Virus record (IMG/VR): IMGVR_UViG_3300045988_146126
Length of the DNA stretch: 43,696 nucleotides
Direction: 5' to 3' (one strand)
From: a virus
How positions within the stretch are numbered: the stretch's first letter is position 1; every line of letters begins with the position of its first letter. The notes beneath the pieces are model-generated. The model did not search any database and had not been told where the DNA came from. It worked only from the letters and a program-made list of their open reading frames with translations. This document shows, one piece after another, positions 1-43,696 of this stretch. A program made the position numbers and the translations under genes.

Positions 1-119
1 GACATTAGGAAGCTCGCCTCTGAAGGCTTTACCAGACGAGAGACGGCAGACAAGCTCGGGATTAGCTATGATGCGCTTCAAGGTAAAGCAAAACGGCTTG
101 GCATCGAGTTCCAAAAACC
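1..119. repeat. Terminal direct repeat, copy A (identical to 43578-43696)
   Basis: Base-for-base identity read directly: gacattaggaagctcgcctctgaagg...gagttccaaaaacc. Confidence 0.95.
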
Positions 120-1122
120 GCTAAAGAATGAATACGATTCAGACGGCACACAGTCCAGTGAAACCATTATAAAAGTTGTCAGGGGTCACAAAATGACGCC
201 TAGAGAGGTTTTAGAAGCTCACGGGTATGATTACACCAAGTGGGAGCTTGTACGTGCCACAAGCAATTTTTGGAAGCAGACGCCTGAAGCGACATTGTAT
301 CAAAGCAAGATACAAATCAGGCCGCTAGTTGAAGCAGAACAATATGAATCATTGATGAATGACATCATCACACACAAGGAGCCGTATCAAGCTAAGGCTC
401 CTATTTTTGTGGAATCAGATCGCTATTTGGTCATTCCTGCTTTTGATACACATTTCAACGGCCACACATTCGACCTCTATGCTGAATCGCTTAAACGGCA
501 ACTAGAGATCATTCAACGCGGCCACTACGCCAAAATATTGCTCATTCTGGGCGGTGATCTTGCTCATGTGGATAATATCAACTCGACCACAGCAAAGGGC
601 ACACAGCTCGAAACAACTGACCTAGGCGAGACTGTGAACGAAATGGAGCAATACTTCGAGACACTGATTGAAGCAATCATTAAGAATGCCAATGAGTGTG
701 AGGTCATGTATGCGCCAGGTAACCACGACCCGTCAGTTGGATATATGTTTGCACGTCTATTGAAACGTGCCTACAGCAACCAGTCGAACATCACTTGGGA
801 TATATCACTGAAGCATTACAAAGGCACAATGTTAGGCCATAACTTCATTGGCGCCACTCATGGTGATAAAGGTAAGAACAACTACCTTGCAAAATATCTT
901 GATGAGTTCGGCTTCATGTTAGGCACAGCACAGAATCGCGAACTGTTCACGGGGCATCTCCATTCAGAGATGAGTAAAGACTTAGGCGGATTCGTTCAGC
1001 GTCAAGTATCAACGCGGAAACCTACGGATAAGTGGACAGATGATATTGGCGTGGTTGCTCACAAAACGTTTGAGCTGGTCGAATACAGCGATCATGATAC
1101 GAGGGCGATCTACTATGTCTAA
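1..1122 (+). CDS. HTH-fused calcineurin-like metallophosphoesterase (3' 374 codons; true start 43551 across the junction; about 382 aa in total)
   Basis: Frame 1 is open from base 1 to TAA 1120-1122. All five metallophosphoesterase motifs are readable in order: FDTHFNGH (DxH), GGDLAH (GD), PGNHD (GNHD), ATHGD (H) and TGHLH (GHxH). Confidence 0.8.
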   Translation, partial: DIRKLASEGFTRRETADKLGISYDALQGKAKRLGIEFQKPLKNEYDSDGTQSSETIIKVVRGHKMTPREVLEAHGYDYTKWELVRATSNFWKQTPEATLYQSKIQIRPLVEAEQYESLMNDIITHKEPYQAKAPIFVESDRYLVIPAFDTHFNGHTFDLYAESLKRQLEIIQRGHYAKILLILGGDLAHVDNINSTTAKGTQLETTDLGETVNEMEQYFETLIEAIIKNANECEVMYAPGNHDPSVGYMFARLLKRAYSNQSNITWDISLKHYKGTMLGHNFIGATHGDKGKNNYLAKYLDEFGFMLGTAQNRELFTGHLHSEMSKDLGGFVQRQVSTRKPTDKWTDDIGVVAHKTFELVEYSDHDTRAIYYV

Positions 1123-1501
1123 TGGAATGAAGCGAGTCGGTTACGGATATGTAAGCCGAACAGAGCAATCAATCATTGAGAAATTATCGAGAGAAGAAAA
1201 ACATATGCACCATAAAGAAAAGCTTGAGGTACCACCATTTACTGGCAAACTTGATGAAGCTAATGGACACTATGCAATTGTATTTACGAAGCCTGATTGC
1301 AGTAAGTGCCGTCAAACGATTCGGATGCTATCGCGTTCAATCATGGTAAACCACTATCAAGCTGATGAGACAGCGATTGAATACTTTAAACGTATGGGCA
1401 TACGCTCTATGCCAGTCGTATTTATCTTTGACCACTACGACATCATAGATGAATGGTGCGACTTGCGGGTTGACAAGATCAAACAATATACGGAAGGCTA
1501 A
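1115..1501 (+). CDS. NrdH/glutaredoxin-like thioredoxin-fold protein with an N-terminal extension
   Basis: ATG 1115 overlaps the upstream stop (ATGTCTAA) and GAGGG lies 9 nt upstream. It has the redox motif KPDCSKCRQT (CxxC), then RSMPVVF and W..LR, as in NrdH-type redoxins. Confidence 0.65.
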   Translation: MSNGMKRVGYGYVSRTEQSIIEKLSREEKHMHHKEKLEVPPFTGKLDEANGHYAIVFTKPDCSKCRQTIRMLSRSIMVNHYQADETAIEYFKRMGIRSMPVVFIFDHYDIIDEWCDLRVDKIKQYTEG

Positions 1502-1537
1502 GAGTTCGTACAAATGCGGGAGGTGTGGTGATATGTA

Positions 1538-2071
1538 ATGCGACTGACAGCAAAACAGAAGAAGTTCGTTGATTCTTATATTGCTGATAGCAATGCCACC
1601 AAAGCGGCACTAGAAGCAGGATACAGCAAAAGAACGGCTAGATTTGTCGGTGCAGAAAACCTAACAAAACCTAACATTAAAGCTGCCATCGATGAACGCA
1701 TGAAACGCATCGAGTCTGACAAGATTGCCAAGGCTGCTGAGGTGCTTCAATACTTCACCACAGTGCTTCGTGGAGAGGCAAAAGAGACGATTATAGTTGG
1801 CACTCCAGATGGCGCAGAATCTGTTGAAAACGAGCCAAGCATCAAAGACCGCATGGCAGCAGGACGCGAATTGTTAAAGCGTTACCCTGGTAATGATGAG
1901 CTGCTCAATGCTCAGCTAACGAAGATTATTACTGATATTGAGAAAACTAAGGCCGATGTTCGCAAGTCTAAAGCTGAGGCTGACATCATGGAAGCCAAGG
2001 CCAAGTTGCTTACTGATGCAGGTGCACAAGACAGGACGGTGATTGTCGATGACGTCCCAGAAGATGATTAA
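1538..2071 (+). CDS. terS: Terminase small subunit (P27/Terminase_2-type)
   Basis: SD GGGAGGTG lies upstream. The N-terminus LTAKQKKFVDSYIADSNATKAALEAGYSKRTARFVGAENLTKPNI is the signature HTH of this family. It sits directly upstream of terL. Confidence 0.85.
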   Translation: MRLTAKQKKFVDSYIADSNATKAALEAGYSKRTARFVGAENLTKPNIKAAIDERMKRIESDKIAKAAEVLQYFTTVLRGEAKETIIVGTPDGAESVENEPSIKDRMAAGRELLKRYPGNDELLNAQLTKIITDIEKTKADVRKSKAEADIMEAKAKLLTDAGAQDRTVIVDDVPEDD

Positions 2072-3404
2072 GTTAAGCAAGATGGTGCAACCACATTTCT
2101 ATCCGTTTTGGAATTCAAGGGCACCATATTTGATACTTAACGGCGGTCGTGGCTCATTTAAATCATCGACAGTTAGTCTGAAGCTTGTCATGATGCTGAA
2201 AAGGCAAGCGCAAGAAGGCCATAAAGCTAACATCATTGTCATTCGAGAGAACACGGTTAACTTGCGTGATACTGTATACAGCCAAATCGGTTGGGCAATT
2301 GACATGCTCAAAATGACAGACGAGTTTTTGTTCAACGTATCGCCTATGCGCATAACGCATCGTGGAACTGGTAGCACATTCTACTTCTATGGCGGTGACA
2401 AGCCTGAAAAGCTGAAGTCTAACACCGTTCGTAACGTGATTGCTGTGTGGTATGAAGAAGCAGCCAACTTCAAATCTGCTGAAGTGTTTGACCAAACTAA
2501 TCCAACCTTCATTCGACAGAAATCACCATGGGTTGATCAGGTTCAAGTCTTCTACACGTATAACCCACCAAAGAATCCATATGACTGGATTAATGAGTGG
2601 ATTGATAGTGTTAGAGGAGACAACGATTTCTTCATCGACAAATCAACTTATCTCGATGATGATCTTGGATTCACTGACGAACAGCAGCTTAGACTGATCG
2701 ACAAGTATAAGGCCAATGATTACGACTACTACCGGTGGCTGTATCTTGGTGATGTGATTGGATTAGGAACCAACGTCTACAACATGGATTTGTTTCATAG
2801 GCTGGATGAGGTGCCAAGCAACGATCCAATTAGGCGTCTCGTGTTCTCAATCGACGCTGGTCATATTAATAGCGCAACCACGTGCGTGGCTGCCGCTGTT
2901 ACGGCCAAGAACAACCTGATCGTACTAGACACCTATTACTATTCTCCAGCTAATCAGAGCGTGAAGAAGGCACCAAGTGACCTTGTGCCAGAGATAAAGT
3001 CGTTTATTGATAAGGTAAGGTCAAAATACAATCATCCCGTGCTTAAATACACGATTGATTCTGCTGAAGGTGCGCTGAGAAACGAGTTTGTTAAAGAGTT
3101 CGGCATTCGCTGGCATGGCATTGTCAAGGGCAAGGAAGCTGACATGATTGACTTTGTGTCTAACTTACTTGCTCAAGGACGTGTGTTCTACTTGGACAAT
3201 GACGACAACAAGATATTCATCTCAGAACATCAGCAATACCAGTGGGATGAGAAGACCGCACATTCTGACGATCCACACGTAATTAAAGAGCACGATCACA
3301 CGGTCGATGCTTTCAAATATATGGTAATGGACAACGCCGGACAGTTGAAACTTAGCCAGGCCAACAAGGCACGAGCATTCAAGAACACAAGCAAATACTT
3401 CTAA
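2049..3404 (+). CDS. terL: Terminase large subunit (PBSX/XtmB-like)
   Basis: The ORF is open over 2043-3404. It has the deviant Walker-A-like motif LNGGRGSFKSS near the N-terminus, and its size and position are typical. Candidate ATGs are 2049, 2064 and 2082 with no clear SD, so the start is uncertain. Confidence 0.85.
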   Translation: MTSQKMIKLSKMVQPHFYPFWNSRAPYLILNGGRGSFKSSTVSLKLVMMLKRQAQEGHKANIIVIRENTVNLRDTVYSQIGWAIDMLKMTDEFLFNVSPMRITHRGTGSTFYFYGGDKPEKLKSNTVRNVIAVWYEEAANFKSAEVFDQTNPTFIRQKSPWVDQVQVFYTYNPPKNPYDWINEWIDSVRGDNDFFIDKSTYLDDDLGFTDEQQLRLIDKYKANDYDYYRWLYLGDVIGLGTNVYNMDLFHRLDEVPSNDPIRRLVFSIDAGHINSATTCVAAAVTAKNNLIVLDTYYYSPANQSVKKAPSDLVPEIKSFIDKVRSKYNHPVLKYTIDSAEGALRNEFVKEFGIRWHGIVKGKEADMIDFVSNLLAQGRVFYLDNDDNKIFISEHQQYQWDEKTAHSDDPHVIKEHDHTVDAFKYMVMDNAGQLKLSQANKARAFKNTSKYF

Positions 3405-3408
3405 GGAG

Positions 3409-4836
3409 GTGGCCATCATATTAACAGTTCAAGGTAAAGGATCAATCACAGACGGTGACGTATTTATTTTTCCAGTAGACACAGCTATTACTGGGGACGA
3501 TATCACCAATTTCATTAGTGCAAACGATGAACTAGCTCGCAGAAAATATCTGCCTGCTAAAAAGATGTATCTTGGCAAGCACAAGATTCTTCATGAAGAT
3601 GCCAAAGGCCACGGGCCAGACAATCGTCTTGTCGGAAACTTGGCGCACTATATCGTGGATACCTACAACGGGTTTTACATTGGCATTCCACCTAAGATCA
3701 CGCTCGACAACACACAGGACAACGCTGTGCTACAAGAGTGGAACGACACAAACAGCGTTCAGGACAAATTAAGCGAAATCAGCAAGCAAGCATCCATTTA
3801 CGGACGGGCGCTTGCTTTTTTGTACCAAGACGAGAACAGCAATACGTGTATTGCATACAGTTCACCTATCAATTCATTCATCATCTATGATGACACGGTA
3901 GCACGCAAAGCTATTGCATTTGTCATGTATTGGCATGATGAAGACAACAATTTAACTGGCAAGGTGTATCTGAAAGACGGCATATACGCCCTTGATATGG
4001 TTCGCTTTGAAGGGATAGACGGATTTAACCCGTTTAACGAAGTACCAGCAGTTGAGTTCTTCATGAATACCGAGCGTCAAGGCATCTTTGAGAACGTTGA
4101 GACGCTAATTGATGCACTGGACAAGGTGCTAAGCCAAAAGGCAAACCAGAATGAATACTTTGACAACGCGTACTTGGTTATCAGGGGCATGAGCTTGCCA
4201 GAGGATGATGACGGAAATCCAAAGCTTGATCTTAACGGCAACCAAATCATCTATTCGCCAGATGCTGACTCTACTAACGGTGTGGCCGAGTTTCTGACCA
4301 AGCCTGATGGTGATGCCATTCAAGAGCACCTTATTGACCGCCTCATCAGCATGATCTATCAGATCAGCATGGTGGCCAACTTGAACGATGAAGCATTCAG
4401 CGGCAATAGCTCTGGTGTTGCATTGCAATACAAATTGCTACCAATGCGCAATCTAGCGGCCAATCAAGATCGTAAGTTCACACAGTCACTCCGGTCCCTT
4501 TACAAGATCGCATTCAGTGTTGGGACAATCCTTCCAGAAAGCAAAGCCGATGACTGGCAAAAGCTTAACTTCACATTCTCGCGAAATCTTCCGGAGAACA
4601 TTATCGACGAAGCAGACGCGGCTTCTAAACTCAAAGGCCTTGTATCAGATCAGACTATGCTCAGCACATTATCATTTGTCGATGATCCCAAGGCCGAAAT
4701 GAAACGCATCGCTGATGAGACCGCCCAGAAAGCAAAAAACGCTGCTGCTAACAGTCCGTCAAGCCCTGACTTCCAGAAATTGCTGAATGGTGGTGGCAAT
4801 GATGACAACAACGACTCAACAACAGATAGCGAGTAA
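3409..4836 (+). CDS. Portal protein (SPP1 gp6-type)
   Basis: A 475-aa ORF immediately after terL, with a YLGKHKIL-type N-terminal region and an acidic/Asn-rich C-terminal tail. The only conventional start near the SD is GTG 3409, which overlaps the SD AAGGAGG (3403-3409). Confidence 0.85.
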   Translation: MAIILTVQGKGSITDGDVFIFPVDTAITGDDITNFISANDELARRKYLPAKKMYLGKHKILHEDAKGHGPDNRLVGNLAHYIVDTYNGFYIGIPPKITLDNTQDNAVLQEWNDTNSVQDKLSEISKQASIYGRALAFLYQDENSNTCIAYSSPINSFIIYDDTVARKAIAFVMYWHDEDNNLTGKVYLKDGIYALDMVRFEGIDGFNPFNEVPAVEFFMNTERQGIFENVETLIDALDKVLSQKANQNEYFDNAYLVIRGMSLPEDDDGNPKLDLNGNQIIYSPDADSTNGVAEFLTKPDGDAIQEHLIDRLISMIYQISMVANLNDEAFSGNSSGVALQYKLLPMRNLAANQDRKFTQSLRSLYKIAFSVGTILPESKADDWQKLNFTFSRNLPENIIDEADAASKLKGLVSDQTMLSTLSFVDDPKAEMKRIADETAQKAKNAAANSPSSPDFQKLLNGGGNDDNNDSTTDSE

Positions 4837-5788
4837 TTCTGCCTACTGGAATAAGCGAACTGCCGCTGAACGTAAATGGATTGCCGAGAACCTTAAGAAT
4901 GACGAGGCGTTCAATTCCCGAATTCAGGAATATTTTGACAAAGCTTTAAACAACATTCAAAAGGATATTGATTCAGAGTTTGCCAAGTATGCCGCATACA
5001 GCAACGACAGTATGGCCGGTGCGCGTCAAGCAGTGATGGCCACCGATATTAAAGCATATCAAGCAGAAGCCAAGCGGATCGTCGATGATGCCAGAAAGAT
5101 GTACAACGGCGAACCGCTCAAATATTCCGACTTCAGCAAGGATGTCAATGATCGTCTCAAGCTATACAACGCTACCATGCGCATTAATCGCTTAGAAATG
5201 CTCAAGAGTGAGATTGGTCAAGAAATGCTTGATGCACACATGAAAGTGAACGTCGATTTAATCTCAAAATTGAGTGATGATTATCAATCCGAGATCAAAC
5301 GGCAAGCCGGAATACTTGGAGAGACGGTATCTAAGGGCGGCTACACTGATTTAGCCAAGTTACTCTCCAAACGAGAGGGAGATTACACCTTCTCACAGCG
5401 CATCTGGATCAACCAAGACATTCTTAAGGCTGAACTGGACGAGCTACTGACTGCCGCCACCATTCAAGGACAGAGCCCACTAAAGATTGCTCGCAAGTTA
5501 CGCGGTCAAGTGGCAGAAACGGTGAACAATCACCGCTATGTGACAGAACGAATTGCACGTACTGAGTCAGCTCGAATTCAGACACAGGCGCAATTAGATA
5601 GCTTCAATAAGTTCGGCTATGACTATTGCAAATGGGTAGCTGAACCAAGCGCGTGTGATGTATGCAAGGAGATTTCAGAAGGTGGCAGAACTGGTAGAGG
5701 CATTTATCGTGTAGACGATGTGCCAGATATTCCAGTTCATCCCAACTGCCGATGCTCCATTGCGGCATATGCGCCAGATGATGATTAG
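4799..5788 (+). CDS. Minor head morphogenesis protein (SPP1 gp7 / Mu F-like)
   Basis: It follows the portal gene. The C-terminal motifs RIARTESARIQ and CDVCKEISEG...VHPNCRC are typical of this family. The start is ATG 4799/4802 after GGTGGTGG; ATG 4787 is also possible. Confidence 0.8.
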   Translation: MMTTTTQQQIASNSAYWNKRTAAERKWIAENLKNDEAFNSRIQEYFDKALNNIQKDIDSEFAKYAAYSNDSMAGARQAVMATDIKAYQAEAKRIVDDARKMYNGEPLKYSDFSKDVNDRLKLYNATMRINRLEMLKSEIGQEMLDAHMKVNVDLISKLSDDYQSEIKRQAGILGETVSKGGYTDLAKLLSKREGDYTFSQRIWINQDILKAELDELLTAATIQGQSPLKIARKLRGQVAETVNNHRYVTERIARTESARIQTQAQLDSFNKFGYDYCKWVAEPSACDVCKEISEGGRTGRGIYRVDDVPDIPVHPNCRCSIAAYAPDDD

Positions 5789-5797
5789 GAGGAAATC

Positions 5798-6025
5798 ATG
5801 AAAATGCCAGAAATCGAAATTGATAATCAGATGCTGGTCAGTACGATTAAGAGCATCGCCAAGGATTTGAATTCTGATGAGGTCATCAAGATTGAAATTG
5901 ATGCAGTTGGGAGAGAAAACTCCAAAGACATCATCATCAAAATCAGAACTGAACCGAAGAGCGAAGAAGGCTTATTTCAGCAACATTTTGAAACTGGCCA
6001 GAAGCTGAACATCTCACTTGAATGA
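5798..6025 (+). CDS. Hypothetical protein (75 aa)
   Basis: Strong SD AGGAGG with a 5-nt spacer to ATG 5798. It is tightly packed with its neighbours. Confidence 0.6.
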   Translation: MKMPEIEIDNQMLVSTIKSIAKDLNSDEVIKIEIDAVGRENSKDIIIKIRTEPKSEEGLFQQHFETGQKLNISLE

Positions 6026-6035
6026 GGAGGACGAA

Positions 6036-6359
6036 ATGAAATTACCAAAATCAGTATTAATTGATGACGTTGAATATACAGTATCAACCGCAAGCTCAGA
6101 TGAACTTCAAAAAGAAGCGCTTTCACCAGACAATATTATTGGTGCCTGCAACTGCAACAATCAGACCATTAAAGTATCGGACTCGATTAATGAAGGCAAC
6201 GTCAAGGTTACATTGCTACACGAGATCATTCACGCCATCTTGTCTGAACGTGGTCTTAATGACCAGTGCGAAGATGAGATGCTTGTGGACAATATGGCAC
6301 ATGCATTACGCATGTTAGCCAAGCAGAACCCTGAGCTGATCAAGGAGGTATTGTCATGA
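6036..6359 (+). CDS. Small putative Zn-metallopeptidase (HExxH)
   Basis: SD GAGGAGG lies 5 nt before ATG 6036. Only the motif LLHEIIHAIL (HExxH) is recognisable. Confidence 0.55.
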   Translation: MKLPKSVLIDDVEYTVSTASSDELQKEALSPDNIIGACNCNNQTIKVSDSINEGNVKVTLLHEIIHAILSERGLNDQCEDEMLVDNMAHALRMLAKQNPELIKEVLS

Positions 6360-6637
6360 ACCCGGAAGACTCGCAAACGCGTGAAAGCATTAAAAAGCGC
6401 CTGCTTGATTTGGCAGTAGAAGCGAACAGCATTAAAGACAATGAGTTGGCAGTGGCTATTCTGTCTGCGTACAATCAGTGCCCAGACAACGTGACCGTGC
6501 ATAACGGCGTTTTGTATATGAATGGTAAGCCGCTTTCTATTTCAGCCGCAACGTTTGCCGATGAAATGGCAGCACCAATCAAACACGAGCTTGATAAACG
6601 ATCTAGAGACGCACAACGCCGTAAAGGATTTTTATAA
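6356..6637 (+). CDS. Hypothetical protein (93 aa)
   Basis: ATGA start/stop overlap with the upstream gene. It is followed directly by a terminator hairpin. Confidence 0.55.
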   Translation: MNPEDSQTRESIKKRLLDLAVEANSIKDNELAVAILSAYNQCPDNVTVHNGVLYMNGKPLSISAATFADEMAAPIKHELDKRSRDAQRRKGFL

Positions 6638-6660
6638 GCCGCAGCTAGCGGCTATTTTTA
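6637..6660 (+). terminator. Intrinsic terminator inside the head module
   Basis: Stem AGCCGC / loop agcta / stem GCGGCT, followed by ATTTTTA. Confidence 0.6.
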
Positions 6661-6754
6661 TACCATCAAGTCCAAGCGTGATCGACTCTAAAAGCTCCGG
6701 TAAATTAAGACGCAAGCCTGATCCGTCTAAAAAGCTGTGGAAGGAGTTCTTAAC

Positions 6755-7396
6755 ATGATTCCCAAGATTTTAATGCCTATGAATTTGCAATTTTTCGCTG
6801 CAGATAACCCTCAAGGCGATCCGAAAGATCCAGTCGATCCGCCTAAGCCAAAAGATGGTGATCCGGTAGATCCTCCTGAAGGTAAGAAGCAAGGAGAACC
6901 GGCTGACCCTGATCCTGATGGTAAGCACGTCTACACAGATGAACAGGTCAATGAAATCGTCAAGAAGCGTCTTGCTCGTGCCGAGAAGGAAAAGCAAGCT
7001 GCTGTTGACGAGGCTGCAAAGCTGGCCAAGATGAATGCCGACCAGAAGAAGGACTATGAGCTAGAAAAGGCTCAAAAAGAGCGAGACGAACTCAAGTCAC
7101 AGCTTGCCACCTACGAAATGGGCAAACAGGCTCGATCGATGTTTGAGGAAGCCAAGCTGACAGTCACCGAGGACGATTTGCAGCACGTTGTAACGCCAGA
7201 GGCAGAATCTACTGAGGCGAATGTAAAGTGGCTCATTGCGCATGATCAGGCAGTGGCTGAAGGTGTTCGTCAAGAGTTGCTTAAGGGCAGCACACCCAAA
7301 ACGCATGGTTCAAAGGTGGAGACTCCGGGCGCGGCATTTGCCAAACAACGGAATCAGCAGAGCCAAGTTGTTAACGACCCATGGAAACAAAAATAA
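6755..7396 (+). CDS. Scaffolding protein with an L27-like N-terminal NLQFFA motif
   Basis: SD GGAAGGAG lies 8 nt before ATG 6755. It has a Pro/Asp-rich linker followed by a long charged coiled-coil-like segment, and it lies upstream of the capsid genes. The N-terminus is MIPKILMPMNLQFFAADN. Confidence 0.75.
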   Translation: MIPKILMPMNLQFFAADNPQGDPKDPVDPPKPKDGDPVDPPEGKKQGEPADPDPDGKHVYTDEQVNEIVKKRLARAEKEKQAAVDEAAKLAKMNADQKKDYELEKAQKERDELKSQLATYEMGKQARSMFEEAKLTVTEDDLQHVVTPEAESTEANVKWLIAHDQAVAEGVRQELLKGSTPKTHGSKVETPGAAFAKQRNQQSQVVNDPWKQK

Positions 7397-7408
7397 GGAG
7401 GTATTTTT

Positions 7409-7723
7409 ATGTACGCAGGTAAAAAGGTAACCGCATCTGAGATCAACTTCTTGGATAGCGAGAAATTCGTTTCGTTCACACACCAAGCTGATAGTTCAAC
7501 CACTGGTGTCGTAGATGGCGTATTGCCAGCAGGCTCTATCTATCCAAAGAACGATGCAACGGCAGTCGGTGTAACCATTAATGATGTTGACGTCAGCGAA
7601 GGTCCTCAGCCGGTAGGCGTCATCGTTGAAGGATATGTGAATGCAGCCCGCTTGCCAGTCAAGCCGTCCGCTGATGCTATCACTGCGCTGAAAGAAATCA
7701 AATTCAGCCACGTTTCTGACTAA
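7409..7723 (+). CDS. Head decoration-like protein (positional analogue of lambda gpD)
   Basis: SD AAGGAGG. A 104-aa ORF directly upstream of a gpE-like capsid gene. The segment TAVGVTINDVD...VGVIVEGYV is loosely gpD-like. Confidence 0.5.
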   Translation: MYAGKKVTASEINFLDSEKFVSFTHQADSSTTGVVDGVLPAGSIYPKNDATAVGVTINDVDVSEGPQPVGVIVEGYVNAARLPVKPSADAITALKEIKFSHVSD

Positions 7724-7736
7724 GGAGGATTAACTT

Positions 7737-8756
7737 ATGCCAGCTATTTTAGATTTGTTTAATCAAAAGACGGTTCTTGATTACGTTCAAAACCGCCAGT
7801 ATCCGCAATTACTTGGGGACACCTTGTTCCCATCAACCAAAATTAATCAGTTGGATTTTGAATTTCTTCGTGGTGGGTCTAAGACGCCTATCGTGGCATC
7901 TATTTCTGCATTCGATACGGAAGCGGAGATTGGCAGTCGTGAAGCGAGCGTTCAGGCCGCTGAACTCGGCTATATCAAACGCAAGATGCAGCTTAAGGAA
8001 AAGGACCTGATCGCATTACGCAATCCGCGCACACCGGCTGAACAGAACTACCTGACCAGCCTTGTGTACAACGACTTGGATGTTTTGGTTCAAGGCGTTT
8101 ATGCACGCGTTGAAAAGATGCGCATGGAGGCTTTGGCAACTGGGAAGATCACCATCAATGAGAACAATCTCAACTTCAATGTTGATTACCATGTTCCAGA
8201 AGAACACCAAGTTGCTGCAACTACTTCTTGGGATGCTGATGGTGCTGATCCGATTAAGGACTTGCAAGACTGGTTTGCACTGCTCGACTACGTGCCAACG
8301 CGAATCTTGACTTCTTCCAAGGTACAGACTGCCCTGATTCGGAGTAAAGCATTTGCTGACTACTTCAAGACAGCAGGTCTGTTGCCTAGTGTTGGCAGTC
8401 TCAATGCGGTTATGCAGTCGTTCGGCTTGCCAACCATCGTGACGTATGATGCCAAGTACCGCAAGCAGGGAGCTAACGGTATCTATACCGTTGAACGGTA
8501 CTTCCCAGAAGACACCTTGGTAGCATTTGGCGATGACCAGCTCGGGCAAACCGTTTATGGTCCTACCCCTGAAGAGTCCCGGCTGATGGCAACTCCGGGT
8601 GTTCAACAGGGCACTGTTGGTAATGTGTTCACCACTGTTTACGAGACCACGCAGGACCCAATCGCAACTTGGGAAAAGGCAGCAGCCACTGCACTTCCTA
8701 GCTTCCCAGAAGCTGAGAACGTCTTGCAAGCCAAGGTACTGATCCCAAAACCTTAG
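7737..8756 (+). CDS. Major capsid protein (lambda gpE-like)
   Basis: SD AAGGAGG. A 339-aa ORF with the N-terminus LDLFNQKTVLDYVQNRQYPQLLGDTLFP, typical of Phage_cap_E-type capsids. It ends at TAG 8754-8756 just after a slippery heptamer. Confidence 0.85.
   Translation: MPAILDLFNQKTVLDYVQNRQYPQLLGDTLFPSTKINQLDFEFLRGGSKTPIVASISAFDTEAEIGSREASVQAAELGYIKRKMQLKEKDLIALRNPRTPAEQNYLTSLVYNDLDVLVQGVYARVEKMRMEALATGKITINENNLNFNVDYHVPEEHQVAATTSWDADGADPIKDLQDWFALLDYVPTRILTSSKVQTALIRSKAFADYFKTAGLLPSVGSLNAVMQSFGLPTIVTYDAKYRKQGANGIYTVERYFPEDTLVAFGDDQLGQTVYGPTPEESRLMATPGVQQGTVGNVFTTVYETTQDPIATWEKAAATALPSFPEAENVLQAKVLIPKP
8744..8750 (+). promoter_or_regulatory. -1 frameshift slippery heptamer C CCA AAA at the end of the capsid gene
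   Basis: It is in X XXY YYZ register with the capsid frame. The -1 frame is open for 90 further codons. Candidate downstream helices are CCGG-cca-CCGG (8759-8769) and TAGCGCCG (8754-8761) with CGGCGCTA (8806-8813). Confidence 0.6.
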
Positions 8757-9022
8757 CGCCGGCCACCGGGATTACGCTTAGTCAGAAAACGGCGTCCCTA
8801 AAAGTCGGCGCTACCAAGCAAATTACTGTATCCGCTGATCCTGTGGATGCATCGGACGCAAGTGATGTTGTTAGCGCTGCTAAGTTCGCATCTAGCAACA
8901 CTGGTGTTGCCACAGTCGCTGCTGATGGGACTATTACAGCGGTAGCAGTTGGTTCTACAACAATCACCGCAACAAGTGGTTCCTTCACTGCAACGGTAGC
9001 AGTTACCGTTAGTGCAGCGTAG
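8750..9022 (+). CDS. Ig-like (Big_2-type) C-terminal extension of the capsid protein, reached by the -1 frameshift
   Basis: The -1 frame reads TLAPATGITLSQKTASLKVGATKQITVSADP...GVATVAADGTITAVAVGSTTITATSGSFTATVAVTVSAA, a typical bacterial Ig-like repeat. It has no start codon or SD of its own. Stop is TAG 9020-9022. Confidence 0.65.
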   Translation, partial: TLAPATGITLSQKTASLKVGATKQITVSADPVDASDASDVVSAAKFASSNTGVATVAADGTITAVAVGSTTITATSGSFTATVAVTVSAA

Positions 9023-9091
9023 TAGCTAGTAAACCGTCGCTTATGAAAATCACAGTGCTGCGAAAGCAGGGCGGCGGAAAGGAGGCATAAC

Positions 9092-9466
9092 ATGGCTGAT
9101 GCTAATCCGGTAACACTTGCGGATTTGAAGACGATGATGGAAATCAAAACTGACGCACAAGATGGTGTGCTTAATCTCATCATCAAAAATACCACACAAG
9201 CCTTACGATTTAAGCTCGGTTTGCGAACGGATGAGGCCTTCCCTAGTGAGTTGGCCTACATTGCCCTAGAAGTATGCGTCAGACGCTACAACAGGCGTAA
9301 GAACGAAGGCATGACGTCTTATGAGCAGGAGGGGCAGTCATTCACGTTCAAGTCTAACGACTTCGATGATTTCGCTGATGACATCAACGACTGGAAAGAA
9401 GCCAACGGGAAGAATGCCAAGTCTCTTGGAACCGTTAGCTTCATTTCTGGCTATCCAAAGAGGTGA
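9092..9466 (+). CDS. Head-tail connector (gp6-like DNA-packaging/connector protein)
   Basis: SD GAAAGGAGG. It has a position and N-terminus (LADLKTMMEIKTDAQDGVLNLIIKNTTQALRFKLG) typical of this family. Confidence 0.7.
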   Translation: MADANPVTLADLKTMMEIKTDAQDGVLNLIIKNTTQALRFKLGLRTDEAFPSELAYIALEVCVRRYNRRKNEGMTSYEQEGQSFTFKSNDFDDFADDINDWKEANGKNAKSLGTVSFISGYPKR

Positions 9467-9470
9467 TCAT

Positions 9471-9773
9471 ATGCGGTTAGATCATGAGGTTACATTCTGG
9501 CTTGATGATGAAGAATATGATCCGCAAACACATCAATACGGTGATGTGAAAAAGGTGGCAACTGCAGTTGCCAGTGTCACCGACATGGGAATAGACAAGA
9601 GCGTTCAGCTATTCGGAAACTACGCTCAAAAGGCAAAGGTGATCCGATTAGTTGAGCCAGTCACCGTCAATTGGAGCTATTTAACAATTGATGATGAATC
9701 GACTCATTATGCCCTCAATACCGCCCGCGCTCCGCTTCAAAACGCTACTTTGATTGTGGGTGAGACGAAATGA
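9471..9773 (+). CDS. Head closure / head-tail adaptor protein (by position)
   Basis: ATG 9471 follows SD AGAGGTGA. The ORF-track start at 9321 lies inside the upstream gene. Confidence 0.55.
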   Translation: MRLDHEVTFWLDDEEYDPQTHQYGDVKKVATAVASVTDMGIDKSVQLFGNYAQKAKVIRLVEPVTVNWSYLTIDDESTHYALNTARAPLQNATLIVGETK

Positions 9774-10135
9774 GCAAAGCCAGCATCAGCTATAACATGC
9801 AGATAAAAGGCATGGACAAACTGGTCGCTGGCCTGCTGAAGCGAGCGAAGATGGACGTTGTCAAGCAAATCGTCAAACAGCAGACAGCACAGTTGCAAAC
9901 TCGTGCTCAGCAAATGACCGGCGCCGTGTATGCTCATCCTACTGGTGCTACAAAGCGTGGCATCAAGTTATCGCTTGAAGATGGCGGTCTAACGGGCATA
10001 GTTGGCATGTCAATGGAATACAACCCATACACCGAAAATGGAACTCGATTCATGCGGGCACGTCCAGTTCTGAAGCCTGCGTTCCTTTATCAGAAAGTTC
10101 AGTTTATTAATCAGCTTAAACAAGCAGCAAAGTAG
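9770..10135 (+). CDS. HK97 gp10-like head-tail joining protein
   Basis: ATGA overlap with the upstream gene. The motif MEYNPYTENGTRFMRARPVLKPAF is typical of the family. Confidence 0.65.
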   Translation: MSKASISYNMQIKGMDKLVAGLLKRAKMDVVKQIVKQQTAQLQTRAQQMTGAVYAHPTGATKRGIKLSLEDGGLTGIVGMSMEYNPYTENGTRFMRARPVLKPAFLYQKVQFINQLKQAAK

Positions 10136-10540
10136 GTGATTCAAATCACATCACCAGAGCAAGAACTATACGATTACTTCTATGCGTTTTCTCAGTCGGC
10201 CGGTTACAAGACTTACGACCATTTGCCCATGCAGCAGGAGAACGCCCCATATCCATTCGTCATTGTTGGGGATATTCAAGTTGTTCCTACTGCAACAAAG
10301 ACGTCACTCAATGGCAATGTGCTAATCACCATCGACATCTGGGGCGACAAAAAACAGCGTTTCACCGTATCTGATATGGCGGAGCGCTTTTTTCGTGCCG
10401 CGATTGGGCAAGTGCTAACAGATGATTACCGATTTTATGGACGTGTAGAAGATCAGTCAAAAGAGTTCACACAAGACCAGAGTGTCCCTGACACGGTTCT
10501 CAACCGAGCCACGCTGATACTCAATCTCAACATTTTATAG
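10136..10540 (+). CDS. Tail completion / tail terminator-like protein
   Basis: GTG start abuts the upstream stop. It is the last gene before the major tail gene. The segment YPFVIVGDI...ITIDIWG is typical of this position. Confidence 0.55.
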   Translation: MIQITSPEQELYDYFYAFSQSAGYKTYDHLPMQQENAPYPFVIVGDIQVVPTATKTSLNGNVLITIDIWGDKKQRFTVSDMAERFFRAAIGQVLTDDYRFYGRVEDQSKEFTQDQSVPDTVLNRATLILNLNIL

Positions 10541-10551
10541 GAGGCCATAAT

Positions 10552-11154
10552 ATGGCAAATGAATTAAAAGTGCTAGAAGGCATGGACGTTGTTGCCTTGG
10601 CTCGCAAACATAGCGATCAAGCAACGGTTAGCGGCCAAATTATCCCTTGGCAGACTTCGCTGTCCTTTGACCCGTCTGTTGACAGTGATTCCACTGTTAC
10701 CAAGGACGGCAATGTAGCAACAAGAAGCTCGGCAAGTACCGATCTTGAAGTCGAGTTCCTGAACAACACAGCCGCAATTGCAGAAGTATTGTCAGACTAG
10801 TTGTTTGACGGTGAATTTCTCGAGTATTGGATTCTCTACCGCAAACGCAAGAACGCTGAAGGTAAGTATCTTGCATGGTATATGCAGGTAACGGTGCAAG
10901 AAGATAGCAGCGACAATGATCCTGATGATCACTCTACTCGCGATGTCACATTCTCAGTTAATGGCACGCCTAAACGCGGATGGACAACGCTAGACAACGC
11001 AACTCAGGAACAGGTTGATTACGTATTCCTTGGGGTTGGCAAGGTCACTGATACTGATGCTACCGGTGGTGGCACAGTTTGGGATAAGACCGCTGATCCG
11101 GGTACTAATGCTGCTGACACTGCACCAGCGGGCGGAACTGGTACTGGAGCATAA
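10552..11154 (+). CDS. Major tail protein (TP901-1/phi13-like) interrupted by an in-frame TAG at 10798-10800
   Basis: SD AGGAGG. ORFs 10552-10800 and 10801-11154 are in the same frame and separated by one TAG. The second half (EYWILYRKRKNAEGKYLAWYMQ...VTFSVNGTPKRGW) reads as the continuation of one tail-tube protein and has no SD or ATG. Confidence 0.75.
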
Positions 11155-11240
11155 CAGCATAAGAGGCTTGTCATCAGTCGCCTAAGAAAGTCACAGTACG
11201 GGTGAAACCCGGGCGGCTTTAAAAGAAAGGACTTTAAATC

Positions 11241-11573
11241 ATGCAATTAACCATTAACGGTAAAGAATATGAGCTTAACTTTGGTGTCCGCTTTGTTCGC
11301 GAAATGGATAAGAATCTGGGTGCCGTTATGCATGGCATTAATTTTGGCATGGGTGTTGCAAAGGCTCTAGCTGGTCTAAGCGCATACGATGCTGCTGTTT
11401 TAGCAGACACCATTTATTCAGCCACCGTGGCATCTAAGAAACGTCCGTCAGCCAGTGAAGTCGATGACTTTATTGACAGCAATTCAGACTTAGATTCGCT
11501 ATTTAAGCAAGTTTCAGACGAAATGAACAGTGCTAACGCAGTAAAAGCAGTAGCAAAAAACATGAAGGCCTAG
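11241..11573 (+). CDS. Tail assembly chaperone (gpG analogue)
   Basis: A 110-aa ORF between the major tail and tape measure genes. It ends just after the slippery site A AAA AAC. Confidence 0.75.
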   Translation: MQLTINGKEYELNFGVRFVREMDKNLGAVMHGINFGMGVAKALAGLSAYDAAVLADTIYSATVASKKRPSASEVDDFIDSNSDLDSLFKQVSDEMNSANAVKAVAKNMKA

Positions 11574-12031
11574 ATGAGGACGAAAGCGTTCAAAAGAGTA
11601 GTGAAGAAACGTATCACGAAATTTTGTTAAACGCATTTGCCTATCTAGGCTTTTCTAATATTCGAGACATTGAACGTATGACACTTGTTGAGTATGAGCT
11701 GCGTATGGAAGCCTATCAGCTGAAGCAAGTCGACAGACAGAACGAAATTGCACAGCAAGCATGGATGAACCAGCAAGTGCAGGCAACCACCGGTAGCAAG
11801 AATCCTAAGCCTAAGTTCAAGACATTTGATGATTTCTTTGATAAGAAAGCGGCTATTGATAGCGTGCGATCAAATTATGAGCCCAATTATGAAGTATCAC
11901 AGATGAGCAAAACCGAGCTCAAACAAAAGAGAGCACAAGTGTTCGCAAAACGGATGGCCGAATTTCAGCGGTTGAAGCGCGAAGGCAAAATCATTCCGTT
12001 ATCTGAAAGAAAGGAGGGAGCACATGGCTGA
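11241..12031 (+). CDS. Tail assembly chaperone fusion (gpGT analogue) made by a -1 frameshift at 11555-11561
   Basis: The downstream ORF (track 11624-12031) has no SD or ATG and lies in the -1 frame relative to G. This is the conserved siphovirus arrangement. Confidence 0.7.
11555..11561 (+). promoter_or_regulatory. -1 frameshift slippery heptamer A AAA AAC (G to GT)
   Basis: It is in X XXY YYZ register with the G frame. The -1 frame is open from 11537 to TGA 12029-12031. Confidence 0.7.
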
Positions 12032-15000
12032 CAGTTTTAGCGTTGAAGCAATTTTATCTGCCGTTGACCGAAATTTTTCGGGTACTTTCAAGAACATCGC
12101 GAATTCTGCGTCAAAGGTCGGTGATAGCTTTGAAAAGTCAACAAAACCAGCGGGTAATTTTGTATCAACCGTGAGCAAAATTGCTGGAGCCATAGGCCTT
12201 ACCAAAGTGGTAGGGGCTATTGGCGATGGTGTGAGAAGTATGGTAGGAGAACTAGACGAATCAAGCAAAGCTTGGCAGACGTTTGAGGGGAACATGAAGT
12301 TTCTGGGTAAGACGCCTGCACAGATTTCGTCAATTGAAAAGTCACTGCAATCATATGCTCAGGAGACTATTTATAGCTCGTCTGATATGGCCTCTGCCTA
12401 TGCGCAGTTTGCATCAGTAGGTGTAAAAGGAGTAGGTAGTCTTGTCAAAGGAATGGGTGGCTTAGCTGCTGCCACTGATGATCCAAAGCAAGCCATGAAG
12501 ACGTTGATGGAACAAGGTACACAAATGGCCGCTAAGCCTATGGTTCAATGGGCTGACTTCCGTCTGATGCTAGAACAGACGCCTGCTGGTATGGCAGCCG
12601 TTGCTAAAGCGATGGGCATGAGTACCAAACAGCTGGTCACCGAAGTCCAAAACGGCAAAATAAGCACGCAGCAGTTCTTCGATGGTATTGAGAAAGCCGG
12701 GAACAGCAAGGCATTCCAGAAGATGGCCACGAGTTACAAGACAGTAGGCGAGGCAATGGACGGCCTTCAGGAAACACTGGCAAACAAGCTCCAGCCCGCT
12801 TGGCAGGCCATGTCTAAAATCGCAATTGGAGCCATTAGCGGCATTATTGATAAGATCGGAGGCATTAACTTCGATTCAGTTCTTGCTTCAATTGGCCGCT
12901 TCTTTTCACCGTTTTCGACCCTGATCCTGAACATCAGGACTCAGCTTAGCAACCTAGGCAAGGGCGAATCAATGAGTGGACTCAGTTCGATCCTTCAAGG
13001 GATCGGATCCGTTCTTCATACCATCTGGGACCTGGTCGGCAGCTTAGCTAATGTTGCATTTGTCAATCTGATTGGCATTGCTCAAAAAGTGGGTGATGCG
13101 TTTAATTCGGTGTTCGGTGGTGGGCAGCTTTCGGTAGTTTTCGATGGTATCAAGCAAGCCGTCACTGACTTTGGCTATGCAGCCATGGGAGCCATCACAA
13201 CTGTTAGTGATATTATTGCTAACTTACCGTGGAAAGCAATTTTTGAAGGTGTTAAGGCGGCTTTAACTGGTGTTGTTAACGTGCTGAAGCCAATTGCGGC
13301 ACTCGTCAAGGCGGCATTTGCAAATGACATTGTTAAGTCGTTTGCGGTAGCGATCCTAGGAGCAGTGGGAGCCTTTAAGGTTATTAGTTTGGCCGTTGGA
13401 GGATTGTCCAGTGTCATCGGAATCTTTTCGAGGATGATCGGCCCAATTCGTGGTGTTATCGCTGTTGTTACTAATTTTGGAACAATTGCGAAAACTGCTG
13501 GCGGTATTTGGAAGGCTTTCGGATTAATATTGGGAATGAATCCATGGGTGCTCTTGATTGCTGGAATTGCAGCAGTGGTTTCTGGTTTGGTGTACTTCTT
13601 TACCCAAACCCAGACTGGCCAAAAACTATGGTCGGGATTTGTTTCATGGTTACAAGGAGCTTGGCAAGGACTTGTAGGAGTTGCGCAAGCTGTTTGGAAT
13701 GCTATATCGAGTGCGTTTACATCTGCAATTAGCGGAATTCAGACAGCTTGGAGCGGCATTACAGGTTTCTTCAGCAATCTATGGACTGGGATTACGACCA
13801 CGGCATCAGCTGCTTGGACAGCATTCACAACCACTCTCTCAGCTATCTGGCAAGGTGCTGTTACTGCAGCAACGGCAGTTTGGAACACGCTATCCACATT
13901 CTTCACGACTCTATGGAATGGAATAGTTGCAGTAGCCACTGCTTTATGGTCAACCTTTGGCGGTTCCCTGACGACAATTTGGAATGGGATTGTCCAAGTT
14001 GCTACCGGTGTTTGGAACATGCTTAAAGCAGTTATTATGGGTCCCATTCTTATTGTCATTGATTTGCTTACTGGAAATTGGACACAGCTAGGCGCTGATC
14101 TCCAGCTGATCTGGAATAGCATTGTTTCTGCTGCTGGACAGATCTGGAATGGCCTTGTTACGTATTTCTCCGGTATTTGGAGCCTTATTCAAACTTATGC
14201 AATGACTGTTTGGAATACTTTGGTTTCAACTTTAGAGGGGCTTTGGAATGGCGCAGTATCTGCCGCTTCCGCTATTTGGAGTGCGCTTTCGTCATTTTTC
14301 AGCGGATTGTGGAGTGGTATTGTGTCTACCACCGAAGGCGTATGGAACAGTGTTGTTTCATTCTTATCAGGACTATGGAGCGGAACAGTCAGCACAGCCG
14401 AGGGAATTTGGAACGCACTTCCCGGGTTCTTTTCCGGATTGTGGAATAGCATTACATCATTCTTTTCATCAGCTTGGAGCAACATACAGTCTATTGTGAT
14501 TGGAGCTGCTACTAGTATTTTTAATGGTGCTAAGGCTGTATGGTCTGGTTTTACTGGCATGGTAAGTGGAATAGTTAATGGCATCAAAGGAGCATTCAAT
14601 GCACTTCGTAATTTTAGCCTGGCTGACGCTGGCCGCGCTATCATGGATAGCTTTTTCAATGGCCTCAAAGCGGCTTGGGGGAAGATAACCGATTTTGTTG
14701 GCGGAATTGCTTCTTGGATTCGCAAGCATAAAGGCCCAATCAGATACGATGCAAAGCTGCTCATACCTGCTGGTAACGCCATCATGAACGGCTTAAATGC
14801 AGGGCTTACTGACAAGTTCTCAGACGTCCAAAGTAATGTTTCTAGCATGGCACAAGCTATTGCTGATAGCGCTGCTGTTACGATGCCGGCAGTGAATACT
14901 TCTCCATTTGATGCATCATTGCAGTCGCTTAATAACAGTGTACAGGGCGCAACCTTGTCTTCAAATCTTGATGTCAACTACACTCGCAAGCAAACGATTG

Positions 15001-15113
15001 AGGTTCCTCTGTACATTGACGGCCGAGAGGTTGCTCGTGCAACCGCAAACCCAATGCAAACAGAGCTTAATCGTTTGACAAAGGTAAGCAATTATCGAAA
15101 GGGGTTAGTCTAA
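12024..15113 (+). CDS. Tape measure protein (1029 aa)
   Basis: SD AAGGAGGGAG. It is the largest ORF and follows G/GT. It has hydrophobic central segments and a long Trp-periodic repeat region. Confidence 0.9.
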   Translation: MADSFSVEAILSAVDRNFSGTFKNIANSASKVGDSFEKSTKPAGNFVSTVSKIAGAIGLTKVVGAIGDGVRSMVGELDESSKAWQTFEGNMKFLGKTPAQISSIEKSLQSYAQETIYSSSDMASAYAQFASVGVKGVGSLVKGMGGLAAATDDPKQAMKTLMEQGTQMAAKPMVQWADFRLMLEQTPAGMAAVAKAMGMSTKQLVTEVQNGKISTQQFFDGIEKAGNSKAFQKMATSYKTVGEAMDGLQETLANKLQPAWQAMSKIAIGAISGIIDKIGGINFDSVLASIGRFFSPFSTLILNIRTQLSNLGKGESMSGLSSILQGIGSVLHTIWDLVGSLANVAFVNLIGIAQKVGDAFNSVFGGGQLSVVFDGIKQAVTDFGYAAMGAITTVSDIIANLPWKAIFEGVKAALTGVVNVLKPIAALVKAAFANDIVKSFAVAILGAVGAFKVISLAVGGLSSVIGIFSRMIGPIRGVIAVVTNFGTIAKTAGGIWKAFGLILGMNPWVLLIAGIAAVVSGLVYFFTQTQTGQKLWSGFVSWLQGAWQGLVGVAQAVWNAISSAFTSAISGIQTAWSGITGFFSNLWTGITTTASAAWTAFTTTLSAIWQGAVTAATAVWNTLSTFFTTLWNGIVAVATALWSTFGGSLTTIWNGIVQVATGVWNMLKAVIMGPILIVIDLLTGNWTQLGADLQLIWNSIVSAAGQIWNGLVTYFSGIWSLIQTYAMTVWNTLVSTLEGLWNGAVSAASAIWSALSSFFSGLWSGIVSTTEGVWNSVVSFLSGLWSGTVSTAEGIWNALPGFFSGLWNSITSFFSSAWSNIQSIVIGAATSIFNGAKAVWSGFTGMVSGIVNGIKGAFNALRNFSLADAGRAIMDSFFNGLKAAWGKITDFVGGIASWIRKHKGPIRYDAKLLIPAGNAIMNGLNAGLTDKFSDVQSNVSSMAQAIADSAAVTMPAVNTSPFDASLQSLNNSVQGATLSSNLDVNYTRKQTIEVPLYIDGREVARATANPMQTELNRLTKVSNYRKGLV
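13625..14550 (+). repeat. About 33-nt (11-aa) periodic Trp repeats within the tape measure gene
   Basis: TGGAAY/TGGAGY recurs roughly every 33 nt, as in AVWNAISSAFT, TAWSGITGFFS and NLWTGITTTAS. This repeat also generates many spurious overlapping ORFs in the track. Confidence 0.7.
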
Positions 15114-17105
15114 TTGTACGATTTCAGAGAAACGACACCCTTCACGGGTGCAGATGATAATCAGCTTCCAGCAGAAGCGATGCTAATCGATGGACAATAC
15201 ATTGAGAATCTTGTGCCCGGATATAGGACGCTGCAAGTTGGTGGACGAGAGCTTCTTAAGCAATCTGCTACTAGCAATGCCATAGGCATATCTGATGGGG
15301 AAACACTTGAATACGTTCGCAACCCATCTCGCGAGATAACTGTTGGCTATCAGCTTATTGCTGATGATGATGAGGCATTTCGCACCGCCTTCTATAAGCT
15401 AAGTGGCATCTTGCACGGTGACACTCATCAGGTTTCGTTCAATGATGACTTGTCTGTGTACTGGAATGCCGTGCTCACAGATGTTGACGATGTTCCTAAA
15501 GGCCGGAATGCGATCACTTCTTCATTTACTTTGTTTGTTCCCGATGGCATTGCGCACTCGGTAGCCACGAAGACGTTTGACAACATGCCATACAAGGACG
15601 TGCCAGTGAATTTTGCCATAGCTTCACACGCCAGTGGATCCAACACTAAATCATCAGATGCATATCCCATCACCTTACAGTTATCAGAAGACTTGTCAGG
15701 GAAGACGATTACTACTACCGTTAAAGTTATCGTCACTAATTATCAAGGAAGAGTAGACGATTCAGTTACTCCATCTTACATTGATGTAAAAGACGGCTTA
15801 AGTACAGGAAACTGGAAAGGATTAATTAACCAGATTACTATTGCCGGAAATGGCGTGTATACATCAGTGCCCAAAACAATGACTAAACATTCGTTAACGG
15901 GAACATTAAATGAGATTGGTGTTGAAATGTACAATCTGAATGCCACCATCGAAGTCTGGATTAAGCTTGAGATAGGCACCACAGCTTCTCCTTGGTCGCC
16001 TAACCCAGCTGATCCTGAATACTATACCAACACCATCACGGTTCACAATGGTGGCACTTATCCTGTTGAGCCAATCATTACGGCAACTATGCACGCGGAT
16101 AACGGCATGGTTGGGATTGTTAATGATCGCCCGGGTATTCTCCAATTTGGCACGCAAGAAATAGATGGTTTCACCACCGAAGAAAGCGAAGTAGCACTTG
16201 ATTTGGCAGCCGTGCAAGGCTCACATATGGATAATCAAGCCGCCACAAACAATCCCTATTGGGGTGGTGATCCTAGTATGCCTAATGAACAGATTGGCAA
16301 TGCGATTTGGACGCAGGACAGCTACGATGGCTGGAAGGTTGAGCCTAATTGGCCCAGTATTACTGGTACTCATTTGTATTGGAATGGGCCTTCAATCAAA
16401 CACGATCTCGCCCAGACGCATAATGGAGACTTTAAGAGCAATCTGACTTGGGATGTCATGACGCGCTTTCAAACTGGTGTAGCACAGGTAGGTGCACTCG
16501 AAACAACGTTAGAAAGTGACGGTAAGCCAATCTTTCAGATGATACTGAAGGATAATAGCGCATTGTCCGATCAGCTTTGGTGGATGTGCTATTACAAAGA
16601 TCAACTGGTCGTCAATGAACAGTTGGATCGCAGCATTTTCACTAATGACAAGTTCATTCAGTTGGAATTACAGAAATTTGGTAATTCAGTTGTTTTCCGA
16701 GTGTCCCCATGGGTTGGCAATCAAGGACGAGAGACGACTATTACCCGCCAGTTTACCTTTGCGGATGCTGCTAGTGTCGAGACTAAGCAATTTTCCGCGT
16801 GGTTCATGCGTGACAAGACGTGGGGCGAATCGACCATGTATCTGATTGCGTCCACCGTCAAATGGCAGAACGTTAGCTGGTATACGAATATCAAGAATCG
16901 TTTCAGCGATGGCGATGTTCTCAAGATTGATGTGGCGAACGCTAAGACGTACTTGAACGGTTCTCTTGATCCAACCATGCACACGCTAGGCAATCAATGG
17001 GAGCAGTTCAAACTGCCGCCCGGTGATACTGAGATTGCTATCACGCCCTCGAGCTGGGCACAACCATTTGCGTGTGAAGTCGAGATAAGGGAGGCCTGGC
17101 TATAA
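15114..17105 (+). CDS. Distal tail protein (Dit), long 'evolved' form
   Basis: TTG start abuts the tape measure stop. It is the first gene after the tape measure. At 663 aa it is far larger than a minimal Dit, implying inserted (carbohydrate-binding?) modules. Confidence 0.7.
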   Translation: MYDFRETTPFTGADDNQLPAEAMLIDGQYIENLVPGYRTLQVGGRELLKQSATSNAIGISDGETLEYVRNPSREITVGYQLIADDDEAFRTAFYKLSGILHGDTHQVSFNDDLSVYWNAVLTDVDDVPKGRNAITSSFTLFVPDGIAHSVATKTFDNMPYKDVPVNFAIASHASGSNTKSSDAYPITLQLSEDLSGKTITTTVKVIVTNYQGRVDDSVTPSYIDVKDGLSTGNWKGLINQITIAGNGVYTSVPKTMTKHSLTGTLNEIGVEMYNLNATIEVWIKLEIGTTASPWSPNPADPEYYTNTITVHNGGTYPVEPIITATMHADNGMVGIVNDRPGILQFGTQEIDGFTTEESEVALDLAAVQGSHMDNQAATNNPYWGGDPSMPNEQIGNAIWTQDSYDGWKVEPNWPSITGTHLYWNGPSIKHDLAQTHNGDFKSNLTWDVMTRFQTGVAQVGALETTLESDGKPIFQMILKDNSALSDQLWWMCYYKDQLVVNEQLDRSIFTNDKFIQLELQKFGNSVVFRVSPWVGNQGRETTITRQFTFADAASVETKQFSAWFMRDKTWGESTMYLIASTVKWQNVSWYTNIKNRFSDGDVLKIDVANAKTYLNGSLDPTMHTLGNQWEQFKLPPGDTEIAITPSSWAQPFACEVEIREAWL

Positions 17106-19541
17106 ATGGAGTATTACTTTGCAGATCGAAAATCAAACATTTTGGGTGTTGGGTCGACTGATGGCAAAGGCGAATGGCGAATTGACAACGATATAGAAAC
17201 ACAAAGTGTTGACAATCGTCCTGCGGTCGAGCTTTCTCTTGATATTCACTTCACGACTGATCAGGAACAAGCAGTCAATGAGATGGCTAAAGCAACCAAC
17301 TTCATCATGTATCAAGATGAAGAAGGCAACGGCCACCAAATGGTGATTGAATCGGTTGACCATGATTCACTAGGCCACATTCACTCAATTGTTGCCAGCG
17401 ATGCTGGTAATGATTTAATTAACGAAACCGTTGGCGCGTTCAAGGCCGACAAGCCATATACCATCGCTGACTACATCACAAGGTTTACAAATGATTCTGG
17501 CTGGGAGATTGGCATCAACGAATTTCCTGACAATGTTCGAACACTCGAGTGGACTAGTGAAGAATCATCGTTGGCTCGCATTATTGCCGTGGCAAAAGAT
17601 TTTGATGCAGTGCTTAGTTTTGGCTTTGAGTTTGTTGGAACCAACTTGGTTAAGCGTGTCATTAACATTCGGCATGAAACGGCCGGTGACAGCTTGATTT
17701 CCTTTGAAATGAATAAGGACATCAACAATATCGTCACGCATCTCGATACCTATGACATGGAAACATCTATCAAGGCTTATGGAGCGGTGCCAGAAAGTAC
17801 GAATGGATCAACTAATCAGGACCCAATCAACTTGATCGGCTACAAATGGACTGATCCAACGGGACAGTTTGTGCTTGATCAGTACGGGTTCTTGCACGAT
17901 ACCATTGCTGTGCAGAAATATTCACGTTTGTTAAGCAACAGCAACCCTAATCCAACACAGTCTGACTGGAATCGGGTTAAAACGTTTGATTCAAAATCGC
18001 AGGCGGAACTTTTGCAAGCGGCTTTGGCAGACTTGAAAAAGTATAACCACCCAAACGAAACGTACGACATTGATTTGGTTAATTCGCCATACGTACCGCT
18101 TAATCAAACCGTCCACATTGCCGATGAGAATCAACAGCTATTCCTGTCTGCCAAAGTGTTGAGCATTCAGCGCAGCCGTGCTAACCACTCTGTCAAGCTT
18201 ACTTTGGGTGAGTTCGCTCATGAAACAGTCAGCTTTGACCAACGGCTCAGCGATCTTGCCAATAAGATGGCCAACATGCCCAAGACTATTCAGTTTTATC
18301 CATGGCTTCGTTATGCCGATGATGACAAAGGCACTAACATGTCAGCGTTACCTGCTGGTAAGAAGTATATGGCAACAGTTTGGTCGAACAAGTCGTCAGT
18401 CCCGAGTGACAATCCGGCCGATTATGCTGGTAAATGGGCACTGATTAAGGGAGAGGATGGTGCTAACGGTAAACCGGGGCCTAAAGGTGCCGACGGTACC
18501 AGCAGCTATCTTCATACTGCATATGCCAATAGTATCGACGGCAAAACTGATTTTTCAGTTACAGATGCCAGCGGTAGATCTTACTTCGGGCAGTACGTTG
18601 ACGAAACGCAAGCTGACAGTACCGACCCGACACGCTACTTGTGGGCATTATTTAAAGGCGCCGATGGGCGCGATGGTAAAGACGGTAGTGACAATGTTCC
18701 GGTTGTGACGGTTGGCCCGAGTTACCCTGCTAAACCAAAGGCTGGGGACCAGCACTGGTTAACCGACGAGGACGGAAATCTTGCCGCTTTTGCCATATTT
18801 GATACCACAAGTGGTTGGGATTCAAAACCAATTGCAGCCAAAGCATTAAATGTCGAAACCTTTAATGGCATGACTTTTAATGGGGTCACTTTTAACGGAT
18901 CTACCTTTATCTCATCTTTCAACCACATCCAACCAGATGGTTTTCCAAATACGATCAGTGGGACGACAAAAATTAGTGGTGGCAGCATGGTCACGAATGC
19001 AACGCTGGATAGTAATAGCAAGCAAACGTATCAATCTAAAGTTGATCAGTTGGGGTTGGTTAGCAAGTCAATGTACGACGGTAAGGAAGTTAGTTCCGTT
19101 GATGCACGCCAAGGCATGCTCACACTAAAATCTTTGTATAATCCATCTGGGCAAGACGTCACACTTGTATCAACGTTTACGGCGGCTGATTCGGTTTTCT
19201 ATCAGCACATTGATAGTGGCCTTGAAACCAATGACGTTAGAAGTATGAAAATTGGATATTCAAGAAAAGGCCCAAATGTCACCATTGGGATTGCTTTTGA
19301 AATGAAAACTAGCAACGGGTGGGTCAAAATTGCCAACATTCGACCAGGATATAGTCCATTCAATAATGATGATGCAGCAAGATTGATCGGTAGCATGTCG
19401 TATACGGGCGCAGCCTGTGAATTGTATGTTTCAGCGGGTGGAATTTATATCATTCCATGGCGTGGGCAAGGCGCGTATGCTGGCAGCTTGAGTTTCATTA
19501 CGCGTGATGCGTATCCGATTAATGATGCGGTGGTGAATTAA
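17106..19541 (+). CDS. Tail-associated / receptor-binding baseplate protein (Tal-like, 811 aa)
   Basis: It follows Dit, with SD GGGAGG. It has collagen-like G-X-Y runs (GEDGANGKPGPKGADG and GADGRDGKDGSD) and the tandem FNGMTFNGVTFNGSTF. Confidence 0.7.
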   Translation: MEYYFADRKSNILGVGSTDGKGEWRIDNDIETQSVDNRPAVELSLDIHFTTDQEQAVNEMAKATNFIMYQDEEGNGHQMVIESVDHDSLGHIHSIVASDAGNDLINETVGAFKADKPYTIADYITRFTNDSGWEIGINEFPDNVRTLEWTSEESSLARIIAVAKDFDAVLSFGFEFVGTNLVKRVINIRHETAGDSLISFEMNKDINNIVTHLDTYDMETSIKAYGAVPESTNGSTNQDPINLIGYKWTDPTGQFVLDQYGFLHDTIAVQKYSRLLSNSNPNPTQSDWNRVKTFDSKSQAELLQAALADLKKYNHPNETYDIDLVNSPYVPLNQTVHIADENQQLFLSAKVLSIQRSRANHSVKLTLGEFAHETVSFDQRLSDLANKMANMPKTIQFYPWLRYADDDKGTNMSALPAGKKYMATVWSNKSSVPSDNPADYAGKWALIKGEDGANGKPGPKGADGTSSYLHTAYANSIDGKTDFSVTDASGRSYFGQYVDETQADSTDPTRYLWALFKGADGRDGKDGSDNVPVVTVGPSYPAKPKAGDQHWLTDEDGNLAAFAIFDTTSGWDSKPIAAKALNVETFNGMTFNGVTFNGSTFISSFNHIQPDGFPNTISGTTKISGGSMVTNATLDSNSKQTYQSKVDQLGLVSKSMYDGKEVSSVDARQGMLTLKSLYNPSGQDVTLVSTFTAADSVFYQHIDSGLETNDVRSMKIGYSRKGPNVTIGIAFEMKTSNGWVKIANIRPGYSPFNNDDAARLIGSMSYTGAACELYVSAGGIYIIPWRGQGAYAGSLSFITRDAYPINDAVVN

Positions 19542-19542
19542 G

Positions 19543-19833
19543 ATGAAGATTAAGATTTGGCTAGATGATCAAAACCGACTAACCAACTGGGCCTATGAAG
19601 CAGATGATGCTAAATTGGGCCCAACAGAGGACGGTCAACAAATCATAGAAGCAGATGACGTGTCTCAGTTTTTTGAGGGTCACGCATCTCTTGTAGACGG
19701 CAAAATCGTTGCCGATGAGGGTTATGATCCGGCTAATGATCATCCACTCCCCGGACCGTCACCTGAACAGCAGATGATTGCCGCGCTGTATGCCCGTGTG
19801 ACAAATCTTGAGGATGGTGGAAAAAATGAGTGA
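19543..19833 (+). CDS. Hypothetical tail-associated protein (96 aa)
   Basis: SD GGTGGTGA. It lies after the receptor-binding gene. Confidence 0.55.
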   Translation: MKIKIWLDDQNRLTNWAYEADDAKLGPTEDGQQIIEADDVSQFFEGHASLVDGKIVADEGYDPANDHPLPGPSPEQQMIAALYARVTNLEDGGKNE

Positions 19834-19957
19834 CTTTGAATTTTGTGGCACACTATATTCTTGGGGGTGCCCGATAGAGCAGTACGTGGGGCGGCAAATA
19901 ACGGAGGACCAATACAAACAAATTACAGGCAGTGACTATGTCGCCAGCAAAAGCTAG
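19826..19957 (+). CDS. XkdX-like small protein (43 aa; not in the ORF track)
   Basis: ATG 19826 overlaps the upstream stop. The product is MSDFEFCGTLYSWGCPIEQYVGRQITEDQYKQITGSDYVASKS, and the ITEDQYKQITG tail is typical of XkdX-family proteins found before holins. Confidence 0.55.
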   Translation: MSDFEFCGTLYSWGCPIEQYVGRQITEDQYKQITGSDYVASKS

Positions 19958-20288
19958 CGGCTATTTTTATGGAAGGAAGTATAAAGATGTGGATTTCAAG
20001 AGTTGGATAGATATGTTTGTGGAGTTGGGTGGTGGAGCTTTGTTTGGTTGGTTTGCAAGCCAATGGCGCATGCATCGAAAGCATGGAAAGGCAATTGATT
20101 CAGGCCTTGTCGGTTTGCTTCATCATGAGGTTTACATGCTGTGTAACCATCATATCGAGGTGGGGTATATCAGCACGGACGACTTGGACGATCTTAATTA
20201 CCTTTTCAGCAGCTACAAAGCACTGGGCGGTAACGGAACGGGCGAAGCGCTATATAACAAAGTTTTGCAACTTAGGATTAAAAACTGA
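19938..20288 (+). CDS. Putative membrane (holin-like) protein
   Basis: It has one hydrophobic segment (FVELGGGALFGWFASQW) and lies directly before the holin. The start is uncertain: ATG 19938, or GTG 19989 after SD GGAAGGAAG. Confidence 0.5.
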   Translation: MSPAKASGYFYGRKYKDVDFKSWIDMFVELGGGALFGWFASQWRMHRKHGKAIDSGLVGLLHHEVYMLCNHHIEVGYISTDDLDDLNYLFSSYKALGGNGTGEALYNKVLQLRIKN

Positions 20289-20302
20289 AAGGAATGTTCA
20301 GT

Positions 20303-20737
20303 ATGAAGATTAATTGGAAAGTACGAGTATTAAGCGTCAAATTCTGGCTGGCATTAGTGCCGGCAGCTTTGTTGGTTGTACAAACAGTGGCAGCGGTTTT
20401 CGGTTACAACTGGGATTTTGCCAACTTGGGCAAGGAGCTCACCGCAGTGATCAATGCAGTATTTGCACTGTTGACCATTGTGGGGGTTGCCGTTGACCCA
20501 ACCACAGAGGGCGTCAGCGACAGCCAACAGGCGTTAGCTTACCCGGCACTCATTACCACCAAGGCAGCTAAGATCAAGGCGCTAGAGGATCAGATTAAGG
20601 CACTGCAAGCGGATAAAGAGACCGATCAGGCAGCTTTAGAAGCTGCCAGGTCTGCGGCTCCCGCTGTCGCTCCGGCATCTTCAGCAGCACCAGAACCAGC
20701 ATCTGCAGCACCAGCAGCTAGTCAGGAGGCAAAATAA
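20303..20737 (+). CDS. Holin (phi-LC3/LL-H-like)
   Basis: SD GAAAGGAA lies 8 nt before ATG 20303. It has the MKINWKVR...FWLALVPAALLVVQ signature, two TM segments and an Ala/Pro-rich tail. Confidence 0.75.
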   Translation: MKINWKVRVLSVKFWLALVPAALLVVQTVAAVFGYNWDFANLGKELTAVINAVFALLTIVGVAVDPTTEGVSDSQQALAYPALITTKAAKIKALEDQIKALQADKETDQAALEAARSAAPAVAPASSAAPEPASAAPAASQEAK

Positions 20738-21858
20738 TGGTCTTACATGGTATTGATGTTGCATCTTATCAGCAGGGCATTGGCATTAGCGGCATGACCG
20801 CGGATTTCGTCATTGCAAAGGCAACCGAAGGGACAACCTATTTGAATCCGGCTTTTGCCGATCAGGTCAAGCAGACGTTGACATCAGGCAAGTTGCTTGG
20901 CGTCTATCACTTTGCAAGCGTTGGTAATGCACGGGATCAGGCCGCTTACTTTTTGAGCCAAGTCGGTGCATATGTTGGAAAGGCTGTCTTAGTGCTTGAC
21001 TTCGAAGGGCCAGCAGTAAGTCAGGGCGTTGGCTGGGCGAAGCAGTGGCTGGATTACGTCAAAGCTAAGACCGGTGTGGCACCGATGATCTACATGGGTC
21101 TTTCGGACGAAAACCGTCTTGATTGGTCAAGTGTTGCTAGCACGTATGGCTTGTGGGTTGCCCAGTACAACAATTACAATGCGGTTAATGGCTATCAGCC
21201 TCGCGATATGTATGGCAGTACACGGAACTGGCCAGATCCTGCTATTTTCCAGTACACTTCCGTGGGCAGATTGTCTGGCTGGGCTGGCAACCTTGATCTC
21301 AATGTATTCTACGGCGATCGTGCAGCATGGGCTGCTTATGCTGGTCAGGGTGCCAGCTCTCTGCCAACACCACCAGCTCCGCAACTGTCTGTTAAAAAGG
21401 TAAACGTAAGCTACGGTCTGCATGTACTCGGTGGCGGGTGGCTTGATGAAGTCACTAACTTTGGCGCTGGTGACAACGGGTTTGCTGGATTGCCAAATCA
21501 TCAGCATGATCTGCTGTACATCAAAGTTGATCATGGTAGCGTTAAGTATCGCGTTCACACAGTCAAGAGTGGTTGGCTGCCTTGGGTAACCAAAGGCAAT
21601 CGCAACGATACGGTCAACGGCTGTGCCGGTATTGCTGGTGAAGCGATTGATGGAGTTCAGATCATCTTTCTTACTCCTGCTGGTGAGTCGTACCAGCAAG
21701 CGTATTACCGCAGTCAGACGACACAACGGGCTGGCTGGCTCGGCGTTGTATGTGATGATGGCACGAGTTTGCCACAGTACACAGACACATACGCCGGCAT
21801 GTTTGGAGAACCGCTTGATCGTTTGCAAATCAGCATTAGTTCGATCAATCCGTTTTAA
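20737..21858 (+). CDS. Endolysin, GH25 muramidase with a C-terminal cell-wall-binding region
   Basis: The N-terminus HGIDVASYQ...DFVIAKATEGTTYLNP...GVYHF is the GH25 signature. ATG overlaps the holin stop. Confidence 0.9.
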   Translation: MVLHGIDVASYQQGIGISGMTADFVIAKATEGTTYLNPAFADQVKQTLTSGKLLGVYHFASVGNARDQAAYFLSQVGAYVGKAVLVLDFEGPAVSQGVGWAKQWLDYVKAKTGVAPMIYMGLSDENRLDWSSVASTYGLWVAQYNNYNAVNGYQPRDMYGSTRNWPDPAIFQYTSVGRLSGWAGNLDLNVFYGDRAAWAAYAGQGASSLPTPPAPQLSVKKVNVSYGLHVLGGGWLDEVTNFGAGDNGFAGLPNHQHDLLYIKVDHGSVKYRVHTVKSGWLPWVTKGNRNDTVNGCAGIAGEAIDGVQIIFLTPAGESYQQAYYRSQTTQRAGWLGVVCDDGTSLPQYTDTYAGMFGEPLDRLQISISSINPF

Positions 21859-21872
21859 GTACATTACAAAAA

Positions 21873-21909
21873 GTCCTCTGCTCGCTAACGCGGGTGGAGG
21901 GCTTTTTTT
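21873..21909 (+). terminator. Intrinsic terminator ending the late operon
   Basis: An 11-bp stem CCTCTGCTCGC / GCGGGTGGAGG (with G-U pairs), loop taac, followed by T7. Confidence 0.75.
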
Positions 21910-21922
21910 ACGCTCACAAAAG

Positions 21923-21951
21923 TTGACAAATAAGTAGAAAAGAGGCAATAT
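21923..21951 (+). promoter_or_regulatory. Putative sigma-70-type promoter of the post-lysin cassette
   Basis: TTGACA (21923-21928), 17-nt spacer, CAATAT (21946-21951). Confidence 0.45.
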
Positions 21952-21998
21952 GTTTACGTACACCGGTGCATGTAAACGAACGATCATGGAGGACTGTT

Positions 21999-22655
21999 AT
22001 GGATACGTTATTGTCATCCTACTTGAAGAAAACACTAGATTCCCGCATTCCGGGTTTTTTTGCTGCAGGTGTGAAACGGGGATATAGTTTAAGCGACGAA
22101 TTGAAATCTCGAGAGTCCATTTTGCAACTGTTTGAAGCCCAGAATGCTTATGGTATGCTTAGACACGTTTGTGTTGATATTGCCATTCAGAATGAAGCAA
22201 AAAGATTAGGGCTTGGCATTACCGTCGAACAAAAGCGCGTTTCAAAAAATGGATATACATATCCTGTACTATTTAATGATAACGCAGTTTTTACTCTGCA
22301 TAAGACACGCTCAAAAAAAGCAATGCCAACGAGTGCTTGGAATCGAAAAAATAGAAGTTTTCTCAATAGAGAAATTTCACTATTTGATGATTTTGATAAG
22401 CCTTATTCAGAAGAAAAAAGCGTTCCATATCTGATGGTGACGTACGGCGGCTTGAATTATAAGCTGAGCTATGTTCAAATTGGGTTACCGAATGTAGGCG
22501 CAACTCGGTGGATAGATACAGTCGATATTTCAAATGCGCTTGCAACTGTTAAACCACTTGATGTTGGTGGTAGGAAAAAGCTTAAGTTGGCGTTTAATGA
22601 TCGCGTAGAACAAATGTTAGAAGGGGAGAAGACAAATGACGGAGGCCAAGTTTAA
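21999..22655 (+). CDS. Unknown protein (218 aa), first gene of the post-lysin cassette
   Basis: SD GGAGG lies 6 nt before ATG 21999. It overlaps the next gene by 20 nt. I recognise no motif. Confidence 0.65.
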   Translation: MDTLLSSYLKKTLDSRIPGFFAAGVKRGYSLSDELKSRESILQLFEAQNAYGMLRHVCVDIAIQNEAKRLGLGITVEQKRVSKNGYTYPVLFNDNAVFTLHKTRSKKAMPTSAWNRKNRSFLNREISLFDDFDKPYSEEKSVPYLMVTYGGLNYKLSYVQIGLPNVGATRWIDTVDISNALATVKPLDVGGRKKLKLAFNDRVEQMLEGEKTNDGGQV

Positions 22656-23763
22656 TCCCGGTCAGTTGAAGAAAGCCAGACTTATGCGTGGATATACTAT
22701 GGCAGATTTAGCTAATATGACATCTGTTTCACGCCAGTCAATCAGCAAATATGAAATGGGTAATTCCACGCCGAGAGGGGAAAACTTATTTAAACTTGCA
22801 TCGGCGCTTAAGTTTCCTATTTCTTTTTTTTCAAAGCCGAATTCTGAAGTTCCAATGGGAGCGGTTTTCTTCAGAAGCCAAGCAGCTAGTACAAATAAAC
22901 TTAGAAATATGCAGACGATTCGGTTAGATTTTGCGGCAGAGATTGTTGGTTATATTTCTAGGTTTATTAAGCTGCCAAAATTGAACATACCAACTCCGCT
23001 AGAAAAACCCGTGGCTGCCATTACGGAAGAGGACATTAGGCAGATGGCAAACTCGCTTCGGACGTTATGGGCGTTAGGTAATGGGCCAATTAGTGATTTG
23101 ACCAATGCTATGGAAGCAAATGGGATAGTGGTTGCAGAAACTTCAATGCACAGTAATAAGATGGATGCTGTGTCTACTTGGGCAAATGGTCGACCACTCG
23201 TTGCACTAACTGATAATGATGAGTCCGCTGCGCGGAGAAGGTTTAACCTTGCTCATGAATTGGGACATATTTTGCTTCACTCGGCGGTCGAAAATATATT
23301 TGAGCTAGATAGTACTAAATATAAAAAAGGGCTTGAAAGGCAGGCTCATTTCTTTGCATCAAGTTTGTTGCTTCCTGACGAGAGCTTCAGTGACTTCCTA
23401 TTGTCAACCGATATCAGCGGATTTTTGGAAGCCAAGAAGTATTGGAACGTATCACTGTCGGCTCTAATTTTTAAGGCAAATACACTCCATTTATTAAATG
23501 AAAATCAATATTTGTACCTTCAAAAAAAGATTTCACGTAATCACTGGAGAAAAACCGAACCATTTGATGATCAACAAGTAAAAGAACATCCAGAGATTTT
23601 CAAATCTGCTTTAATGATGCTTTTAGAAGCAGGTATTATATCTAAAAGTCAAATTATTAGTGATTTAGGTTTTCCTGAGGAAGAATTGGAAGCTATCTTG
23701 GGAGTTAGCTTCAAAAATTCAGGAAAGATTTCAAAGAAACCAGTATTGAAAATCCTGAAATAA
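22636..23763 (+). CDS. XRE-type HTH fused to an ImmA/IrrE (M78, COG2856) Zn-peptidase domain
   Basis: The N-terminal HTH is LKKARLMRGYTMADLANMTSVSRQSISKYEMG. The central motif is FNLAHELGHILLH (HExxH), followed by the usual helical C-terminal region. Confidence 0.8.
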   Translation: MTEAKFNPGQLKKARLMRGYTMADLANMTSVSRQSISKYEMGNSTPRGENLFKLASALKFPISFFSKPNSEVPMGAVFFRSQAASTNKLRNMQTIRLDFAAEIVGYISRFIKLPKLNIPTPLEKPVAAITEEDIRQMANSLRTLWALGNGPISDLTNAMEANGIVVAETSMHSNKMDAVSTWANGRPLVALTDNDESAARRRFNLAHELGHILLHSAVENIFELDSTKYKKGLERQAHFFASSLLLPDESFSDFLLSTDISGFLEAKKYWNVSLSALIFKANTLHLLNENQYLYLQKKISRNHWRKTEPFDDQQVKEHPEIFKSALMMLLEAGIISKSQIISDLGFPEEELEAILGVSFKNSGKISKKPVLKILK

Positions 23764-24010
23764 TACCTTGAGGACTTTTTGAAGCGCCATTTTCACAATA
23801 TTATGGTACAAATGAGGAGGAAGAAACCTGTCCATTCCATTTGAAAAAGCCGACTTTGACTTTGCATCTGTTTATGCGAATGAGCAGTGTGCAAACAAAA
23901 CCACCAAGAAGGTTCCGGCATGGCAAGTTAAAAAAGATATCGATAACTTATCAAAAAACGACTAAATTAAAACAGCGGTTACTTTGCTCGCATCTGTTTA
24001 ATATTAAATA

Positions 24011-24046
24011 AGCCTCCTACCAGCAATGGCGGGAGGCTTATTTTTG
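24011..24046 (+). terminator. Intrinsic terminator
   Basis: AGCCTCC ... GGAGGCT stem followed by TATTTTTG. Confidence 0.7.
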
Positions 24047-24108
24047 TGCATAGAGTTGACAGAATCGCCACAAAAAGGCAAAAGGTTTACATACGCCGGC
24101 TTAGGTAA

Positions 24109-24141
24109 CTCTACTCGCTTACACGGGTGGAGGGCTTATTT
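24109..24141 (+). terminator. Terminator-like hairpin, paralogous to the lysin terminator
   Basis: CTCTACTCG / CGGGTGGAG stem followed by GGCTTATTTG. The arms are nearly identical to 21875-21900. Confidence 0.5.
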
Positions 24142-24171
24142 GCTTATGCAATAATATAAATATAAGTAATT

Positions 24172-24192
24172 CGTGGTGAAGTTATGGTGAAG
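24172..24192 (+). repeat. 21-nt direct repeat, copy 1 (candidate integrase arm-type site)
   Basis: CGTGGTGAAGTTATGGTGAAG, with an internal GGTGAAG doublet. It matches 24436-24456 at 20 of 21 positions. Confidence 0.4.
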
Positions 24193-24405
24193 TGAATCCG
24201 AAATTGTGAAACCTAAGAAATTGATATATAGCTATTTTTGCTTTTATACCGGCGATTTGAAACCCTATGAAATCAGTGTTCAAGCAAATCACAACAAGAA
24301 GAACATGTTCGCACTGCTTGGTCGTCCGGGTTATGAGGATATGACTAAGGAATTGAATGCGCGCCTTTAATCGCAAGGGTTTGCGCGATTTGAAATAAGG
24401 TAAAT

Positions 24406-24493
24406 AAAGAGCTCCAGAATCGTGTTGTAAAAGTCCGTGGTGAAGTTTTGGTGAAGGCTTCGGACTTATACACAGGTTCTGGAGCTCTTTTTG
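24406..24493. terminator. Bidirectional terminator / nested inverted repeat downstream of int
   Basis: A 14-bp perfect inverted repeat AAAGAGCTCCAGAA (24406-24419) / TTCTGGAGCTCTTT (24477-24490) encloses a 7-bp inverted repeat AAGTCCG / CGGACTT. T-runs lie on both sides. Confidence 0.6.
24436..24456 (+). repeat. 21-nt direct repeat, copy 2 (candidate integrase arm-type site)
   Basis: CGTGGTGAAGTTTTGGTGAAG. It lies in the loop of the int terminator hairpin. Confidence 0.4.
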
Positions 24494-24496
24494 TGT

Positions 24497-25681
24497 TCAC
24501 TGATTTAGGTATTTTTCGAATTGCTGATGATTTTCTTTCTTTTTGGCGGGAGAGATCTCTGCATATATTTGTGTAGTTGAAATATCTTTGTGACCGAGGT
24601 CGTCTTTGATGTCATCTAGGCTTAATCCTGCTTCGCGCATCAGAACAGCGTGGGTATGCCGTAAATCGTGAATGCGTATATGAGGAAGTTTAGCTCGTTT
24701 GGTGATGCGATTAAAAGCGCCAGTTGTTGCCCGAGATCGGAGCGGTTGTCCAAACTTGGCATCAGACGAATAGGTGAAGACGAATTCGTTATTGTGGTTA
24801 GTAGCAAATCTAAAACCGGAGATATTGCCTACGTTGAAATGGCGTTCATATTGCAGTTGAAGTAAGCGAGCAACACGCTCGGTCATATACTCGGTTCGAA
24901 CAGAACTGGCAGTCTTAGGTCGATCTAGTGCGATCTTTCCCTTGTTTACGCCAGTCTCGGCACGATAAATTCGTGTAGCGTTGACGGTCAAGGTATTCTT
25001 AGTGAAGTCGATGTCCGACCAACGAAGTGCCATTGCTTCGCCAACACGAAGTCCGCAGTCAATGAGCGTGACGAAGAATGGCAGCCACATTGGTTCTTTG
25101 TCTGATTCAGCCGCATCAATAAACATACTGACTTGGTCTTTTGTCCAAAAGTGCAGTTTCTTTGAGGAATCTTTTGCATAAGCGTTGAATTCCACACCAA
25201 CTGTGGGGTTCTTTTCAAGGTAGCCAATAGCAACGGCTTTTTTTAACGCGTTGTGCAACGTTCCGTTGATGAGTTTTACAGTGTTAAGAGACAAGCCATC
25301 ATTGAATAGGCTGCTGATGAACTCCTGATGTTCCTTAAGAGTGTATTTGGCTAGTCGAATATCCCCAATTTTTGGGATGATGTATTTCTTAAGATTATAT
25401 CGATAGATAATCATGGATCCCTCTTTGACATTAACCTTAAGCTTAGTGATCCACTGATTAAGATAATCAGCCATTAAAATTCTTTCAGTTTGGTAGTGAG
25501 AGTGGCCTTTGATTATTTCGGCCTCGGCTAAAGTTGCTTCTTGCTGGGCTATTTTTTCGGTTGGAAAACCGCGCCGATGAATTTTTATTTCTTTTCCTGT
25601 CTGAGGATCAACACCAGCGAATATATAGAATTCCCATGCCTTTTTGCCATCTTTTAGTTTATATGAGCTAATTGATGCCAT
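24497..25681 (-). CDS. int: Tyrosine site-specific integrase
   Basis: A 394-aa ORF. It has an SAM-like N-terminal domain and the catalytic motifs GLRVGEAMALRW, HDLRHTHAVLM and GHKDISTTQIYAE (R..HxxR..Y). Confidence 0.95.
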   Translation of the reverse strand: MASISSYKLKDGKKAWEFYIFAGVDPQTGKEIKIHRRGFPTEKIAQQEATLAEAEIIKGHSHYQTERILMADYLNQWITKLKVNVKEGSMIIYRYNLKKYIIPKIGDIRLAKYTLKEHQEFISSLFNDGLSLNTVKLINGTLHNALKKAVAIGYLEKNPTVGVEFNAYAKDSSKKLHFWTKDQVSMFIDAAESDKEPMWLPFFVTLIDCGLRVGEAMALRWSDIDFTKNTLTVNATRIYRAETGVNKGKIALDRPKTASSVRTEYMTERVARLLQLQYERHFNVGNISGFRFATNHNNEFVFTYSSDAKFGQPLRSRATTGAFNRITKRAKLPHIRIHDLRHTHAVLMREAGLSLDDIKDDLGHKDISTTQIYAEISPAKKKENHQQFEKYLNQ

Positions 25682-25851
25682 GATATCGCACTCCTTTTGA
25701 ACTCTTAGAGCTTGTAATTCAAACGTATGTTCGTTATGTCCTTAAAATAAAAGCCTCATTAAAAACAAGGCTCCGTTGATTCTAAATGGATAGATTCTTT
25801 TGGTAGACCGTTTGCAACTTTTATATTATGATTGCATGGAAAGGTGGTGGC

Positions 25852-26058
25852 ATGATGAAGGCTTTCAAAATCCAAGACGCGGTTAAACTTTATTCGTCGC
25901 TTAAAAAAACTTACGAACGTGAAGACTCTAAAATTCAGAAAATGCAAGAAGAGATTGATCGTGAAATGAAGAAAGCTTCTCTGACCACCAAACCAAGTGC
26001 GGAACACCAAGGACCTAAACGACATTTAAAAATACATAGAGATAGGCCGAATTCTTAA
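25852..26058 (+). CDS. Possible small charged protein (68 aa)
   Basis: ATG 25852 follows AAAGGTGGTGG. It is Lys/Glu-rich. It overlaps the 3' end of the convergent gene by 33 nt, so support is weak. Confidence 0.3.
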   Translation: MMKAFKIQDAVKLYSSLKKTYEREDSKIQKMQEEIDREMKKASLTTKPSAEHQGPKRHLKIHRDRPNS

Positions 26059-27027
26059 AGAATCCTCTTTTTGTGAAATGCCAAAGTTAGTCAATGCGAT
26101 TGATGACAAGTAACTTGCAATCGCACCAATATCACGGGGTGCCAATTGAGAATTTGTAAGAGTTTGGTGTTTCCAATTTGTATTATCTGATTTGTTTTCC
26201 ACGATTCCCATTATATAAAGGGTTCGTGGATTTTTTTGTAGCATTTGAAGTTGTGATGGGCTTAATCTAAAAAAAGACTTTTGTGCAAAAACAACGGTTT
26301 GCTCAGTGGAAACAATGACACTATTCGGCATACTTTTTGAAAAGAAGTTCACCATTGCATAAACACTTCTAAAATTCTCTTGCGAGCTTTTGTCCTCTGT
26401 TATCTTTTGTTCTGCTTTTTGGATTTTCTTCTTCATGTCATCTATTTGCATTTTCGCGTTGCTGGCATTCCTTGTCCTTGCTTGGATAACTCTCAGCTGT
26501 TTGTTGTAACCATCTAACTTTTCTTCTGAAACATTATCTGTAGACAATCTCAGCACTGGATCAATAATTTCAGGGTTGGTACCGGCTTCAAGAGAATCGA
26601 AGTCGTATAAGGAAAAGCTATCTTTGTAAAGTACCAAGTCTCCTGGTTCCGCATTCTCAACAGGAACAAATTGTTTTTTTAGATAGCCTTCAAGGATCTC
26701 GACCCCGTAATCACCGTATACTATATTCTCTGAATACTGATGCCTATTATGTGTTGAACTTTCGTCTGCCATAGAGTGGCTATCTTCGGCCGATCCTGAA
26801 CTATTTGCTATCCCTGGGACTCCGCCGCTAATTTTTGCGGATTTTCTTCCACCTTTAGTTGCGACCTGAGTCAGTATGGAGGTTTTCTCATTCATACGCG
26901 TAGTCAGGGTGCTCAAGCCTTCGTCAAACTGGGCTAATAAGGAATTCATTAAGTCGGTGTCAACATAGATATACTCTCTCAGTTTCTTTTCGGCTTCAGC
27001 CTCATCATGCAGATTATGGTCTTCCAT
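26026..27027 (-). CDS. Unknown protein (333 aa), last gene of the int-proximal leftward operon
   Basis: SD GAAGGAG lies 6 nt before ATG 27027; the track start at 27042 is a TTG inside the SD. I recognise no domain. The N-terminus is EYIYVDTDLMNSLLAQFDEGL, followed by a Gly/Ser-rich linker. Confidence 0.7.
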   Translation of the reverse strand: MEDHNLHDEAEAEKKLREYIYVDTDLMNSLLAQFDEGLSTLTTRMNEKTSILTQVATKGGRKSAKISGGVPGIANSSGSAEDSHSMADESSTHNRHQYSENIVYGDYGVEILEGYLKKQFVPVENAEPGDLVLYKDSFSLYDFDSLEAGTNPEIIDPVLRLSTDNVSEEKLDGYNKQLRVIQARTRNASNAKMQIDDMKKKIQKAEQKITEDKSSQENFRSVYAMVNFFSKSMPNSVIVSTEQTVVFAQKSFFRLSPSQLQMLQKNPRTLYIMGIVENKSDNTNWKHQTLTNSQLAPRDIGAIASYLSSIALTNFGISQKEDSLRIRPISMYF

Positions 27028-27137
27028 TTTATTCTCCTTCAAATAGTTTAATTTTTAGTTTTGCTTCATCGCCCACGCAGCCTTCCGCGGAAGGCTATTT
27101 CTTTGTCTGAAAACTAGCCCCCCTTTATGAAGTCGTA

Positions 27138-27341
27138 TTATTGCATCTTTCTAACCATCATCATGAGCACGCCGATAATGATGAAAACGGCTGCCAACCA
27201 GAGGCTGCTGCCGGGTTTGTCTGGGTCAATGAGCCAATATACCCAACGGTGTTTGTGGCCAAATAAGGCTAAGTAGACGCCTATAAGAACAATGATGAGG
27301 CCAATGAAGTGTGCCTCACTTAATGTAACTGGACCATTCAT
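27138..27341 (-). CDS. Small two-TM membrane protein (67 aa)
   Basis: SD GGAGA lies 7 nt upstream. It has two hydrophobic helices, FIGLIIVLIGVYLALF and LWLAAVFIIIGVLMMMV. Confidence 0.6.
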   Translation of the reverse strand: MNGPVTLSEAHFIGLIIVLIGVYLALFGHKHRWVYWLIDPDKPGSSLWLAAVFIIIGVLMMMVRKMQ

Positions 27342-27364
27342 AAGTGCATCTCCAAGAACTGAGC

Positions 27365-27790
27365 TTAGATTTCGTTTAGCTTGCTGAACTCGATGTCATT
27401 GTTGTATCTGATCTTGACGGTTAGTGGGTTGCAACGGATGATGACGGGTCGATCATACTGTAACGATTTTTGAAAAGAATTGAGGCTTTCCGTAAAGCTT
27501 GGTATGGCCTCTTCAGCGGTCAATACAACGGCCTTTGCACGCAATAGCAACGATGAGTGGTGTAGCTCATTGAAGCAGTAAACAGCCACCACAGGCTTCT
27601 CTAGGACGTTTTGAATGGTAGTAGTGTCGCGATCAGTGTAAAAAAGGATTTCTTTCAGCGATCGGTGTGATTTAAGTGGTGTTAGCGAAACTATATTAGG
27701 AAAACCGGTATCGGTATCAAGCGTAGCTACCTGCATAACGGTACACTCTCTTAACAGTATATCGGCCTGCCTGATCGTAGAATTTGCCAT
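27365..27790 (-). CDS. Pyridoxamine-5'-phosphate-oxidase-like (FMN-binding split-barrel) protein, tentative
   Basis: SD TAGGAG lies 8 nt before ATG 27790; the track ORF extends upstream without support. The pattern CTVMQVATLDTDTGFPNIVSL....ILFYTDRDTTTIQNVLEKPVVAVY resembles the PNPOx/general-stress-26 fold. Confidence 0.45.
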   Translation of the reverse strand: MANSTIRQADILLRECTVMQVATLDTDTGFPNIVSLTPLKSHRSLKEILFYTDRDTTTIQNVLEKPVVAVYCFNELHHSSLLLRAKAVVLTAEEAIPSFTESLNSFQKSLQYDRPVIIRCNPLTVKIRYNNDIEFSKLNEI

Positions 27791-27870
27791 AAGTAATACT
27801 CCTATCTTAACTATTAATTTGATACGAGTAGCTATGTTTTTAACCGTTGATGGTGAATCAAATTCATTTT

Positions 27871-27879
27871 TGCTATAAT
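27871..27879 (+). promoter_or_regulatory. Extended -10 promoter (TGcTATAAT)
   Basis: TGCTATAAT is read directly. It is divergent from the leftward operon and lies 45 nt upstream of ATG 27924. Confidence 0.5.
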
Positions 27880-27923
27880 TAGATGAATATTGTTCATTAG
27901 CGACTAGAAGGGCAGTGACTAAA

Positions 27924-28091
27924 ATGGAAAATCGTGTTGAGATAAAAGAAGGACATGTTTTTGTAAATGGAACCGAAATTAACCTGGTCAATGATATACA
28001 GCTTCATCCTGCGCTGAACGACACAACGCAAGTTCAACTGAGTTTTAAAGCTACGAGCCTGGATGTAGTTTATCCCGGATCTCGGCGGTGA
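27924..28091 (+). CDS. Possible small protein (55 aa; not in the ORF track)
   Basis: An ATG ORF downstream of the extended -10 promoter. The SD is weak (GAAGGG, 11-nt spacer). Confidence 0.35.
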   Translation: MENRVEIKEGHVFVNGTEINLVNDIQLHPALNDTTQVQLSFKATSLDVVYPGSRR

Positions 28092-28124
28092 TGACGTTCT
28101 GAATGATTAGTACGAAATTCTTTA

Positions 28125-28133
28125 TGATATAAT
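28125..28133 (+). promoter_or_regulatory. Second extended -10 promoter (TGaTATAAT)
   Basis: TGATATAAT is read directly, 37 nt upstream of ATG 28170. Confidence 0.5.
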
Positions 28134-28169
28134 CAGTGAAAGATAACTAGACATTCACATAGAGGAGCG

Positions 28170-28394
28170 ATGATGATGAATGAAGACAAGCTAGGTTATA
28201 GTTATTCATATGATTTGAAAGATGGAATTGTCAAGGTGAAGGATTTTGTGAAATATTTAGAGTCTTTACCCAGTGATTCCACAATCAGAATTCAGGGTAT
28301 TTCAGATGATCGTCCGGCTGTTATTGATGACAATGTCTATTTTGAAAAAAGTAGTGGGCAATTGGTTATCCAACCTGATTCATTATCTATATGA
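28170..28394 (+). CDS. Hypothetical small protein (74 aa)
   Basis: SD AGAGGAG lies before ATGATGATG. Its stop (28392-28394) abuts the stop of the convergent gene (28395-28397). Confidence 0.55.
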   Translation: MMMNEDKLGYSYSYDLKDGIVKVKDFVKYLESLPSDSTIRIQGISDDRPAVIDDNVYFEKSSGQLVIQPDSLSI

Positions 28395-29150
28395 TCACCA
28401 AAAAACTCTGTGGTGGATATCCATGATTATTTTGAAGCTTCGATTGAATTCTACGTCTAGTTCTTTATCCTTATGTACCACTTGTATAGCTGACAGAGTG
28501 TAAAGTTTTCCTACAAGAACTGCGAGCTCATGCTCTTTTTTGTTGCTAATAATTGCCTCATAGTTATCCGTGGCAATCGCATCCTGATAATTTGAGATGG
28601 GACAGTACCCATCGTCGTCAATCCAGCTAATTTGGAAAAACTTGACGACTTGGTAAACATTCTTAATTACTTCTTCGCAAAGACCCTTTGTTGGGATTAA
28701 AGTCCCGTGAATAACTCTGTTGCGTTTTTCTGTGGAATCGTACATTTTGTTCAACATAGGAATTGCTGATTCTCCAAATAGTAGTAGGGAAATCGTTGCA
28801 AACGAAGCAATAGATCTTTCTGAATACTTGATAGCGTGTGATTTATCAATGATTTTGTCCATTGGTTTGTGGTTGTTTGTTGACCAAAAGTAAGCTTTGA
28901 TAGCTGTGTTTCTGAATTTTTCCAAGCTCGTAACTGCGCTTAGATAGCACTCATAGTATTCTTCATCATCATACGCTCGTAAAGCATTTTCAAATATCGG
29001 AACATACAGAGGGGTGCGTAATACTGCATGAAATGTATGACCCCTAGGACATATAAATTTCAGTGATTCGTCATCAGTTACTTCCGCGACAGCACTAGAT
29101 TTATAATCGCGGCATTCGGCACACATTGTTTCAATTTTCGTGTCAGACAT
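28395..29150 (-). CDS. Zn-ribbon plus HEPN-like protein (251 aa), candidate abortive-infection/RNase effector
   Basis: It has an N-terminal CAEC...(20 aa)...CPRGH and a central EKRNRVIHG that matches the HEPN Rx4H motif (RNxxxH). AAGGAG abuts ATG 29150 with no spacer, so the start is uncertain; the alternative ATG is at 29126. Confidence 0.55.
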   Translation of the reverse strand: MSDTKIETMCAECRDYKSSAVAEVTDDESLKFICPRGHTFHAVLRTPLYVPIFENALRAYDDEEYYECYLSAVTSLEKFRNTAIKAYFWSTNNHKPMDKIIDKSHAIKYSERSIASFATISLLLFGESAIPMLNKMYDSTEKRNRVIHGTLIPTKGLCEEVIKNVYQVVKFFQISWIDDDGYCPISNYQDAIATDNYEAIISNKKEHELAVLVGKLYTLSAIQVVHKDKELDVEFNRSFKIIMDIHHRVFW

Positions 29151-29192
29151 CTCCTTACATTGTACTGACCGTGTTTACTTGGTTTGCTTATT

Positions 29193-29217
29193 AGCCCTCG
29201 CCACCGGGGCTATTTTT
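29193..29217 (+). terminator. Plus-strand intrinsic terminator just beyond the 5' end of the HEPN-like gene
   Basis: AGCCC ... GGGCT stem followed by ATTTTTG. Confidence 0.5.
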
Positions 29218-29226
29218 GTGCCCAGC

Positions 29227-29245
29227 AAAAGCCCCAAGTAGGGGC
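29227..29245 (-). terminator. Minus-strand terminator of the membrane-protein gene
   Basis: On the minus strand: GCCCC tactt GGGGC followed by TTTT. Confidence 0.5.
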
Positions 29246-29256
29246 CTGTAAAAGGG

Positions 29257-29958
29257 CTATTTCATATTGGACTGGGTTTTCCCGCTTAAAGCATCATTTG
29301 TAAAGGTCACGTTGAAGTTGGAACCCAGATCACCTTTTACACCAGATGTATAACCGGCCACAACATTCTTTTGACCGCCGATAAGGCTTTCATTGTAGTA
29401 GTCGGGTTGTCCCCATTTTGAGGTGAAGTCAGCGTATTTTGTACCGTCCTGGAACGCGTTGAAATCTGCCAAAGTAATCTTTTGCTTGCGGCCTAACTTG
29501 AAGCCAGTAAGATTCTTGCTGAACGCATTTCCGTCGGTAAAGGAAACAATTACGTTAGCTCCCCAGCCACCCTCAACATTAGTCCACGTTACAAGATCAG
29601 TCTTAACTCCATTTGTGGTACTGCTCGAAGTAGAGGACGGGTTCCCAAACTGAGCTTTTAAATCATCTAATTTGGCACCACCATTGCCGTTTTGCATCAA
29701 ATCACCCAATTTGATGCTGTCAAAGTCTGCGCGAGTAATCTTACCGCTTTCCTTTTTTGATGTACTTGCGGACGTTTTATCCGTCTTGCTAACTGCGGTT
29801 TTTCCCGTGGATTCGCTGCTTGATTTGCCCTTATTGTTGAGGCCACCGCCAATTGCTGCTACAACAACAATAACTAATATCCAAAACCAAACACGTTTGT
29901 AAAAAGGCTTCTTCACCTTGTATTGCTTGCCGTCAGCATCCATTACCTTTTTTGCCAT
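29257..29958 (-). CDS. Membrane-anchored extracellular two-repeat protein (candidate superinfection-exclusion protein)
   Basis: SD GGAGG lies 8 nt before ATG 29958. It has an N-terminal TM (VWFWILVIVVVAAIGGG) and a Ser/Thr/Lys linker. Two related modules begin ITRADFDSIKLG and ITLADFNAFQDG. It lies between the repressor and int. Confidence 0.6.
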   Translation of the reverse strand: MAKKVMDADGKQYKVKKPFYKRVWFWILVIVVVAAIGGGLNNKGKSSSESTGKTAVSKTDKTSASTSKKESGKITRADFDSIKLGDLMQNGNGGAKLDDLKAQFGNPSSTSSSTTNGVKTDLVTWTNVEGGWGANVIVSFTDGNAFSKNLTGFKLGRKQKITLADFNAFQDGTKYADFTSKWGQPDYYNESLIGGQKNVVAGYTSGVKGDLGSNFNVTFTNDALSGKTQSNMK

Positions 29959-30017
29959 TTTGTTTTCCTCCATAAATAATTTTCAGCTTTTAACGTCTTC
30001 CGTATCTGGACTAACAA

Positions 30018-30449
30018 TTAATTAATGTAAAATTCCTTTATTGCTTCTAAAGCAGTGTCTTCCATTGGCGTAGGAATGTCAAAAGCTTCCATAAATTGAT
30101 TTAGATTAGCATCTTCTTTATCAATATCAGCAAAGTATAAGGGAACGAGAATCTGAATTCCTCCTATGTTAGCTTCACCCTCAATGCTGTTCTTTGACGC
30201 CGAATAAAAGTATAAGCAAGCTGGGTCTTGATGTAGAACGTGCATTATTTCGTGCGCAGCCTGATAAGGCAATTGTTTCGGCTTATGCCAGTTCATGTTA
30301 ATCGCAATCCAACGTGTTTCAGGATTAGAAACTGACGGAGTGTACGGCTTCAGCTGATATGTCAGCTCAGCCCCAACTCCACGGTCAAATCCGTAGTTTA
30401 AAACCTCTCTCAGCATGTCACTAGTAAAATCAGTCATCATGTTTGCCAC
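30018..30449 (-). CDS. ImmA/IrrE-type Zn-metalloprotease (anti-repressor protease)
   Basis: The motif is AAHEIMHVLH (HExxH). It overlaps the 3' end of the repressor gene by 20 nt, the same arrangement as ImmR-ImmA pairs. Confidence 0.75.
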   Translation of the reverse strand: MANMMTDFTSDMLREVLNYGFDRGVGAELTYQLKPYTPSVSNPETRWIAINMNWHKPKQLPYQAAHEIMHVLHQDPACLYFYSASKNSIEGEANIGGIQILVPLYFADIDKEDANLNQFMEAFDIPTPMEDTALEAIKEFYIN

Positions 30450-30768
30450 CTCGAAGAAGTCTCTTGATTATCTCAAGATCTTCAGGCGGAATGGGGCGAC
30501 CTTCAAAAGTCATGATGGTGTCATTTTTTGAATCTGATATGTCAATTTGCTCCGGCTTTGAGCGAACATCAGTAACCCCAAGCAAAAAGTCGGTAGAAAC
30601 ATTAAAGTAACTGGCTAGTTTCTTAATAGAATCTTGGTCAGGAGTTCTTTCGTTCTTTTCATATAAAGAAACAGACGCTTTGCTGACATTTATAATTTTT
30701 CCGACATCAGATTGGGTCATCTTCTTTTCGTTCCTAAGTTCTTTTAGTCTTTCTCCGAAGCTCATCAT
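30430..30768 (-). CDS. CI-like XRE-family repressor (112 aa, no S24 autocleavage domain)
   Basis: The HTH is FGERLKELRNEKKMTQSDVGKIINVSKASVSLYEKNERTP. It is divergent from the cro-like gene across a 133-bp operator region. Confidence 0.85.
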   Translation of the reverse strand: MMSFGERLKELRNEKKMTQSDVGKIINVSKASVSLYEKNERTPDQDSIKKLASYFNVSTDFLLGVTDVRSKPEQIDISDSKNDTIMTFEGRPIPPEDLEIIKRLLRGGKHDD

Positions 30769-30795
30769 ATCACCTCATAGGAATAGAATAGTGTA

Positions 30796-30870
30796 TACAA
30801 ATTGTAAACTCAACAAAGTTTAAAAAAAGTTGACTTTTCCGTTGACAGTTTACTAATTGTAGATTATAGT
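30796..30870. promoter_or_regulatory. Genetic switch 1: operators and the rightward promoter
   Basis: The rightward promoter is TTGACA (30842-30847), 17 nt, TATAGT (30865-30870). Palindromic operators are TACAAATTGTA (30796-30806) and TACTAATTGTA (30851-30861), and the GTTTAC motif recurs. Confidence 0.65.
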
Positions 30871-30901
30871 GTTTACATAAAGTTGATTAGGAGGTGATCA
30901 T

Positions 30902-31144
30902 TTGAATGAAAAGCTGAAAGAACGCCGCAAGGAATTTCATCTTACAATGCAAGACATTTCAGATATGATTGGCATCAGTAAAGGATATTATTCATTGATA
31001 GAACGTGGAGAACGCCGCGTTAGCTATGAATTGGCATTCAAAATTGCTACGGCCTTAAAAACGAAGCCTGATCTTATTTTTTTGGAATATCAGTCAACTT
31101 TAAGTAAACACATTCCCGCCCAGCGAGAGGAGGCAGTCAAATGA
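30902..31144 (+). CDS. Cro-like XRE HTH protein (80 aa, TTG start)
   Basis: SD AGGAGGTGA precedes TTG 30902. The HTH is LKERRKEFHLTMQDISDMIGISKGYYSLIERGERR. Confidence 0.75.
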   Translation: MNEKLKERRKEFHLTMQDISDMIGISKGYYSLIERGERRVSYELAFKIATALKTKPDLIFLEYQSTLSKHIPAQREEAVK

Positions 31145-31305
31145 ACGAGGAAGTCAAGATCCCTGAGCTAAAAATTCACGCAAGTGTGGGTAATACAAAA
31201 GAATTGAAAGAGCTGCTATCGGAATTAGCAGCTCTCGAAGAAAACTATGAAATTGTAATCAATGTCGATTATTTGCCAGAATCAACGCTTGCAACAGCAT
31301 TATAG
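31141..31305 (+). CDS. Small hypothetical protein (54 aa; not in the ORF track)
   Basis: ATGA overlap with the cro-like stop. SD GAGGAGG lies 7 nt upstream. Confidence 0.5.
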   Translation: MNEEVKIPELKIHASVGNTKELKELLSELAALEENYEIVINVDYLPESTLATAL

Positions 31306-31433
31306 AAGCTCCTGTAAGCATCCATAACGCCGTTTTTGTCGAGATCGGTGTGGGTGTGCTTGTTATCCATCTGGTGGTTCAGATGGTCCAGATATGCTTC
31401 CGTTAGTTTCATAGCAATTTCCTTGTCGGTCAA
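31269..31433 (-). CDS. Small hypothetical protein (54 aa, TTG start; not in the ORF track), third gene of the inverted cassette
   Basis: On the minus strand, strong SD AAGGGAGGTGA lies 5 nt before TTG 31433, with an in-frame ATG at 31412. The product is (M)TDKEIAMKLTEAYLDHLNHQMDNKHTHTDLDKNGVMDAYRSFYNAVASVDSGK. Confidence 0.5.
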   Translation of the reverse strand: MTDKEIAMKLTEAYLDHLNHQMDNKHTHTDLDKNGVMDAYRSFYNAVASVDSGK

Positions 31434-31480
31434 GGTAATCACCTCCCTTCAATGCAATTATCGCACTTGGCAGGAGGCAA

Positions 31481-32188
31481 TCACCGATGTAGTGAGCACA
31501 TCCATTTAAATAGTTGTTGCAGTACAAACAGCCAAAAAACGGCGTTCTCAGTATTTTCCTTAACATCTTTTGATTTGTCCCAGAACCAAATTACCCATTC
31601 CTTTGTTTGGAGGACAAAAAGTTGAAGCTTAGCATGCTCACGATGTATATATACATTTTCACCAAGCGATCCTTCATCAATGCCTGTTGTGTATTCGGGT
31701 TTATCTACTTTATTTTCCAGAATATTCCAATTGATTTCACTCGCACCGTTGCTGAGACTTTGGGCTGCACCTATAGCATCATTCAATTGTTGGTCCCCAG
31801 CGAGAGGAAACGCTTGCTTCAAGTCGAGAGAAAACTGTTTAACAAAGTCATCAGACGCAAGCATTGATAAAGAATGAACCTGAGCACTAGAAATATAGTT
31901 CATATCAGCAAGTAACCTGTTTAGATAGTTTGCTGATGGCGCAAGTACTATATCGGAATTTTCGATCTCCGTGATGACTGCTTTCCAAGTGGCGTTTATA
32001 TTAGGTAATTTCGTGGGAACAACCATTGCAGTTGATGCTATTGACTTTATCGGAAACACCCGCACGGCTCTTTCGGCCATTGCAATTGTGCTTTCCATTT
32101 TCTGAATGCTTAGTGAATAAGCTGAAAACACAGAAGACGGATTATTTACCGCAGACAGTACTCTATCAACATTGAATTGCTCACTCAT
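31481..32188 (-). CDS. Unknown protein (235 aa), second gene of the inverted cassette
   Basis: ATGA overlap with the upstream HTH gene. SD GAGGTGG. No motif recognised. The last ~25 codons may be out of frame (see rejected ORF 31363-31566). Confidence 0.6.
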   Translation of the reverse strand: MSEQFNVDRVLSAVNNPSSVFSAYSLSIQKMESTIAMAERAVRVFPIKSIASTAMVVPTKLPNINATWKAVITEIENSDIVLAPSANYLNRLLADMNYISSAQVHSLSMLASDDFVKQFSLDLKQAFPLAGDQQLNDAIGAAQSLSNGASEINWNILENKVDKPEYTTGIDEGSLGENVYIHREHAKLQLFVLQTKEWVIWFWDKSKDVKENTENAVFWLFVLQQLFKWMCSLHR

Positions 32189-32415
32189 TTTTCCACCTCG
32201 TTGTAAGGCGGGAAGTCGAAGAAGTCGCGGACGGAGATGCCTAGGACGTTGCAGAGAGAGTGCAACAAGTCAACTCGGGGAACCGTCTTCCGATAGATAA
32301 AGGAACTGACAGTTGACTGGCTTACCCCGGCAAGATTAGCGACACGATTTACCGTTAGATTACGTTCGCGCATAAGTTCGTAAAGGCGATTGATGATAAG
32401 TTCTGCTTCTGACAA
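32185..32415 (-). CDS. XRE-family HTH regulator (76 aa, TTG start), first gene of the inverted cassette
   Basis: SD AGGAG lies 8 nt before TTG 32415. The HTH is LYELMRERNLTVNRVANLAGVSQSTVSSFIYRK. Confidence 0.75.
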   Translation of the reverse strand: MSEAELIINRLYELMRERNLTVNRVANLAGVSQSTVSSFIYRKTVPRVDLLHSLCNVLGISVRDFFDFPPYNEVEK

Positions 32416-32428
32416 AATATCAGCTCCT

Positions 32429-32539
32429 AACGTATATGCGTTAAGCGTAAATCAATTAAATGTAAAAATGTTACGCATGAGCGTTGACAAAATACGCCCA
32501 TGCGTTATAATCAAAATATAGTTACGCACATGCGTTAAC
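32429..32539. repeat. Four copies of a palindromic operator-like motif (ACGC-N3-4-GCGT, often TTACGC...GCGTTA)
   Basis: The copies are AACGTATATGCGTTA (32429-32443), TTACGCATGAGCGTT (32471-32485), ATACGCCCATGCGTTA (32492-32507) and TTACGCACATGCGTTAA (32522-32538). Confidence 0.55.
32484..32511 (+). promoter_or_regulatory. Consensus rightward promoter of switch 2
   Basis: TTGACA (32484-32489), 16 nt, TATAAT (32506-32511). It is overlapped by two operator copies. Confidence 0.7.
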
Positions 32540-32555
32540 TTGGGAGGTGAATTCT

Positions 32556-32762
32556 TTGACAATTGGTCAAAAAGTAAAGCAGGAAAGGGAACGCCACGGA
32601 TGGTCTCAAGCACATTTATCTGATGTCTCCGGAGTTCCTCAGACCACAATTAGCACGATTGAAAGCAGAACTAAACGCCCAGATGCAGTCACACTAAATG
32701 ACATTGCAAGAGCTTTGGGAATAACAGTCGATGCTCTGTTGAATGAGGAGGTGAAGAACTAA
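32556..32762 (+). CDS. XRE-family HTH protein (68 aa, TTG start)
   Basis: SD GGGAGGTGA lies 5 nt before TTG 32556. The HTH is IGQKVKQERERHGWSQAHLSDVSGVPQTTISTIES. Confidence 0.75.
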   Translation: MTIGQKVKQERERHGWSQAHLSDVSGVPQTTISTIESRTKRPDAVTLNDIARALGITVDALLNEEVKN

Positions 32763-33109
32763 TGGAAGCGACAAAGGAAGAACTTAAGGCGGCATTCAAA
32801 GATCTCCTTTCTGATAATGACTTTCGCCGTGAGATACGTTCAGAAATTTCTCCAGTCGGCGGTCTTAATCCAGAAGCAAAAGCCTTCAAGGCAGAAGTTA
32901 AAGACGAACTGCGAAAAAGGTATGAACAACGTTTCGGGAAGGAGACATATGGCAGCTACAAACTGGTAGAAGCTTTCAATACATTGCTTAGGTATCATTT
33001 TGATCTTCGGAACGTCTCATCGTTATCTGACGATCAAGTGCCACAAGCACGTGAATTGTTCCATGAATACACACAATTGCTTGATTTAAGGAGGTTCCAA
33101 AATGAATGA
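32762..33109 (+). CDS. Hypothetical protein (115 aa)
   Basis: ATG overlaps the upstream TAA. It is a compact early-operon ORF. Confidence 0.6.
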   Translation: MEATKEELKAAFKDLLSDNDFRREIRSEISPVGGLNPEAKAFKAEVKDELRKRYEQRFGKETYGSYKLVEAFNTLLRYHFDLRNVSSLSDDQVPQARELFHEYTQLLDLRRFQNE

Positions 33110-33833
33110 ACTAATCAAGACCATCAGGCGTGATGATGGAACGATCGCAGTAAGCGGTCGCGAGCTGCACGATTTCTTGGAAGTAGATACGCCATATACG
33201 CAGTGGTTTGACCGCATGATTGACTATGGATTTACGGAAAACACTGACTTTAAAGGTTTATCACAAAAAAGTGAAAAACCTATTGGTGGTCGTCCACGGA
33301 TTGATCACGTCATGACGCTCGACATGGCAAAGGAAGTTGCCATGATCCAACGGACAAATAAAGGTAAGCAAGCCCGCCAGTATTTCATCTCTGTGGAGAA
33401 GCGGTACAAGCAACTCGCAGCGCTGCCTCGGACTCCCGAGGAAAAGCTTGCTTTAACCATGGAAGTGGCCAATAGGAGCGCCGAGAAGGTCATGAAGCTT
33501 GACAACCGTGTCACTGATTTAGAAAAGAACGCCCCAATTGCTCCGGGAGAATATAGCTACATCAGCCGACAGGTGCGGAACGTGGTTGAGAGTTATATCA
33601 ATACGCATCATCTTCGGATAACTCAGAAGCAACGTGGGCTGCTCTACAAAGATGTCAGTCGCGGTATGAACGAGTACGTCGGTATCAAGACACGAACCCA
33701 ACTCCGCAAGCGAGATTTTGACAGGGCAGACGAGTTCGTCAGTAACTGGCATCCGTCAACTGCCACGATGATGCTGATTAGGGAAACACAAGACGATCAA
33801 CAAAACGTCTCTGATCAACTTGCTATGGGTTAA
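33102..33833 (+). CDS. Phage antirepressor (Rha/AntA-type N-terminal domain)
   Basis: GRELHDFLEVDTPYTQWFDRMIDYGFTENTDF...GGRPRIDHVMTLDMAKEVAMIQRTNKGKQARQYFISVEK is the classic antirepressor signature. Confidence 0.85.
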   Translation: MNELIKTIRRDDGTIAVSGRELHDFLEVDTPYTQWFDRMIDYGFTENTDFKGLSQKSEKPIGGRPRIDHVMTLDMAKEVAMIQRTNKGKQARQYFISVEKRYKQLAALPRTPEEKLALTMEVANRSAEKVMKLDNRVTDLEKNAPIAPGEYSYISRQVRNVVESYINTHHLRITQKQRGLLYKDVSRGMNEYVGIKTRTQLRKRDFDRADEFVSNWHPSTATMMLIRETQDDQQNVSDQLAMG

Positions 33834-33898
33834 TAATAGCCCTCTATAGCATGAATCAATATCCACCAATATTTCATCTTTTAAAGGAAGTGGAACGT

Positions 33899-34447
33899 AT
33901 GAAAGCAACAATTAGTAGCCCTTTGAATAGGTTCGCTACTAGAACCAACACGCCACAGAAGGTGATCGCTTATGCAGCAAAATTAGGGCGCTCAACGATC
34001 AATAACTATTTTCATGGAACTCCCATTAGAGCAAATGAGGCTACTGACATTGCCAATTCGATGAATGACAGCGAACTAAGCTATGAAATGGCTAACTTGT
34101 TTCTAGGAATCCCTAAACTGTTTAGCGGTGACGGAATATACCACGATTTACGAGGTCTTTTATTCACCGATAAACGAGAAGAAGACGAGGAGAAAGCTTC
34201 TTTCATCAAGTACGACATCGAGGGCCTTGCTAATGACCCCAACTTTACACGCGATGACGCTAAAAACTTGAAAGCATACGCATTCGAAAAAATGGATAGC
34301 ACAGTCGCAGATCTAACCGAACTAAATGCTATTTGCGAAATGCTAGGCATCTCAATCATGGATCTTTTCAGCGAAAGGCTCCCGCATTACCAGAAACTTC
34401 ATTATATGAGGAAGGATGAGCAGGCATGGAACAAGGATTCACATTGA
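33899..34447 (+). CDS. Hypothetical early protein (182 aa)
   Basis: SD AAAGGAAG lies 8 nt before ATG 33899. It may have an N-terminal HTH (KVIAYAAKLGRSTINNYFHG). Confidence 0.55.
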   Translation: MKATISSPLNRFATRTNTPQKVIAYAAKLGRSTINNYFHGTPIRANEATDIANSMNDSELSYEMANLFLGIPKLFSGDGIYHDLRGLLFTDKREEDEEKASFIKYDIEGLANDPNFTRDDAKNLKAYAFEKMDSTVADLTELNAICEMLGISIMDLFSERLPHYQKLHYMRKDEQAWNKDSH

Positions 34448-34656
34448 TTGATGTCGCTAAACCAAAAAAGCAGCGTAAGCCATTCAAACCCAAGGAGTGG
34501 TGGGCGCCCAAGGATGTTATGGAACATTATCAGGTTTCAGCGGCAACAGTTAGTCGCTGGAAGAAAAAAGGTGCTCCGTTTGTCGGTCCCGGTAAGACCC
34601 AGCGTGTTGAGCCAGAGAAGATGGAGCGTTGGTTTGCACGTCAGCAGGGGGTATAG
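34426..34656 (+). CDS. Small DNA-binding protein, excisionase/MerR-like HTH (tentative)
   Basis: It has a basic N-terminus and the segment DVMEHYQVSAATVSRWKKKGAPF. Confidence 0.45.
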   Translation: MEQGFTLIDVAKPKKQRKPFKPKEWWAPKDVMEHYQVSAATVSRWKKKGAPFVGPGKTQRVEPEKMERWFARQQGV

Positions 34657-34659
34657 GCA

Positions 34660-34788
34660 ATGTTAGAAGCAATCATGTCAGTGCTGCTCGATCCAACATC
34701 AGCGTTTTGGAAGTATCTGCTTGTAGCTATGGCTGGCGTCATGATCGGTGCCACGGCGGTGGGCGGATGGAAGCAGTGGATTGAATAG
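34660..34788 (+). CDS. Small one-TM peptide (42 aa; not in the ORF track)
   Basis: ATG 34660 follows AGGGGG. The hydrophobic core is YLLVAMAGVMIGATAVGGW. Confidence 0.4.
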   Translation: MLEAIMSVLLDPTSAFWKYLLVAMAGVMIGATAVGGWKQWIE

Positions 34789-34799
34789 GAGGAAAGCAC

Positions 34800-35018
34800 A
34801 TGCGAGATACAAAAGAGTATTGGCAAGACATTCACGATCAGGTCGAGAACGTGATTTATAAAGGCCACGGCGATCGCGGTTGGCTTTGGATGTTCGAACT
34901 TAGTCAACGGATGCTCAACAAATGCGCACAAAAAAATCCCGTAGCGCCAACTACGGGAAGTCAACAATATTGCAGATATTATTATGTCTCAAGTTTATCA
35001 CGAAAGGCGGCAAAGTGA
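34800..35018 (+). CDS. Hypothetical protein (72 aa)
   Basis: SD TAGGAGGAAA lies before ATG 34800. Confidence 0.55.
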   Translation: MRDTKEYWQDIHDQVENVIYKGHGDRGWLWMFELSQRMLNKCAQKNPVAPTTGSQQYCRYYYVSSLSRKAAK

Positions 35019-35019
35019 A

Positions 35020-35190
35020 ATGGCTACCACGATTGTAAAGCTTGATTGGAAGGGAGATCCCATTTATTCAGGCGAAGCAGTTATCACGAATATCGGGCCT
35101 GAAGGTGACACGATCAAAGATGATCCAGATGAAATCCGCGAATATATATTGAACGAACTTGGCGGTGTGGCAATTGCCGCCGACTACTAG
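35020..35190 (+). CDS. Hypothetical protein (56 aa)
   Basis: ATG 35020 lies 2 nt after the upstream stop. ATG 34984 is an alternative start. Confidence 0.45.
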   Translation: MATTIVKLDWKGDPIYSGEAVITNIGPEGDTIKDDPDEIREYILNELGGVAIAADY

Positions 35191-35201
35191 GAGGAATTGA
35201 A

Positions 35202-36077
35202 ATGGCAAATGAAATTGTAGCAAGTGTCAACAACCGCATCACTGAGATGCAGAAGAATGAAGGCTTGAAACTTCCGGCGAACTATAGCCCTAGCAATGCG
35301 CTGAATTCGGCTTGGCTCACGCTATCAGATAACAGCAAAGGGCCATCGCTGTTAGATAAAACTACCCCGCAATCGCAAGCTAAAGCATTGCTTAATATGG
35401 TGATTCAGGGTCTCAGCCCAGCTAAGAATCAGGTTTACTTCATTCCTTACGGCAAAGACCTGACCCTGATGCGCTCGTACTTTGGTAGCCTGGCGATCCT
35501 AAAACGATTGGACAATGTTCAGGATGTTTGGGCCGAGGTTGTTCGGGAAGGCGATAAATTCCAAATTGGCTCTGATCGAGGCCGGACGGTCGTCAAAGTA
35601 TTCGAGCCGCGTATTGAGAATCAGGACAACGCTATTGCCGCAGCATTTGCTGTCATCGTCGATAACAATGGCGTTGAGAACTTCACCATCATGACCAAGA
35701 AGCAGATTGATCAAAGCTGGAGTCATGCCAAAACCAAAAAGGTTCAGCAAGAGTTCCCCGAGGAAATGGCTAAGCGAACGGTGCTCAACCGGGCTGCCAA
35801 GTTCTTCATCAACTCAAGTTCTGACAACGACCTTTTACTTGGGGCCGTCAATGACACCACGGCCGATGAATATGACAACGCGGAACCTAAGGACGTGACA
35901 CCAAACTTTGATGATCTGATTGATAGCAAGCCGAAGGAGGAGTCGAAACATGCTGCAAATGCCAAGGAAACCAAAGAGACAAAGCCAAAAGAAACCAGCC
36001 AACCAGACCGAGCTGAACATCGTCCAGTTACCGACAAAGAAGTTGCGAACCTCTTCCAGAATCAAGCTAACAAGTAG
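35202..36077 (+). CDS. recT: RecT-family single-strand annealing protein
   Basis: SD AGGAGGAA. NALNSAWLTL...ALLNMVIQGLSPAKNQVYFIPYG...LMRSYFG is RecT-like. It is paired with a downstream exonuclease. Confidence 0.8.
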   Translation: MANEIVASVNNRITEMQKNEGLKLPANYSPSNALNSAWLTLSDNSKGPSLLDKTTPQSQAKALLNMVIQGLSPAKNQVYFIPYGKDLTLMRSYFGSLAILKRLDNVQDVWAEVVREGDKFQIGSDRGRTVVKVFEPRIENQDNAIAAAFAVIVDNNGVENFTIMTKKQIDQSWSHAKTKKVQQEFPEEMAKRTVLNRAAKFFINSSSDNDLLLGAVNDTTADEYDNAEPKDVTPNFDDLIDSKPKEESKHAANAKETKETKPKETSQPDRAEHRPVTDKEVANLFQNQANK

Positions 36078-36096
36078 AAACTACTACACGAATCGC

Positions 36097-36861
36097 ATGG
36101 ATTGGCAGTATCAATCGCCGACATGGTTCAAAAAGTTCATGGCCTGCGAGGCCGAAGCTTTGGCCGAACTGAAGGGCGAGTGGAAGCCTAAACGCGACCC
36201 AACGGCATTGTTGGTCGGCAATTACCTTCACAGTTATTTTCAAAGCCGTTATGCACACCGCAAGTTTAAGCAGGAACACCCGGAGATCATCTCGACACGC
36301 GGCGCAACCAAAGGACAACTCAAACGCGAGTACCAAGTGGCTGACAACATGATCAAAACCCTACGCACTGATCCGATGTTCAAAGAGTTTTACCAAGGCA
36401 AGAAGGAAGTCATTGTCAAAGGTCAGATCGGCGGGGTCGCTTGGAAAGGCAAGTTGGATTGCTTAGCAGACAACCATAAGTACTTCGCTGACTTGAAGAC
36501 CACGATGGACATCAACAAGCGCTTCTATCTACCAGACGAGCGGCGCTACGGCTCCTTTATCGAAGCTTATAACTACACGCTGCAGATGGCCGTCTATCAT
36601 GAACTGATTCGGCAGCAATACGGTGTTGAGGCGGTGCCGGTGATCATCGCAGTTTCAAAGCAGGATCCGCCAGATAAAGCGGCGGTGTCCATACCGCAAG
36701 ATTTGCTGGACTATTGGTTGGAACGAGTTAAGGAACTACAGCCACGCATTGAAGCCGTTAAGAACGGCGAAGAAGAACCAAAACGGTGTGAGCACTGTGA
36801 GTATTGCCGGGCAACTAAGCACCTGACTCAGATCATCAACCTCTACGATCTGGTCGAGTAG
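36097..36861 (+). CDS. PD-(D/E)XK exonuclease (YqaJ/Cas4-like, C-terminal Cys cluster)
   Basis: It carries GKLDCLADNHKYFADLKTT (D...DxK) and the C-terminal CEHCEYC. The start is ATG 36097; the track start at 35920 lies inside recT. Confidence 0.75.
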   Translation: MDWQYQSPTWFKKFMACEAEALAELKGEWKPKRDPTALLVGNYLHSYFQSRYAHRKFKQEHPEIISTRGATKGQLKREYQVADNMIKTLRTDPMFKEFYQGKKEVIVKGQIGGVAWKGKLDCLADNHKYFADLKTTMDINKRFYLPDERRYGSFIEAYNYTLQMAVYHELIRQQYGVEAVPVIIAVSKQDPPDKAAVSIPQDLLDYWLERVKELQPRIEAVKNGEEEPKRCEHCEYCRATKHLTQIINLYDLVE

Positions 36862-36876
36862 GAGGTGACTCACCGC

Positions 36877-37833
36877 ATGGATTTATTCAAGCTAATTCGA
36901 GAGTTCTACATTCAGCAAAGCGTTAATCCGCTAAGCACAGGACAGATAGCACTATGGCATGGGCTGGTTTACCAATGTAACCAGCTAGGCTGGCCAAGCG
37001 AATTCAATATGCCGAATCGAACACTTGAAACGTTGACTGGTTTAAGCCGTCAGGGCATCGTCAAATCCCGTAACGCGCTAAAGCAGTCAGGGCTGATAGA
37101 TTTTCAAACTAACGGTGTTAAGGCAACGACCTACTCAGTCATCGATATTTCACGAAAACTTAGTACGTCAGATAGTAGGCAACCTAGTGGTCAAGATGAT
37201 GACAGTGTGTCAAATAGTAGGCAACACAGTAGGCAACCTAGTAGGCAACACAGTTTACAAGGTAGTTTACAACCTAGTAGGCAACACAGTAGCACATACA
37301 CTAAACAAGACGAGACTAAACTAGACAAAACTAAACGACAACAGACTACTGCTCCAGTAAAGGCAGCAGAGAGGCCTGCTGAAGAACCGTCATCGTCGTC
37401 ATCATCAATTCTTGATATTTGCAATTTCTGGGAAGGAAACGGGTTTGGACAACTATCACCGTTCACCAGAGAAAGCCTTGTTGATTGGGTTGATGACATG
37501 CGAAAAGCAGGATCACCTGAACCTGAGAAGCTAGTTCTAAATGCGCTACGGACTGCGGTTGAGAGCAATGTCCGAAACTACAAGTACGTCAACGGCATCT
37601 TGAAAAACTGGGAAAGCAAGCGTCTTCTCACGGTTGCTGCTGTCGATGCAAACGACAATGAACGCAAAACGAATCAGCCTCAGCGCCGTTACGGAAAGCC
37701 AGTTCGGAATGAGAAATTGCCTGATTGGGCTAAACCAGGTTACAAACCAGAACACAAAAAAGCGTCCGCAGAAGACAGAGCCGAATTGGCTGAGCAATTG
37801 CAAAAGCTACGAGCATTGGGCGAAAAGAATTAG
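36877..37833 (+). CDS. Replication organiser with a C-terminal DnaD-like domain
   Basis: SD TAGGAGGTGA lies 8 nt before ATG 36877. It has a winged-helix-like N-terminus, then NFWEGNGFGQLSPFTRESLVDWV...YVNGILKNWESK (DnaD/DnaB_2 type). The middle of the gene carries iterons. Confidence 0.8.
   Translation: MDLFKLIREFYIQQSVNPLSTGQIALWHGLVYQCNQLGWPSEFNMPNRTLETLTGLSRQGIVKSRNALKQSGLIDFQTNGVKATTYSVIDISRKLSTSDSRQPSGQDDDSVSNSRQHSRQPSRQHSLQGSLQPSRQHSSTYTKQDETKLDKTKRQQTTAPVKAAERPAEEPSSSSSSILDICNFWEGNGFGQLSPFTRESLVDWVDDMRKAGSPEPEKLVLNALRTAVESNVRNYKYVNGILKNWESKRLLTVAAVDANDNERKTNQPQRRYGKPVRNEKLPDWAKPGYKPEHKKASAEDRAELAEQLQKLRALGEKN
37174..37299 (+). repeat. 12-nt iteron array (candidate origin of replication) inside the replication gene
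   Basis: AGTAGGCAACCT occurs at 37174. Seven tandem 12-mers span 37216-37299: AGTAGGCAACAC, AGTAGGCAACCT, AGTAGGCAACAC, AGTTTACAAGGT, AGTTTACAACCT, AGTAGGCAACAC and AGTAGCACATAC. Confidence 0.7.
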
Positions 37834-37845
37834 GAGGGAAGCATA

Positions 37846-38331
37846 TTGCTAAACAGTGTCTCACTAACAGGCCGGCTGACAAGAGATGTTGACTTGCGTT
37901 ACACGCAAAGTGGCACGGCGGCAGGATCATTCACGCTGGCCGTTGACCGCAAATTCAAGAGCAAAAACGGAGAACGAGAAACTGATTTCGTAAATTGCCA
38001 GATTTGGCGCAAGTCGGCTGAGAACTTTGCAAACTTCACCAAAAAAGGATCCTTGGTTGGTGTGGAAGGCCGTATTCAAACGCGTACGTACGATAACGCG
38101 CAAGGGCAGAAAATATTCGTGACCGAGGTAATCGTTGATAATTTTGCTTTGCTTGAGTCACGACAGGCGTCTCAGAACAACCCTAAATCACAGCAAACAG
38201 CCAATGCATCAGCAACAGCGACCACAAACGCGAGTCAAACGACTCCAAATGCTTCACGAGCGAATACCACGGATCCGTTTGCTAATAATGGCCAGCCGAT
38301 AGACATCCAAGATGATGATTTGCCATTTTAA
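37846..38331 (+). CDS. ssb: Single-stranded DNA-binding protein
   Basis: TTG start after SD AGGAGGGA. The OB-fold signature is LTGRLTRDVDLRYTQSGTAAGSFTLAV...FVNCQIWRK, and the acidic tail is DDDLPF. Confidence 0.95.
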   Translation: MLNSVSLTGRLTRDVDLRYTQSGTAAGSFTLAVDRKFKSKNGERETDFVNCQIWRKSAENFANFTKKGSLVGVEGRIQTRTYDNAQGQKIFVTEVIVDNFALLESRQASQNNPKSQQTANASATATTNASQTTPNASRANTTDPFANNGQPIDIQDDDLPF

Positions 38332-38402
38332 TGAAAATGACAAAAAACTCCCTCAGGGAAACCTTAGACCCTGAAGGAGGAGATTCTAGAGACTGTTGAA
38401 GA

Positions 38403-38522
38403 TTAGTTTGGCGTGGAACACCGGTGACCGCCGACACGAGTTCCGTTTGACTTAGTGTACGGTTTTACAACAACGATCTTCTTAGTTGGGGTTCCGCGAA
38501 CACTAGTTTTCGTTTTTGCCAT
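38403..38522 (-). CDS. Possible small basic protein (39 aa) antisense to the early operon (not in the ORF track)
   Basis: On the minus strand, GGGGGGA lies 6 nt before ATG 38522. The product is MAKTKTSVRGTPTKKIVVVKPYTKSNGTRVGGHRCSTPN. Confidence 0.35.
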   Translation of the reverse strand: MAKTKTSVRGTPTKKIVVVKPYTKSNGTRVGGHRCSTPN

Positions 38523-38638
38523 CAATAGTCCCCCCATCTAATTTATTACAGGCCATTACAGTAGCCTGTAAATCTAGTATATCAAAAATATATGTCTTCT
38601 ACAACATACTGTATTAAAACATATTGAGGTGACACAAC

Positions 38639-38854
38639 ATGTGGGATTCTATTCAAAACATTTTAGATGATCGATCAATTAGCATCCCAGAATTAGCTGA
38701 TTTAGCAGGATACAACAACCCATCAACTTTATACATGATTAGATCCGGTGGCATCAAAGATCCGTCATTTTCAACGATGATACGAATTGCGGATGCTCTA
38801 GGCGTTAGCCTTGACGAACTGAGGCCTGATAAGCAAGGAGAGAAGAAAGCATGA
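38639..38854 (+). CDS. XRE-family HTH protein (71 aa)
   Basis: SD GAGGTGA. The HTH is ILDDRSISIPELADLAGYNNPSTLYMIRSG. It is preceded by the perfect 8-bp inverted repeat TTACAGGC / GCCTGTAA (38546-38571). Confidence 0.75.
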   Translation: MWDSIQNILDDRSISIPELADLAGYNNPSTLYMIRSGGIKDPSFSTMIRIADALGVSLDELRPDKQGEKKA

Positions 38855-39300
38855 CACAAGTAACAGTGCGTTTATACGAGCAGGGAGACAAAGTGTGGCG
38901 CGACTTCAAAGCAGAATTGATTAAGCGCTACGAAAACTCAGCAATGATAGACATCTCAAAAAGCGAAGCATTCTCAAAAATCGAAAAGCAAGAGTTCAAC
39001 AACCGGATTGTTGTATCAAAGAAAGCGATTGTCGAGAAACGTTCGGTAGCCGGTGCTGATAATCGAGATATTCCGTCATTGGCACTGATCAGCAGCATCA
39101 AGGCTGTAAACAAACGCGGGGAAGCTAACCGTAAGAAGTATGCAGTACAAGTTGCTGAGGCGGCAAGCAAGAGCAAAACACTAACAGAGGTTGCAAAACG
39201 GATCGGGAAGTCAACAACGTTCGTGAAGCGAGTTGCAAGTGAGTTTGAGATCAAGTTGCCAAGCCGTAACAACGGCCATGAAGAGATTGCGAGTCGTTAG
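38851..39300 (+). CDS. Hypothetical protein (149 aa), possible C-terminal HTH
   Basis: ATGA overlap with the upstream gene. The C-terminal segment is TLTEVAKRIGKSTTFVKRVASEF. Confidence 0.55.
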   Translation: MTQVTVRLYEQGDKVWRDFKAELIKRYENSAMIDISKSEAFSKIEKQEFNNRIVVSKKAIVEKRSVAGADNRDIPSLALISSIKAVNKRGEANRKKYAVQVAEAASKSKTLTEVAKRIGKSTTFVKRVASEFEIKLPSRNNGHEEIASR

Positions 39301-39346
39301 ATATTTAGCGAGGAATAATACAAGAAACTACAGGAGGAATATTCAA

Positions 39347-39601
39347 ATGCAAGCAATTAAAACGAAAATGATGGTTGGTGATCTGGTTATAGTGCCTGAT
39401 CGAGTATTCATGGGCGTGCGTGATATTGGCGGTGTGGCACGAATCATCAGAATCGAGCGATACAACGCCAGAGGTGAACGTCAAGACATCAACAAGCCAG
39501 TTGCTTTTGATGGCAAGGCACCCCAAGAGCTAATCACAACGGTTGAGATGGTTGATGGAAAGCAACGTCAATACTATCTGAAGGACGTGAAGCCAGCGTG
39601 A
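39347..39601 (+). CDS. Hypothetical protein (84 aa)
   Basis: SD CAGGAGGAA lies 7 nt before ATG 39347. The track start at 39233 is unsupported. Confidence 0.55.
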   Translation: MQAIKTKMMVGDLVIVPDRVFMGVRDIGGVARIIRIERYNARGERQDINKPVAFDGKAPQELITTVEMVDGKQRQYYLKDVKPA

Positions 39602-39993
39602 ACAGGATCATTATTCCTTTGCCCCTCATGACTCTTAACCAGTACATCAAAATTGAACGAGGCAATATGTTCGGCGGAGCAAAAGTCAAGAAACAAGCAA
39701 CGGAAACGGTAATGTTGGCTGTTAGAAAAGCGATGAATCAGGGCGTTAAATTTCAATGGGGGAAACCTCTAAGCTTCGACTGGTACTGGTATGACAAGCG
39801 AACAGATCCGGACAACATCGCGTTTCAGCACAAGTTTATCTTTGACGGCATGCAAAAGGCTGAATTTTTAGAAAACGACAACTGGGATCACATTGTAGAA
39901 CTGCGAGATCGGTTCTTTATTGACAAAGCTAATCCGAGAGTTGAAGTCGAAGAGATCGATTTAAGGAGGCCGACCAATGAAAACAGGAGATGA
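39598..39993 (+). CDS. RusA-like Holliday-junction resolvase
   Basis: GTGA overlap start. PLMTLNQY parallels the RusA PPSNNRYY segment, and DPDNIAFQHKFIFDGMQKAEFLENDNWDHI parallels RusA [22 protein letters not shown]. Confidence 0.6.
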   Translation: MNRIIIPLPLMTLNQYIKIERGNMFGGAKVKKQATETVMLAVRKAMNQGVKFQWGKPLSFDWYWYDKRTDPDNIAFQHKFIFDGMQKAEFLENDNWDHIVELRDRFFIDKANPRVEVEEIDLRRPTNENRR

Positions 39994-40102
39994 CACGTTC
40001 GATGACATCTACATCAGCAAAAAGACTGGCAAGGTCGTAGGCGTCATGTATGAAGATGTGGACTACAAGCTAGTGCCAATCAAACAGGAGGACGAAAAAT
40101 GA
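39977..40102 (+). CDS. Small acidic protein (41 aa; not in the ORF track)
   Basis: Strong SD AAGGAGG lies 7 nt before ATG 39977. ATGA overlap with the next gene. Confidence 0.5.
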   Translation: MKTGDDTFDDIYISKKTGKVVGVMYEDVDYKLVPIKQEDEK

Positions 40103-40389
40103 ACCTTTTTGATTCTTTTGAGTATGGTTCAACTATGGAAACGGCGCTAAAAGGCTACATTTTGCCTGACAATATGGACGGATATAAAAGTCTGGGTACG
40201 CTGATACAAAGCTTAGAAGAAGAGTGCGAAGCCGAAGAGATTGATGAGAACGGTCTAATTGCTGAAAAAGACCTACCAGCATTCAGGCGTATGTGGAAAG
40301 AATCACCCGCAGAGTTCGTTGAAATAATCGCTGTTGAATGGGTAAGCACCATGGAAGAAATCGTGAAATTGGAGGCACAACATGAGTAA
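40099..40389 (+). CDS. Small highly acidic protein (96 aa)
   Basis: It is translationally coupled on both sides and has Glu/Asp-rich composition (EEECEAEEIDENG). Confidence 0.6.
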   Translation: MNLFDSFEYGSTMETALKGYILPDNMDGYKSLGTLIQSLEEECEAEEIDENGLIAEKDLPAFRRMWKESPAEFVEIIAVEWVSTMEEIVKLEAQHE

Positions 40390-40618
40390 AAGTAAGGACG
40401 TTGACGCTTATCTTCAAGGCGAGCTGTGTGCCAAGGCCGAGCTTGCAACTAAGCTACTACACGACATTGCCTGGTCTAAATGGACGACTGACGCGATGAC
40501 TACACGTGTTGACCCAATCTACAAGCAAGCCAGGGAGATAGGCTATTGGCTATTAAACAGTGACGAATGGTACACAGAAAATGAGGACGGAAGCGAAGAC
40601 GATGACGAGAAAGATTAA
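40382..40618 (+). CDS. Small acidic protein (78 aa)
   Basis: It overlaps the upstream stop and has the C-terminal run ENEDGSEDDDEKD. Confidence 0.6.
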   Translation: MSKSKDVDAYLQGELCAKAELATKLLHDIAWSKWTTDAMTTRVDPIYKQAREIGYWLLNSDEWYTENEDGSEDDDEKD

Positions 40619-40793
40619 TGTATTCACGCTTAATTCTAGTGTAGACGTTGATACAGTAAACAATTTTTTAAAAATGCACCCACAGGCTAAATTAAGCTAC
40701 GTTACAGCGGGAAGCTATCTATGCTCATATGATGCCCTTGTAATTGTTGACTATGAAGATGAAGAAGACGATGAGATGGAGGCAAAGCAATGA
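40602..40793 (+). CDS. Small acidic protein (63 aa)
   Basis: ATG 40602 overlaps the upstream 3' end. The C-terminus is DYEDEEDDEMEAKQ. The start is uncertain. Confidence 0.5.
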   Translation: MTRKINVFTLNSSVDVDTVNNFLKMHPQAKLSYVTAGSYLCSYDALVIVDYEDEEDDEMEAKQ

Positions 40794-40861
40794 TTGCCGT
40801 CATACTGATAATCGCAGGTGTTGTAATGTGGGCGTGGGCTAACTGGGAAAGAGGAAAATAA
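40790..40861 (+). CDS. Possible 23-aa TM micropeptide
   Basis: SD GGAGG lies 7 nt before ATG 40790, with an ATGA overlap. The product is MIAVILIIAGVVMWAWANWERGK. Confidence 0.3.
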   Translation: MIAVILIIAGVVMWAWANWERGK

Positions 40862-41083
40862 ATGAAATCAAAAAGTAATCGCGTGTTTCAAAATAATGTT
40901 CGCAAGAATATCAGCGATAACCACATGCTACAGAAGGATTACGCAAAAAGCATCGGCATTACGACACGTCAACTGGCGCATCTGCTTCAAGACAACAACG
41001 TTAGCTTGGCAAAACTTGATGACTTCGCTGAACGCGTTGGGATTGACCCATGGGATCTCATTCGGCCTTCTGAAAGCAAATAA
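40862..41083 (+). CDS. XRE-like HTH protein (73 aa) ending the early operon
   Basis: SD AGAGGAAAA. The HTH is MLQKDYAKSIGITTRQLAHLLQDNNVS. Confidence 0.7.
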   Translation: MKSKSNRVFQNNVRKNISDNHMLQKDYAKSIGITTRQLAHLLQDNNVSLAKLDDFAERVGIDPWDLIRPSESK

Positions 41084-41291
41084 AAAAGCGCGCCTAATGA
41101 GGGACGCGCCGGAGGCCAAACGTACGATTGAGAGTGAATGAAATCAAAGATTAGGAGTTGGCCTCCAATGACAGTATAGCAAACGCACATGTTGAACGCA
41201 CGTTTAAGGCATCAAAAAAGCGCACCACGAAGGCACGCTTATCCCCAAAACTTTTACAAATTTAATTATACCATAAGGGGTGGCGCTTGTG

Positions 41292-41720
41292 ATGGAGCTT
41301 TTATCAATTAGCGATGAAAAGGATCGGGAAGCAGTCGAAAATATCCTAAATAAATACCGAGCAGAGCGTGGATTCATAAAGGCGCCAGTCAATCCAAAGA
41401 TCACTAGTGCATGGGGAGACGGAACTTCTGCCAGCACTGTTCAGCGTCCGCTGTATGCACAGCAGCGTTTGGAAAGACAAGAATCGGCACGTAAGTTCTG
41501 TGAATGGTGCGACAGTTGTATTGCATCAATGCCGAAACAATCACATCAGCGTTTATTAAGGGTGCGCTATTGCGATGGGCCAGAAACAGATACGCCAGAC
41601 GGTGATGCAATGAATATTCTCGATATATCTGCAGCAACCTACACACGCAGAAAGAAAAATGCGTTGTTAGCAGCGGCCTGGTACTTTGGCGTCACACCCA
41701 GAAAAAGTAGTGAGCAATAA
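41292..41720 (+). CDS. ArpU-family late transcription regulator
   Basis: SD AAGGGGTGG lies 8 nt before ATG 41292. It is about 142 aa. The N-terminus is EAVENILNKYRAERGF and the C-terminal sigma-r4-like HTH is ISAATYTRRKKNALLAAAWYFGV. It sits at the early/late boundary. Confidence 0.75.
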   Translation: MELLSISDEKDREAVENILNKYRAERGFIKAPVNPKITSAWGDGTSASTVQRPLYAQQRLERQESARKFCEWCDSCIASMPKQSHQRLLRVRYCDGPETDTPDGDAMNILDISAATYTRRKKNALLAAAWYFGVTPRKSSEQ

Positions 41721-41864
41721 ATGATCGATGAATGAGGACTATTTGAGGACTAATTGATTGATAAATGAGTGGCGAACTAAAAACGGAATCCCTTATGATT
41801 GTATTGTGCCAAAGGTGAGAAACCTGAGACACCGCATTTTTCCTCCGAGCCTCAGTGATGATAA

Positions 41865-41961
41865 AGCTGTGGCAAGGCGTGGCAATGAGGACTGGCTGAG
41901 ATAGTCAGGCGGGTTCGATTCCTGCATGCCACATTGTCCAGTTTAGCGACCGGACACAGCT
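41865..41961 (+). ncRNA. Candidate structured RNA containing a D-armless tRNA-like module (not a canonical tRNA)
   Basis: The T-arm is GCGGG-TTCGATT-CCTGC (41909-41925). A 6-bp acceptor-like helix pairs TGCCAC (41927-41932) with either of two tandem GTGGCA copies (41869 or 41879). A 5-bp hairpin spans 41890-41906. The closing helix is AGCTGTG (41865-41871) with CACAGCT (41955-41961). Confidence 0.3.
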
Positions 41962-42027
41962 TGCGATGACCCTAGCTGACAATGGGCGAGCGAGCAGCAG
42001 ACATGAAGCACAGATATCACCTCAATG

Positions 42028-42061
42028 TAGTATTCCAGTTTACGCTGGGGTACTATTTTTG
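42028..42061 (+). terminator. Strong intrinsic terminator 14 nt upstream of ATG 42076
   Basis: An 11-bp stem TAGTATTCCAG / CTGGGGTACTA, loop tttacg, then TTTTT running into the SD GAGGTGA. Confidence 0.8.
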
Positions 42062-42075
42062 TGAGGTGATACGAA

Positions 42076-43008
42076 ATGAAAGACAAAGTTGACAAAGGTT
42101 ATTCGGGTACTTCAAGTTTATCAGTACGTGTTTCCGGCCCTGAAATGCAAGCATCTAAGGGATACGACTTAGACTCCGTCATTGGTGCGTTGCAGGATTC
42201 TCAGGCACTTATAAGAAAGACATACTTGACCAGTCAGGGAAGAGTACGGTTTACATCCAAGGATTATGACAACTTTCAAATTAAACTGAAAGAATGGCGT
42301 GAAGGTTCTCTATGGTCCGATTTAGAGCTTGTTTATTCAAGTGTGATTTTGCCTACAATTCCATTTGTTGTCGACAATCGTGAATTCATTTGGGAATCTA
42401 TTAAAGACTCCTACACTTTCTTGAAAGCAAAATTAACGGCCAAGTCAAAAGGGGAGGCCGTGAAAGTGGAACAAAAGGCAGGCGAACATGGCGTGAATAT
42501 CACAAATAATGGTTCTGGAACAGTGATTGTTGCTGGCCCTGGGCTCCCCGACTTTGCTGAGTCGATTAAACCTTATATACAGCAATTAACAGAAAACATT
42601 CAACCTAACCGGGTGGACACGATTGAGGTGACTAAGGACCCAACAAGCACTGCTCCAGAAGATAAAGTCGTGCTTGACTCGTCAGACAAGAAAATATTTG
42701 GAGAAACAACATTAACTTCTGACGATCGCGTAAGCATCTCAGGAAAGATTACTGCTCTGAATTACGTGACGAACTCAGGCAATATTGAAATTACTAGTTC
42801 TTCTGTTGAGGCTATAAAACCGGGACATGTGTATCACTTGAAGATTAGTACGGATCTACACGCTGAAGATAAGGCCAGAGAAATGTATTTGCGTGACAGA
42901 CCTTATTATTGCAAATATACGGTATCTGCTCAAAACCCTAACCGGGTTATGGAAATCACAATTACTGATTGGGATGACATAGAGTGGGATCAACAAGATA
43001 AGAATTAG
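42076..43008 (+). CDS. Unknown protein (310 aa) between the late regulator and the packaging genes
   Basis: SD GAGGTGA lies 6 nt upstream. It is a clean 310-codon ORF bracketed by terminators. I recognise no motif. Confidence 0.75.
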   Translation: MKDKVDKGYSGTSSLSVRVSGPEMQASKGYDLDSVIGALQDSQALIRKTYLTSQGRVRFTSKDYDNFQIKLKEWREGSLWSDLELVYSSVILPTIPFVVDNREFIWESIKDSYTFLKAKLTAKSKGEAVKVEQKAGEHGVNITNNGSGTVIVAGPGLPDFAESIKPYIQQLTENIQPNRVDTIEVTKDPTSTAPEDKVVLDSSDKKIFGETTLTSDDRVSISGKITALNYVTNSGNIEITSSSVEAIKPGHVYHLKISTDLHAEDKAREMYLRDRPYYCKYTVSAQNPNRVMEITITDWDDIEWDQQDKN

Positions 43009-43041
43009 GAACGGGACGCCACGTCGTCTTTTATTTGCCAG

Positions 43042-43076
43042 AGCACTCTGCCAAACGGTGAGGTGCTATTTTTGTG
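43042..43076 (+). terminator. Intrinsic terminator after the 310-aa ORF
   Basis: AGCACTC ... GAGGTGCT stem followed by ATTTTTG. A weaker GACG/CGTC hairpin plus T-run lies at 43013-43036. Confidence 0.65.
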
Positions 43077-43077
43077 C

Positions 43078-43470
43078 AACAAAAAGGCCCTCTGAGCGAT
43101 TAACTGAGGGCCTAGCTACCGGTGTTTACTGAGGTGAAACAACGGTACCGAAAAAGAGTATAACACATGTAGCAATAAATCGGATTAAAAAAGCCCTCAG
43201 AGACCAGTCCAAGGGCCAAAAGAATGAAAAAACGGAATACTTGTGTGAGCAGCAGCGGTTGACTTGGAGGAGAAAGGCCACTGCTCACATATATATATTA
43301 GCACATTCCTTATAGAAGATACTAAAATAGCCCTCGGTTGGGGGCCGAGAGCCTAAAGAAAGGGTATTACAAAGGAGTGAAAATGAGTATCTGTTGGGAA
43401 CAATTTAATTCTAACTCATCGAAATTTTTTAAGCAACAAAAAAGCTTTCGGGGCCTAATCCGAGGGCTTA
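43078..43470. repeat. Four spaced 'A-run plus GCCCTC-arm' hairpins, reading as minus-strand terminators
   Basis: The hairpins are AAAAAAGGCCCTC..GAGGGCC (43080-43112), AAAAAAGCCCT..AGGGC (43187-43216), AAAATAGCCCTCGG..CCGAGAGC (43324-43352) and AAAAAAGCTTTCGG..CCGAGGGC (43438-43467). Spacing is about 106-136 bp. Confidence 0.5.
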
Positions 43471-43493
43471 AGAACTCGGGAAGTTCTTCATGA
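43383..43493 (+). CDS. Possible 36-aa basic peptide (not in the ORF track)
   Basis: SD AAAGGAG lies 5 nt before ATG 43383. The product is MSICWEQFNSNSSKFFKQQKSFRGLIRGLKNSGSSS. It overlaps one of the hairpins. Confidence 0.3.
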   Translation: MSICWEQFNSNSSKFFKQQKSFRGLIRGLKNSGSSS

Positions 43494-43550
43494 GAATGTG
43501 AGCAGCGTCATCAAACTGCTCACGGACATTATATTTTCGGAGGCGAGTAG

Positions 43551-43696
43551 ATGCAGTGGACAGATGAACAAATCAGTGACATTAGGAAGCTCGCCTCTGA
43601 AGGCTTTACCAGACGAGAGACGGCAGACAAGCTCGGGATTAGCTATGATGCGCTTCAAGGTAAAGCAAAACGGCTTGGCATCGAGTTCCAAAAACC
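43551..43696 (+). CDS. 5' end of the HTH-metallophosphoesterase gene that continues at base 1
   Basis: ATG 43551 is preceded by SD GGAGG (43539-43543, 7-nt spacer). MQWTDEQISDIRKLASEGFTRRETADKLGISYDAL is an HTH-like N-terminus. It is in frame with frame 1 of the window start. Confidence 0.7.
   Translation, partial: MQWTDEQISDIRKLASEGFTRRETADKLGISYDALQGKAKRLGIEFQK
43578..43696. repeat. Terminal direct repeat, copy B (identical to 1-119)
   Basis: Same 119 bases as the window start, consistent with assembly overlap of a circular or circularly permuted template. Confidence 0.95.

Follow-up and report, generated by a model that had tools for sequence, protein, structure and literature searches.

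What are the two genes that separate the lysin gene from the attachment site of this temperate phage, how did they come to lie there, and is the first of them a new kind of effector? The window, i.e. the entire 43,696-nt stretch of viral DNA that was analysed, corresponds to Lacticaseibacillus phage R24.2 (99.9% identity), all genes of which are annotated as 'hypothetical' in its record. The final late gene encodes a GH25 endolysin (20737–21858, plus strand; Pfam Glyco_hydro_25, 3.1e-33). It is followed on the same strand by rmrT (21999–22655, 218 codons) and rmrA (22636–23763, 375 codons). Further downstream are the attP recombination core (24294–24333), located by homology to the annotated attP of phiFSW (misc_feature, L024 954–993), and, on the minus strand, the gene of a tyrosine integrase (24497–25681; Pfam Phage_integrase, 3e-27, plus SAM-like and arm-binding domains). 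The pair lies just outside the late operon, between two strong terminators; after integration it occupies the outermost right-hand position in the prophage, adjoining attR. The GC content of the cassette is 38.8%, against 50.6% in the lysin gene and 44.5% in the whole window. Rfam searches of the window and of the non-coding cargo of L021 gave no match.

The original prediction described an independent two-gene unit at the lysin–attP hotspot, and this description holds, as do both reading frames and their 20-nt overlap, which couples the two genes translationally. Judging by the comparisons below, the pair is best classed as an ordinary, previously unannotated copy of RosmerTA, with a toxin that is not of a new type. 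The reading we favour, and consider quite probable, is that a temperate Lacticaseibacillus phage of the R24.2 type carries RosmerTA here as a 'moron' cassette expressed in the lysogen.

Boundaries and transfer of the cassette

The left border is formed by hairpin A (21868–21911, plus strand), the intrinsic terminator of the lysin gene and the late operon (hairpin 21868–21908: ΔG −26.6 kcal/mol, z −6.4). This hairpin is a linker sequence common to phages of the L. casei group; it also occurs 3' of the lysin gene in A2, LJ and L021 and 5' of attP in iLp84. The putative promoter P1 (21921–21951, plus strand) consists of the −35 box TTGACA (21923–21928), a 17-nt spacer and the −10 box CAATAT (21946–21951). 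Both elements and the spacing are thus present as had been proposed, but the −10 box fits TATAAT at only three of six positions and a consensus promoter scan made no call. In spite of the weak −10 box, P1 is supported by conservation of the same architecture, GTTGACA-N13-AAARAGGYAA-hexamer, upstream of six diverged cassettes whose RmrT proteins are 33–62% identical to that of the window.

Immediately downstream of P1, overlapping the expected transcription start, lies O1 (21952–21977, plus strand), a 26-nt imperfect palindrome GTTTACGTACACCGGTGCATGTAAAC with 22 of 26 positions self-complementary. Inverted repeats with ACRT/AYGT arms are found at the equivalent position in five of the six cassettes. 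O1 is a candidate operator at which the HTH domain of RmrA may exert autorepression.

The 15-nt repeat GTTTACRTACRCCGG occurs at 21952–21966 and 24085–24099, and its palindromic partner on the minus strand at 21963–21977. These three matches compare with 0.09 expected, and three were reached in none of 100 shuffles. The duplication exceeds 15 nt: the full promoter–operator module, AGTTGACA-N-AAAGGCAA-N3-GTTTAC..GTAA[A]C, is present at 21921–21977 and again at 24054–24110. The second copy, P2/O2 (24054–24110, plus strand), aligns with P1/O1 and retains TTGACA (24056–24061), the hexamer CAAAAG (24079–24084) and a degenerate palindrome (24085–24110; 18 of 26 positions self-complementary). The final base of its hexamer is G, versus T in all six gene-bearing cassettes. 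P2/O2 is also seen in R9.1, L018, L020 and L021, all lacking Rosmer genes; it is probably a dead relic that belongs to the attP/int module. It is followed by hairpin A' (24109–24141, plus strand), which was called by the terminator scan and closely resembles the lysin terminator (29 of 33 positions identical to 21876–21908; ΔG −16.4, z −4.0). The same hairpin is located at the same place in iLp84, phiFSW and R9.1, and directly 5' of attP in iLp84-type phages.

The right end of the mobile cassette is formed by another terminator, hairpin B (24006–24049, plus strand; hairpin 24006–24043: ΔG −23.6, z −5.2), which starts 240 nt past the rmrA stop codon. Phage A2 has the same hairpin, annotated there as the terminator of int, and LJ and R9.1 also carry it. 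The window, L027 and L028 diverge immediately past ...TTTTTGTGCA. The 240-nt spacer between rmrA and hairpin B (23764–24005, plus strand) travels with the cassette and differs by no more than one substitution in L027 and L028. It holds a 46-codon frame (23825–23965) after GAGGAGG that lacks ATG, GTG and TTG starts and is no confirmed gene. Neither the spacer nor the frame showed similarity to anything in 50,697 phage records except R24.2, and the cassette of GG6-2 is devoid of the spacer.

An identical cassette (about 21909–24049) was observed directly 3' of the lysin gene in several prophage backbones and at several integration sites. The identical RmrT is listed both for 457 blocks of the assembly collection and for 247 contigs. 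In each of the eight places that were examined, its gene directly follows that of the lysin, which is either GH25 or Amidase_2. Downstream, these places show no fewer than three distinct host flanks and, in one case, an integrase. The syntenic phages iLp84, PLE3, phiFSW and R9.1 lack the unit.

The original prediction had given correct positions for both terminators, for the 33-nt copy of the hairpin and for the 15-nt repeat. It had, however, taken the repeats for brackets of the mobile unit, and this interpretation does not stand. In other prophages the identical cassette stops at hairpin B, without the right-hand copies, and the right-hand promoter–operator module together with hairpin A' (24054–24141) occurs in R9.1 and in IMG/VR prophages without Rosmer genes. 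The repeats were therefore rejected as target-site or insertion flanks. As the right-hand copies are separable from the cassette, the repeats are better explained as a record of modular recombination than as the flanks of one insertion. These comparisons document how the cassette travels: the unit from promoter to terminator is evidently exchanged as a whole among phage backbones, through recombination at the conserved terminator hairpins that they share at the lysin–attP junction, and the exchange leaves orphan promoter relics.

RmrA and the role of the pair in the lysogen

The 375-aa product of rmrA contains an XRE-HTH domain (aa 11–64; Pfam HTH_3, 2.5e-14), an M78/ImmA Zn-peptidase domain (aa 160–280; Peptidase_M78, 4.6e-20) and a C-terminal region. 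It is matched by 14 PADLOC RmrA models, of which PDLC03947 (7.3e-110) aligns over residues 3–358 of 375 and model positions 8–364 of 383; here and below, PADLOC matches are profile E-values and bit scores, not system calls under the PADLOC per-model thresholds. The match to phrog_2439 has an E-value of 2.5e-101. The HELGH motif at 207–211 is intact, H207, E208 and H211 being invariant in six homologues, and the recognition helix SRQSISKYE is conserved. The nearest solved relatives are the ICEBs1 ImmR HTH and CapP, with CapP 7t5t the closest to the peptidase part (1.5e-9); PDB entry 9vzy, a 393-aa HTH protein, also matches the peptidase region. Weaker matches were obtained to the PADLOC models capP (2.3e-18) and capH (2.5e-7).

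The proposal that the HTH/M78 fusion corresponds to the antitoxin of RosmerTA is thus borne out by the full-length profile match, and the literature agrees with it. RosmerTA as originally described likewise consists of two co-oriented genes, toxin first, with an antitoxin that combines XRE-HTH and M78 with HExxH and a toxin devoid of annotated domains (Millman et al. 2022). What sets the present copy apart is its location, the lysin–attP junction of a temperate phage of Lacticaseibacillus, and its divergent RmrT.

The domains of RmrA are also those of ImmR/ImmA (ICEBs1), IrrE/DdrO (Deinococcus) and the CBASS regulators CapH/CapP, in which an XRE-HTH repressor is cleaved by an M78 metallopeptidase on a DNA-damage or ssDNA signal. 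There, repressor and peptidase are individual proteins and regulate an operon downstream, whereas RmrA unites both domains and the toxin is encoded upstream. By analogy with RosmerTA and with these regulators, RmrT would be toxic, RmrA would neutralise it in the lysogen, and the HTH domain of RmrA would repress its own promoter at the palindrome over the transcription start. A signal linked to infection or DNA damage may then activate or inactivate RmrA, possibly via peptidase-dependent cleavage. The released RmrT would stop the cell and abort the superinfecting phage, and this abortive response would protect the lysogen population and hence the prophage.

Toxin–antitoxin modules also serve as addiction modules, and the pair might mainly stabilise the prophage or its right end by post-segregational killing, with no meaningful anti-phage role. 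In RosmerTA, a validated defence system, an rmrA deletion was not obtainable and rmrA was essential in Tn-seq screens, so the system is intrinsically addictive; the position of the cassette at the prophage edge, adjoining attR, agrees with such a role. Rosmer systems in S. thermophilus provided narrow-spectrum defence, and against most of the phages in the test two RosmerTA homologues of this species proved inefficient. This poor protection also favours addiction and implies that defence may be narrow or absent in the present case as well. Nevertheless, several RosmerTA systems do protect against phages. One of them, encoded by Gordonia phage Kita, defends against coliphages (Ernits et al. 2023, PMC10440598) and resembles the system of the window in being phage-borne and in having an ImmA-type antitoxin. 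Addiction and defence are not mutually exclusive. We regard a mainly addictive role as unlikely.

Much less probable is that the HTH/M78 protein controls the choice between lysis and lysogeny as a repressor/anti-repressor of the ImmR/ImmA type, the 218-aa protein being an accessory regulator. The domain composition and the nearest solved structures would suit this function. However, the phage already has a lysogeny module with a split XRE repressor (30430–30768) and a small M78-like protein (30018–30449), and the cassette is separated from this module by attP and is missing in the four syntenic phages named above. Moreover, several backbones carry the same cassette, among them one whose repressor is of the Peptidase_S24 type; it is RmrA that gives the full-length match, and its RmrT partner is obligate.

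Under the preferred reading, a RosmerTA cassette expressed from the prophage, a function is assigned to two 'hypothetical' genes of R24.2 and to hundreds of prophage copies in L. paracasei and L. rhamnosus. Both are dairy and probiotic species, and superinfection defence by their prophages affects how well starter and probiotic strains withstand phages.

The RmrT family

The 218-aa product of rmrT starts with ATG and is preceded by the ribosome-binding site GGAGGA (21988–21993). Its best PADLOC match is to the RmrT model PDLC03933 (1e-17, 62.5 bits; protein residues 6–184, model positions 7–180 of 212), which spans about 82% of both the model and the protein. Four more RmrT models (PDLC03940, 03938, 03934 and 03937) match it. 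The family comprises 159 clusters at 50% identity (E ≤ 1e-3), and PDLC03933 is matched by all 81 sampled members, at best with 1e-85. The protein of the window belongs to a divergent Lactobacillales branch, with 62.5 bits to the best model and at most 62% identity to the closest homologues beyond its own 90% cluster. A scan for the close subfamily in species-representative genomes and IMG/VR returned only the window's own sequence, and a word-index search for homologues, made with a profile of 30 sequences, yielded only 11 proteins.

The same family regularly accompanies RmrA. Among the 35 full-length RmrA loci that were examined, from Lactobacillus, Streptococcus, Enterococcus, Lactococcus, clostridia and cyanobacteria, 33 have a member of this RmrT family as the overlapping upstream gene, and the overlapping arrangement also occurs in five diverged cassettes on contigs.

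These data decide against the idea of the original prediction that a known antitoxin scaffold is joined here to a new, unrelated effector. Its premise, an upstream partner without a recognisable domain, holds insofar as searches of Pfam, NCBIfam and PDB by sequence or profile gave nothing, the only PHROGs match was marginal (phrog_35814, of unknown function, E 9.4e-4), and the AF2 model had no significant Foldseek match in PDB or BFVD. It fails against the five RmrT models and the regular pairing with RmrA, and at the level of family membership the idea is accordingly refuted; we give it next to no credence.

RmrT is predicted to be a soluble protein (pI 9.4) without a transmembrane segment (maximum KD19 0.66). 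In this it differs from the membrane-depolarising toxin RmrT(D5) of phage Kita, which has a predicted TM region. The AF2 model (pLDDT 90.5) is a globular alpha/beta fold, and P110, R116, T148, G150, P164 and W171 are nearly invariant in the family. The best Foldseek E-value was 4.7e-3 (TM 0.15–0.3), and the weak top matches are enriched for PD-(D/E)xK folds. Assignment to PD-(D/E)xK nucleases was rejected, as no structural match was significant and the D...(D/E)xK catalytic motif is absent; strands 87–92 and 97–102 have no conserved acidic residues.

A motif in RmrT that resembles clamp-binding motifs

The most conserved surface-loop motif of the RmrT family was identified from column frequencies in 81 sequences, with statistics computed against shuffles. 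Its consensus is N-x-Q-[LI]-[SD]-L-F, and in the window it reads NREISLF (residues 123–129; codons at 22365–22385, plus strand). It lies in a coil just past helix 114–124, where pLDDT drops to 72 and then to 60. The consensus resembles the canonical beta-clamp-binding motifs QL[SD]LF and QLxLx[LF], and exact QLSLF, QLSLPL and QLSLGL variants are present among family members. In the Lacticaseibacillus branch the key Q of the motif is replaced by E, which makes the case for clamp binding weaker for the RmrT of the window.

Our best guess at the activity of the family, made with low confidence, is interference with DNA replication via the sliding clamp. Docking onto the clamp DnaN as the way in which this main RmrT family might poison replication is a tentative idea, rather unlikely on balance. 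Were it true, the clamp would be a common target for Rosmer toxins of diverse kinds, reached by convergence, and the prophage would protect its host by halting the replisome on which incoming phages depend. The motif is the sole point of wider interest at this locus; it opens the mechanism of the commonest RmrT family to direct tests.

RipA (Spr1630), a Rosmer toxin of S. pneumoniae, acts on the motif-binding pocket of DnaN according to genetics and two-hybrid data (PMC12795458). We recovered the sequences of RipA and RipB from the published primers and a metagenome scan. RipA begins with MLNQDLFD and matches the RmrT model PDLC03931 at 1.6e-80. Its comparison with the RmrT family of the window by hhalign gave E 0.14 and a probability of 0.4%, and BLASTP was not significant. 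RipA thus represents a different RmrT family, and transfer of the DnaN target by homology was rejected.

The antitoxins of the two systems are closer to each other. RipB (Spr1629) is 29% identical to the RmrA of the window over the full length (E 5e-41), and the NCBIfam spr1629-family model (NF052239) aligns with this RmrA end to end. Assignment to the spr1629/RipB equivalog was rejected at 221.9 bits, below the cut-off of 335 bits, and loci of the window's type in the S. mitis group, which scored only 243 bits, are no spr1629 orthologues either. Both RipA and the RmrT family of the window have a motif of the N-Q-x-(x)-L-F type, and the ripA and ripB genes, unlike the pair described here, do not overlap.

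Identity and organization of the gene pair

The two-gene cassette is situated between a GH25 endolysin gene (20737–21858) and a tyrosine integrase gene (24497–25681, minus strand), in a region 99.9% identical to Lacticaseibacillus phage R24.2 (OP869850), a phage obtained by induction of L. rhamnosus LMG 23327. All CDS of R24.2 are annotated as 'hypothetical protein', and the paper describing this phage mentions neither defence nor toxins. The NCBI names are 'hypothetical protein' for RmrT, the 218-aa product of the first gene, and 'helix-turn-helix domain-containing protein / ImmA/IrrE family metallo-endopeptidase' for RmrA, the 375-aa product of the second. What is added here is the annotation, the cassette boundaries with relics of an orphan promoter, and a clamp-binding-like motif as a concrete experiment.

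RmrA contains the Pfam domains HTH_3 (residues 11–64) and Peptidase_M78 (residues 160–280, HELGH at 207–211). It matched 14 RmrA models from PADLOC, the best one (7e-110) across residues 3–358. RmrT had no sequence match in Pfam, NCBIfam or PDB; five PADLOC RmrT models were matched, the best being PDLC03933 (1e-17, approximately 82% of both the protein and the model covered). An exhaustive profile search at E ≤ 1e-3 yielded 159 clusters of RmrT relatives (50% identity), nearly all 200–230 aa long, and PDLC03933 was matched by all 81 sampled relatives (best E 1e-85). Given these matches, the parallel with RosmerTA drawn in the original prediction was right, and its suggestion of a possibly new effector does not hold at the family level. 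The pair is an unannotated but typical RosmerTA on a well-behaved moron cassette at the lysin–attP hotspot.

[quoted passage not shown] RmrT toxins are diverse, and the phage-encoded RosmerTA of Gordonia phage Kita protects against coliphages (PMC10440598). In S. thermophilus, the Rosmer systems tested had narrow spectra. The Kita RmrT is a membrane toxin (PMC10440598), whereas RmrT from the window, a basic protein (pI 9.4), lacks any hydrophobic segment, which sets it apart.

The pairing was surveyed in 35 loci of species-representative genomes encoding a full-length RmrA relative (34–64% identity), including Lactobacillus, Levilactobacillus, Streptococcus mitis/oralis/sanguinis, Enterococcus, Lactococcus, clostridia, cyanobacteria and Desulfobaccales. 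At 33 of these loci, rmrA is overlapped or abutted at its 5'-end by an ORF of the window's RmrT family (E down to 1e-65). The same arrangement was found in five diverged cassettes on contigs. The RmrT–RmrA pairing is obligate.

Both genes are on the plus strand: rmrT (21999–22655) has an ATG start with the RBS GGAGGA 5 nt upstream, and rmrA (22636–23763) overlaps it by 20 nt. The lysin terminator, hairpin A (21868–21908), is very stable (−26.6 kcal/mol, z −6.4). The unit is ended by a second strong terminator, hairpin B (24006–24043; −23.6 kcal/mol, z −5.2), 240 nt beyond the rmrA stop; a copy of hairpin A, A', recurs at 24109–24141 with 29 of 33 positions identical. Copies of the 15-mer GTTTACRTACRCCGG start at 21952 and 24085, with a palindromic partner at 21963–21977 (three matches observed vs 0.09 expected; none of 100 shuffles reached three). 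The ORFs, their overlap, the terminators, the hairpin copy and the 15-mer were thus all found where originally predicted. For the predicted promoter this applies to the perfect −35 box and the 17-nt spacer; the −10 box, CAATAT, fits only three of six consensus positions, and the promoter was not called by the promoter scan tool. The GC content is 38.8% in the cassette vs 50.6% in the lysin gene. The rmrT and rmrA genes form a self-contained, translationally coupled operon outside the late operon, with a conserved promoter.

Cassette mobility and the orphan promoter-operator

The exact RmrT sequence is listed for 457 assembly-collection blocks and 247 contigs. Eight places were examined, and in every one the cassette lies immediately 3' of a phage lysin gene (GH25 or Amidase_2), at the right-hand end of the integrated prophage. 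Downstream of it come at least three different host flanks and, in one place, an integrase, as in the window. Two prophages with an identical cassette (L027, L028) retain the order hairpin A, promoter-operator P1/O1 (21921–21977), rmrT, rmrA, 240-nt spacer, hairpin B. Since these sequences and the window become unrelated directly after ...GGCTTATTTTTGTGCA, the mobile unit is mapped by comparison to approximately 21909–24049. Related phages carry other cargo between the same hairpins: a 74-aa ORF in iLp84 and R9.1, ORF19 in phage A2, and three genes in phage LJ.

The spacer (23764–24005) moves along with the cassette and has no relatives among the phage records; it contains a 46-codon frame (23825–23965) behind a GAGGAGG box, without an ATG, GTG or TTG start. 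The GG6-2 cassette has no such spacer.

The right-hand promoter-operator copy P2/O2 and hairpin A' (together 24054–24141) are also present in R9.1 and three IMG/VR prophages (L018, L020, L021), all without Rosmer genes, and for this reason are assigned, on comparative grounds, to the attP/int module. Nine copies, when aligned, share the module GTTGACA-N13-AAARAGGYAA-hexamer with an inverted repeat after it; all six gene-bearing cassettes have it upstream, among them that of an Enterococcus phage with RmrT only 33% identical. Three orphan copies have the hexamer CAAAAG, with G at the critical last −10 position, where all six gene-bearing copies have T. We read the orphan as a probable decayed promoter-operator left by an earlier, related cassette. 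The repeats claimed in the original prediction do exist, but not as duplicated flanks of a single insertion, as the right-hand copy is found in phages without Rosmer genes; with the orphan read as a relic, they are a record of modular recombination.

The orphan module lies directly 5' of a terminator hairpin in the window (24054–24141) and in L016 (2400–2480), L018 (~280–365), L020 (11018–11070) and L021 (9517–9570). Possible interpretations are a dead relic, a decoy operator and the origin of a ~50-nt transcript. In L021 (9560–9825) and L020 (11060–11320) it is followed by ~240 nt of non-coding cargo with the long-range pairing GGAGTTGGCAAG/CTTGCCAACTCC and its own terminator; this cargo had no Rfam match (E ≤ 1) and a folding z of only −1.5.

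The attP core (24294–24333) was placed by homology to the annotated phiFSW site. The core is flanked by direct repeats CGTGGTGAAGTTWTGGTGAAG (24172–24192 and 24436–24456), probably integrase arm sites, and spanned by a 54-codon ORF (24206–24370) that looks like the duplicated 3'-end of the host gene used for phage integration.

RmrT fold and the sliding-clamp lead

The AF2 model of RmrT is confident (pLDDT 90.5, pTM 0.86) and comprises three N-terminal helices, a six-stranded alpha/beta core and a C-terminal helix. Near-invariant positions in the family are P110, R116, T148, G150, P164 and W171. Among the top Foldseek hits, which are weak, with TM scores of just 0.15–0.3, PD-(D/E)xK nucleases are over-represented. 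As the model has no significant neighbour in PDB or BFVD and the family lacks conserved acidic catalytic residues, RmrT is not called a nuclease.

[quoted passage not shown] The RipA and RipB sequences were recovered via the published primers (PMC12795458) and a metagenome scan. RipB is 29% identical to RmrA from the window, which aligns end-to-end with the NCBIfam spr1629-family model at 222 bits, below the 335-bit cut-off. RipA matches another RmrT model, PDLC03931 (1.6e-80), and shows no detectable relationship to the window's RmrT family; hence transfer of the DnaN target by homology was rejected.

The loop segment best conserved in the window's family reads N-x-Q-[LI]-[SD]-L-F (in 81 sequences, N 69, Q 57, [LI] 57, F 53). 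In RmrT it corresponds to residues 123–129 (codons at 22365–22385), in the coil directly past helix 114–124, where pLDDT falls. Clamp-binding motifs are reportedly QL[SD]LF and QLxLx[LF] (Dalrymple et al. 2001), and the loop motif resembles them. At the aligned site the strict motif occurs in 7 of the 81 sequences and a relaxed penta- or hexapeptide in 37, vs 0.07 and 11, respectively, anywhere in shuffled proteins, these counts not being independent because the 81 sequences are related. The window's own branch has NREISLF, E replacing Q as in 8 of 81 sequences. The RipA paper mentions no clamp-binding motif of this kind (PMC12795458); the N-terminus of RipA itself reads MLNQDLFD. Clamp targeting by RmrT is a testable hypothesis, which we consider rather doubtful.

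Proposed regulation and neighboring accessory genes

The putative operator O1 is a 26-nt palindrome (22 of 26 positions self-complementary) overlapping the site where transcription is expected to start. In five of six cassettes it is matched by inverted repeats with ACRT/AYGT arms, and the RmrA recognition helix SRQSISKYE is conserved; these features fit a possible autorepressor role for RmrA like that in type II TA systems. The closest match of the RmrA peptidase domain is CapP (1.5e-9), IrrE being also matched, and its HTH matches the ICEBs1 repressor ImmR. In ImmR/ImmA, IrrE/DdrO and CapH/CapP the protease cuts the HTH partner upon a damage or ssDNA signal (PMC10440598; partly established knowledge). 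By analogy, RmrA may be inactivated by a similar signal, which would free RmrT and abort the infection. PDB entry 9vzy_A, a 393-aa 'HTH cro/C1-type domain-containing protein' for which no associated paper was found in the literature, matches the RmrA peptidase region (E 1.8e-4) and may be an RmrA-like fusion.

That the cassette is instead the lysogeny switch of the phage is argued against by the lysogeny module (30018–30768, minus strand), which already has its own split pair, a 112-aa XRE-HTH repressor and a 143-aa M78-like peptidase (Pfam 4.4e-4, below the cut-off). RmrA carries the same pair of domains as a fusion, which makes cross-talk between the two conceivable.

Downstream of int, on the same strand, is a gene for a 338-aa DUF6414 protein (26026–27042, minus strand; phrog_16607, 2.8e-142) with no PADLOC match. 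This position is a frequent place for morons or superinfection-exclusion genes. The lysogeny-side accessory region also encodes a PNPOx_N-like domain protein (27365–27991, minus strand), whose iLp84 counterpart is annotated as pyridoxamine 5'-phosphate oxidase.

What the first reader, a model, noticed from the sequence alone, without database searches (positions are those of the whole stretch)
28395..29150. Zn-ribbon/HEPN-like protein in the lysogeny block, candidate RNase-type abortive-infection effector
The 251-aa leftward ORF has an N-terminal CxxC...CxxxH knuckle and the motif EKRNRVIHG. That motif fits the HEPN catalytic signature Rx4-6H in its most common RNxxxH form. It sits as a separate unit between terminators in the int-cI moron zone. 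HEPN RNases are recurrent effectors of Abi, TA and CRISPR-associated systems. No cognate antitoxin-like ORF is co-transcribed with it, which makes its control interesting (see the convergent-promoter finding).
Basis: partly seen in the sequence, partly recalled or inferred. Interest (0 to 1): 0.65.

Follow-up and report, generated by a model that had tools for sequence, protein, structure and literature searches.

The report
Prophage zinc-ribbon HEPN RNase with antisense partner
A Lacticaseibacillus prophage carries a gene for a probable RNA-cutting "suicide" defence protein from an undescribed but widespread family, paired tail-to-tail with a small conserved gene that may switch it off, which resembles two recently described anti-phage systems without belonging to either.

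Summary
The window is Lacticaseibacillus phage R24.2. ORF 28395-29150 (-) encodes 251 aa with CxxC...CxxxH and RNRVIH.

In 145 divergent relatives (18-40% identity, one at 89%), R143 and H148 are invariant, and N144 and the Cys3His ligands nearly so. An AlphaFold model (pLDDT 91.9) gives a four-strand zinc ribbon plus a helical domain. RNxxxH sits at the end of helix 3, the canonical HEPN position.

No curated model claims the protein. Weak hits from its relatives fall on HEPN families (RiboL-PSP-HEPN, Csx1/Csm6, Cas13a), and the best Foldseek hits are HEPN structures. It is not RAZR/PD-T7-4 and not Tha.

A small convergent gene (28170-28394, +) abuts the HEPN stop codon. Homologous small genes overlap the 3' end of HEPN relatives in seven further prophage lineages (one only weakly detectable). 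Five of the prophages have 92-98% identical integrases. Two HEPN-less phages carry orphan copies. The layout matches staphylococcal Tha/Ith.

Most likely this is a prophage abortive-infection RNase, possibly silenced by the partner. Function is untested. It is a new variant of a known kind, of moderate interest.

The parts
28395..29150 (-). Gene for the 251-aa zinc-ribbon + HEPN-like protein (PHROG 19381, 'unknown function')
   Evidence: The family has 195 representative clusters at E<=1e-3.
29019..29138 (-). N-terminal four-strand zinc ribbon (residues 5-44) with Cys3His ligands C10, C13, C34, H38
   Evidence: The ligands are invariant or nearly so. The model has strands at 5-9, 19-23, 29-33 and 39-44. 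A few relatives give weak Zn_ribbon Pfam hits.
28626..29006 (-). HEPN-like helical core (residues 49-175): H1 49-61, H2 65-91 (E77), insert 92-109, H3 110-147, H4 155-175
   Evidence: Model pLDDT is 91.9. These are the lowest-entropy segments of the family.
28707..28724 (-). R143-N-R-V-I-H148, the predicted catalytic Rx4H motif at the end of helix 3
   Evidence: R and H are 145/145 and N is 143/145. Position comes from the model. hhalign aligns it with RNSIMH of Tha-1, but not significantly.
28398..28625 (-). Variable C-terminal tail (residues 176-251)
   Evidence: It has the highest entropy in the family and many indels. Among ~90%-identical alleles, nonsynonymous:synonymous differences are 11:1 to 23:5 here, against about 1:1 (15:16 down to 3:1) in codons 1-190.
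28170..28394 (+). Convergent small partner gene (74 aa, or 73 from 28173) with a good RBS (AGAGGAG). Its stop codon abuts the HEPN stop codon.
   Evidence: It is homologous to the convergent small ORFs next to HEPN relatives. Its family has 26 clusters, almost all Lacticaseibacillus.
29192..29212 (+). GC-rich hairpin followed by TTTTTGTG on the + strand. It is a terminator-like element for transcription running antisense through the HEPN gene, and a module-junction element conserved in this prophage group.
   Evidence: It is not specific to the HEPN cassette. In L003 the exact copy lies before the PNPOx gene and a variant copy lies before the HEPN gene.
29139..29156 (-). Translation start region: AAGGAG directly abuts ATG (29150). 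Codon 4 is ACG, where 107 of 145 relatives and the 90% alleles have their start ATG.
29257..30768 (-). Upstream genes in the same orientation: cI-like repressor (30430-30768), M78-type metalloprotease (30018-30449) and a DUF3862/BLIP-like, Sie-like protein (29257-29973). The HEPN gene is the fourth gene of this leftward block.

Best explanation
The gene encodes a single-chain immune effector of the temperate phage. It has an N-terminal Cys3His zinc ribbon, a HEPN ribonuclease core whose active site is R143/N144/H148 (probably helped by E77), and a fast-evolving C-terminal tail.

It sits downstream of the cI-like repressor on the lysogeny strand, so it is presumably made in the lysogen. I infer that it stays latent there. 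When another phage infects, a phage protein is probably sensed through the zinc ribbon and/or the variable tail. Two HEPN domains then form a composite site and cut RNA, which stops translation and aborts the infection.

The small convergent gene encodes a protein that I propose switches the RNase off. It would act when the prophage itself is induced, or when a related phage infects, as Ith does for Tha in Staphylococcus aureus prophages. [quoted passage not shown]

Shown: the anatomy, the conservation, the fold-level layout, the prophage context and the conserved gene pair. Inferred: RNase activity, latency, the trigger, and the partner's inhibitory role.
For: HEPN core:
- The RNxxxH motif is invariant in 145 divergent relatives, and E77 is conserved.
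- The model has pLDDT 91.9. [quoted passage not shown] These are the placements that define HEPN in PMC3710099.
- Sub-threshold hits of family members fall on HEPN models: PF18735 in 11/145 at E<=0.01 and 31/145 at E<=1; Csx1/Csm6 in 15/145 and Cas13a in 3/145.
- The highest-probability Foldseek hits are HEPN proteins: 2q00 (prob 0.98, TM 0.63), AbiV 9bj7, 2hsb, 1o3u and Csm6'.

Phage context: every context examined is a phage or prophage. These are Lacticaseibacillus lysogeny modules; Klebsiella, Acinetobacter and Vibrio prophages; and SPbeta-like phages. The neighbouring slots hold known defence domains such as SNIPE, TerB_N, SLATT+ThsB-TIR and PD-T7-4.

Partner:
- A homologous small ORF is convergent with the HEPN gene, abutting it or overlapping it by 4-36 nt, in the window and seven further lineages. 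HEPN identities among them are 21-40%.
- Flanking genes differ between lineages. The integrases of five of these prophages are 92-98% identical, while their partners are only 20-36% identical apart from one close pair at 74%.
- Orphan partner copies, 63% identical to one cognate type, occur in phages R29.1 and R3.1. Neither has a HEPN gene.

Precedents: Tha/Ith has the same layout and a proven inhibitor. RAZR and HepS are latent solo HEPN effectors triggered by phage structural proteins.
Against: - No statistically significant match to any HEPN model or structure was obtained for the window protein itself. Pfam, NCBIfam, PADLOC and PDB sequence searches were empty. All Foldseek E-values are above 0.4. 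The family consensus scores 17 bits on PF18735 against a cut-off of 28.4.
- The 3D proximity of R143, H148 and E77, and dimer formation, could not be inspected.
- No sequence homology to Tha-1, Ith-1 or a RAZR-like protein was found.
- The partner is absent from the Gram-negative and SPbeta loci, so it is not essential to the family.
- HEPN and partner identities do not co-vary.
- In this allele the family's start codon is ACG and the remaining ATG abuts the Shine-Dalgarno sequence, so expression may be low.
- There are no expression or phenotype data.
Confidence: 0.5

Rival explanations
1. Solo abortive-infection HEPN effector. The convergent small gene is an unrelated passenger, either an independent moron or a recombination-directionality factor, that is merely linked by position.
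For: Relatives in Klebsiella, Acinetobacter, Vibrio and SPbeta-like phages have no partner. The partner occurs alone in R29.1, R3.1 and an L. paracasei prophage, next to the attachment-site end. In several loci the partner sits in the classical xis position beside int. HEPN and partner identities do not co-vary. HepS and RAZR work without partners.
Against: The pair keeps the same tail-to-tail contact in eight lineages counting the window, while both proteins have diverged to about 20-40% identity and the flanks differ. Prophages with 92-98% identical integrases carry partners only 20-36% identical, which argues against an integrase-specific excisionase. In the window, L012 and L032 the pair is separated from int by other genes. 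The partner has no HTH or excisionase hit.
Confidence: 0.22
2. Toxin-antitoxin addiction module. The HEPN protein is a constitutively active toxin, and the small protein (or its antisense RNA) is the antitoxin that stabilises the prophage rather than defending against phages.
For: HEPN toxins are common in TA systems such as HEPN-MNT and RnlA-RnlB. A small adjacent conserved partner exists. Overlapping convergent transcription could supply antisense control.
Against: Partner-less relatives are common, which is unexpected for a constitutively toxic protein. The convergent orientation is atypical for type II TA. There is no MNT or other known antitoxin domain. The partner is conserved as a protein, not only as RNA. 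The closest functional precedents (Tha, RAZR, HepS) are non-toxic until triggered.
Confidence: 0.13
3. A phage-benefit RNase rather than host defence. It might degrade host or competitor RNA, or nucleotide second messengers, during the phage's own cycle, which would make it counter-defence or host takeover.
For: The family also occurs in SPbeta-like phage genomes and near late genes in a Vibrio prophage. Weak similarity to Csm6/Csx1-type HEPN domains.
Against: In the window and in all Firmicute relatives examined the gene is on the lysogeny strand downstream of the repressor, opposite to the lytic genes. It shares its slot with known defence genes. It has no CARF or ring-nuclease domain.
Confidence: 0.07
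4. Non-catalytic nucleic-acid-binding or regulatory zinc-ribbon protein with a HEPN-like helical bundle.
For: There is no significant match to a catalytic HEPN family for the protein itself. Helical bundles are easily confused with one another.
Against: Absolute invariance of R, N and H in the catalytic arrangement, plus a conserved acidic residue, across about 20% identity is the signature of active HEPN RNases.
Confidence: 0.05

Closest known systems
Tha/Ith of Staphylococcus aureus prophages (80alpha tha-1/ith-1; Rostol et al. 2024, PMC11087260)
   Same: Both have a HEPN protein with an RNxxxH motif encoded on the lysogeny strand downstream of cI. Both have a small (about 60-85 aa) gene on the opposite strand whose 3' end overlaps the HEPN gene, often beside int. 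Both show several allelic types in otherwise similar prophages. In both, the small gene is also carried by phages that would otherwise be targets (compared).
   Different: There is no detectable homology. hhalign aligns only the RNxxxHG segment (probability 1.7%), and the partner does not match Ith-1. Tha has its HEPN at the C-terminus after an unstructured 180-aa N-terminal part and has no zinc ribbon. Here the order is zinc ribbon, HEPN, then a variable tail. Inhibition by the partner is proven for Ith and only inferred here.
RAZR / PD-T7-4 (Zhang et al. 2026, PMC13017515)
   Same: Both are single polypeptides of about 230-250 aa with an N-terminal zinc ribbon followed by a HEPN RNase domain and a short helical tail. 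[quoted passage not shown] In both, the non-catalytic regions are more variable than the HEPN core.
   Different: RAZR has a Cys4 ribbon, a DUF4145-type HEPN and R146...H154 (Rx7H). This family has a Cys3His ribbon, Rx4H, and no DUF4145 or PD-T7-4 HMM hit in 0 of 145 members. A genuine PD-T7-4-like protein in locus L041 scores 2e-12 as a positive control. hhalign between the two finds nothing. The ring-scaffold activation of RAZR is untested here.
HepS of Salmonella prophage Gifsy-1 (Sargen et al. 2026, PMC13043305)
   Same: Both are prophage-encoded, stand-alone Rx4H HEPN proteins in an accessory-gene slot, with no co-directional partner.
   Different: HepS has no zinc ribbon and no antisense partner, and it is a tRNA anticodon nuclease activated by tail-tip proteins. 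Substrate and trigger are unknown here.
RiboL-PSP-HEPN (Pfam PF18735), placed in the Abi2/Swt1 group and described as distantly related to AbiD/AbiF (Anantharaman et al. 2013, PMC3710099)
   Same: It is the nearest curated sequence family. 31 of 145 relatives give weak hits, the best at 2.1e-5. That group is noted to include zinc-ribbon fusions.
   Different: The window protein gives no hit. The family consensus scores 17 bits against a cut-off of 28.4. There is no fusion to endoribonuclease L-PSP and no ParB operon.

Membership tests
HEPN superfamily (as defined in PMC3710099) | Conserved Rx4-6H motif with a polar residue (N/D/H) right after R | tested here: met
   R143 is 145/145, N144 is 143/145 and H148 is 145/145.
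HEPN superfamily (as defined in PMC3710099) | [quoted passage not shown] | tested here: met
   The AlphaFold model (pLDDT 91.9) has H1 49-61, H2 65-91 (E77 is 144/145), insert 92-109, H3 110-147 ending in RNRVIH, and H4 155-175. Only the secondary-structure layout was checked. Coordinates could not be inspected.
HEPN superfamily (as defined in PMC3710099) | Significant profile or structure match to an established HEPN family | tested here: inconclusive
   The window protein has no hit. Relatives give sub-threshold hits that fall on HEPN models: PF18735, HEPN_Apea, Csx1/Csm6 and Cas13a. Foldseek gives HEPN proteins the best probabilities, but all E-values are above 0.4.
HEPN superfamily (as defined in PMC3710099) | Metal-independent RNase activity from a composite dimer site | not testable with these tools
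   No multimer prediction or assay was available.
RAZR / PD-T7-4 | Match to the PD-T7-4 HMM and a DUF4145 (PF13643) HEPN domain | tested here: not met
   0 of 145 members match either model. The positive control L041:1417-2106 scores E=2.2e-12. hhalign gives probability 1%.
RAZR / PD-T7-4 | N-terminal zinc-ribbon domain preceding the HEPN domain | tested here: met
   A four-strand ribbon is present, but with Cys3His ligands instead of Cys4.
RAZR / PD-T7-4 | Activation by assembly around phage ring proteins (portal or Erf-like) | not testable with these tools
   Experimental property.
Tha/Ith | HEPN gene on the lysogeny strand, with a small overlapping gene on the opposite strand | tested here: met
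   In the window the stop codons abut. In relatives the overlap is 4-36 nt.
Tha/Ith | Sequence homology to Tha-1 and Ith-1 | tested here: not met
   The PHROG families also differ.
Tha/Ith | The small protein inhibits its cognate HEPN protein and is not an excisionase | tested here: inconclusive
   Inhibition is untestable here. Against an excisionase role, integrases 92-98% identical go with partners only 20-36% identical, and the partner has no excisionase or HTH hit.
HEPN-MNT type II toxin-antitoxin | Adjacent co-directional minimal nucleotidyltransferase antitoxin | tested here: not met
   No such gene is in the window or in any related locus.
RiboL-PSP-HEPN (PF18735) | Score above Pfam's gathering threshold (28.4 bits) | tested here: not met
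   The window protein has no hit, and the family consensus scores 17 bits.

The most novel reading that the evidence does not exclude
Lactobacillaceae prophages have independently evolved a Tha/Ith-like immunity/auto-immunity switch from unrelated parts: a zinc-ribbon HEPN RNase and a new family of small inhibitor proteins encoded tail-to-tail with it. The cassette exists as an allelic series (22-40% identity) inside nearly identical prophage backbones. Orphan copies of the inhibitor in HEPN-less phages (R29.1, R3.1) are counter-defence genes aimed at one HEPN allele. That would make 'HEPN gene plus antisense small inhibitor' a general, convergently evolved design of temperate phages, and it would define both a new defence family and a new anti-defence family.
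Probability: 0.35. Interest if true: 0.65.

Novelty: new variant of a known kind. Interest (0 to 1): 0.5.

Why it matters
If confirmed, this adds an uncharacterised and widespread family to the single-protein HEPN defences. The family has at least 195 clusters at 50% identity, spans Firmicutes, Proteobacteria and phages, and is named 'hypothetical' or, in two JGI entries, 'polyhydroxyalkanoate synthesis regulator phasin'.

It would also show that the Tha/Ith design, a lysogen-expressed RNase paired with an antisense-encoded off-switch, is not a staphylococcal peculiarity. Instead it would be a recurrent solution to the auto-immunity problem of prophage-borne defences.

There is a practical side. 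L. rhamnosus, L. paracasei and L. casei are industrial and probiotic strains, so prophage-borne Abi genes and the orphan inhibitors that defeat them bear on phage resistance in fermentations.

It is not a conceptual surprise, because each ingredient has a published precedent.

Tried and rejected
- Direct searches with the window protein against Pfam, NCBIfam, PADLOC and PDB sequences found nothing.
- A single-sequence AlphaFold run was useless (pLDDT 35).
- A PDB profile search gave only chance hits.
- BFVD Foldseek gave nothing meaningful.
With the four closest sequences it found no relative in the one-genome-per-species collection.
- The idea that the family is RAZR/PD-T7-4 was rejected.
- The idea that it is Tha was rejected.
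- The convergent ORF next to the SPbetaL4 homologue looked like a partner by position, but it is low-complexity and unrelated.
- I first took the hairpin upstream of the gene for a cassette-specific terminator. An exact-match search showed it is a general module-junction element that also occurs before the PNPOx gene in L003. Its folding energy is not unusual against shuffles (z = -0.87).
- A test for co-variation of HEPN and partner identities gave no signal, because divergence is saturated.
- The RAZR sequence could not be obtained from the paper, which has no held supplements. A PD-T7-4-positive protein from L041 was used as a stand-in.
Full report
**1. What is in the sequence**

The window is 100% identical over the region compared (26000-31000) to Lacticaseibacillus phage R24.2 (OP869850.1, Pleetrevirus, induced from L. 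rhamnosus LMG 23327). Every gene in that record is annotated 'hypothetical protein'.

The ORF at 28395..29150 on the minus strand exists as described. It is 251 aa, with C10xxC13 ... C34xxxH38 and E-K-R143-N-R-V-I-H148-G.

It lies in the leftward lysogeny block. The gene order is:
- cI-like repressor (30430-30768)
- M78-type metalloprotease (30018-30449)
- DUF3862/BLIP-like, Sie-like protein (29257-29973)
- this gene
- a PNPOx-like gene, a 67-aa membrane protein and a DUF6414 protein
- the integrase

A cro-like gene diverges at 30902.

A bare Rx4-6H is not informative, since 24 of 76 long ORFs in this window have one. RNxxxH occurs only in this ORF.

**2. The family**

The word-indexed search found only the protein itself and an 89% relative. 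An exhaustive phmmer run against 1.84 billion representatives found 195 clusters at E<=1e-3. Most are 220-300 aa and match residues about 5-170. A profile search found 241 further clusters. They come from Vibrio, Acinetobacter, Pseudomonas, Serratia, Klebsiella and Nitrosospira, plus a Nitrososphaera MAG. None has a Pfam domain. The names given are 'hypothetical protein' or, in two JGI entries, 'polyhydroxyalkanoate synthesis regulator phasin'.

The only curated family that claims the protein is PHROG 19381, 'unknown function'.

In an alignment of 145 representatives (18-40% identical to the query, one at 89%):
- C34, R143 and H148 are invariant.
- C10, C13, G37, H38, E77, S110, E111, G115, N144 and P153 are at least 90% conserved.

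**3. Fold**

Without an alignment AlphaFold failed (pLDDT 35). With the 145-sequence alignment it gave pLDDT 91.9 and pTM 0.89. The model has:
- four strands (5-9, 19-23, 29-33, 39-44), with the two knuckles forming a zinc ribbon
- helices 49-61, 65-91, a short 98-104, 110-147 and 155-175
- a less confident helical tail

Anantharaman et al. (PMC3710099) define HEPN as a four-helix up-down bundle. It often has an insert between helices 2 and 3. [quoted passage not shown] A polar residue follows R, and a conserved acidic residue lies in helix 2.

The model fits each point. RNRVIH closes helix 110-147. N follows R. E77 is in helix 65-91. Residues 92-109 form the insert. I could check only the secondary-structure layout, not the coordinates.

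Foldseek against the PDB gave no hit with E<=0.001. The matches with the highest probability and target TM-score are HEPN proteins: 2q00 (prob 0.98, TM 0.63), 2hsb (TM 0.66), 1o3u, AbiV 9bj7 and Csm6' 8pe3.

At the sequence level the window protein hits nothing. Its relatives give weak hits that fall on HEPN models:
- PF18735 HEPN_RiboL-PSP in 11/145 at E<=0.01 and 31/145 at E<=1 (best 2.1e-5), and HEPN_Apea in 3 at E<=1
- PADLOC Csx1/Csm6 in 15, Cas13a in 3, and other CARF-HEPN models
- for one relative, the Csm6 match covers residues 116-176, which include the motif

Taken together I regard HEPN superfamily membership as well supported but not formally significant.

**4. What it is not**

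RAZR (PD-T7-4) has a very similar architecture, a zinc finger followed by a DUF4145-type HEPN with R146/H154. It is a latent abortive-infection RNase activated by phage portal or Erf-like rings (PMC13017515).

None of the 145 members matches the PD-T7-4 HMM or DUF4145. A genuine PD-T7-4-like protein that happens to lie in related locus L041 scores 2.2e-12. hhalign between the family and that protein finds nothing.

The ligand set (Cys3His against Cys4) and the motif spacing (Rx4H against Rx7H) also differ. The resemblance to RAZR is therefore architectural, not familial.

**5.

ORF 28170-28394 on the + strand (74 aa, good RBS, annotated in GenBank) ends exactly where the HEPN gene ends. I looked up genomic contexts for divergent relatives:

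| Relative | Identity (phmmer) | Small convergent ORF | Overlap with HEPN 3' end |
|---|---|---|---|
| P0003 | 41% | 61 aa | 4 nt |
| P0004 | 39% | 66 aa | 4 nt |
| P0007 | 31% | 62 aa | 36 nt |
| P0010 | 28% | 85 aa | 11 nt |
| L035 allele | 83% to P0010 | 85 aa | 11 nt |
| P0009 | 35% | 56 aa | 20 nt |
| P0014 | 30% | 53 aa | 20 nt |

These small proteins are homologous to one another. The pairwise E-value for window against L003 is 4e-7. An HMM built from five of them recovers the L039 ORF at 1.7e-7. hhalign gives 67% probability for the L041 ORF.

The flanks differ between lineages. Upstream lie BLIP-like, SNIPE/T5orf172, TerB_N, ThsB-TIR+SLATT or metalloprotease genes. Downstream lie PNPOx or the integrase. 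The two genes therefore move as a unit.

The partner family is small, with 26 clusters that are almost all Lacticaseibacillus, and it matches no Pfam or PHROG family. It is absent next to the Klebsiella, Acinetobacter, Vibrio and SPbeta relatives. The SPbeta 'convergent ORF' is unrelated low-complexity sequence.

It is unlikely to be an excisionase. Five of the prophages have integrases 92-98% identical, while their partners are 20-36% identical and their HEPN proteins 22-40%, apart from the closely related L032/L035 pair.

Orphan partner genes also exist. They are 63% identical to the P0010-type partner and sit after the endolysin gene in phages R29.1 and R3.1 and in an L. paracasei prophage. 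No HEPN relative is detectable anywhere in R29.1 or R3.1.

**6. The closest precedent for the organisation**

In S. aureus prophages, tha encodes a HEPN RNase with RNSIMH. It is activated by tail proteins and is transcribed from the cI promoter. A small overlapping antisense gene, ith, was formerly called xis. Its protein inhibits the cognate Tha upon induction and also protects incoming ith-carrying phages. The pair forms a 'noncontiguous operon' in which convergent transcription makes the two states mutually exclusive (PMC11087260).

The 80alpha map is int, ith (+), tha (-, 64-nt overlap) ... cI. It can be superposed on L003, L013 and L039, and on the window apart from the genes inserted before int.

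[quoted passage not shown] This is therefore the same design built from different parts.

A + strand terminator-like hairpin at 29192-29212 lies just upstream of the HEPN start. It is nearly identical in L012 and L032 and is a variant in L003. It could end partner-strand transcripts after they have crossed the whole HEPN gene. However, the same 25-mer also occurs at another module junction, and its stability is unremarkable. I treat it as a junction and terminator element of this prophage group, not as proof of antisense control.

**7. Where specificity may lie**

Across the family the HEPN helices are the most conserved part (about 2.2 bits of column entropy). The zinc ribbon is more variable (2.8 bits). 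The C-terminal tail is the most variable and is rich in indels (3.4 bits).

Among alleles about 90% identical to the window gene, nonsynonymous:synonymous differences are about 1:1 (15:16 down to 3:1) in codons 1-190. In codons 191-251 they are 11:1, 20:3 and 23:5. The adjacent partner gene differs by only 0-3 nt in the two alleles compared in register.

These are simple counts, not a formal dN/dS. They point to the tail as a rapidly changing surface. That fits a sensor or an inhibitor-binding region.

**8. Mechanism proposed**

The proposed sequence of events is:
- The protein is made in the lysogen and stays latent.
- A protein of an infecting phage activates it.
- The HEPN dimer site (R143/N144/H148, with E77) cleaves RNA, giving abortive infection.
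- The partner protein, helped by convergent transcription, turns it off when the prophage itself goes lytic.
- Orphan partners act as counter-defence.

Shown: the anatomy, the conservation, the context and the gene pairing. Inferred by analogy with Tha/Ith, RAZR and HepS: activity, latency, the trigger and inhibition. Confidence is about 0.5 overall. It is higher (about 0.7) for 'HEPN-type defence RNase' and lower (about 0.35) for the partner's inhibitory role.

**9. Verdict**

It is a new variant of a known kind. It combines an undescribed zinc-ribbon HEPN family with an undescribed small partner family, arranged like Tha/Ith and built like RAZR. Interest is moderate (0.5). A specialist would find it plausible rather than surprising, but it is a clean, testable system in industrially relevant bacteria.

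Noticed in passing
window 25855-26058 (+) and 26026-27042 (-): There is a second tail-to-tail overlapping pair in the same lysogeny block. A 338-aa DUF6414 protein (PF19952, phrog_16607) has its 3' end overlapping by 33 nt a 67-aa + strand ORF (phrog_24244, unknown function) that sits in the 'xis' position beside the integrase. This may be another effector/antisense-partner unit or a real excisionase.
   Followed up: partly
window 29139-29156 (-): In this allele, which is the one shared by R24.2, R26.26, JNU_P10 and six IMG/VR contigs, codon 4 is ACG. The ~90% alleles and 107/145 relatives have their start ATG there, 9 nt after AAGGAG. The only upstream ATG abuts the Shine-Dalgarno sequence, so translation may be weak or may start at Met9.
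   Followed up: partly
L041 1417-2236: The same prophage that carries relative P0014 also encodes a PD-T7-4/RAZR-like zinc-finger + DUF4145 protein (PADLOC E=2e-12). It has its own convergent 45-aa ORF overlapping its 3' end by 8 nt. A small antisense gene may therefore be a recurrent companion of HEPN defences in Firmicute prophages.
   Followed up: partly
window 29188-29212; L003 4955-4979; L012 4964-4988; L032 3946-3970: A 25-nt element, AAAAATAGCCCCGGTGGCGAGGGCT, forms a hairpin with a T-run on the opposite strand. It is exactly conserved at module junctions of these prophages even where the flanking coding sequences are unrelated or only 22-40% identical. It is possibly a recombination boundary or an anti-antisense terminator.
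   Followed up: partly
L012 3609-4952; L032 2452-3972; L013 3579-4657; L035 4199-5542: In related prophages, the slot just upstream of the HEPN cassette holds different defence-type genes (SNIPE/T5orf172, TerB_N, SLATT + ThsB-like TIR). This part of the lysogeny module behaves as a defence hotspot on a backbone with 92-98% identical integrases.
   Followed up: no
window 27924-28091 (+): A 55-58 aa + strand ORF (phrog_8265, unknown function; weak hit to an 'endonuclease' PHROG) precedes the partner gene on the same strand and may form a two-gene rightward unit with it. It is absent from the other cassettes examined.
   Followed up: no
L002 4998-5723 (Bacillus phages SPbetaL4 and SPbetaL6): SPbeta-like phages L4 and L6 carry a 241-aa member of the family (27% identity over residues 5-154). 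It is a lone gene oriented against its neighbours.
   Followed up: partly
window 27138-27790 (-): A PNPOx-like gene (141 aa, PF01243) followed by a 67-aa two-TM protein is a conserved pair in every Lacticaseibacillus prophage locus examined. Its role in a lysogeny module is unexplained.
   Followed up: no

What the first reader, a model, noticed from the sequence alone, without database searches (positions are those of the whole stretch)
41721..42075. Structured 355-nt leader with a D-armless tRNA-like module, ending in a terminator fused to the next gene's SD
The gap between the ArpU-like gene and ORF 42076 is non-coding but highly organised. (a) Tandem 11-mers (A/T)(A/T)TGAGGACTA lie at 41731-41752, with a third ATGAGGACT at 41885-41893. 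(b) A perfect tRNA T-arm (GCGGG TTCGATT CCTGC, 41909-41925) is contiguous with a 6-bp acceptor-like 3' strand TGCCAC. (c) That strand can pair with either of two tandem GTGGCAA copies (41869, 41879), giving mutually exclusive helices. (d) An anticodon-arm-like hairpin spans 41890-41906, and there is no D-arm. (e) An outer closing helix pairs AGCTGTG with CACAGCT. (f) An 11-bp terminator (42028-42061) has a T-run that runs straight into the SD of ORF 42076. This is the layout of a cis-acting attenuator/riboswitch or of a discrete small RNA with tRNA mimicry, comparable in principle to Y-RNA-like tRNA mimics. It is not near int, so it is not the working attP. It could instead be a relic or secondary att site copied from a host tRNA 3' end.
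Basis: partly seen in the sequence, partly recalled or inferred. Interest (0 to 1): 0.7.

Follow-up and report, generated by a model that had tools for sequence, protein, structure and literature searches.

The report
Phage late-transcript leader with mini-tRNA mimic
The gap after the phage's late-gene activator holds that activator's binding repeats and promoter, followed by a highly conserved non-coding RNA. That RNA contains a stripped-down, non-decoding tRNA look-alike and is the minimal form of a swappable "tRNA-like island" shared by well over 150 Lacticaseibacillus phage sequences.

Summary
The sequence features are real. ARAGORN finds no tRNA. Rfam finds nothing above threshold; the best match is tRNA-Sec at 22.9 bits.

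Comparison with 45 phage records and more than 200 viral, genome and metagenome contigs changes the interpretation.
- **The tandem 11-mers** are allele-specific binding repeats for the ArpU/Ltr late activator. They lie upstream of an invariant TATGAT -10 box.
- **The conserved block 41795-41998** starts at that promoter. It has two leader hairpins, a 55-nt tRNA-like unit without a D arm, and a two-hairpin spacer.
- **This block is the constant head of a variable array** (192-1147 nt) of mostly non-canonical tRNA-like units. In this window the cargo is absent.
- **A 13-bp terminator** nested in a 10-bp helix that sequesters the Shine-Dalgarno sequence (SD) closes the unit.

Across the units only the acceptor stem and T arm are kept, and the anticodon loop varies. 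I therefore read the unit as a handle for RNase P and RNase Z, not as a decoder. This step is inferred, not shown.

The riboswitch reading has no support either. Parts of the array are shared with the island next to ROOL RNA in the virulent phage Lbab1.

The parts
41280..41720 (+). ArpU/Ltr-type late transcriptional activator gene (context).
   Evidence: It matches phrog_248 'transcriptional activator' at 6e-24. It matches TIGR01637 phage_arpU at E = 1.2e-6, which is below the curated cutoff. Only 2 phage records carry this allele by tblastn.
41731..41779 (+). Direct repeats phased at 11 bp: GAGGACTA twice, degenerate copies, and GCGAACTA at 41772. Putative ArpU binding boxes.
   Evidence: In 87 upstream contexts each Ltr allele type has its own 11-bp-phased repeat in this position. 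Repeats immediately distal to ltr genes are the Ltr recognition sites (PMC3753634).
41794..41799 (+). -10-like hexamer TATGAT with no sigma-70-type -35. The inferred late transcription start is near 41805.
   Evidence: TAT(G/T)AT(G/T)GTATTGTGCC is invariant downstream of all box types. No sigma-70-type + strand promoter is found here. The conserved block begins here.
41806..41832 (+). Leader hairpin H1 (GUG-C-AGGU / ACCU-G-CAC, loop GAGAA).
   Evidence: RNAalifold predicts it and 98-100% of cells are paired. The variant GGGA-GYGA-UCCU swaps U:A to A:U.
41849..41873 (+). Leader hairpin H2 (GCCUCAGU / GCUGUGGC, loop GAUGAUAAA). It contains the first GTGGCA copy.
   Evidence: It is 100% paired across 95 variants, with 82 one-sided changed cells and 1 two-sided. 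In L170 a different hairpin, GCCAU-UGCG-AUGGU, replaces it.
41879..41933 (+). tRNA-like unit without a D arm, 55 nt. Acceptor 41879-84 / 41927-32 with an A.A mismatch at 41885/41926. Anticodon-like hairpin 41892-96 / 41904-08 with loop 41897-41903. T arm 41909-13 / 41921-25 with loop TTCGATT. Discriminator A41933. No CCA is encoded.
   Evidence: ARAGORN finds no tRNA. The best Rfam match is tRNA-Sec at 22.9 bits against a threshold of 47. The three-helix fold is the minimum-free-energy fold in the A2-type variant. Loop positions 1, 3 and 4 vary and there is no U33. An unrelated tRNA-like unit without a D arm occupies the same slot in about 11 loci.
41934..41996 (+). Spacer 'module B', made of two hairpins (41935-39 / 41952-56 and 41959-64 / 41990-95).
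   Evidence: The fold has z = -2.74 and 99% of cells are paired. It is shared with the virulent phage Lbab1 at L006:2501-2563. A tRNA-like 3' end precedes it in 40 of 40 metagenome contigs.
41997..42014 (+). Linker. GCGAGCAGCAGACA (41990-42003) matches the 5' end of the next tRNA-like unit in longer arrays, so this may be the stub of deleted cargo.
   Evidence: This comes from comparison with iLp84 and A2 and the unit catalogue. It is an inference.
42015..42071 (+). Intrinsic terminator (stem 42027-42056, T run 42057-61) nested in the 10-bp helix 42015-24 / 42062-71. That helix sequesters the SD GAGGTGAT (42064-71) of ORF 42076.
   Evidence: See (-31.4 kcal/mol, z = -6.5). The cassette is present in 44-48% of contexts. 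Other phages carry a second terminator cassette type in the same place.
42076..43008 (+). First downstream ORF (310 aa, function unknown). It is a variable 'moron'-like cargo gene.
   Evidence: It matches phrog_33593 at 1.8e-43 and has no Pfam or NCBIfam match. It is alignable in 0-8% of contexts. It is followed by GcrA-like, HNH, TerS and TerL genes.

Best explanation
The 355-nt gap is the control region and non-coding head of the late transcription unit of a temperate Lacticaseibacillus phage.

**DNA level.** The 11-bp-phased repeats just after the activator gene are that ArpU allele's binding boxes. They sit about 20-60 bp upstream of a TATGAT -10 element that has no -35. Transcription therefore probably starts near 41805.

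**RNA level.** The transcript begins with a nearly invariant two-hairpin leader. A 55-nt tRNA-like unit follows. It keeps only the acceptor stem and the T arm, has no D arm, has a freely varying anticodon loop and encodes no CCA. A 63-nt two-hairpin spacer comes next. These three elements form the constant head of an exchangeable array of tRNAs and, mostly, non-canonical tRNA-like units. In this phage the array carries no further cargo.

**Proposed mechanism (inferred).** The tRNA-like unit does not decode. It acts as a handle for the host's tRNA end-processing enzymes. RNase P would cut at about 41878/79 and RNase Z at about 41933/34, and CCA would then be added. This is how mitochondrial t-elements, mascRNA and herpesviral TMERs work. 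The cuts would release the leader, a mini-tRNA and the downstream RNA with defined ends.

**End of the unit.** A strong terminator closes the unit. Its enclosing helix hides the ribosome-binding site of the next gene. Most transcripts should therefore end as a non-coding RNA of about 250 nt, and only read-through transcripts would reach the late genes.

**What is shown and what is inferred.** The anatomy, the conservation, the box/allele correspondence and the non-decoder status are shown. The transcription start, the RNase P/Z cleavage and the read-through are inferred.
For: **Promoter.**
- Ltr/ArpU activators bind direct repeats immediately distal to their own gene and drive the whole late operon from one promoter (PMC3753634).
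- In 87 distinct upstream contexts, eight or more box types precede the same TAT(G/T)AT(G/T)GTATTGTGCC. The box types include GAGGACTA, TGCAACA, GCGAAC, TGAGACCTTT, TGCGGAC, TTGGGAA, GCCCC and AGTAGACAAAG, and all are phased at 11 bp.
- No sigma-70-type -35 is present.

**Conservation.**
- Block 41795-41998 is alignable in 95-100% of 79 contexts. The arpU coding sequence is alignable in 22% and the downstream ORF in 0-8%.
- The block is 90-99% identical in 44 phage records.

**RNA on the + strand.**
- 97% of cells are paired. Many pairs are G.U, which is valid only on the + strand.
- H2 and the anticodon-like stem stay 100% paired through 83 and 46 changed cells respectively.
- In L170 a different hairpin replaces H2.
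- The whole leader folds with z = -2.76.

**Not a decoder.**
- ARAGORN finds no tRNA. The best Rfam match is 22.9 bits against a threshold of 47.
- Loop positions 1, 3 and 4 vary and there is no U33.

**Selection on the acceptor stem and T arm only.**
- In 54 distinct T-arm contexts from 108 arrays, 65% have 7/7 acceptor pairing, against 14% in shifted controls.
- The units are 46-132 nt long and many lack the D arm, the anticodon arm or both.
- Only 15 of 108 arrays have a tRNA that ARAGORN calls, and 8 of those have odd anticodon loops.
- The first slot is always filled by one of two unrelated tRNA-like units without a D arm.
- Module B always abuts a tRNA-like 3' end, written ...CA|TTGTCC.

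**Array head.** iLp84 and A2 have real tRNAs between the same head and the same terminator. The head-to-terminator distance is 192-1147 nt.

**Terminator.** A terminator cassette precedes the first ORF in other phages too.
Against: - No transcript data of any kind are available. The transcription start, the cleavage sites and the terminator efficiency are all inferred.
- Covariation in the 95-variant alignment is statistically weak. The score is 0.048 against 0.046 for shuffles (10/500), and only 2 pairs show two-sided changes. The sequences are 88-98% identical.
- The second T-stem pair is a C.A mismatch in 11 of 95 variants. Two or three variants break the 6-bp acceptor (L019, L068).
- The 7:66 position is an A.A mismatch.
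- In this window the tRNA-like fold (-20.5 kcal/mol) is not the minimum-free-energy fold (-23.3).
- The leader's loops are almost invariant. That is more constraint than a spacer ahead of an RNase P site would need, so there may be another function.
- A strong terminator between the single Ltr-dependent promoter and the late genes is awkward unless something promotes read-through.
Confidence: 0.5

Rival explanations
1. The leader is a cis-acting read-through device, working like the put RNA of phage HK022 or the lambda PR'-6S-tR' arrangement. The invariant two-hairpin leader, possibly together with the tRNA-like unit, would modify RNA polymerase or otherwise control passage through the terminator at 42027-42061. 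Late genes would then be expressed only when read-through is licensed.
For: - The first ~73 transcribed nt form two hairpins that are nearly invariant even in their loops.
- A terminator of one of two cassette types stands between the array and the first late ORF wherever its end was inspected.
- Ltr phages are reported to use a single late promoter (PMC3753634).
- The exact 8-mer of the ArpU boxes occurs outside this gap only once, at 23769, and not in tandem. This argues against a second ArpU promoter downstream.
Against: - No alternative anti-terminator pairing is conserved.
- The leader-to-terminator distance varies from 192 to 1147 nt. This rules out a simple attenuator but not a processive mechanism.
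- No Rfam family matches, including known antitermination RNAs.
- This model gives the tRNA-like unit no role.
Confidence: 0.15
2. The products act in trans. One option is that the mini-tRNA, or the whole family of armless tRNA-like units, is a decoy or sponge for a host factor that recognises the acceptor/T-arm helix. Candidates are CCA-adding enzyme, RNase P, EF-Tu, or a defence toxin that targets tRNA acceptor ends. The other option is that module B plus the terminator hairpin is a small regulatory RNA of about 128 nt whose 5' end is made by RNase Z.
For: - The units keep their shape but not a decoding function.
- Two unrelated sequences fill the same first slot with the same armless architecture and the same A.A mismatch at 7:66.
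- Module B is the most widely shared piece. It is also found in the virulent phage Lbab1 next to ROOL RNA.
- Module B is always flanked 5' by a tRNA-like unit.
- The unit ends in a terminator, as a stand-alone small RNA would.
Against: - No target or partner has been identified.
- The T-arm plus acceptor sequence copies no tRNA in one genome for each of 185,579 species, so it does not mimic a specific host tRNA.
- The C.A mismatches tolerated in the T stem suggest relaxed constraint.
- This function would not exclude processing. It would add to it.
Confidence: 0.15
3. The tRNA-like unit is a decaying tRNA pseudogene with no function of its own. The block would be conserved because it contains the late promoter and its initial transcribed region, and because conserved non-coding 'linkers' are where these mosaic phages recombine.
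For: - The conserved non-coding islands sit exactly at the borders of variable cassettes.
- Assembly contigs break at the ends of the block.
- Chimeric units recombined inside the T loop exist (L094, L161).
- Statistical covariation is weak, and C.A mismatches are tolerated.
- All hosts belong to one genus.
Against: - Stems keep pairing through G.U intermediates, while loops and connectors take the substitutions.
- In a divergent species a different hairpin replaces H2.
- A second, unrelated armless tRNA-like unit occupies the same slot.
- Acceptor pairing is strongly enriched across 54 unit types.
- The same modules persist in a virulent myophage that has no ArpU context.
Confidence: 0.15
4. 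The unit is a relic or secondary att site copied from the 3' end of a host tRNA gene.
For: The T-loop box GGTTCGATTCC is canonical for bacterial tRNAs, and phage att cores often lie in tRNA 3' ends (general knowledge).
Against: - The 21-nt T-arm plus acceptor 3' strand, GGTTCGATTCCYRCATGCCAC, matches only six loci among one genome for each of 185,579 species. All six are prophage copies with the same leader, and none is a tRNA gene.
- The integrase gene is 16 kb away.
- The 5' acceptor strand and a hairpin are present, not just a 3' fragment.
- The slot holds real tRNAs in relatives.
Confidence: 0.02

Closest known systems
Ltr/ArpU-dependent late promoters of Gram-positive phages (Quiles-Puchalt et al. 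2013, PMC3753634).
   Same: The activator gene lies just upstream. Short direct repeats immediately distal to its stop codon are specific to the activator allele. A late promoter follows, and packaging genes lie downstream.
   Different: In the characterised phages the transcription start is 28-118 bp from terS. Here the promoter is followed by 270-1300 nt of structured non-coding RNA with tRNA-like units and then a terminator before any ORF.
Phage 'tRNA islands', including those next to ROOL and GOLLD RNAs.
   Same: This is a phage-borne cluster of tRNA-type genes and structured RNA. About 920 nt of the island just downstream of ROOL in phage Lbab1 is shared with these arrays, at 84-94% identity for the best-matching array. 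ROOL and GOLLD are described as lying 'often near tRNA islands' (PMC12286853; PMC5737381).
   Different: No ROOL or GOLLD is found in the window or in 15 temperate-phage arrays. Most units are not tRNAs at all: only 15 of 108 arrays have an ARAGORN-callable tRNA. This window has no cargo.
tRNA-like processing signals: plant mitochondrial t-elements (PMC1920247), MALAT1 mascRNA, and murine gammaherpesvirus 68 TMERs. The last two are cited from memory.
   Same: The acceptor stem and T arm are retained. The unit does not decode. It is embedded in a longer transcript and followed by another structured RNA. No CCA is encoded.
   Different: This is a bacterial phage context with an Ltr-type promoter. 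Cleavage by RNase P and RNase Z has not been tested. A comparable arrangement in phage late leaders is not described in the papers I could search.
Mitochondrial tRNAs without a D arm (nematodes, and mammalian mt-tRNA-Ser(AGY)). Cited from memory.
   Same: The layout is a 7-layer acceptor, a short connector in place of the D arm, a 5-bp stem with a 7-nt loop, and a T arm.
   Different: Those are true decoders with fixed anticodons. Here the loop varies (TGAGATA, CGTGATA, TGCGATA, CGATATA and others), U33 is missing and there is no variable loop.
Lambda PR'-6S RNA-tR' with Q, and the HK022 put RNAs. Cited from memory.
   Same: A late promoter gives a short structured leader that runs into a terminator placed before the late genes.
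   Different: No Q-like protein or put-like motif has been identified. The regulator here is an activator family, and read-through is untested.
Bacterial Y RNAs (YrlA) with a tRNA-like domain.
   Same: A non-coding RNA that carries a mimic of the acceptor and T arm.
   Different: Rfam finds no match. No Rsr/Ro60 gene is called among the Pfam-annotated neighbouring genes. There is no Ro-binding helix.

Membership tests
Canonical tRNA gene | A cloverleaf with a D arm that tRNA finders detect (ARAGORN, or Rfam RF00005 at 29 bits or more). | tested here: not met
   ARAGORN finds 0 genes in the window. Rfam finds nothing at its gathering thresholds. The best clan hit is tRNA-Sec at 22.9 bits against a threshold of 47. 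No D stem can be drawn in 41885-41891.
Canonical tRNA gene | A 7-nt anticodon loop with U33, a purine at 37, and an anticodon kept fixed by selection. | tested here: not met
   The loop is TGAGATA with G at position 33. Positions 1, 3 and 4 vary among 95 variants.
Canonical tRNA gene | A T arm with the GTTCRANYC loop, stacked on a 7-bp acceptor stem. | tested here: met
   The T arm is GCGGG-TTCGATT-CCTGC, and the acceptor has 6 bp plus an A.A mismatch.
tRNA-like processing element (t-element / mascRNA / TMER type) | The acceptor stem and T arm are retained while the decoding parts degenerate, and the unit is embedded in a longer transcript. | tested here: met
   Full 7/7 acceptor pairing is seen in 65% of T-arm contexts against 14% of controls, and the units are 46-132 nt long.
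tRNA-like processing element (t-element / mascRNA / TMER type) | Cleavage by RNase P at the 5' side and RNase Z at the 3' side, followed by CCA addition. | not testable with these tools
   This needs RACE, Northern blots or in-vitro cleavage. Only the absence of an encoded CCA and the motif 'A + TT' after the acceptor are visible in the sequence.
Ltr/ArpU late promoter region | [quoted passage not shown] | tested here: met
   The repeats lie at 41731-41779. Eight or more allele-specific box types all precede the same -10 element. The definition comes from PMC3753634.
Ltr/ArpU late promoter region | The activator binds the repeats and activates transcription. | not testable with these tools
   This needs EMSA or reporter assays.
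Intrinsic (Rho-independent) terminator | A G+C-containing hairpin followed directly by a U run. | tested here: met
   The stem has 13 pairs (42027-42056) followed by TTTTT. The fold is -31.4 kcal/mol with z = -6.5.
Riboswitch / transcription attenuator | A known aptamer, or conserved and mutually exclusive terminator and anti-terminator helices at a fixed distance. | tested here: not met
   Rfam finds no family. The proposed alternative helices fail. The leader-to-terminator distance is 192-1147 nt.
att-site relic of a host tRNA | Exact identity of the T-arm and acceptor 3' segment to a host tRNA gene. | tested here: not met
   Six matches were found among one genome for each of 185,579 species. 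All six are prophage copies with the leader.
ROOL / GOLLD RNA | A match to Rfam RF03087 (ROOL) or to the GOLLD model at the gathering score. | tested here: not met
   There is no match in the window or in 15 temperate arrays. ROOL is found only in Lbab1, at 201 bits.

The most novel reading that the evidence does not exclude
Lacticaseibacillus phages may express, from their late promoter, a previously unrecognised family of armless mini-tRNA-like RNAs (46-66 nt) and tRNA-shaped scaffolds that carry inserted RNA domains. These would work in trans. They might act as decoys for host enzymes or defence toxins that recognise tRNA acceptor ends. Alternatively they might be cargo or partners of ROOL-type RNA assemblies, next to which the same modules lie in phage Lbab1. 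The invariant two-hairpin leader would be a put-like element that lets polymerase pass the terminator.
Probability: 0.15. Interest if true: 0.85.

Novelty: new variant of a known kind. Interest (0 to 1): 0.6.

Why it matters
- **ROOL and GOLLD.** Phage tRNA islands are usually read as codon-usage helpers. The function of the ROOL and GOLLD RNAs found next to them is a long-standing open question. Here the island is reduced to its constant head: one tRNA look-alike that cannot decode, plus a spacer. This head sits at a defined place, the first RNA made from the ArpU-dependent late promoter, in well over 150 phage and prophage sequences. Its modules are shared with the ROOL-adjacent island of a virulent phage.
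- **A small system to test.** It can test whether such units are processing handles, decoys or regulators. It can also test how a late operon copes with a terminator placed right after its only known promoter.
- **Practical use.** The result also explains the allele-specific repeats as activator boxes, which helps in annotating and engineering phages of dairy and probiotic strains.

Tried and rejected
- **Whole gap as a known RNA family.** Rfam at gathering thresholds found nothing in the window. In E-value mode only chance-level hits appeared besides tRNA-Sec at 22.9 bits.
- **ROOL or GOLLD hidden in relatives' longer arrays.** None was found in iLp84, A2 or R10.1, or in 15 long arrays. ROOL is present only in Lbab1.
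- **First GTGGCA copy as the acceptor 5' strand** (7 bp, as in the Rfam tRNA-Sec alignment). Rejected: that strand belongs to H2.
- **Shifted acceptor register GGCGTG/CATGCC**, which RNAalifold chose. It is compatible with the variants. I did not prefer it because it leaves a 4-bp T stem, and because the unrelated unit #1' has the 6 bp + A.A geometry of the GTGGCA/TGCCAC register.
- **Outer closing helix AAGCTGTG/CACAGCTT.** Rejected.
- **A 'type 2 leader'.** It turned out to be a second-tier module behind the same leader.
- **Statistical covariation.** It was too weak to prove structure, at 10/500 shuffles.
- **Transcript ends from assembly contigs.** Contig ends coincide with the borders between conserved and variable sequence, not with RNA ends.
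- **Literature.** Searches for a described tRNA-like element in Lactobacillus phages found nothing specific.
- **More distant ArpU relatives.** A tblastn search for ArpU relatives in other genera found only 2 records. I could not test whether late leaders with tRNA-like units exist outside Lacticaseibacillus.
Full report
**1. What is in the window**

The window is a temperate Lacticaseibacillus siphophage genome.
- TerS is at 1538-2071, TerL at 2043-3404 and the integrase at 24497-25681 on the minus strand.
- The finding lies between an ArpU-type activator gene (41280-41720) and a 310-aa ORF of unknown function (42076-43008). The activator matches phrog_248 at 6e-24 and TIGR01637 at E = 1.2e-6, below cutoff.
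- GcrA-like, HNH and terminase genes follow the ORF.
- ARAGORN finds no tRNA in the window. Rfam finds nothing at gathering thresholds. The best sub-threshold hit is tRNA-Sec at 22.9 bits (threshold 47) over 41868-41933.

**2. The element is not private to this phage**

- blastn finds window 41791-41996 at 90-100% identity in 44 casei-group phage records. These include A2, iLp84, PLE3, J-1, PL-1, Lc-Nu, Lrm1 and BH1.
- Exact-pattern scans add well over 150 IMG/VR contigs, 6 genome contigs and 40 metagenome contigs.
- Among 79 distinct contexts, block 41795-41998 is alignable in 95-100%. The arpU coding sequence is alignable in 22%, the downstream ORF in 0-8% and the terminator cassette in 44-48%.
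- The block is therefore a sharply bounded conserved island between swappable cassettes.

**3. The 11-mers are activator boxes**

[quoted passage not shown] They also showed that these repeats confer specificity and that the whole late cluster is driven from this one promoter. An L. casei BL23 prophage protein is listed among the ArpU homologues (PMC3753634).
- In 87 distinct upstream contexts, every activator allele type has its own 11-bp-phased repeat. Examples are GAGGACTA here, TGCAACA, GCGAAC, TGAGACCTTT, TGCGGAC, TTGGGAA, GCCCC and AGTAGACAAAG.
- All repeat sets end about 20-30 bp before the same invariant TAT(G/T)AT(G/T)GTATTGTGCC.
- No sigma-70-type -35 is present.
- This window's ArpU allele occurs in only two phage records, yet it feeds into the same downstream block.
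- Part (a) of the finding is therefore a known kind of DNA site. The conserved RNA starts at the inferred late transcription start, near 41805.
- The third ATGAGGACT copy lies inside the tRNA-like unit. Half of the relatives have AA-ATGGACT there, so I treat the match as possibly chance.

**4. Anatomy of the RNA**

RNAalifold on 95 distinct variants and explicit pair counts support six elements.
- Hairpin H1, 41806-41832.
- Hairpin H2, 41849-41873.
- A 6-bp acceptor, 41879-84 with 41927-32.
- A stem-loop of 5 bp with a 7-nt loop, 41892-41908.
- The T arm, 41909-41925.
- Two hairpins in a 63-nt spacer, module B, 41934-41996.

Evidence on the structure:
- 97% of cells are paired.
- H2 stays 100% paired through 83 changed cells. 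The TCAG, ATGG, ACAG and ACGG versions all pair with the same 3' strand.
- The anticodon-like stem moves between G.U, A:U and G:C.
- The many G.U pairs are valid only on the + strand.
- The formal covariation signal is weak: 0.048 against 0.046 for shuffles, 10/500, with only 2 pairs changed on both sides. The sequences are too similar for more.
- Divergent copies give stronger evidence. In an L. songhuajiangensis prophage, H2 is replaced by a different hairpin (GCCAU-UGCG-AUGGU) and the first GTGGCA copy is gone. An H1 variant swaps U:A to A:U under a GNRA loop.
- The leader as a whole folds with z = -2.76.

**5.

- The first GTGGCA copy belongs to H2.
- About 11 loci carry a completely different first unit: ATCCCGA-TGTGGAA-GCCG/CGTG/CGGC-T-GTTGG/TTCGATT/CCAGC-ACGGGAT-A, 52 nt, also without a D arm. 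These loci still keep GCTGTGGCAAGG, which cannot pair with that acceptor. There is therefore no switch.
- The 'outer closing helix' competes with H2 and is broken in 13 cells.

**6. It is the head of a tRNA-like island**

- In iLp84 and A2 the same head is followed by real tRNAs and further tRNA-like units, and then by the same terminator. The tRNAs are tRNA-Ile at 71.8 bits and a 45-bit tRNA.
- The head-to-terminator distance ranges from 192 to 1147 nt. This window belongs to the common 'empty' class.
- Of 108 distinct arrays, only 15 contain a tRNA that ARAGORN calls, and 8 of those have abnormal anticodon loops.
- Across 54 distinct T-arm contexts, the 7 nt after the T stem pair perfectly with an upstream 7-mer in 65% of cases. 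Shifted controls reach 14%.
- The units are 46-132 nt long. Many lack the D arm, the anticodon arm or both. Some are tRNA shells with large inserts.
- Every unit keeps the acceptor stem, the T arm and a discriminator, and none encodes CCA.
- In the first unit the 'anticodon' loop is the most variable stretch and lacks U33.
- This pattern points to selection for recognition by tRNA end-processing enzymes (RNase P, RNase Z and CCA-adding enzyme), not by synthetases or ribosomes. That those enzymes need only the acceptor/T minihelix is established knowledge. Actual cleavage here is inferred.
- Module B directly follows a tRNA-like 3' end (...CA|TTGTCC) in 40 of 40 metagenome contigs.

**7. The att-relic idea fails**

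The 21-nt T-arm plus acceptor 3' strand matches six loci among one genome for each of 185,579 species. All six are prophage copies with the leader. The integrase gene is 16 kb away.

**8. The end of the unit**

- The terminator stem is 42027-42056 with 13 pairs and a T run.
- It is nested in a perfect 10-bp helix, 42015-24 with 42062-71, which buries the SD GAGGTGAT. The fold is -31.4 kcal/mol with z = -6.5.
- Phages without this ORF carry a second terminator cassette type between the array and the GcrA-like gene.
- A terminator after the array therefore looks like a general feature. This raises an unanswered question about read-through into the late genes.

**9. Link to ROOL**

- The virulent Herelleviridae phage Lbab1 has a non-coding island of about 2 kb. 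It contains a ROOL RNA at 201 bits.
- About 920 nt just downstream of that ROOL is shared with the temperate arrays, at 84-94% identity for the best-matching array.
- ROOL and GOLLD are known to lie near phage 'tRNA islands', and their function is unknown.
- No ROOL or GOLLD occurs in the window or in the temperate arrays.

**10. Verdict**

The riboswitch, switch-helix and att-relic readings do not.
- The best reading is a late-promoter control region plus the constant, cargo-free head of a tRNA-like island. Its armless tRNA mimic most likely serves as a processing handle for RNase P and RNase Z.
- Rival functions (antitermination, a trans-acting decoy or small RNA, or a mere recombination linker) cannot be excluded without transcript data.
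- I found no description of this arrangement in the searchable literature.

Noticed in passing
L006 (phage Lbab1, MT758689.1) 1647-2219 and 2242-3409: A ROOL RNA (Rfam RF03087, 201 bits) lies in a non-coding island of about 2 kb in a virulent Herelleviridae phage of L. casei. About 920 nt just downstream of ROOL is shared with the temperate-phage arrays, at 84-94% identity for the best-matching array.
   Followed up: partly
L170, L172, L173 and other arrays: Some units are tRNA-shaped shells: acceptor ATCGCTG/CAGCGAT, a class-II-like D arm GGCGGAATAGGTAGACGC, and T arm GTCGGGTGCAAATCCCGAC. They carry about 40-190 nt of extra structured RNA where the anticodon and variable arms should be, like natural 'tRNA scaffolds'.
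   Followed up: no
L094 and L161 (alignment A1): These are chimeric units. The 5' half of tRNA-like unit #1 is joined inside the T loop to the 3' half (CCCACCGGCCTCA) of a different unit. This suggests that modules are shuffled by recombination at the invariant T-loop box.
   Followed up: no
Seven arrays, and L006:3161-3233: A unit of tRNA size (GTGAGAG...CTCTCAC) is called 'tRNA-???(tc)' by ARAGORN. It has a 6-nt anticodon loop and scores 35.5 bits against Rfam tRNA in Lbab1.
   Followed up: no
window 41200-41275: A second sharply conserved non-coding island lies just upstream of the arpU-like gene and is alignable in 97% of contexts. It includes a hairpin at 41218-41240 that looks like a minus-strand terminator. 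It is probably the conserved control region of the activator gene.
   Followed up: no
window 43009-43551: A 540-nt non-coding gap separates ORF310 from the GcrA-like gene. It holds several GC hairpins preceded by A runs, which look like minus-strand terminators (43192-43217, 43329-43353). It also holds a cassette, GGTGAGGTGCTATTTTTGTG (~43059-43078). In phages that lack ORF310, that cassette directly follows the tRNA-like array.
   Followed up: partly
window 41885/41926, and the equivalent position in unit #1' (L010, L029 and others): Both alternative first-slot tRNA-like units have an A.A mismatch at acceptor position 7:66, although their sequences are unrelated. Later units in the arrays have seven perfect pairs.
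   Followed up: no
window 41654-41667 and 41829-41842: A 14-nt inverted repeat (93% complementary) links the 3' coding end of arpU to the leader segment between H1 and H2. That segment also contains an anti-SD-like UUUUUCCUCC.
   Followed up: no
window 41280-41720: This ArpU allele is rare. tblastn finds it in only 2 of 50,697 phage records, while the RNA block it feeds into is in 44. The activator and its boxes behave as one swappable cassette.
   Followed up: partly
L202, L204, L207: Independent metagenome and SRA assembly contigs end at the borders of the conserved block, either near the arpU stop or at the end of module B. This is consistent with assembly-graph branching where constant sequence meets variable cassettes.
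   Followed up: no
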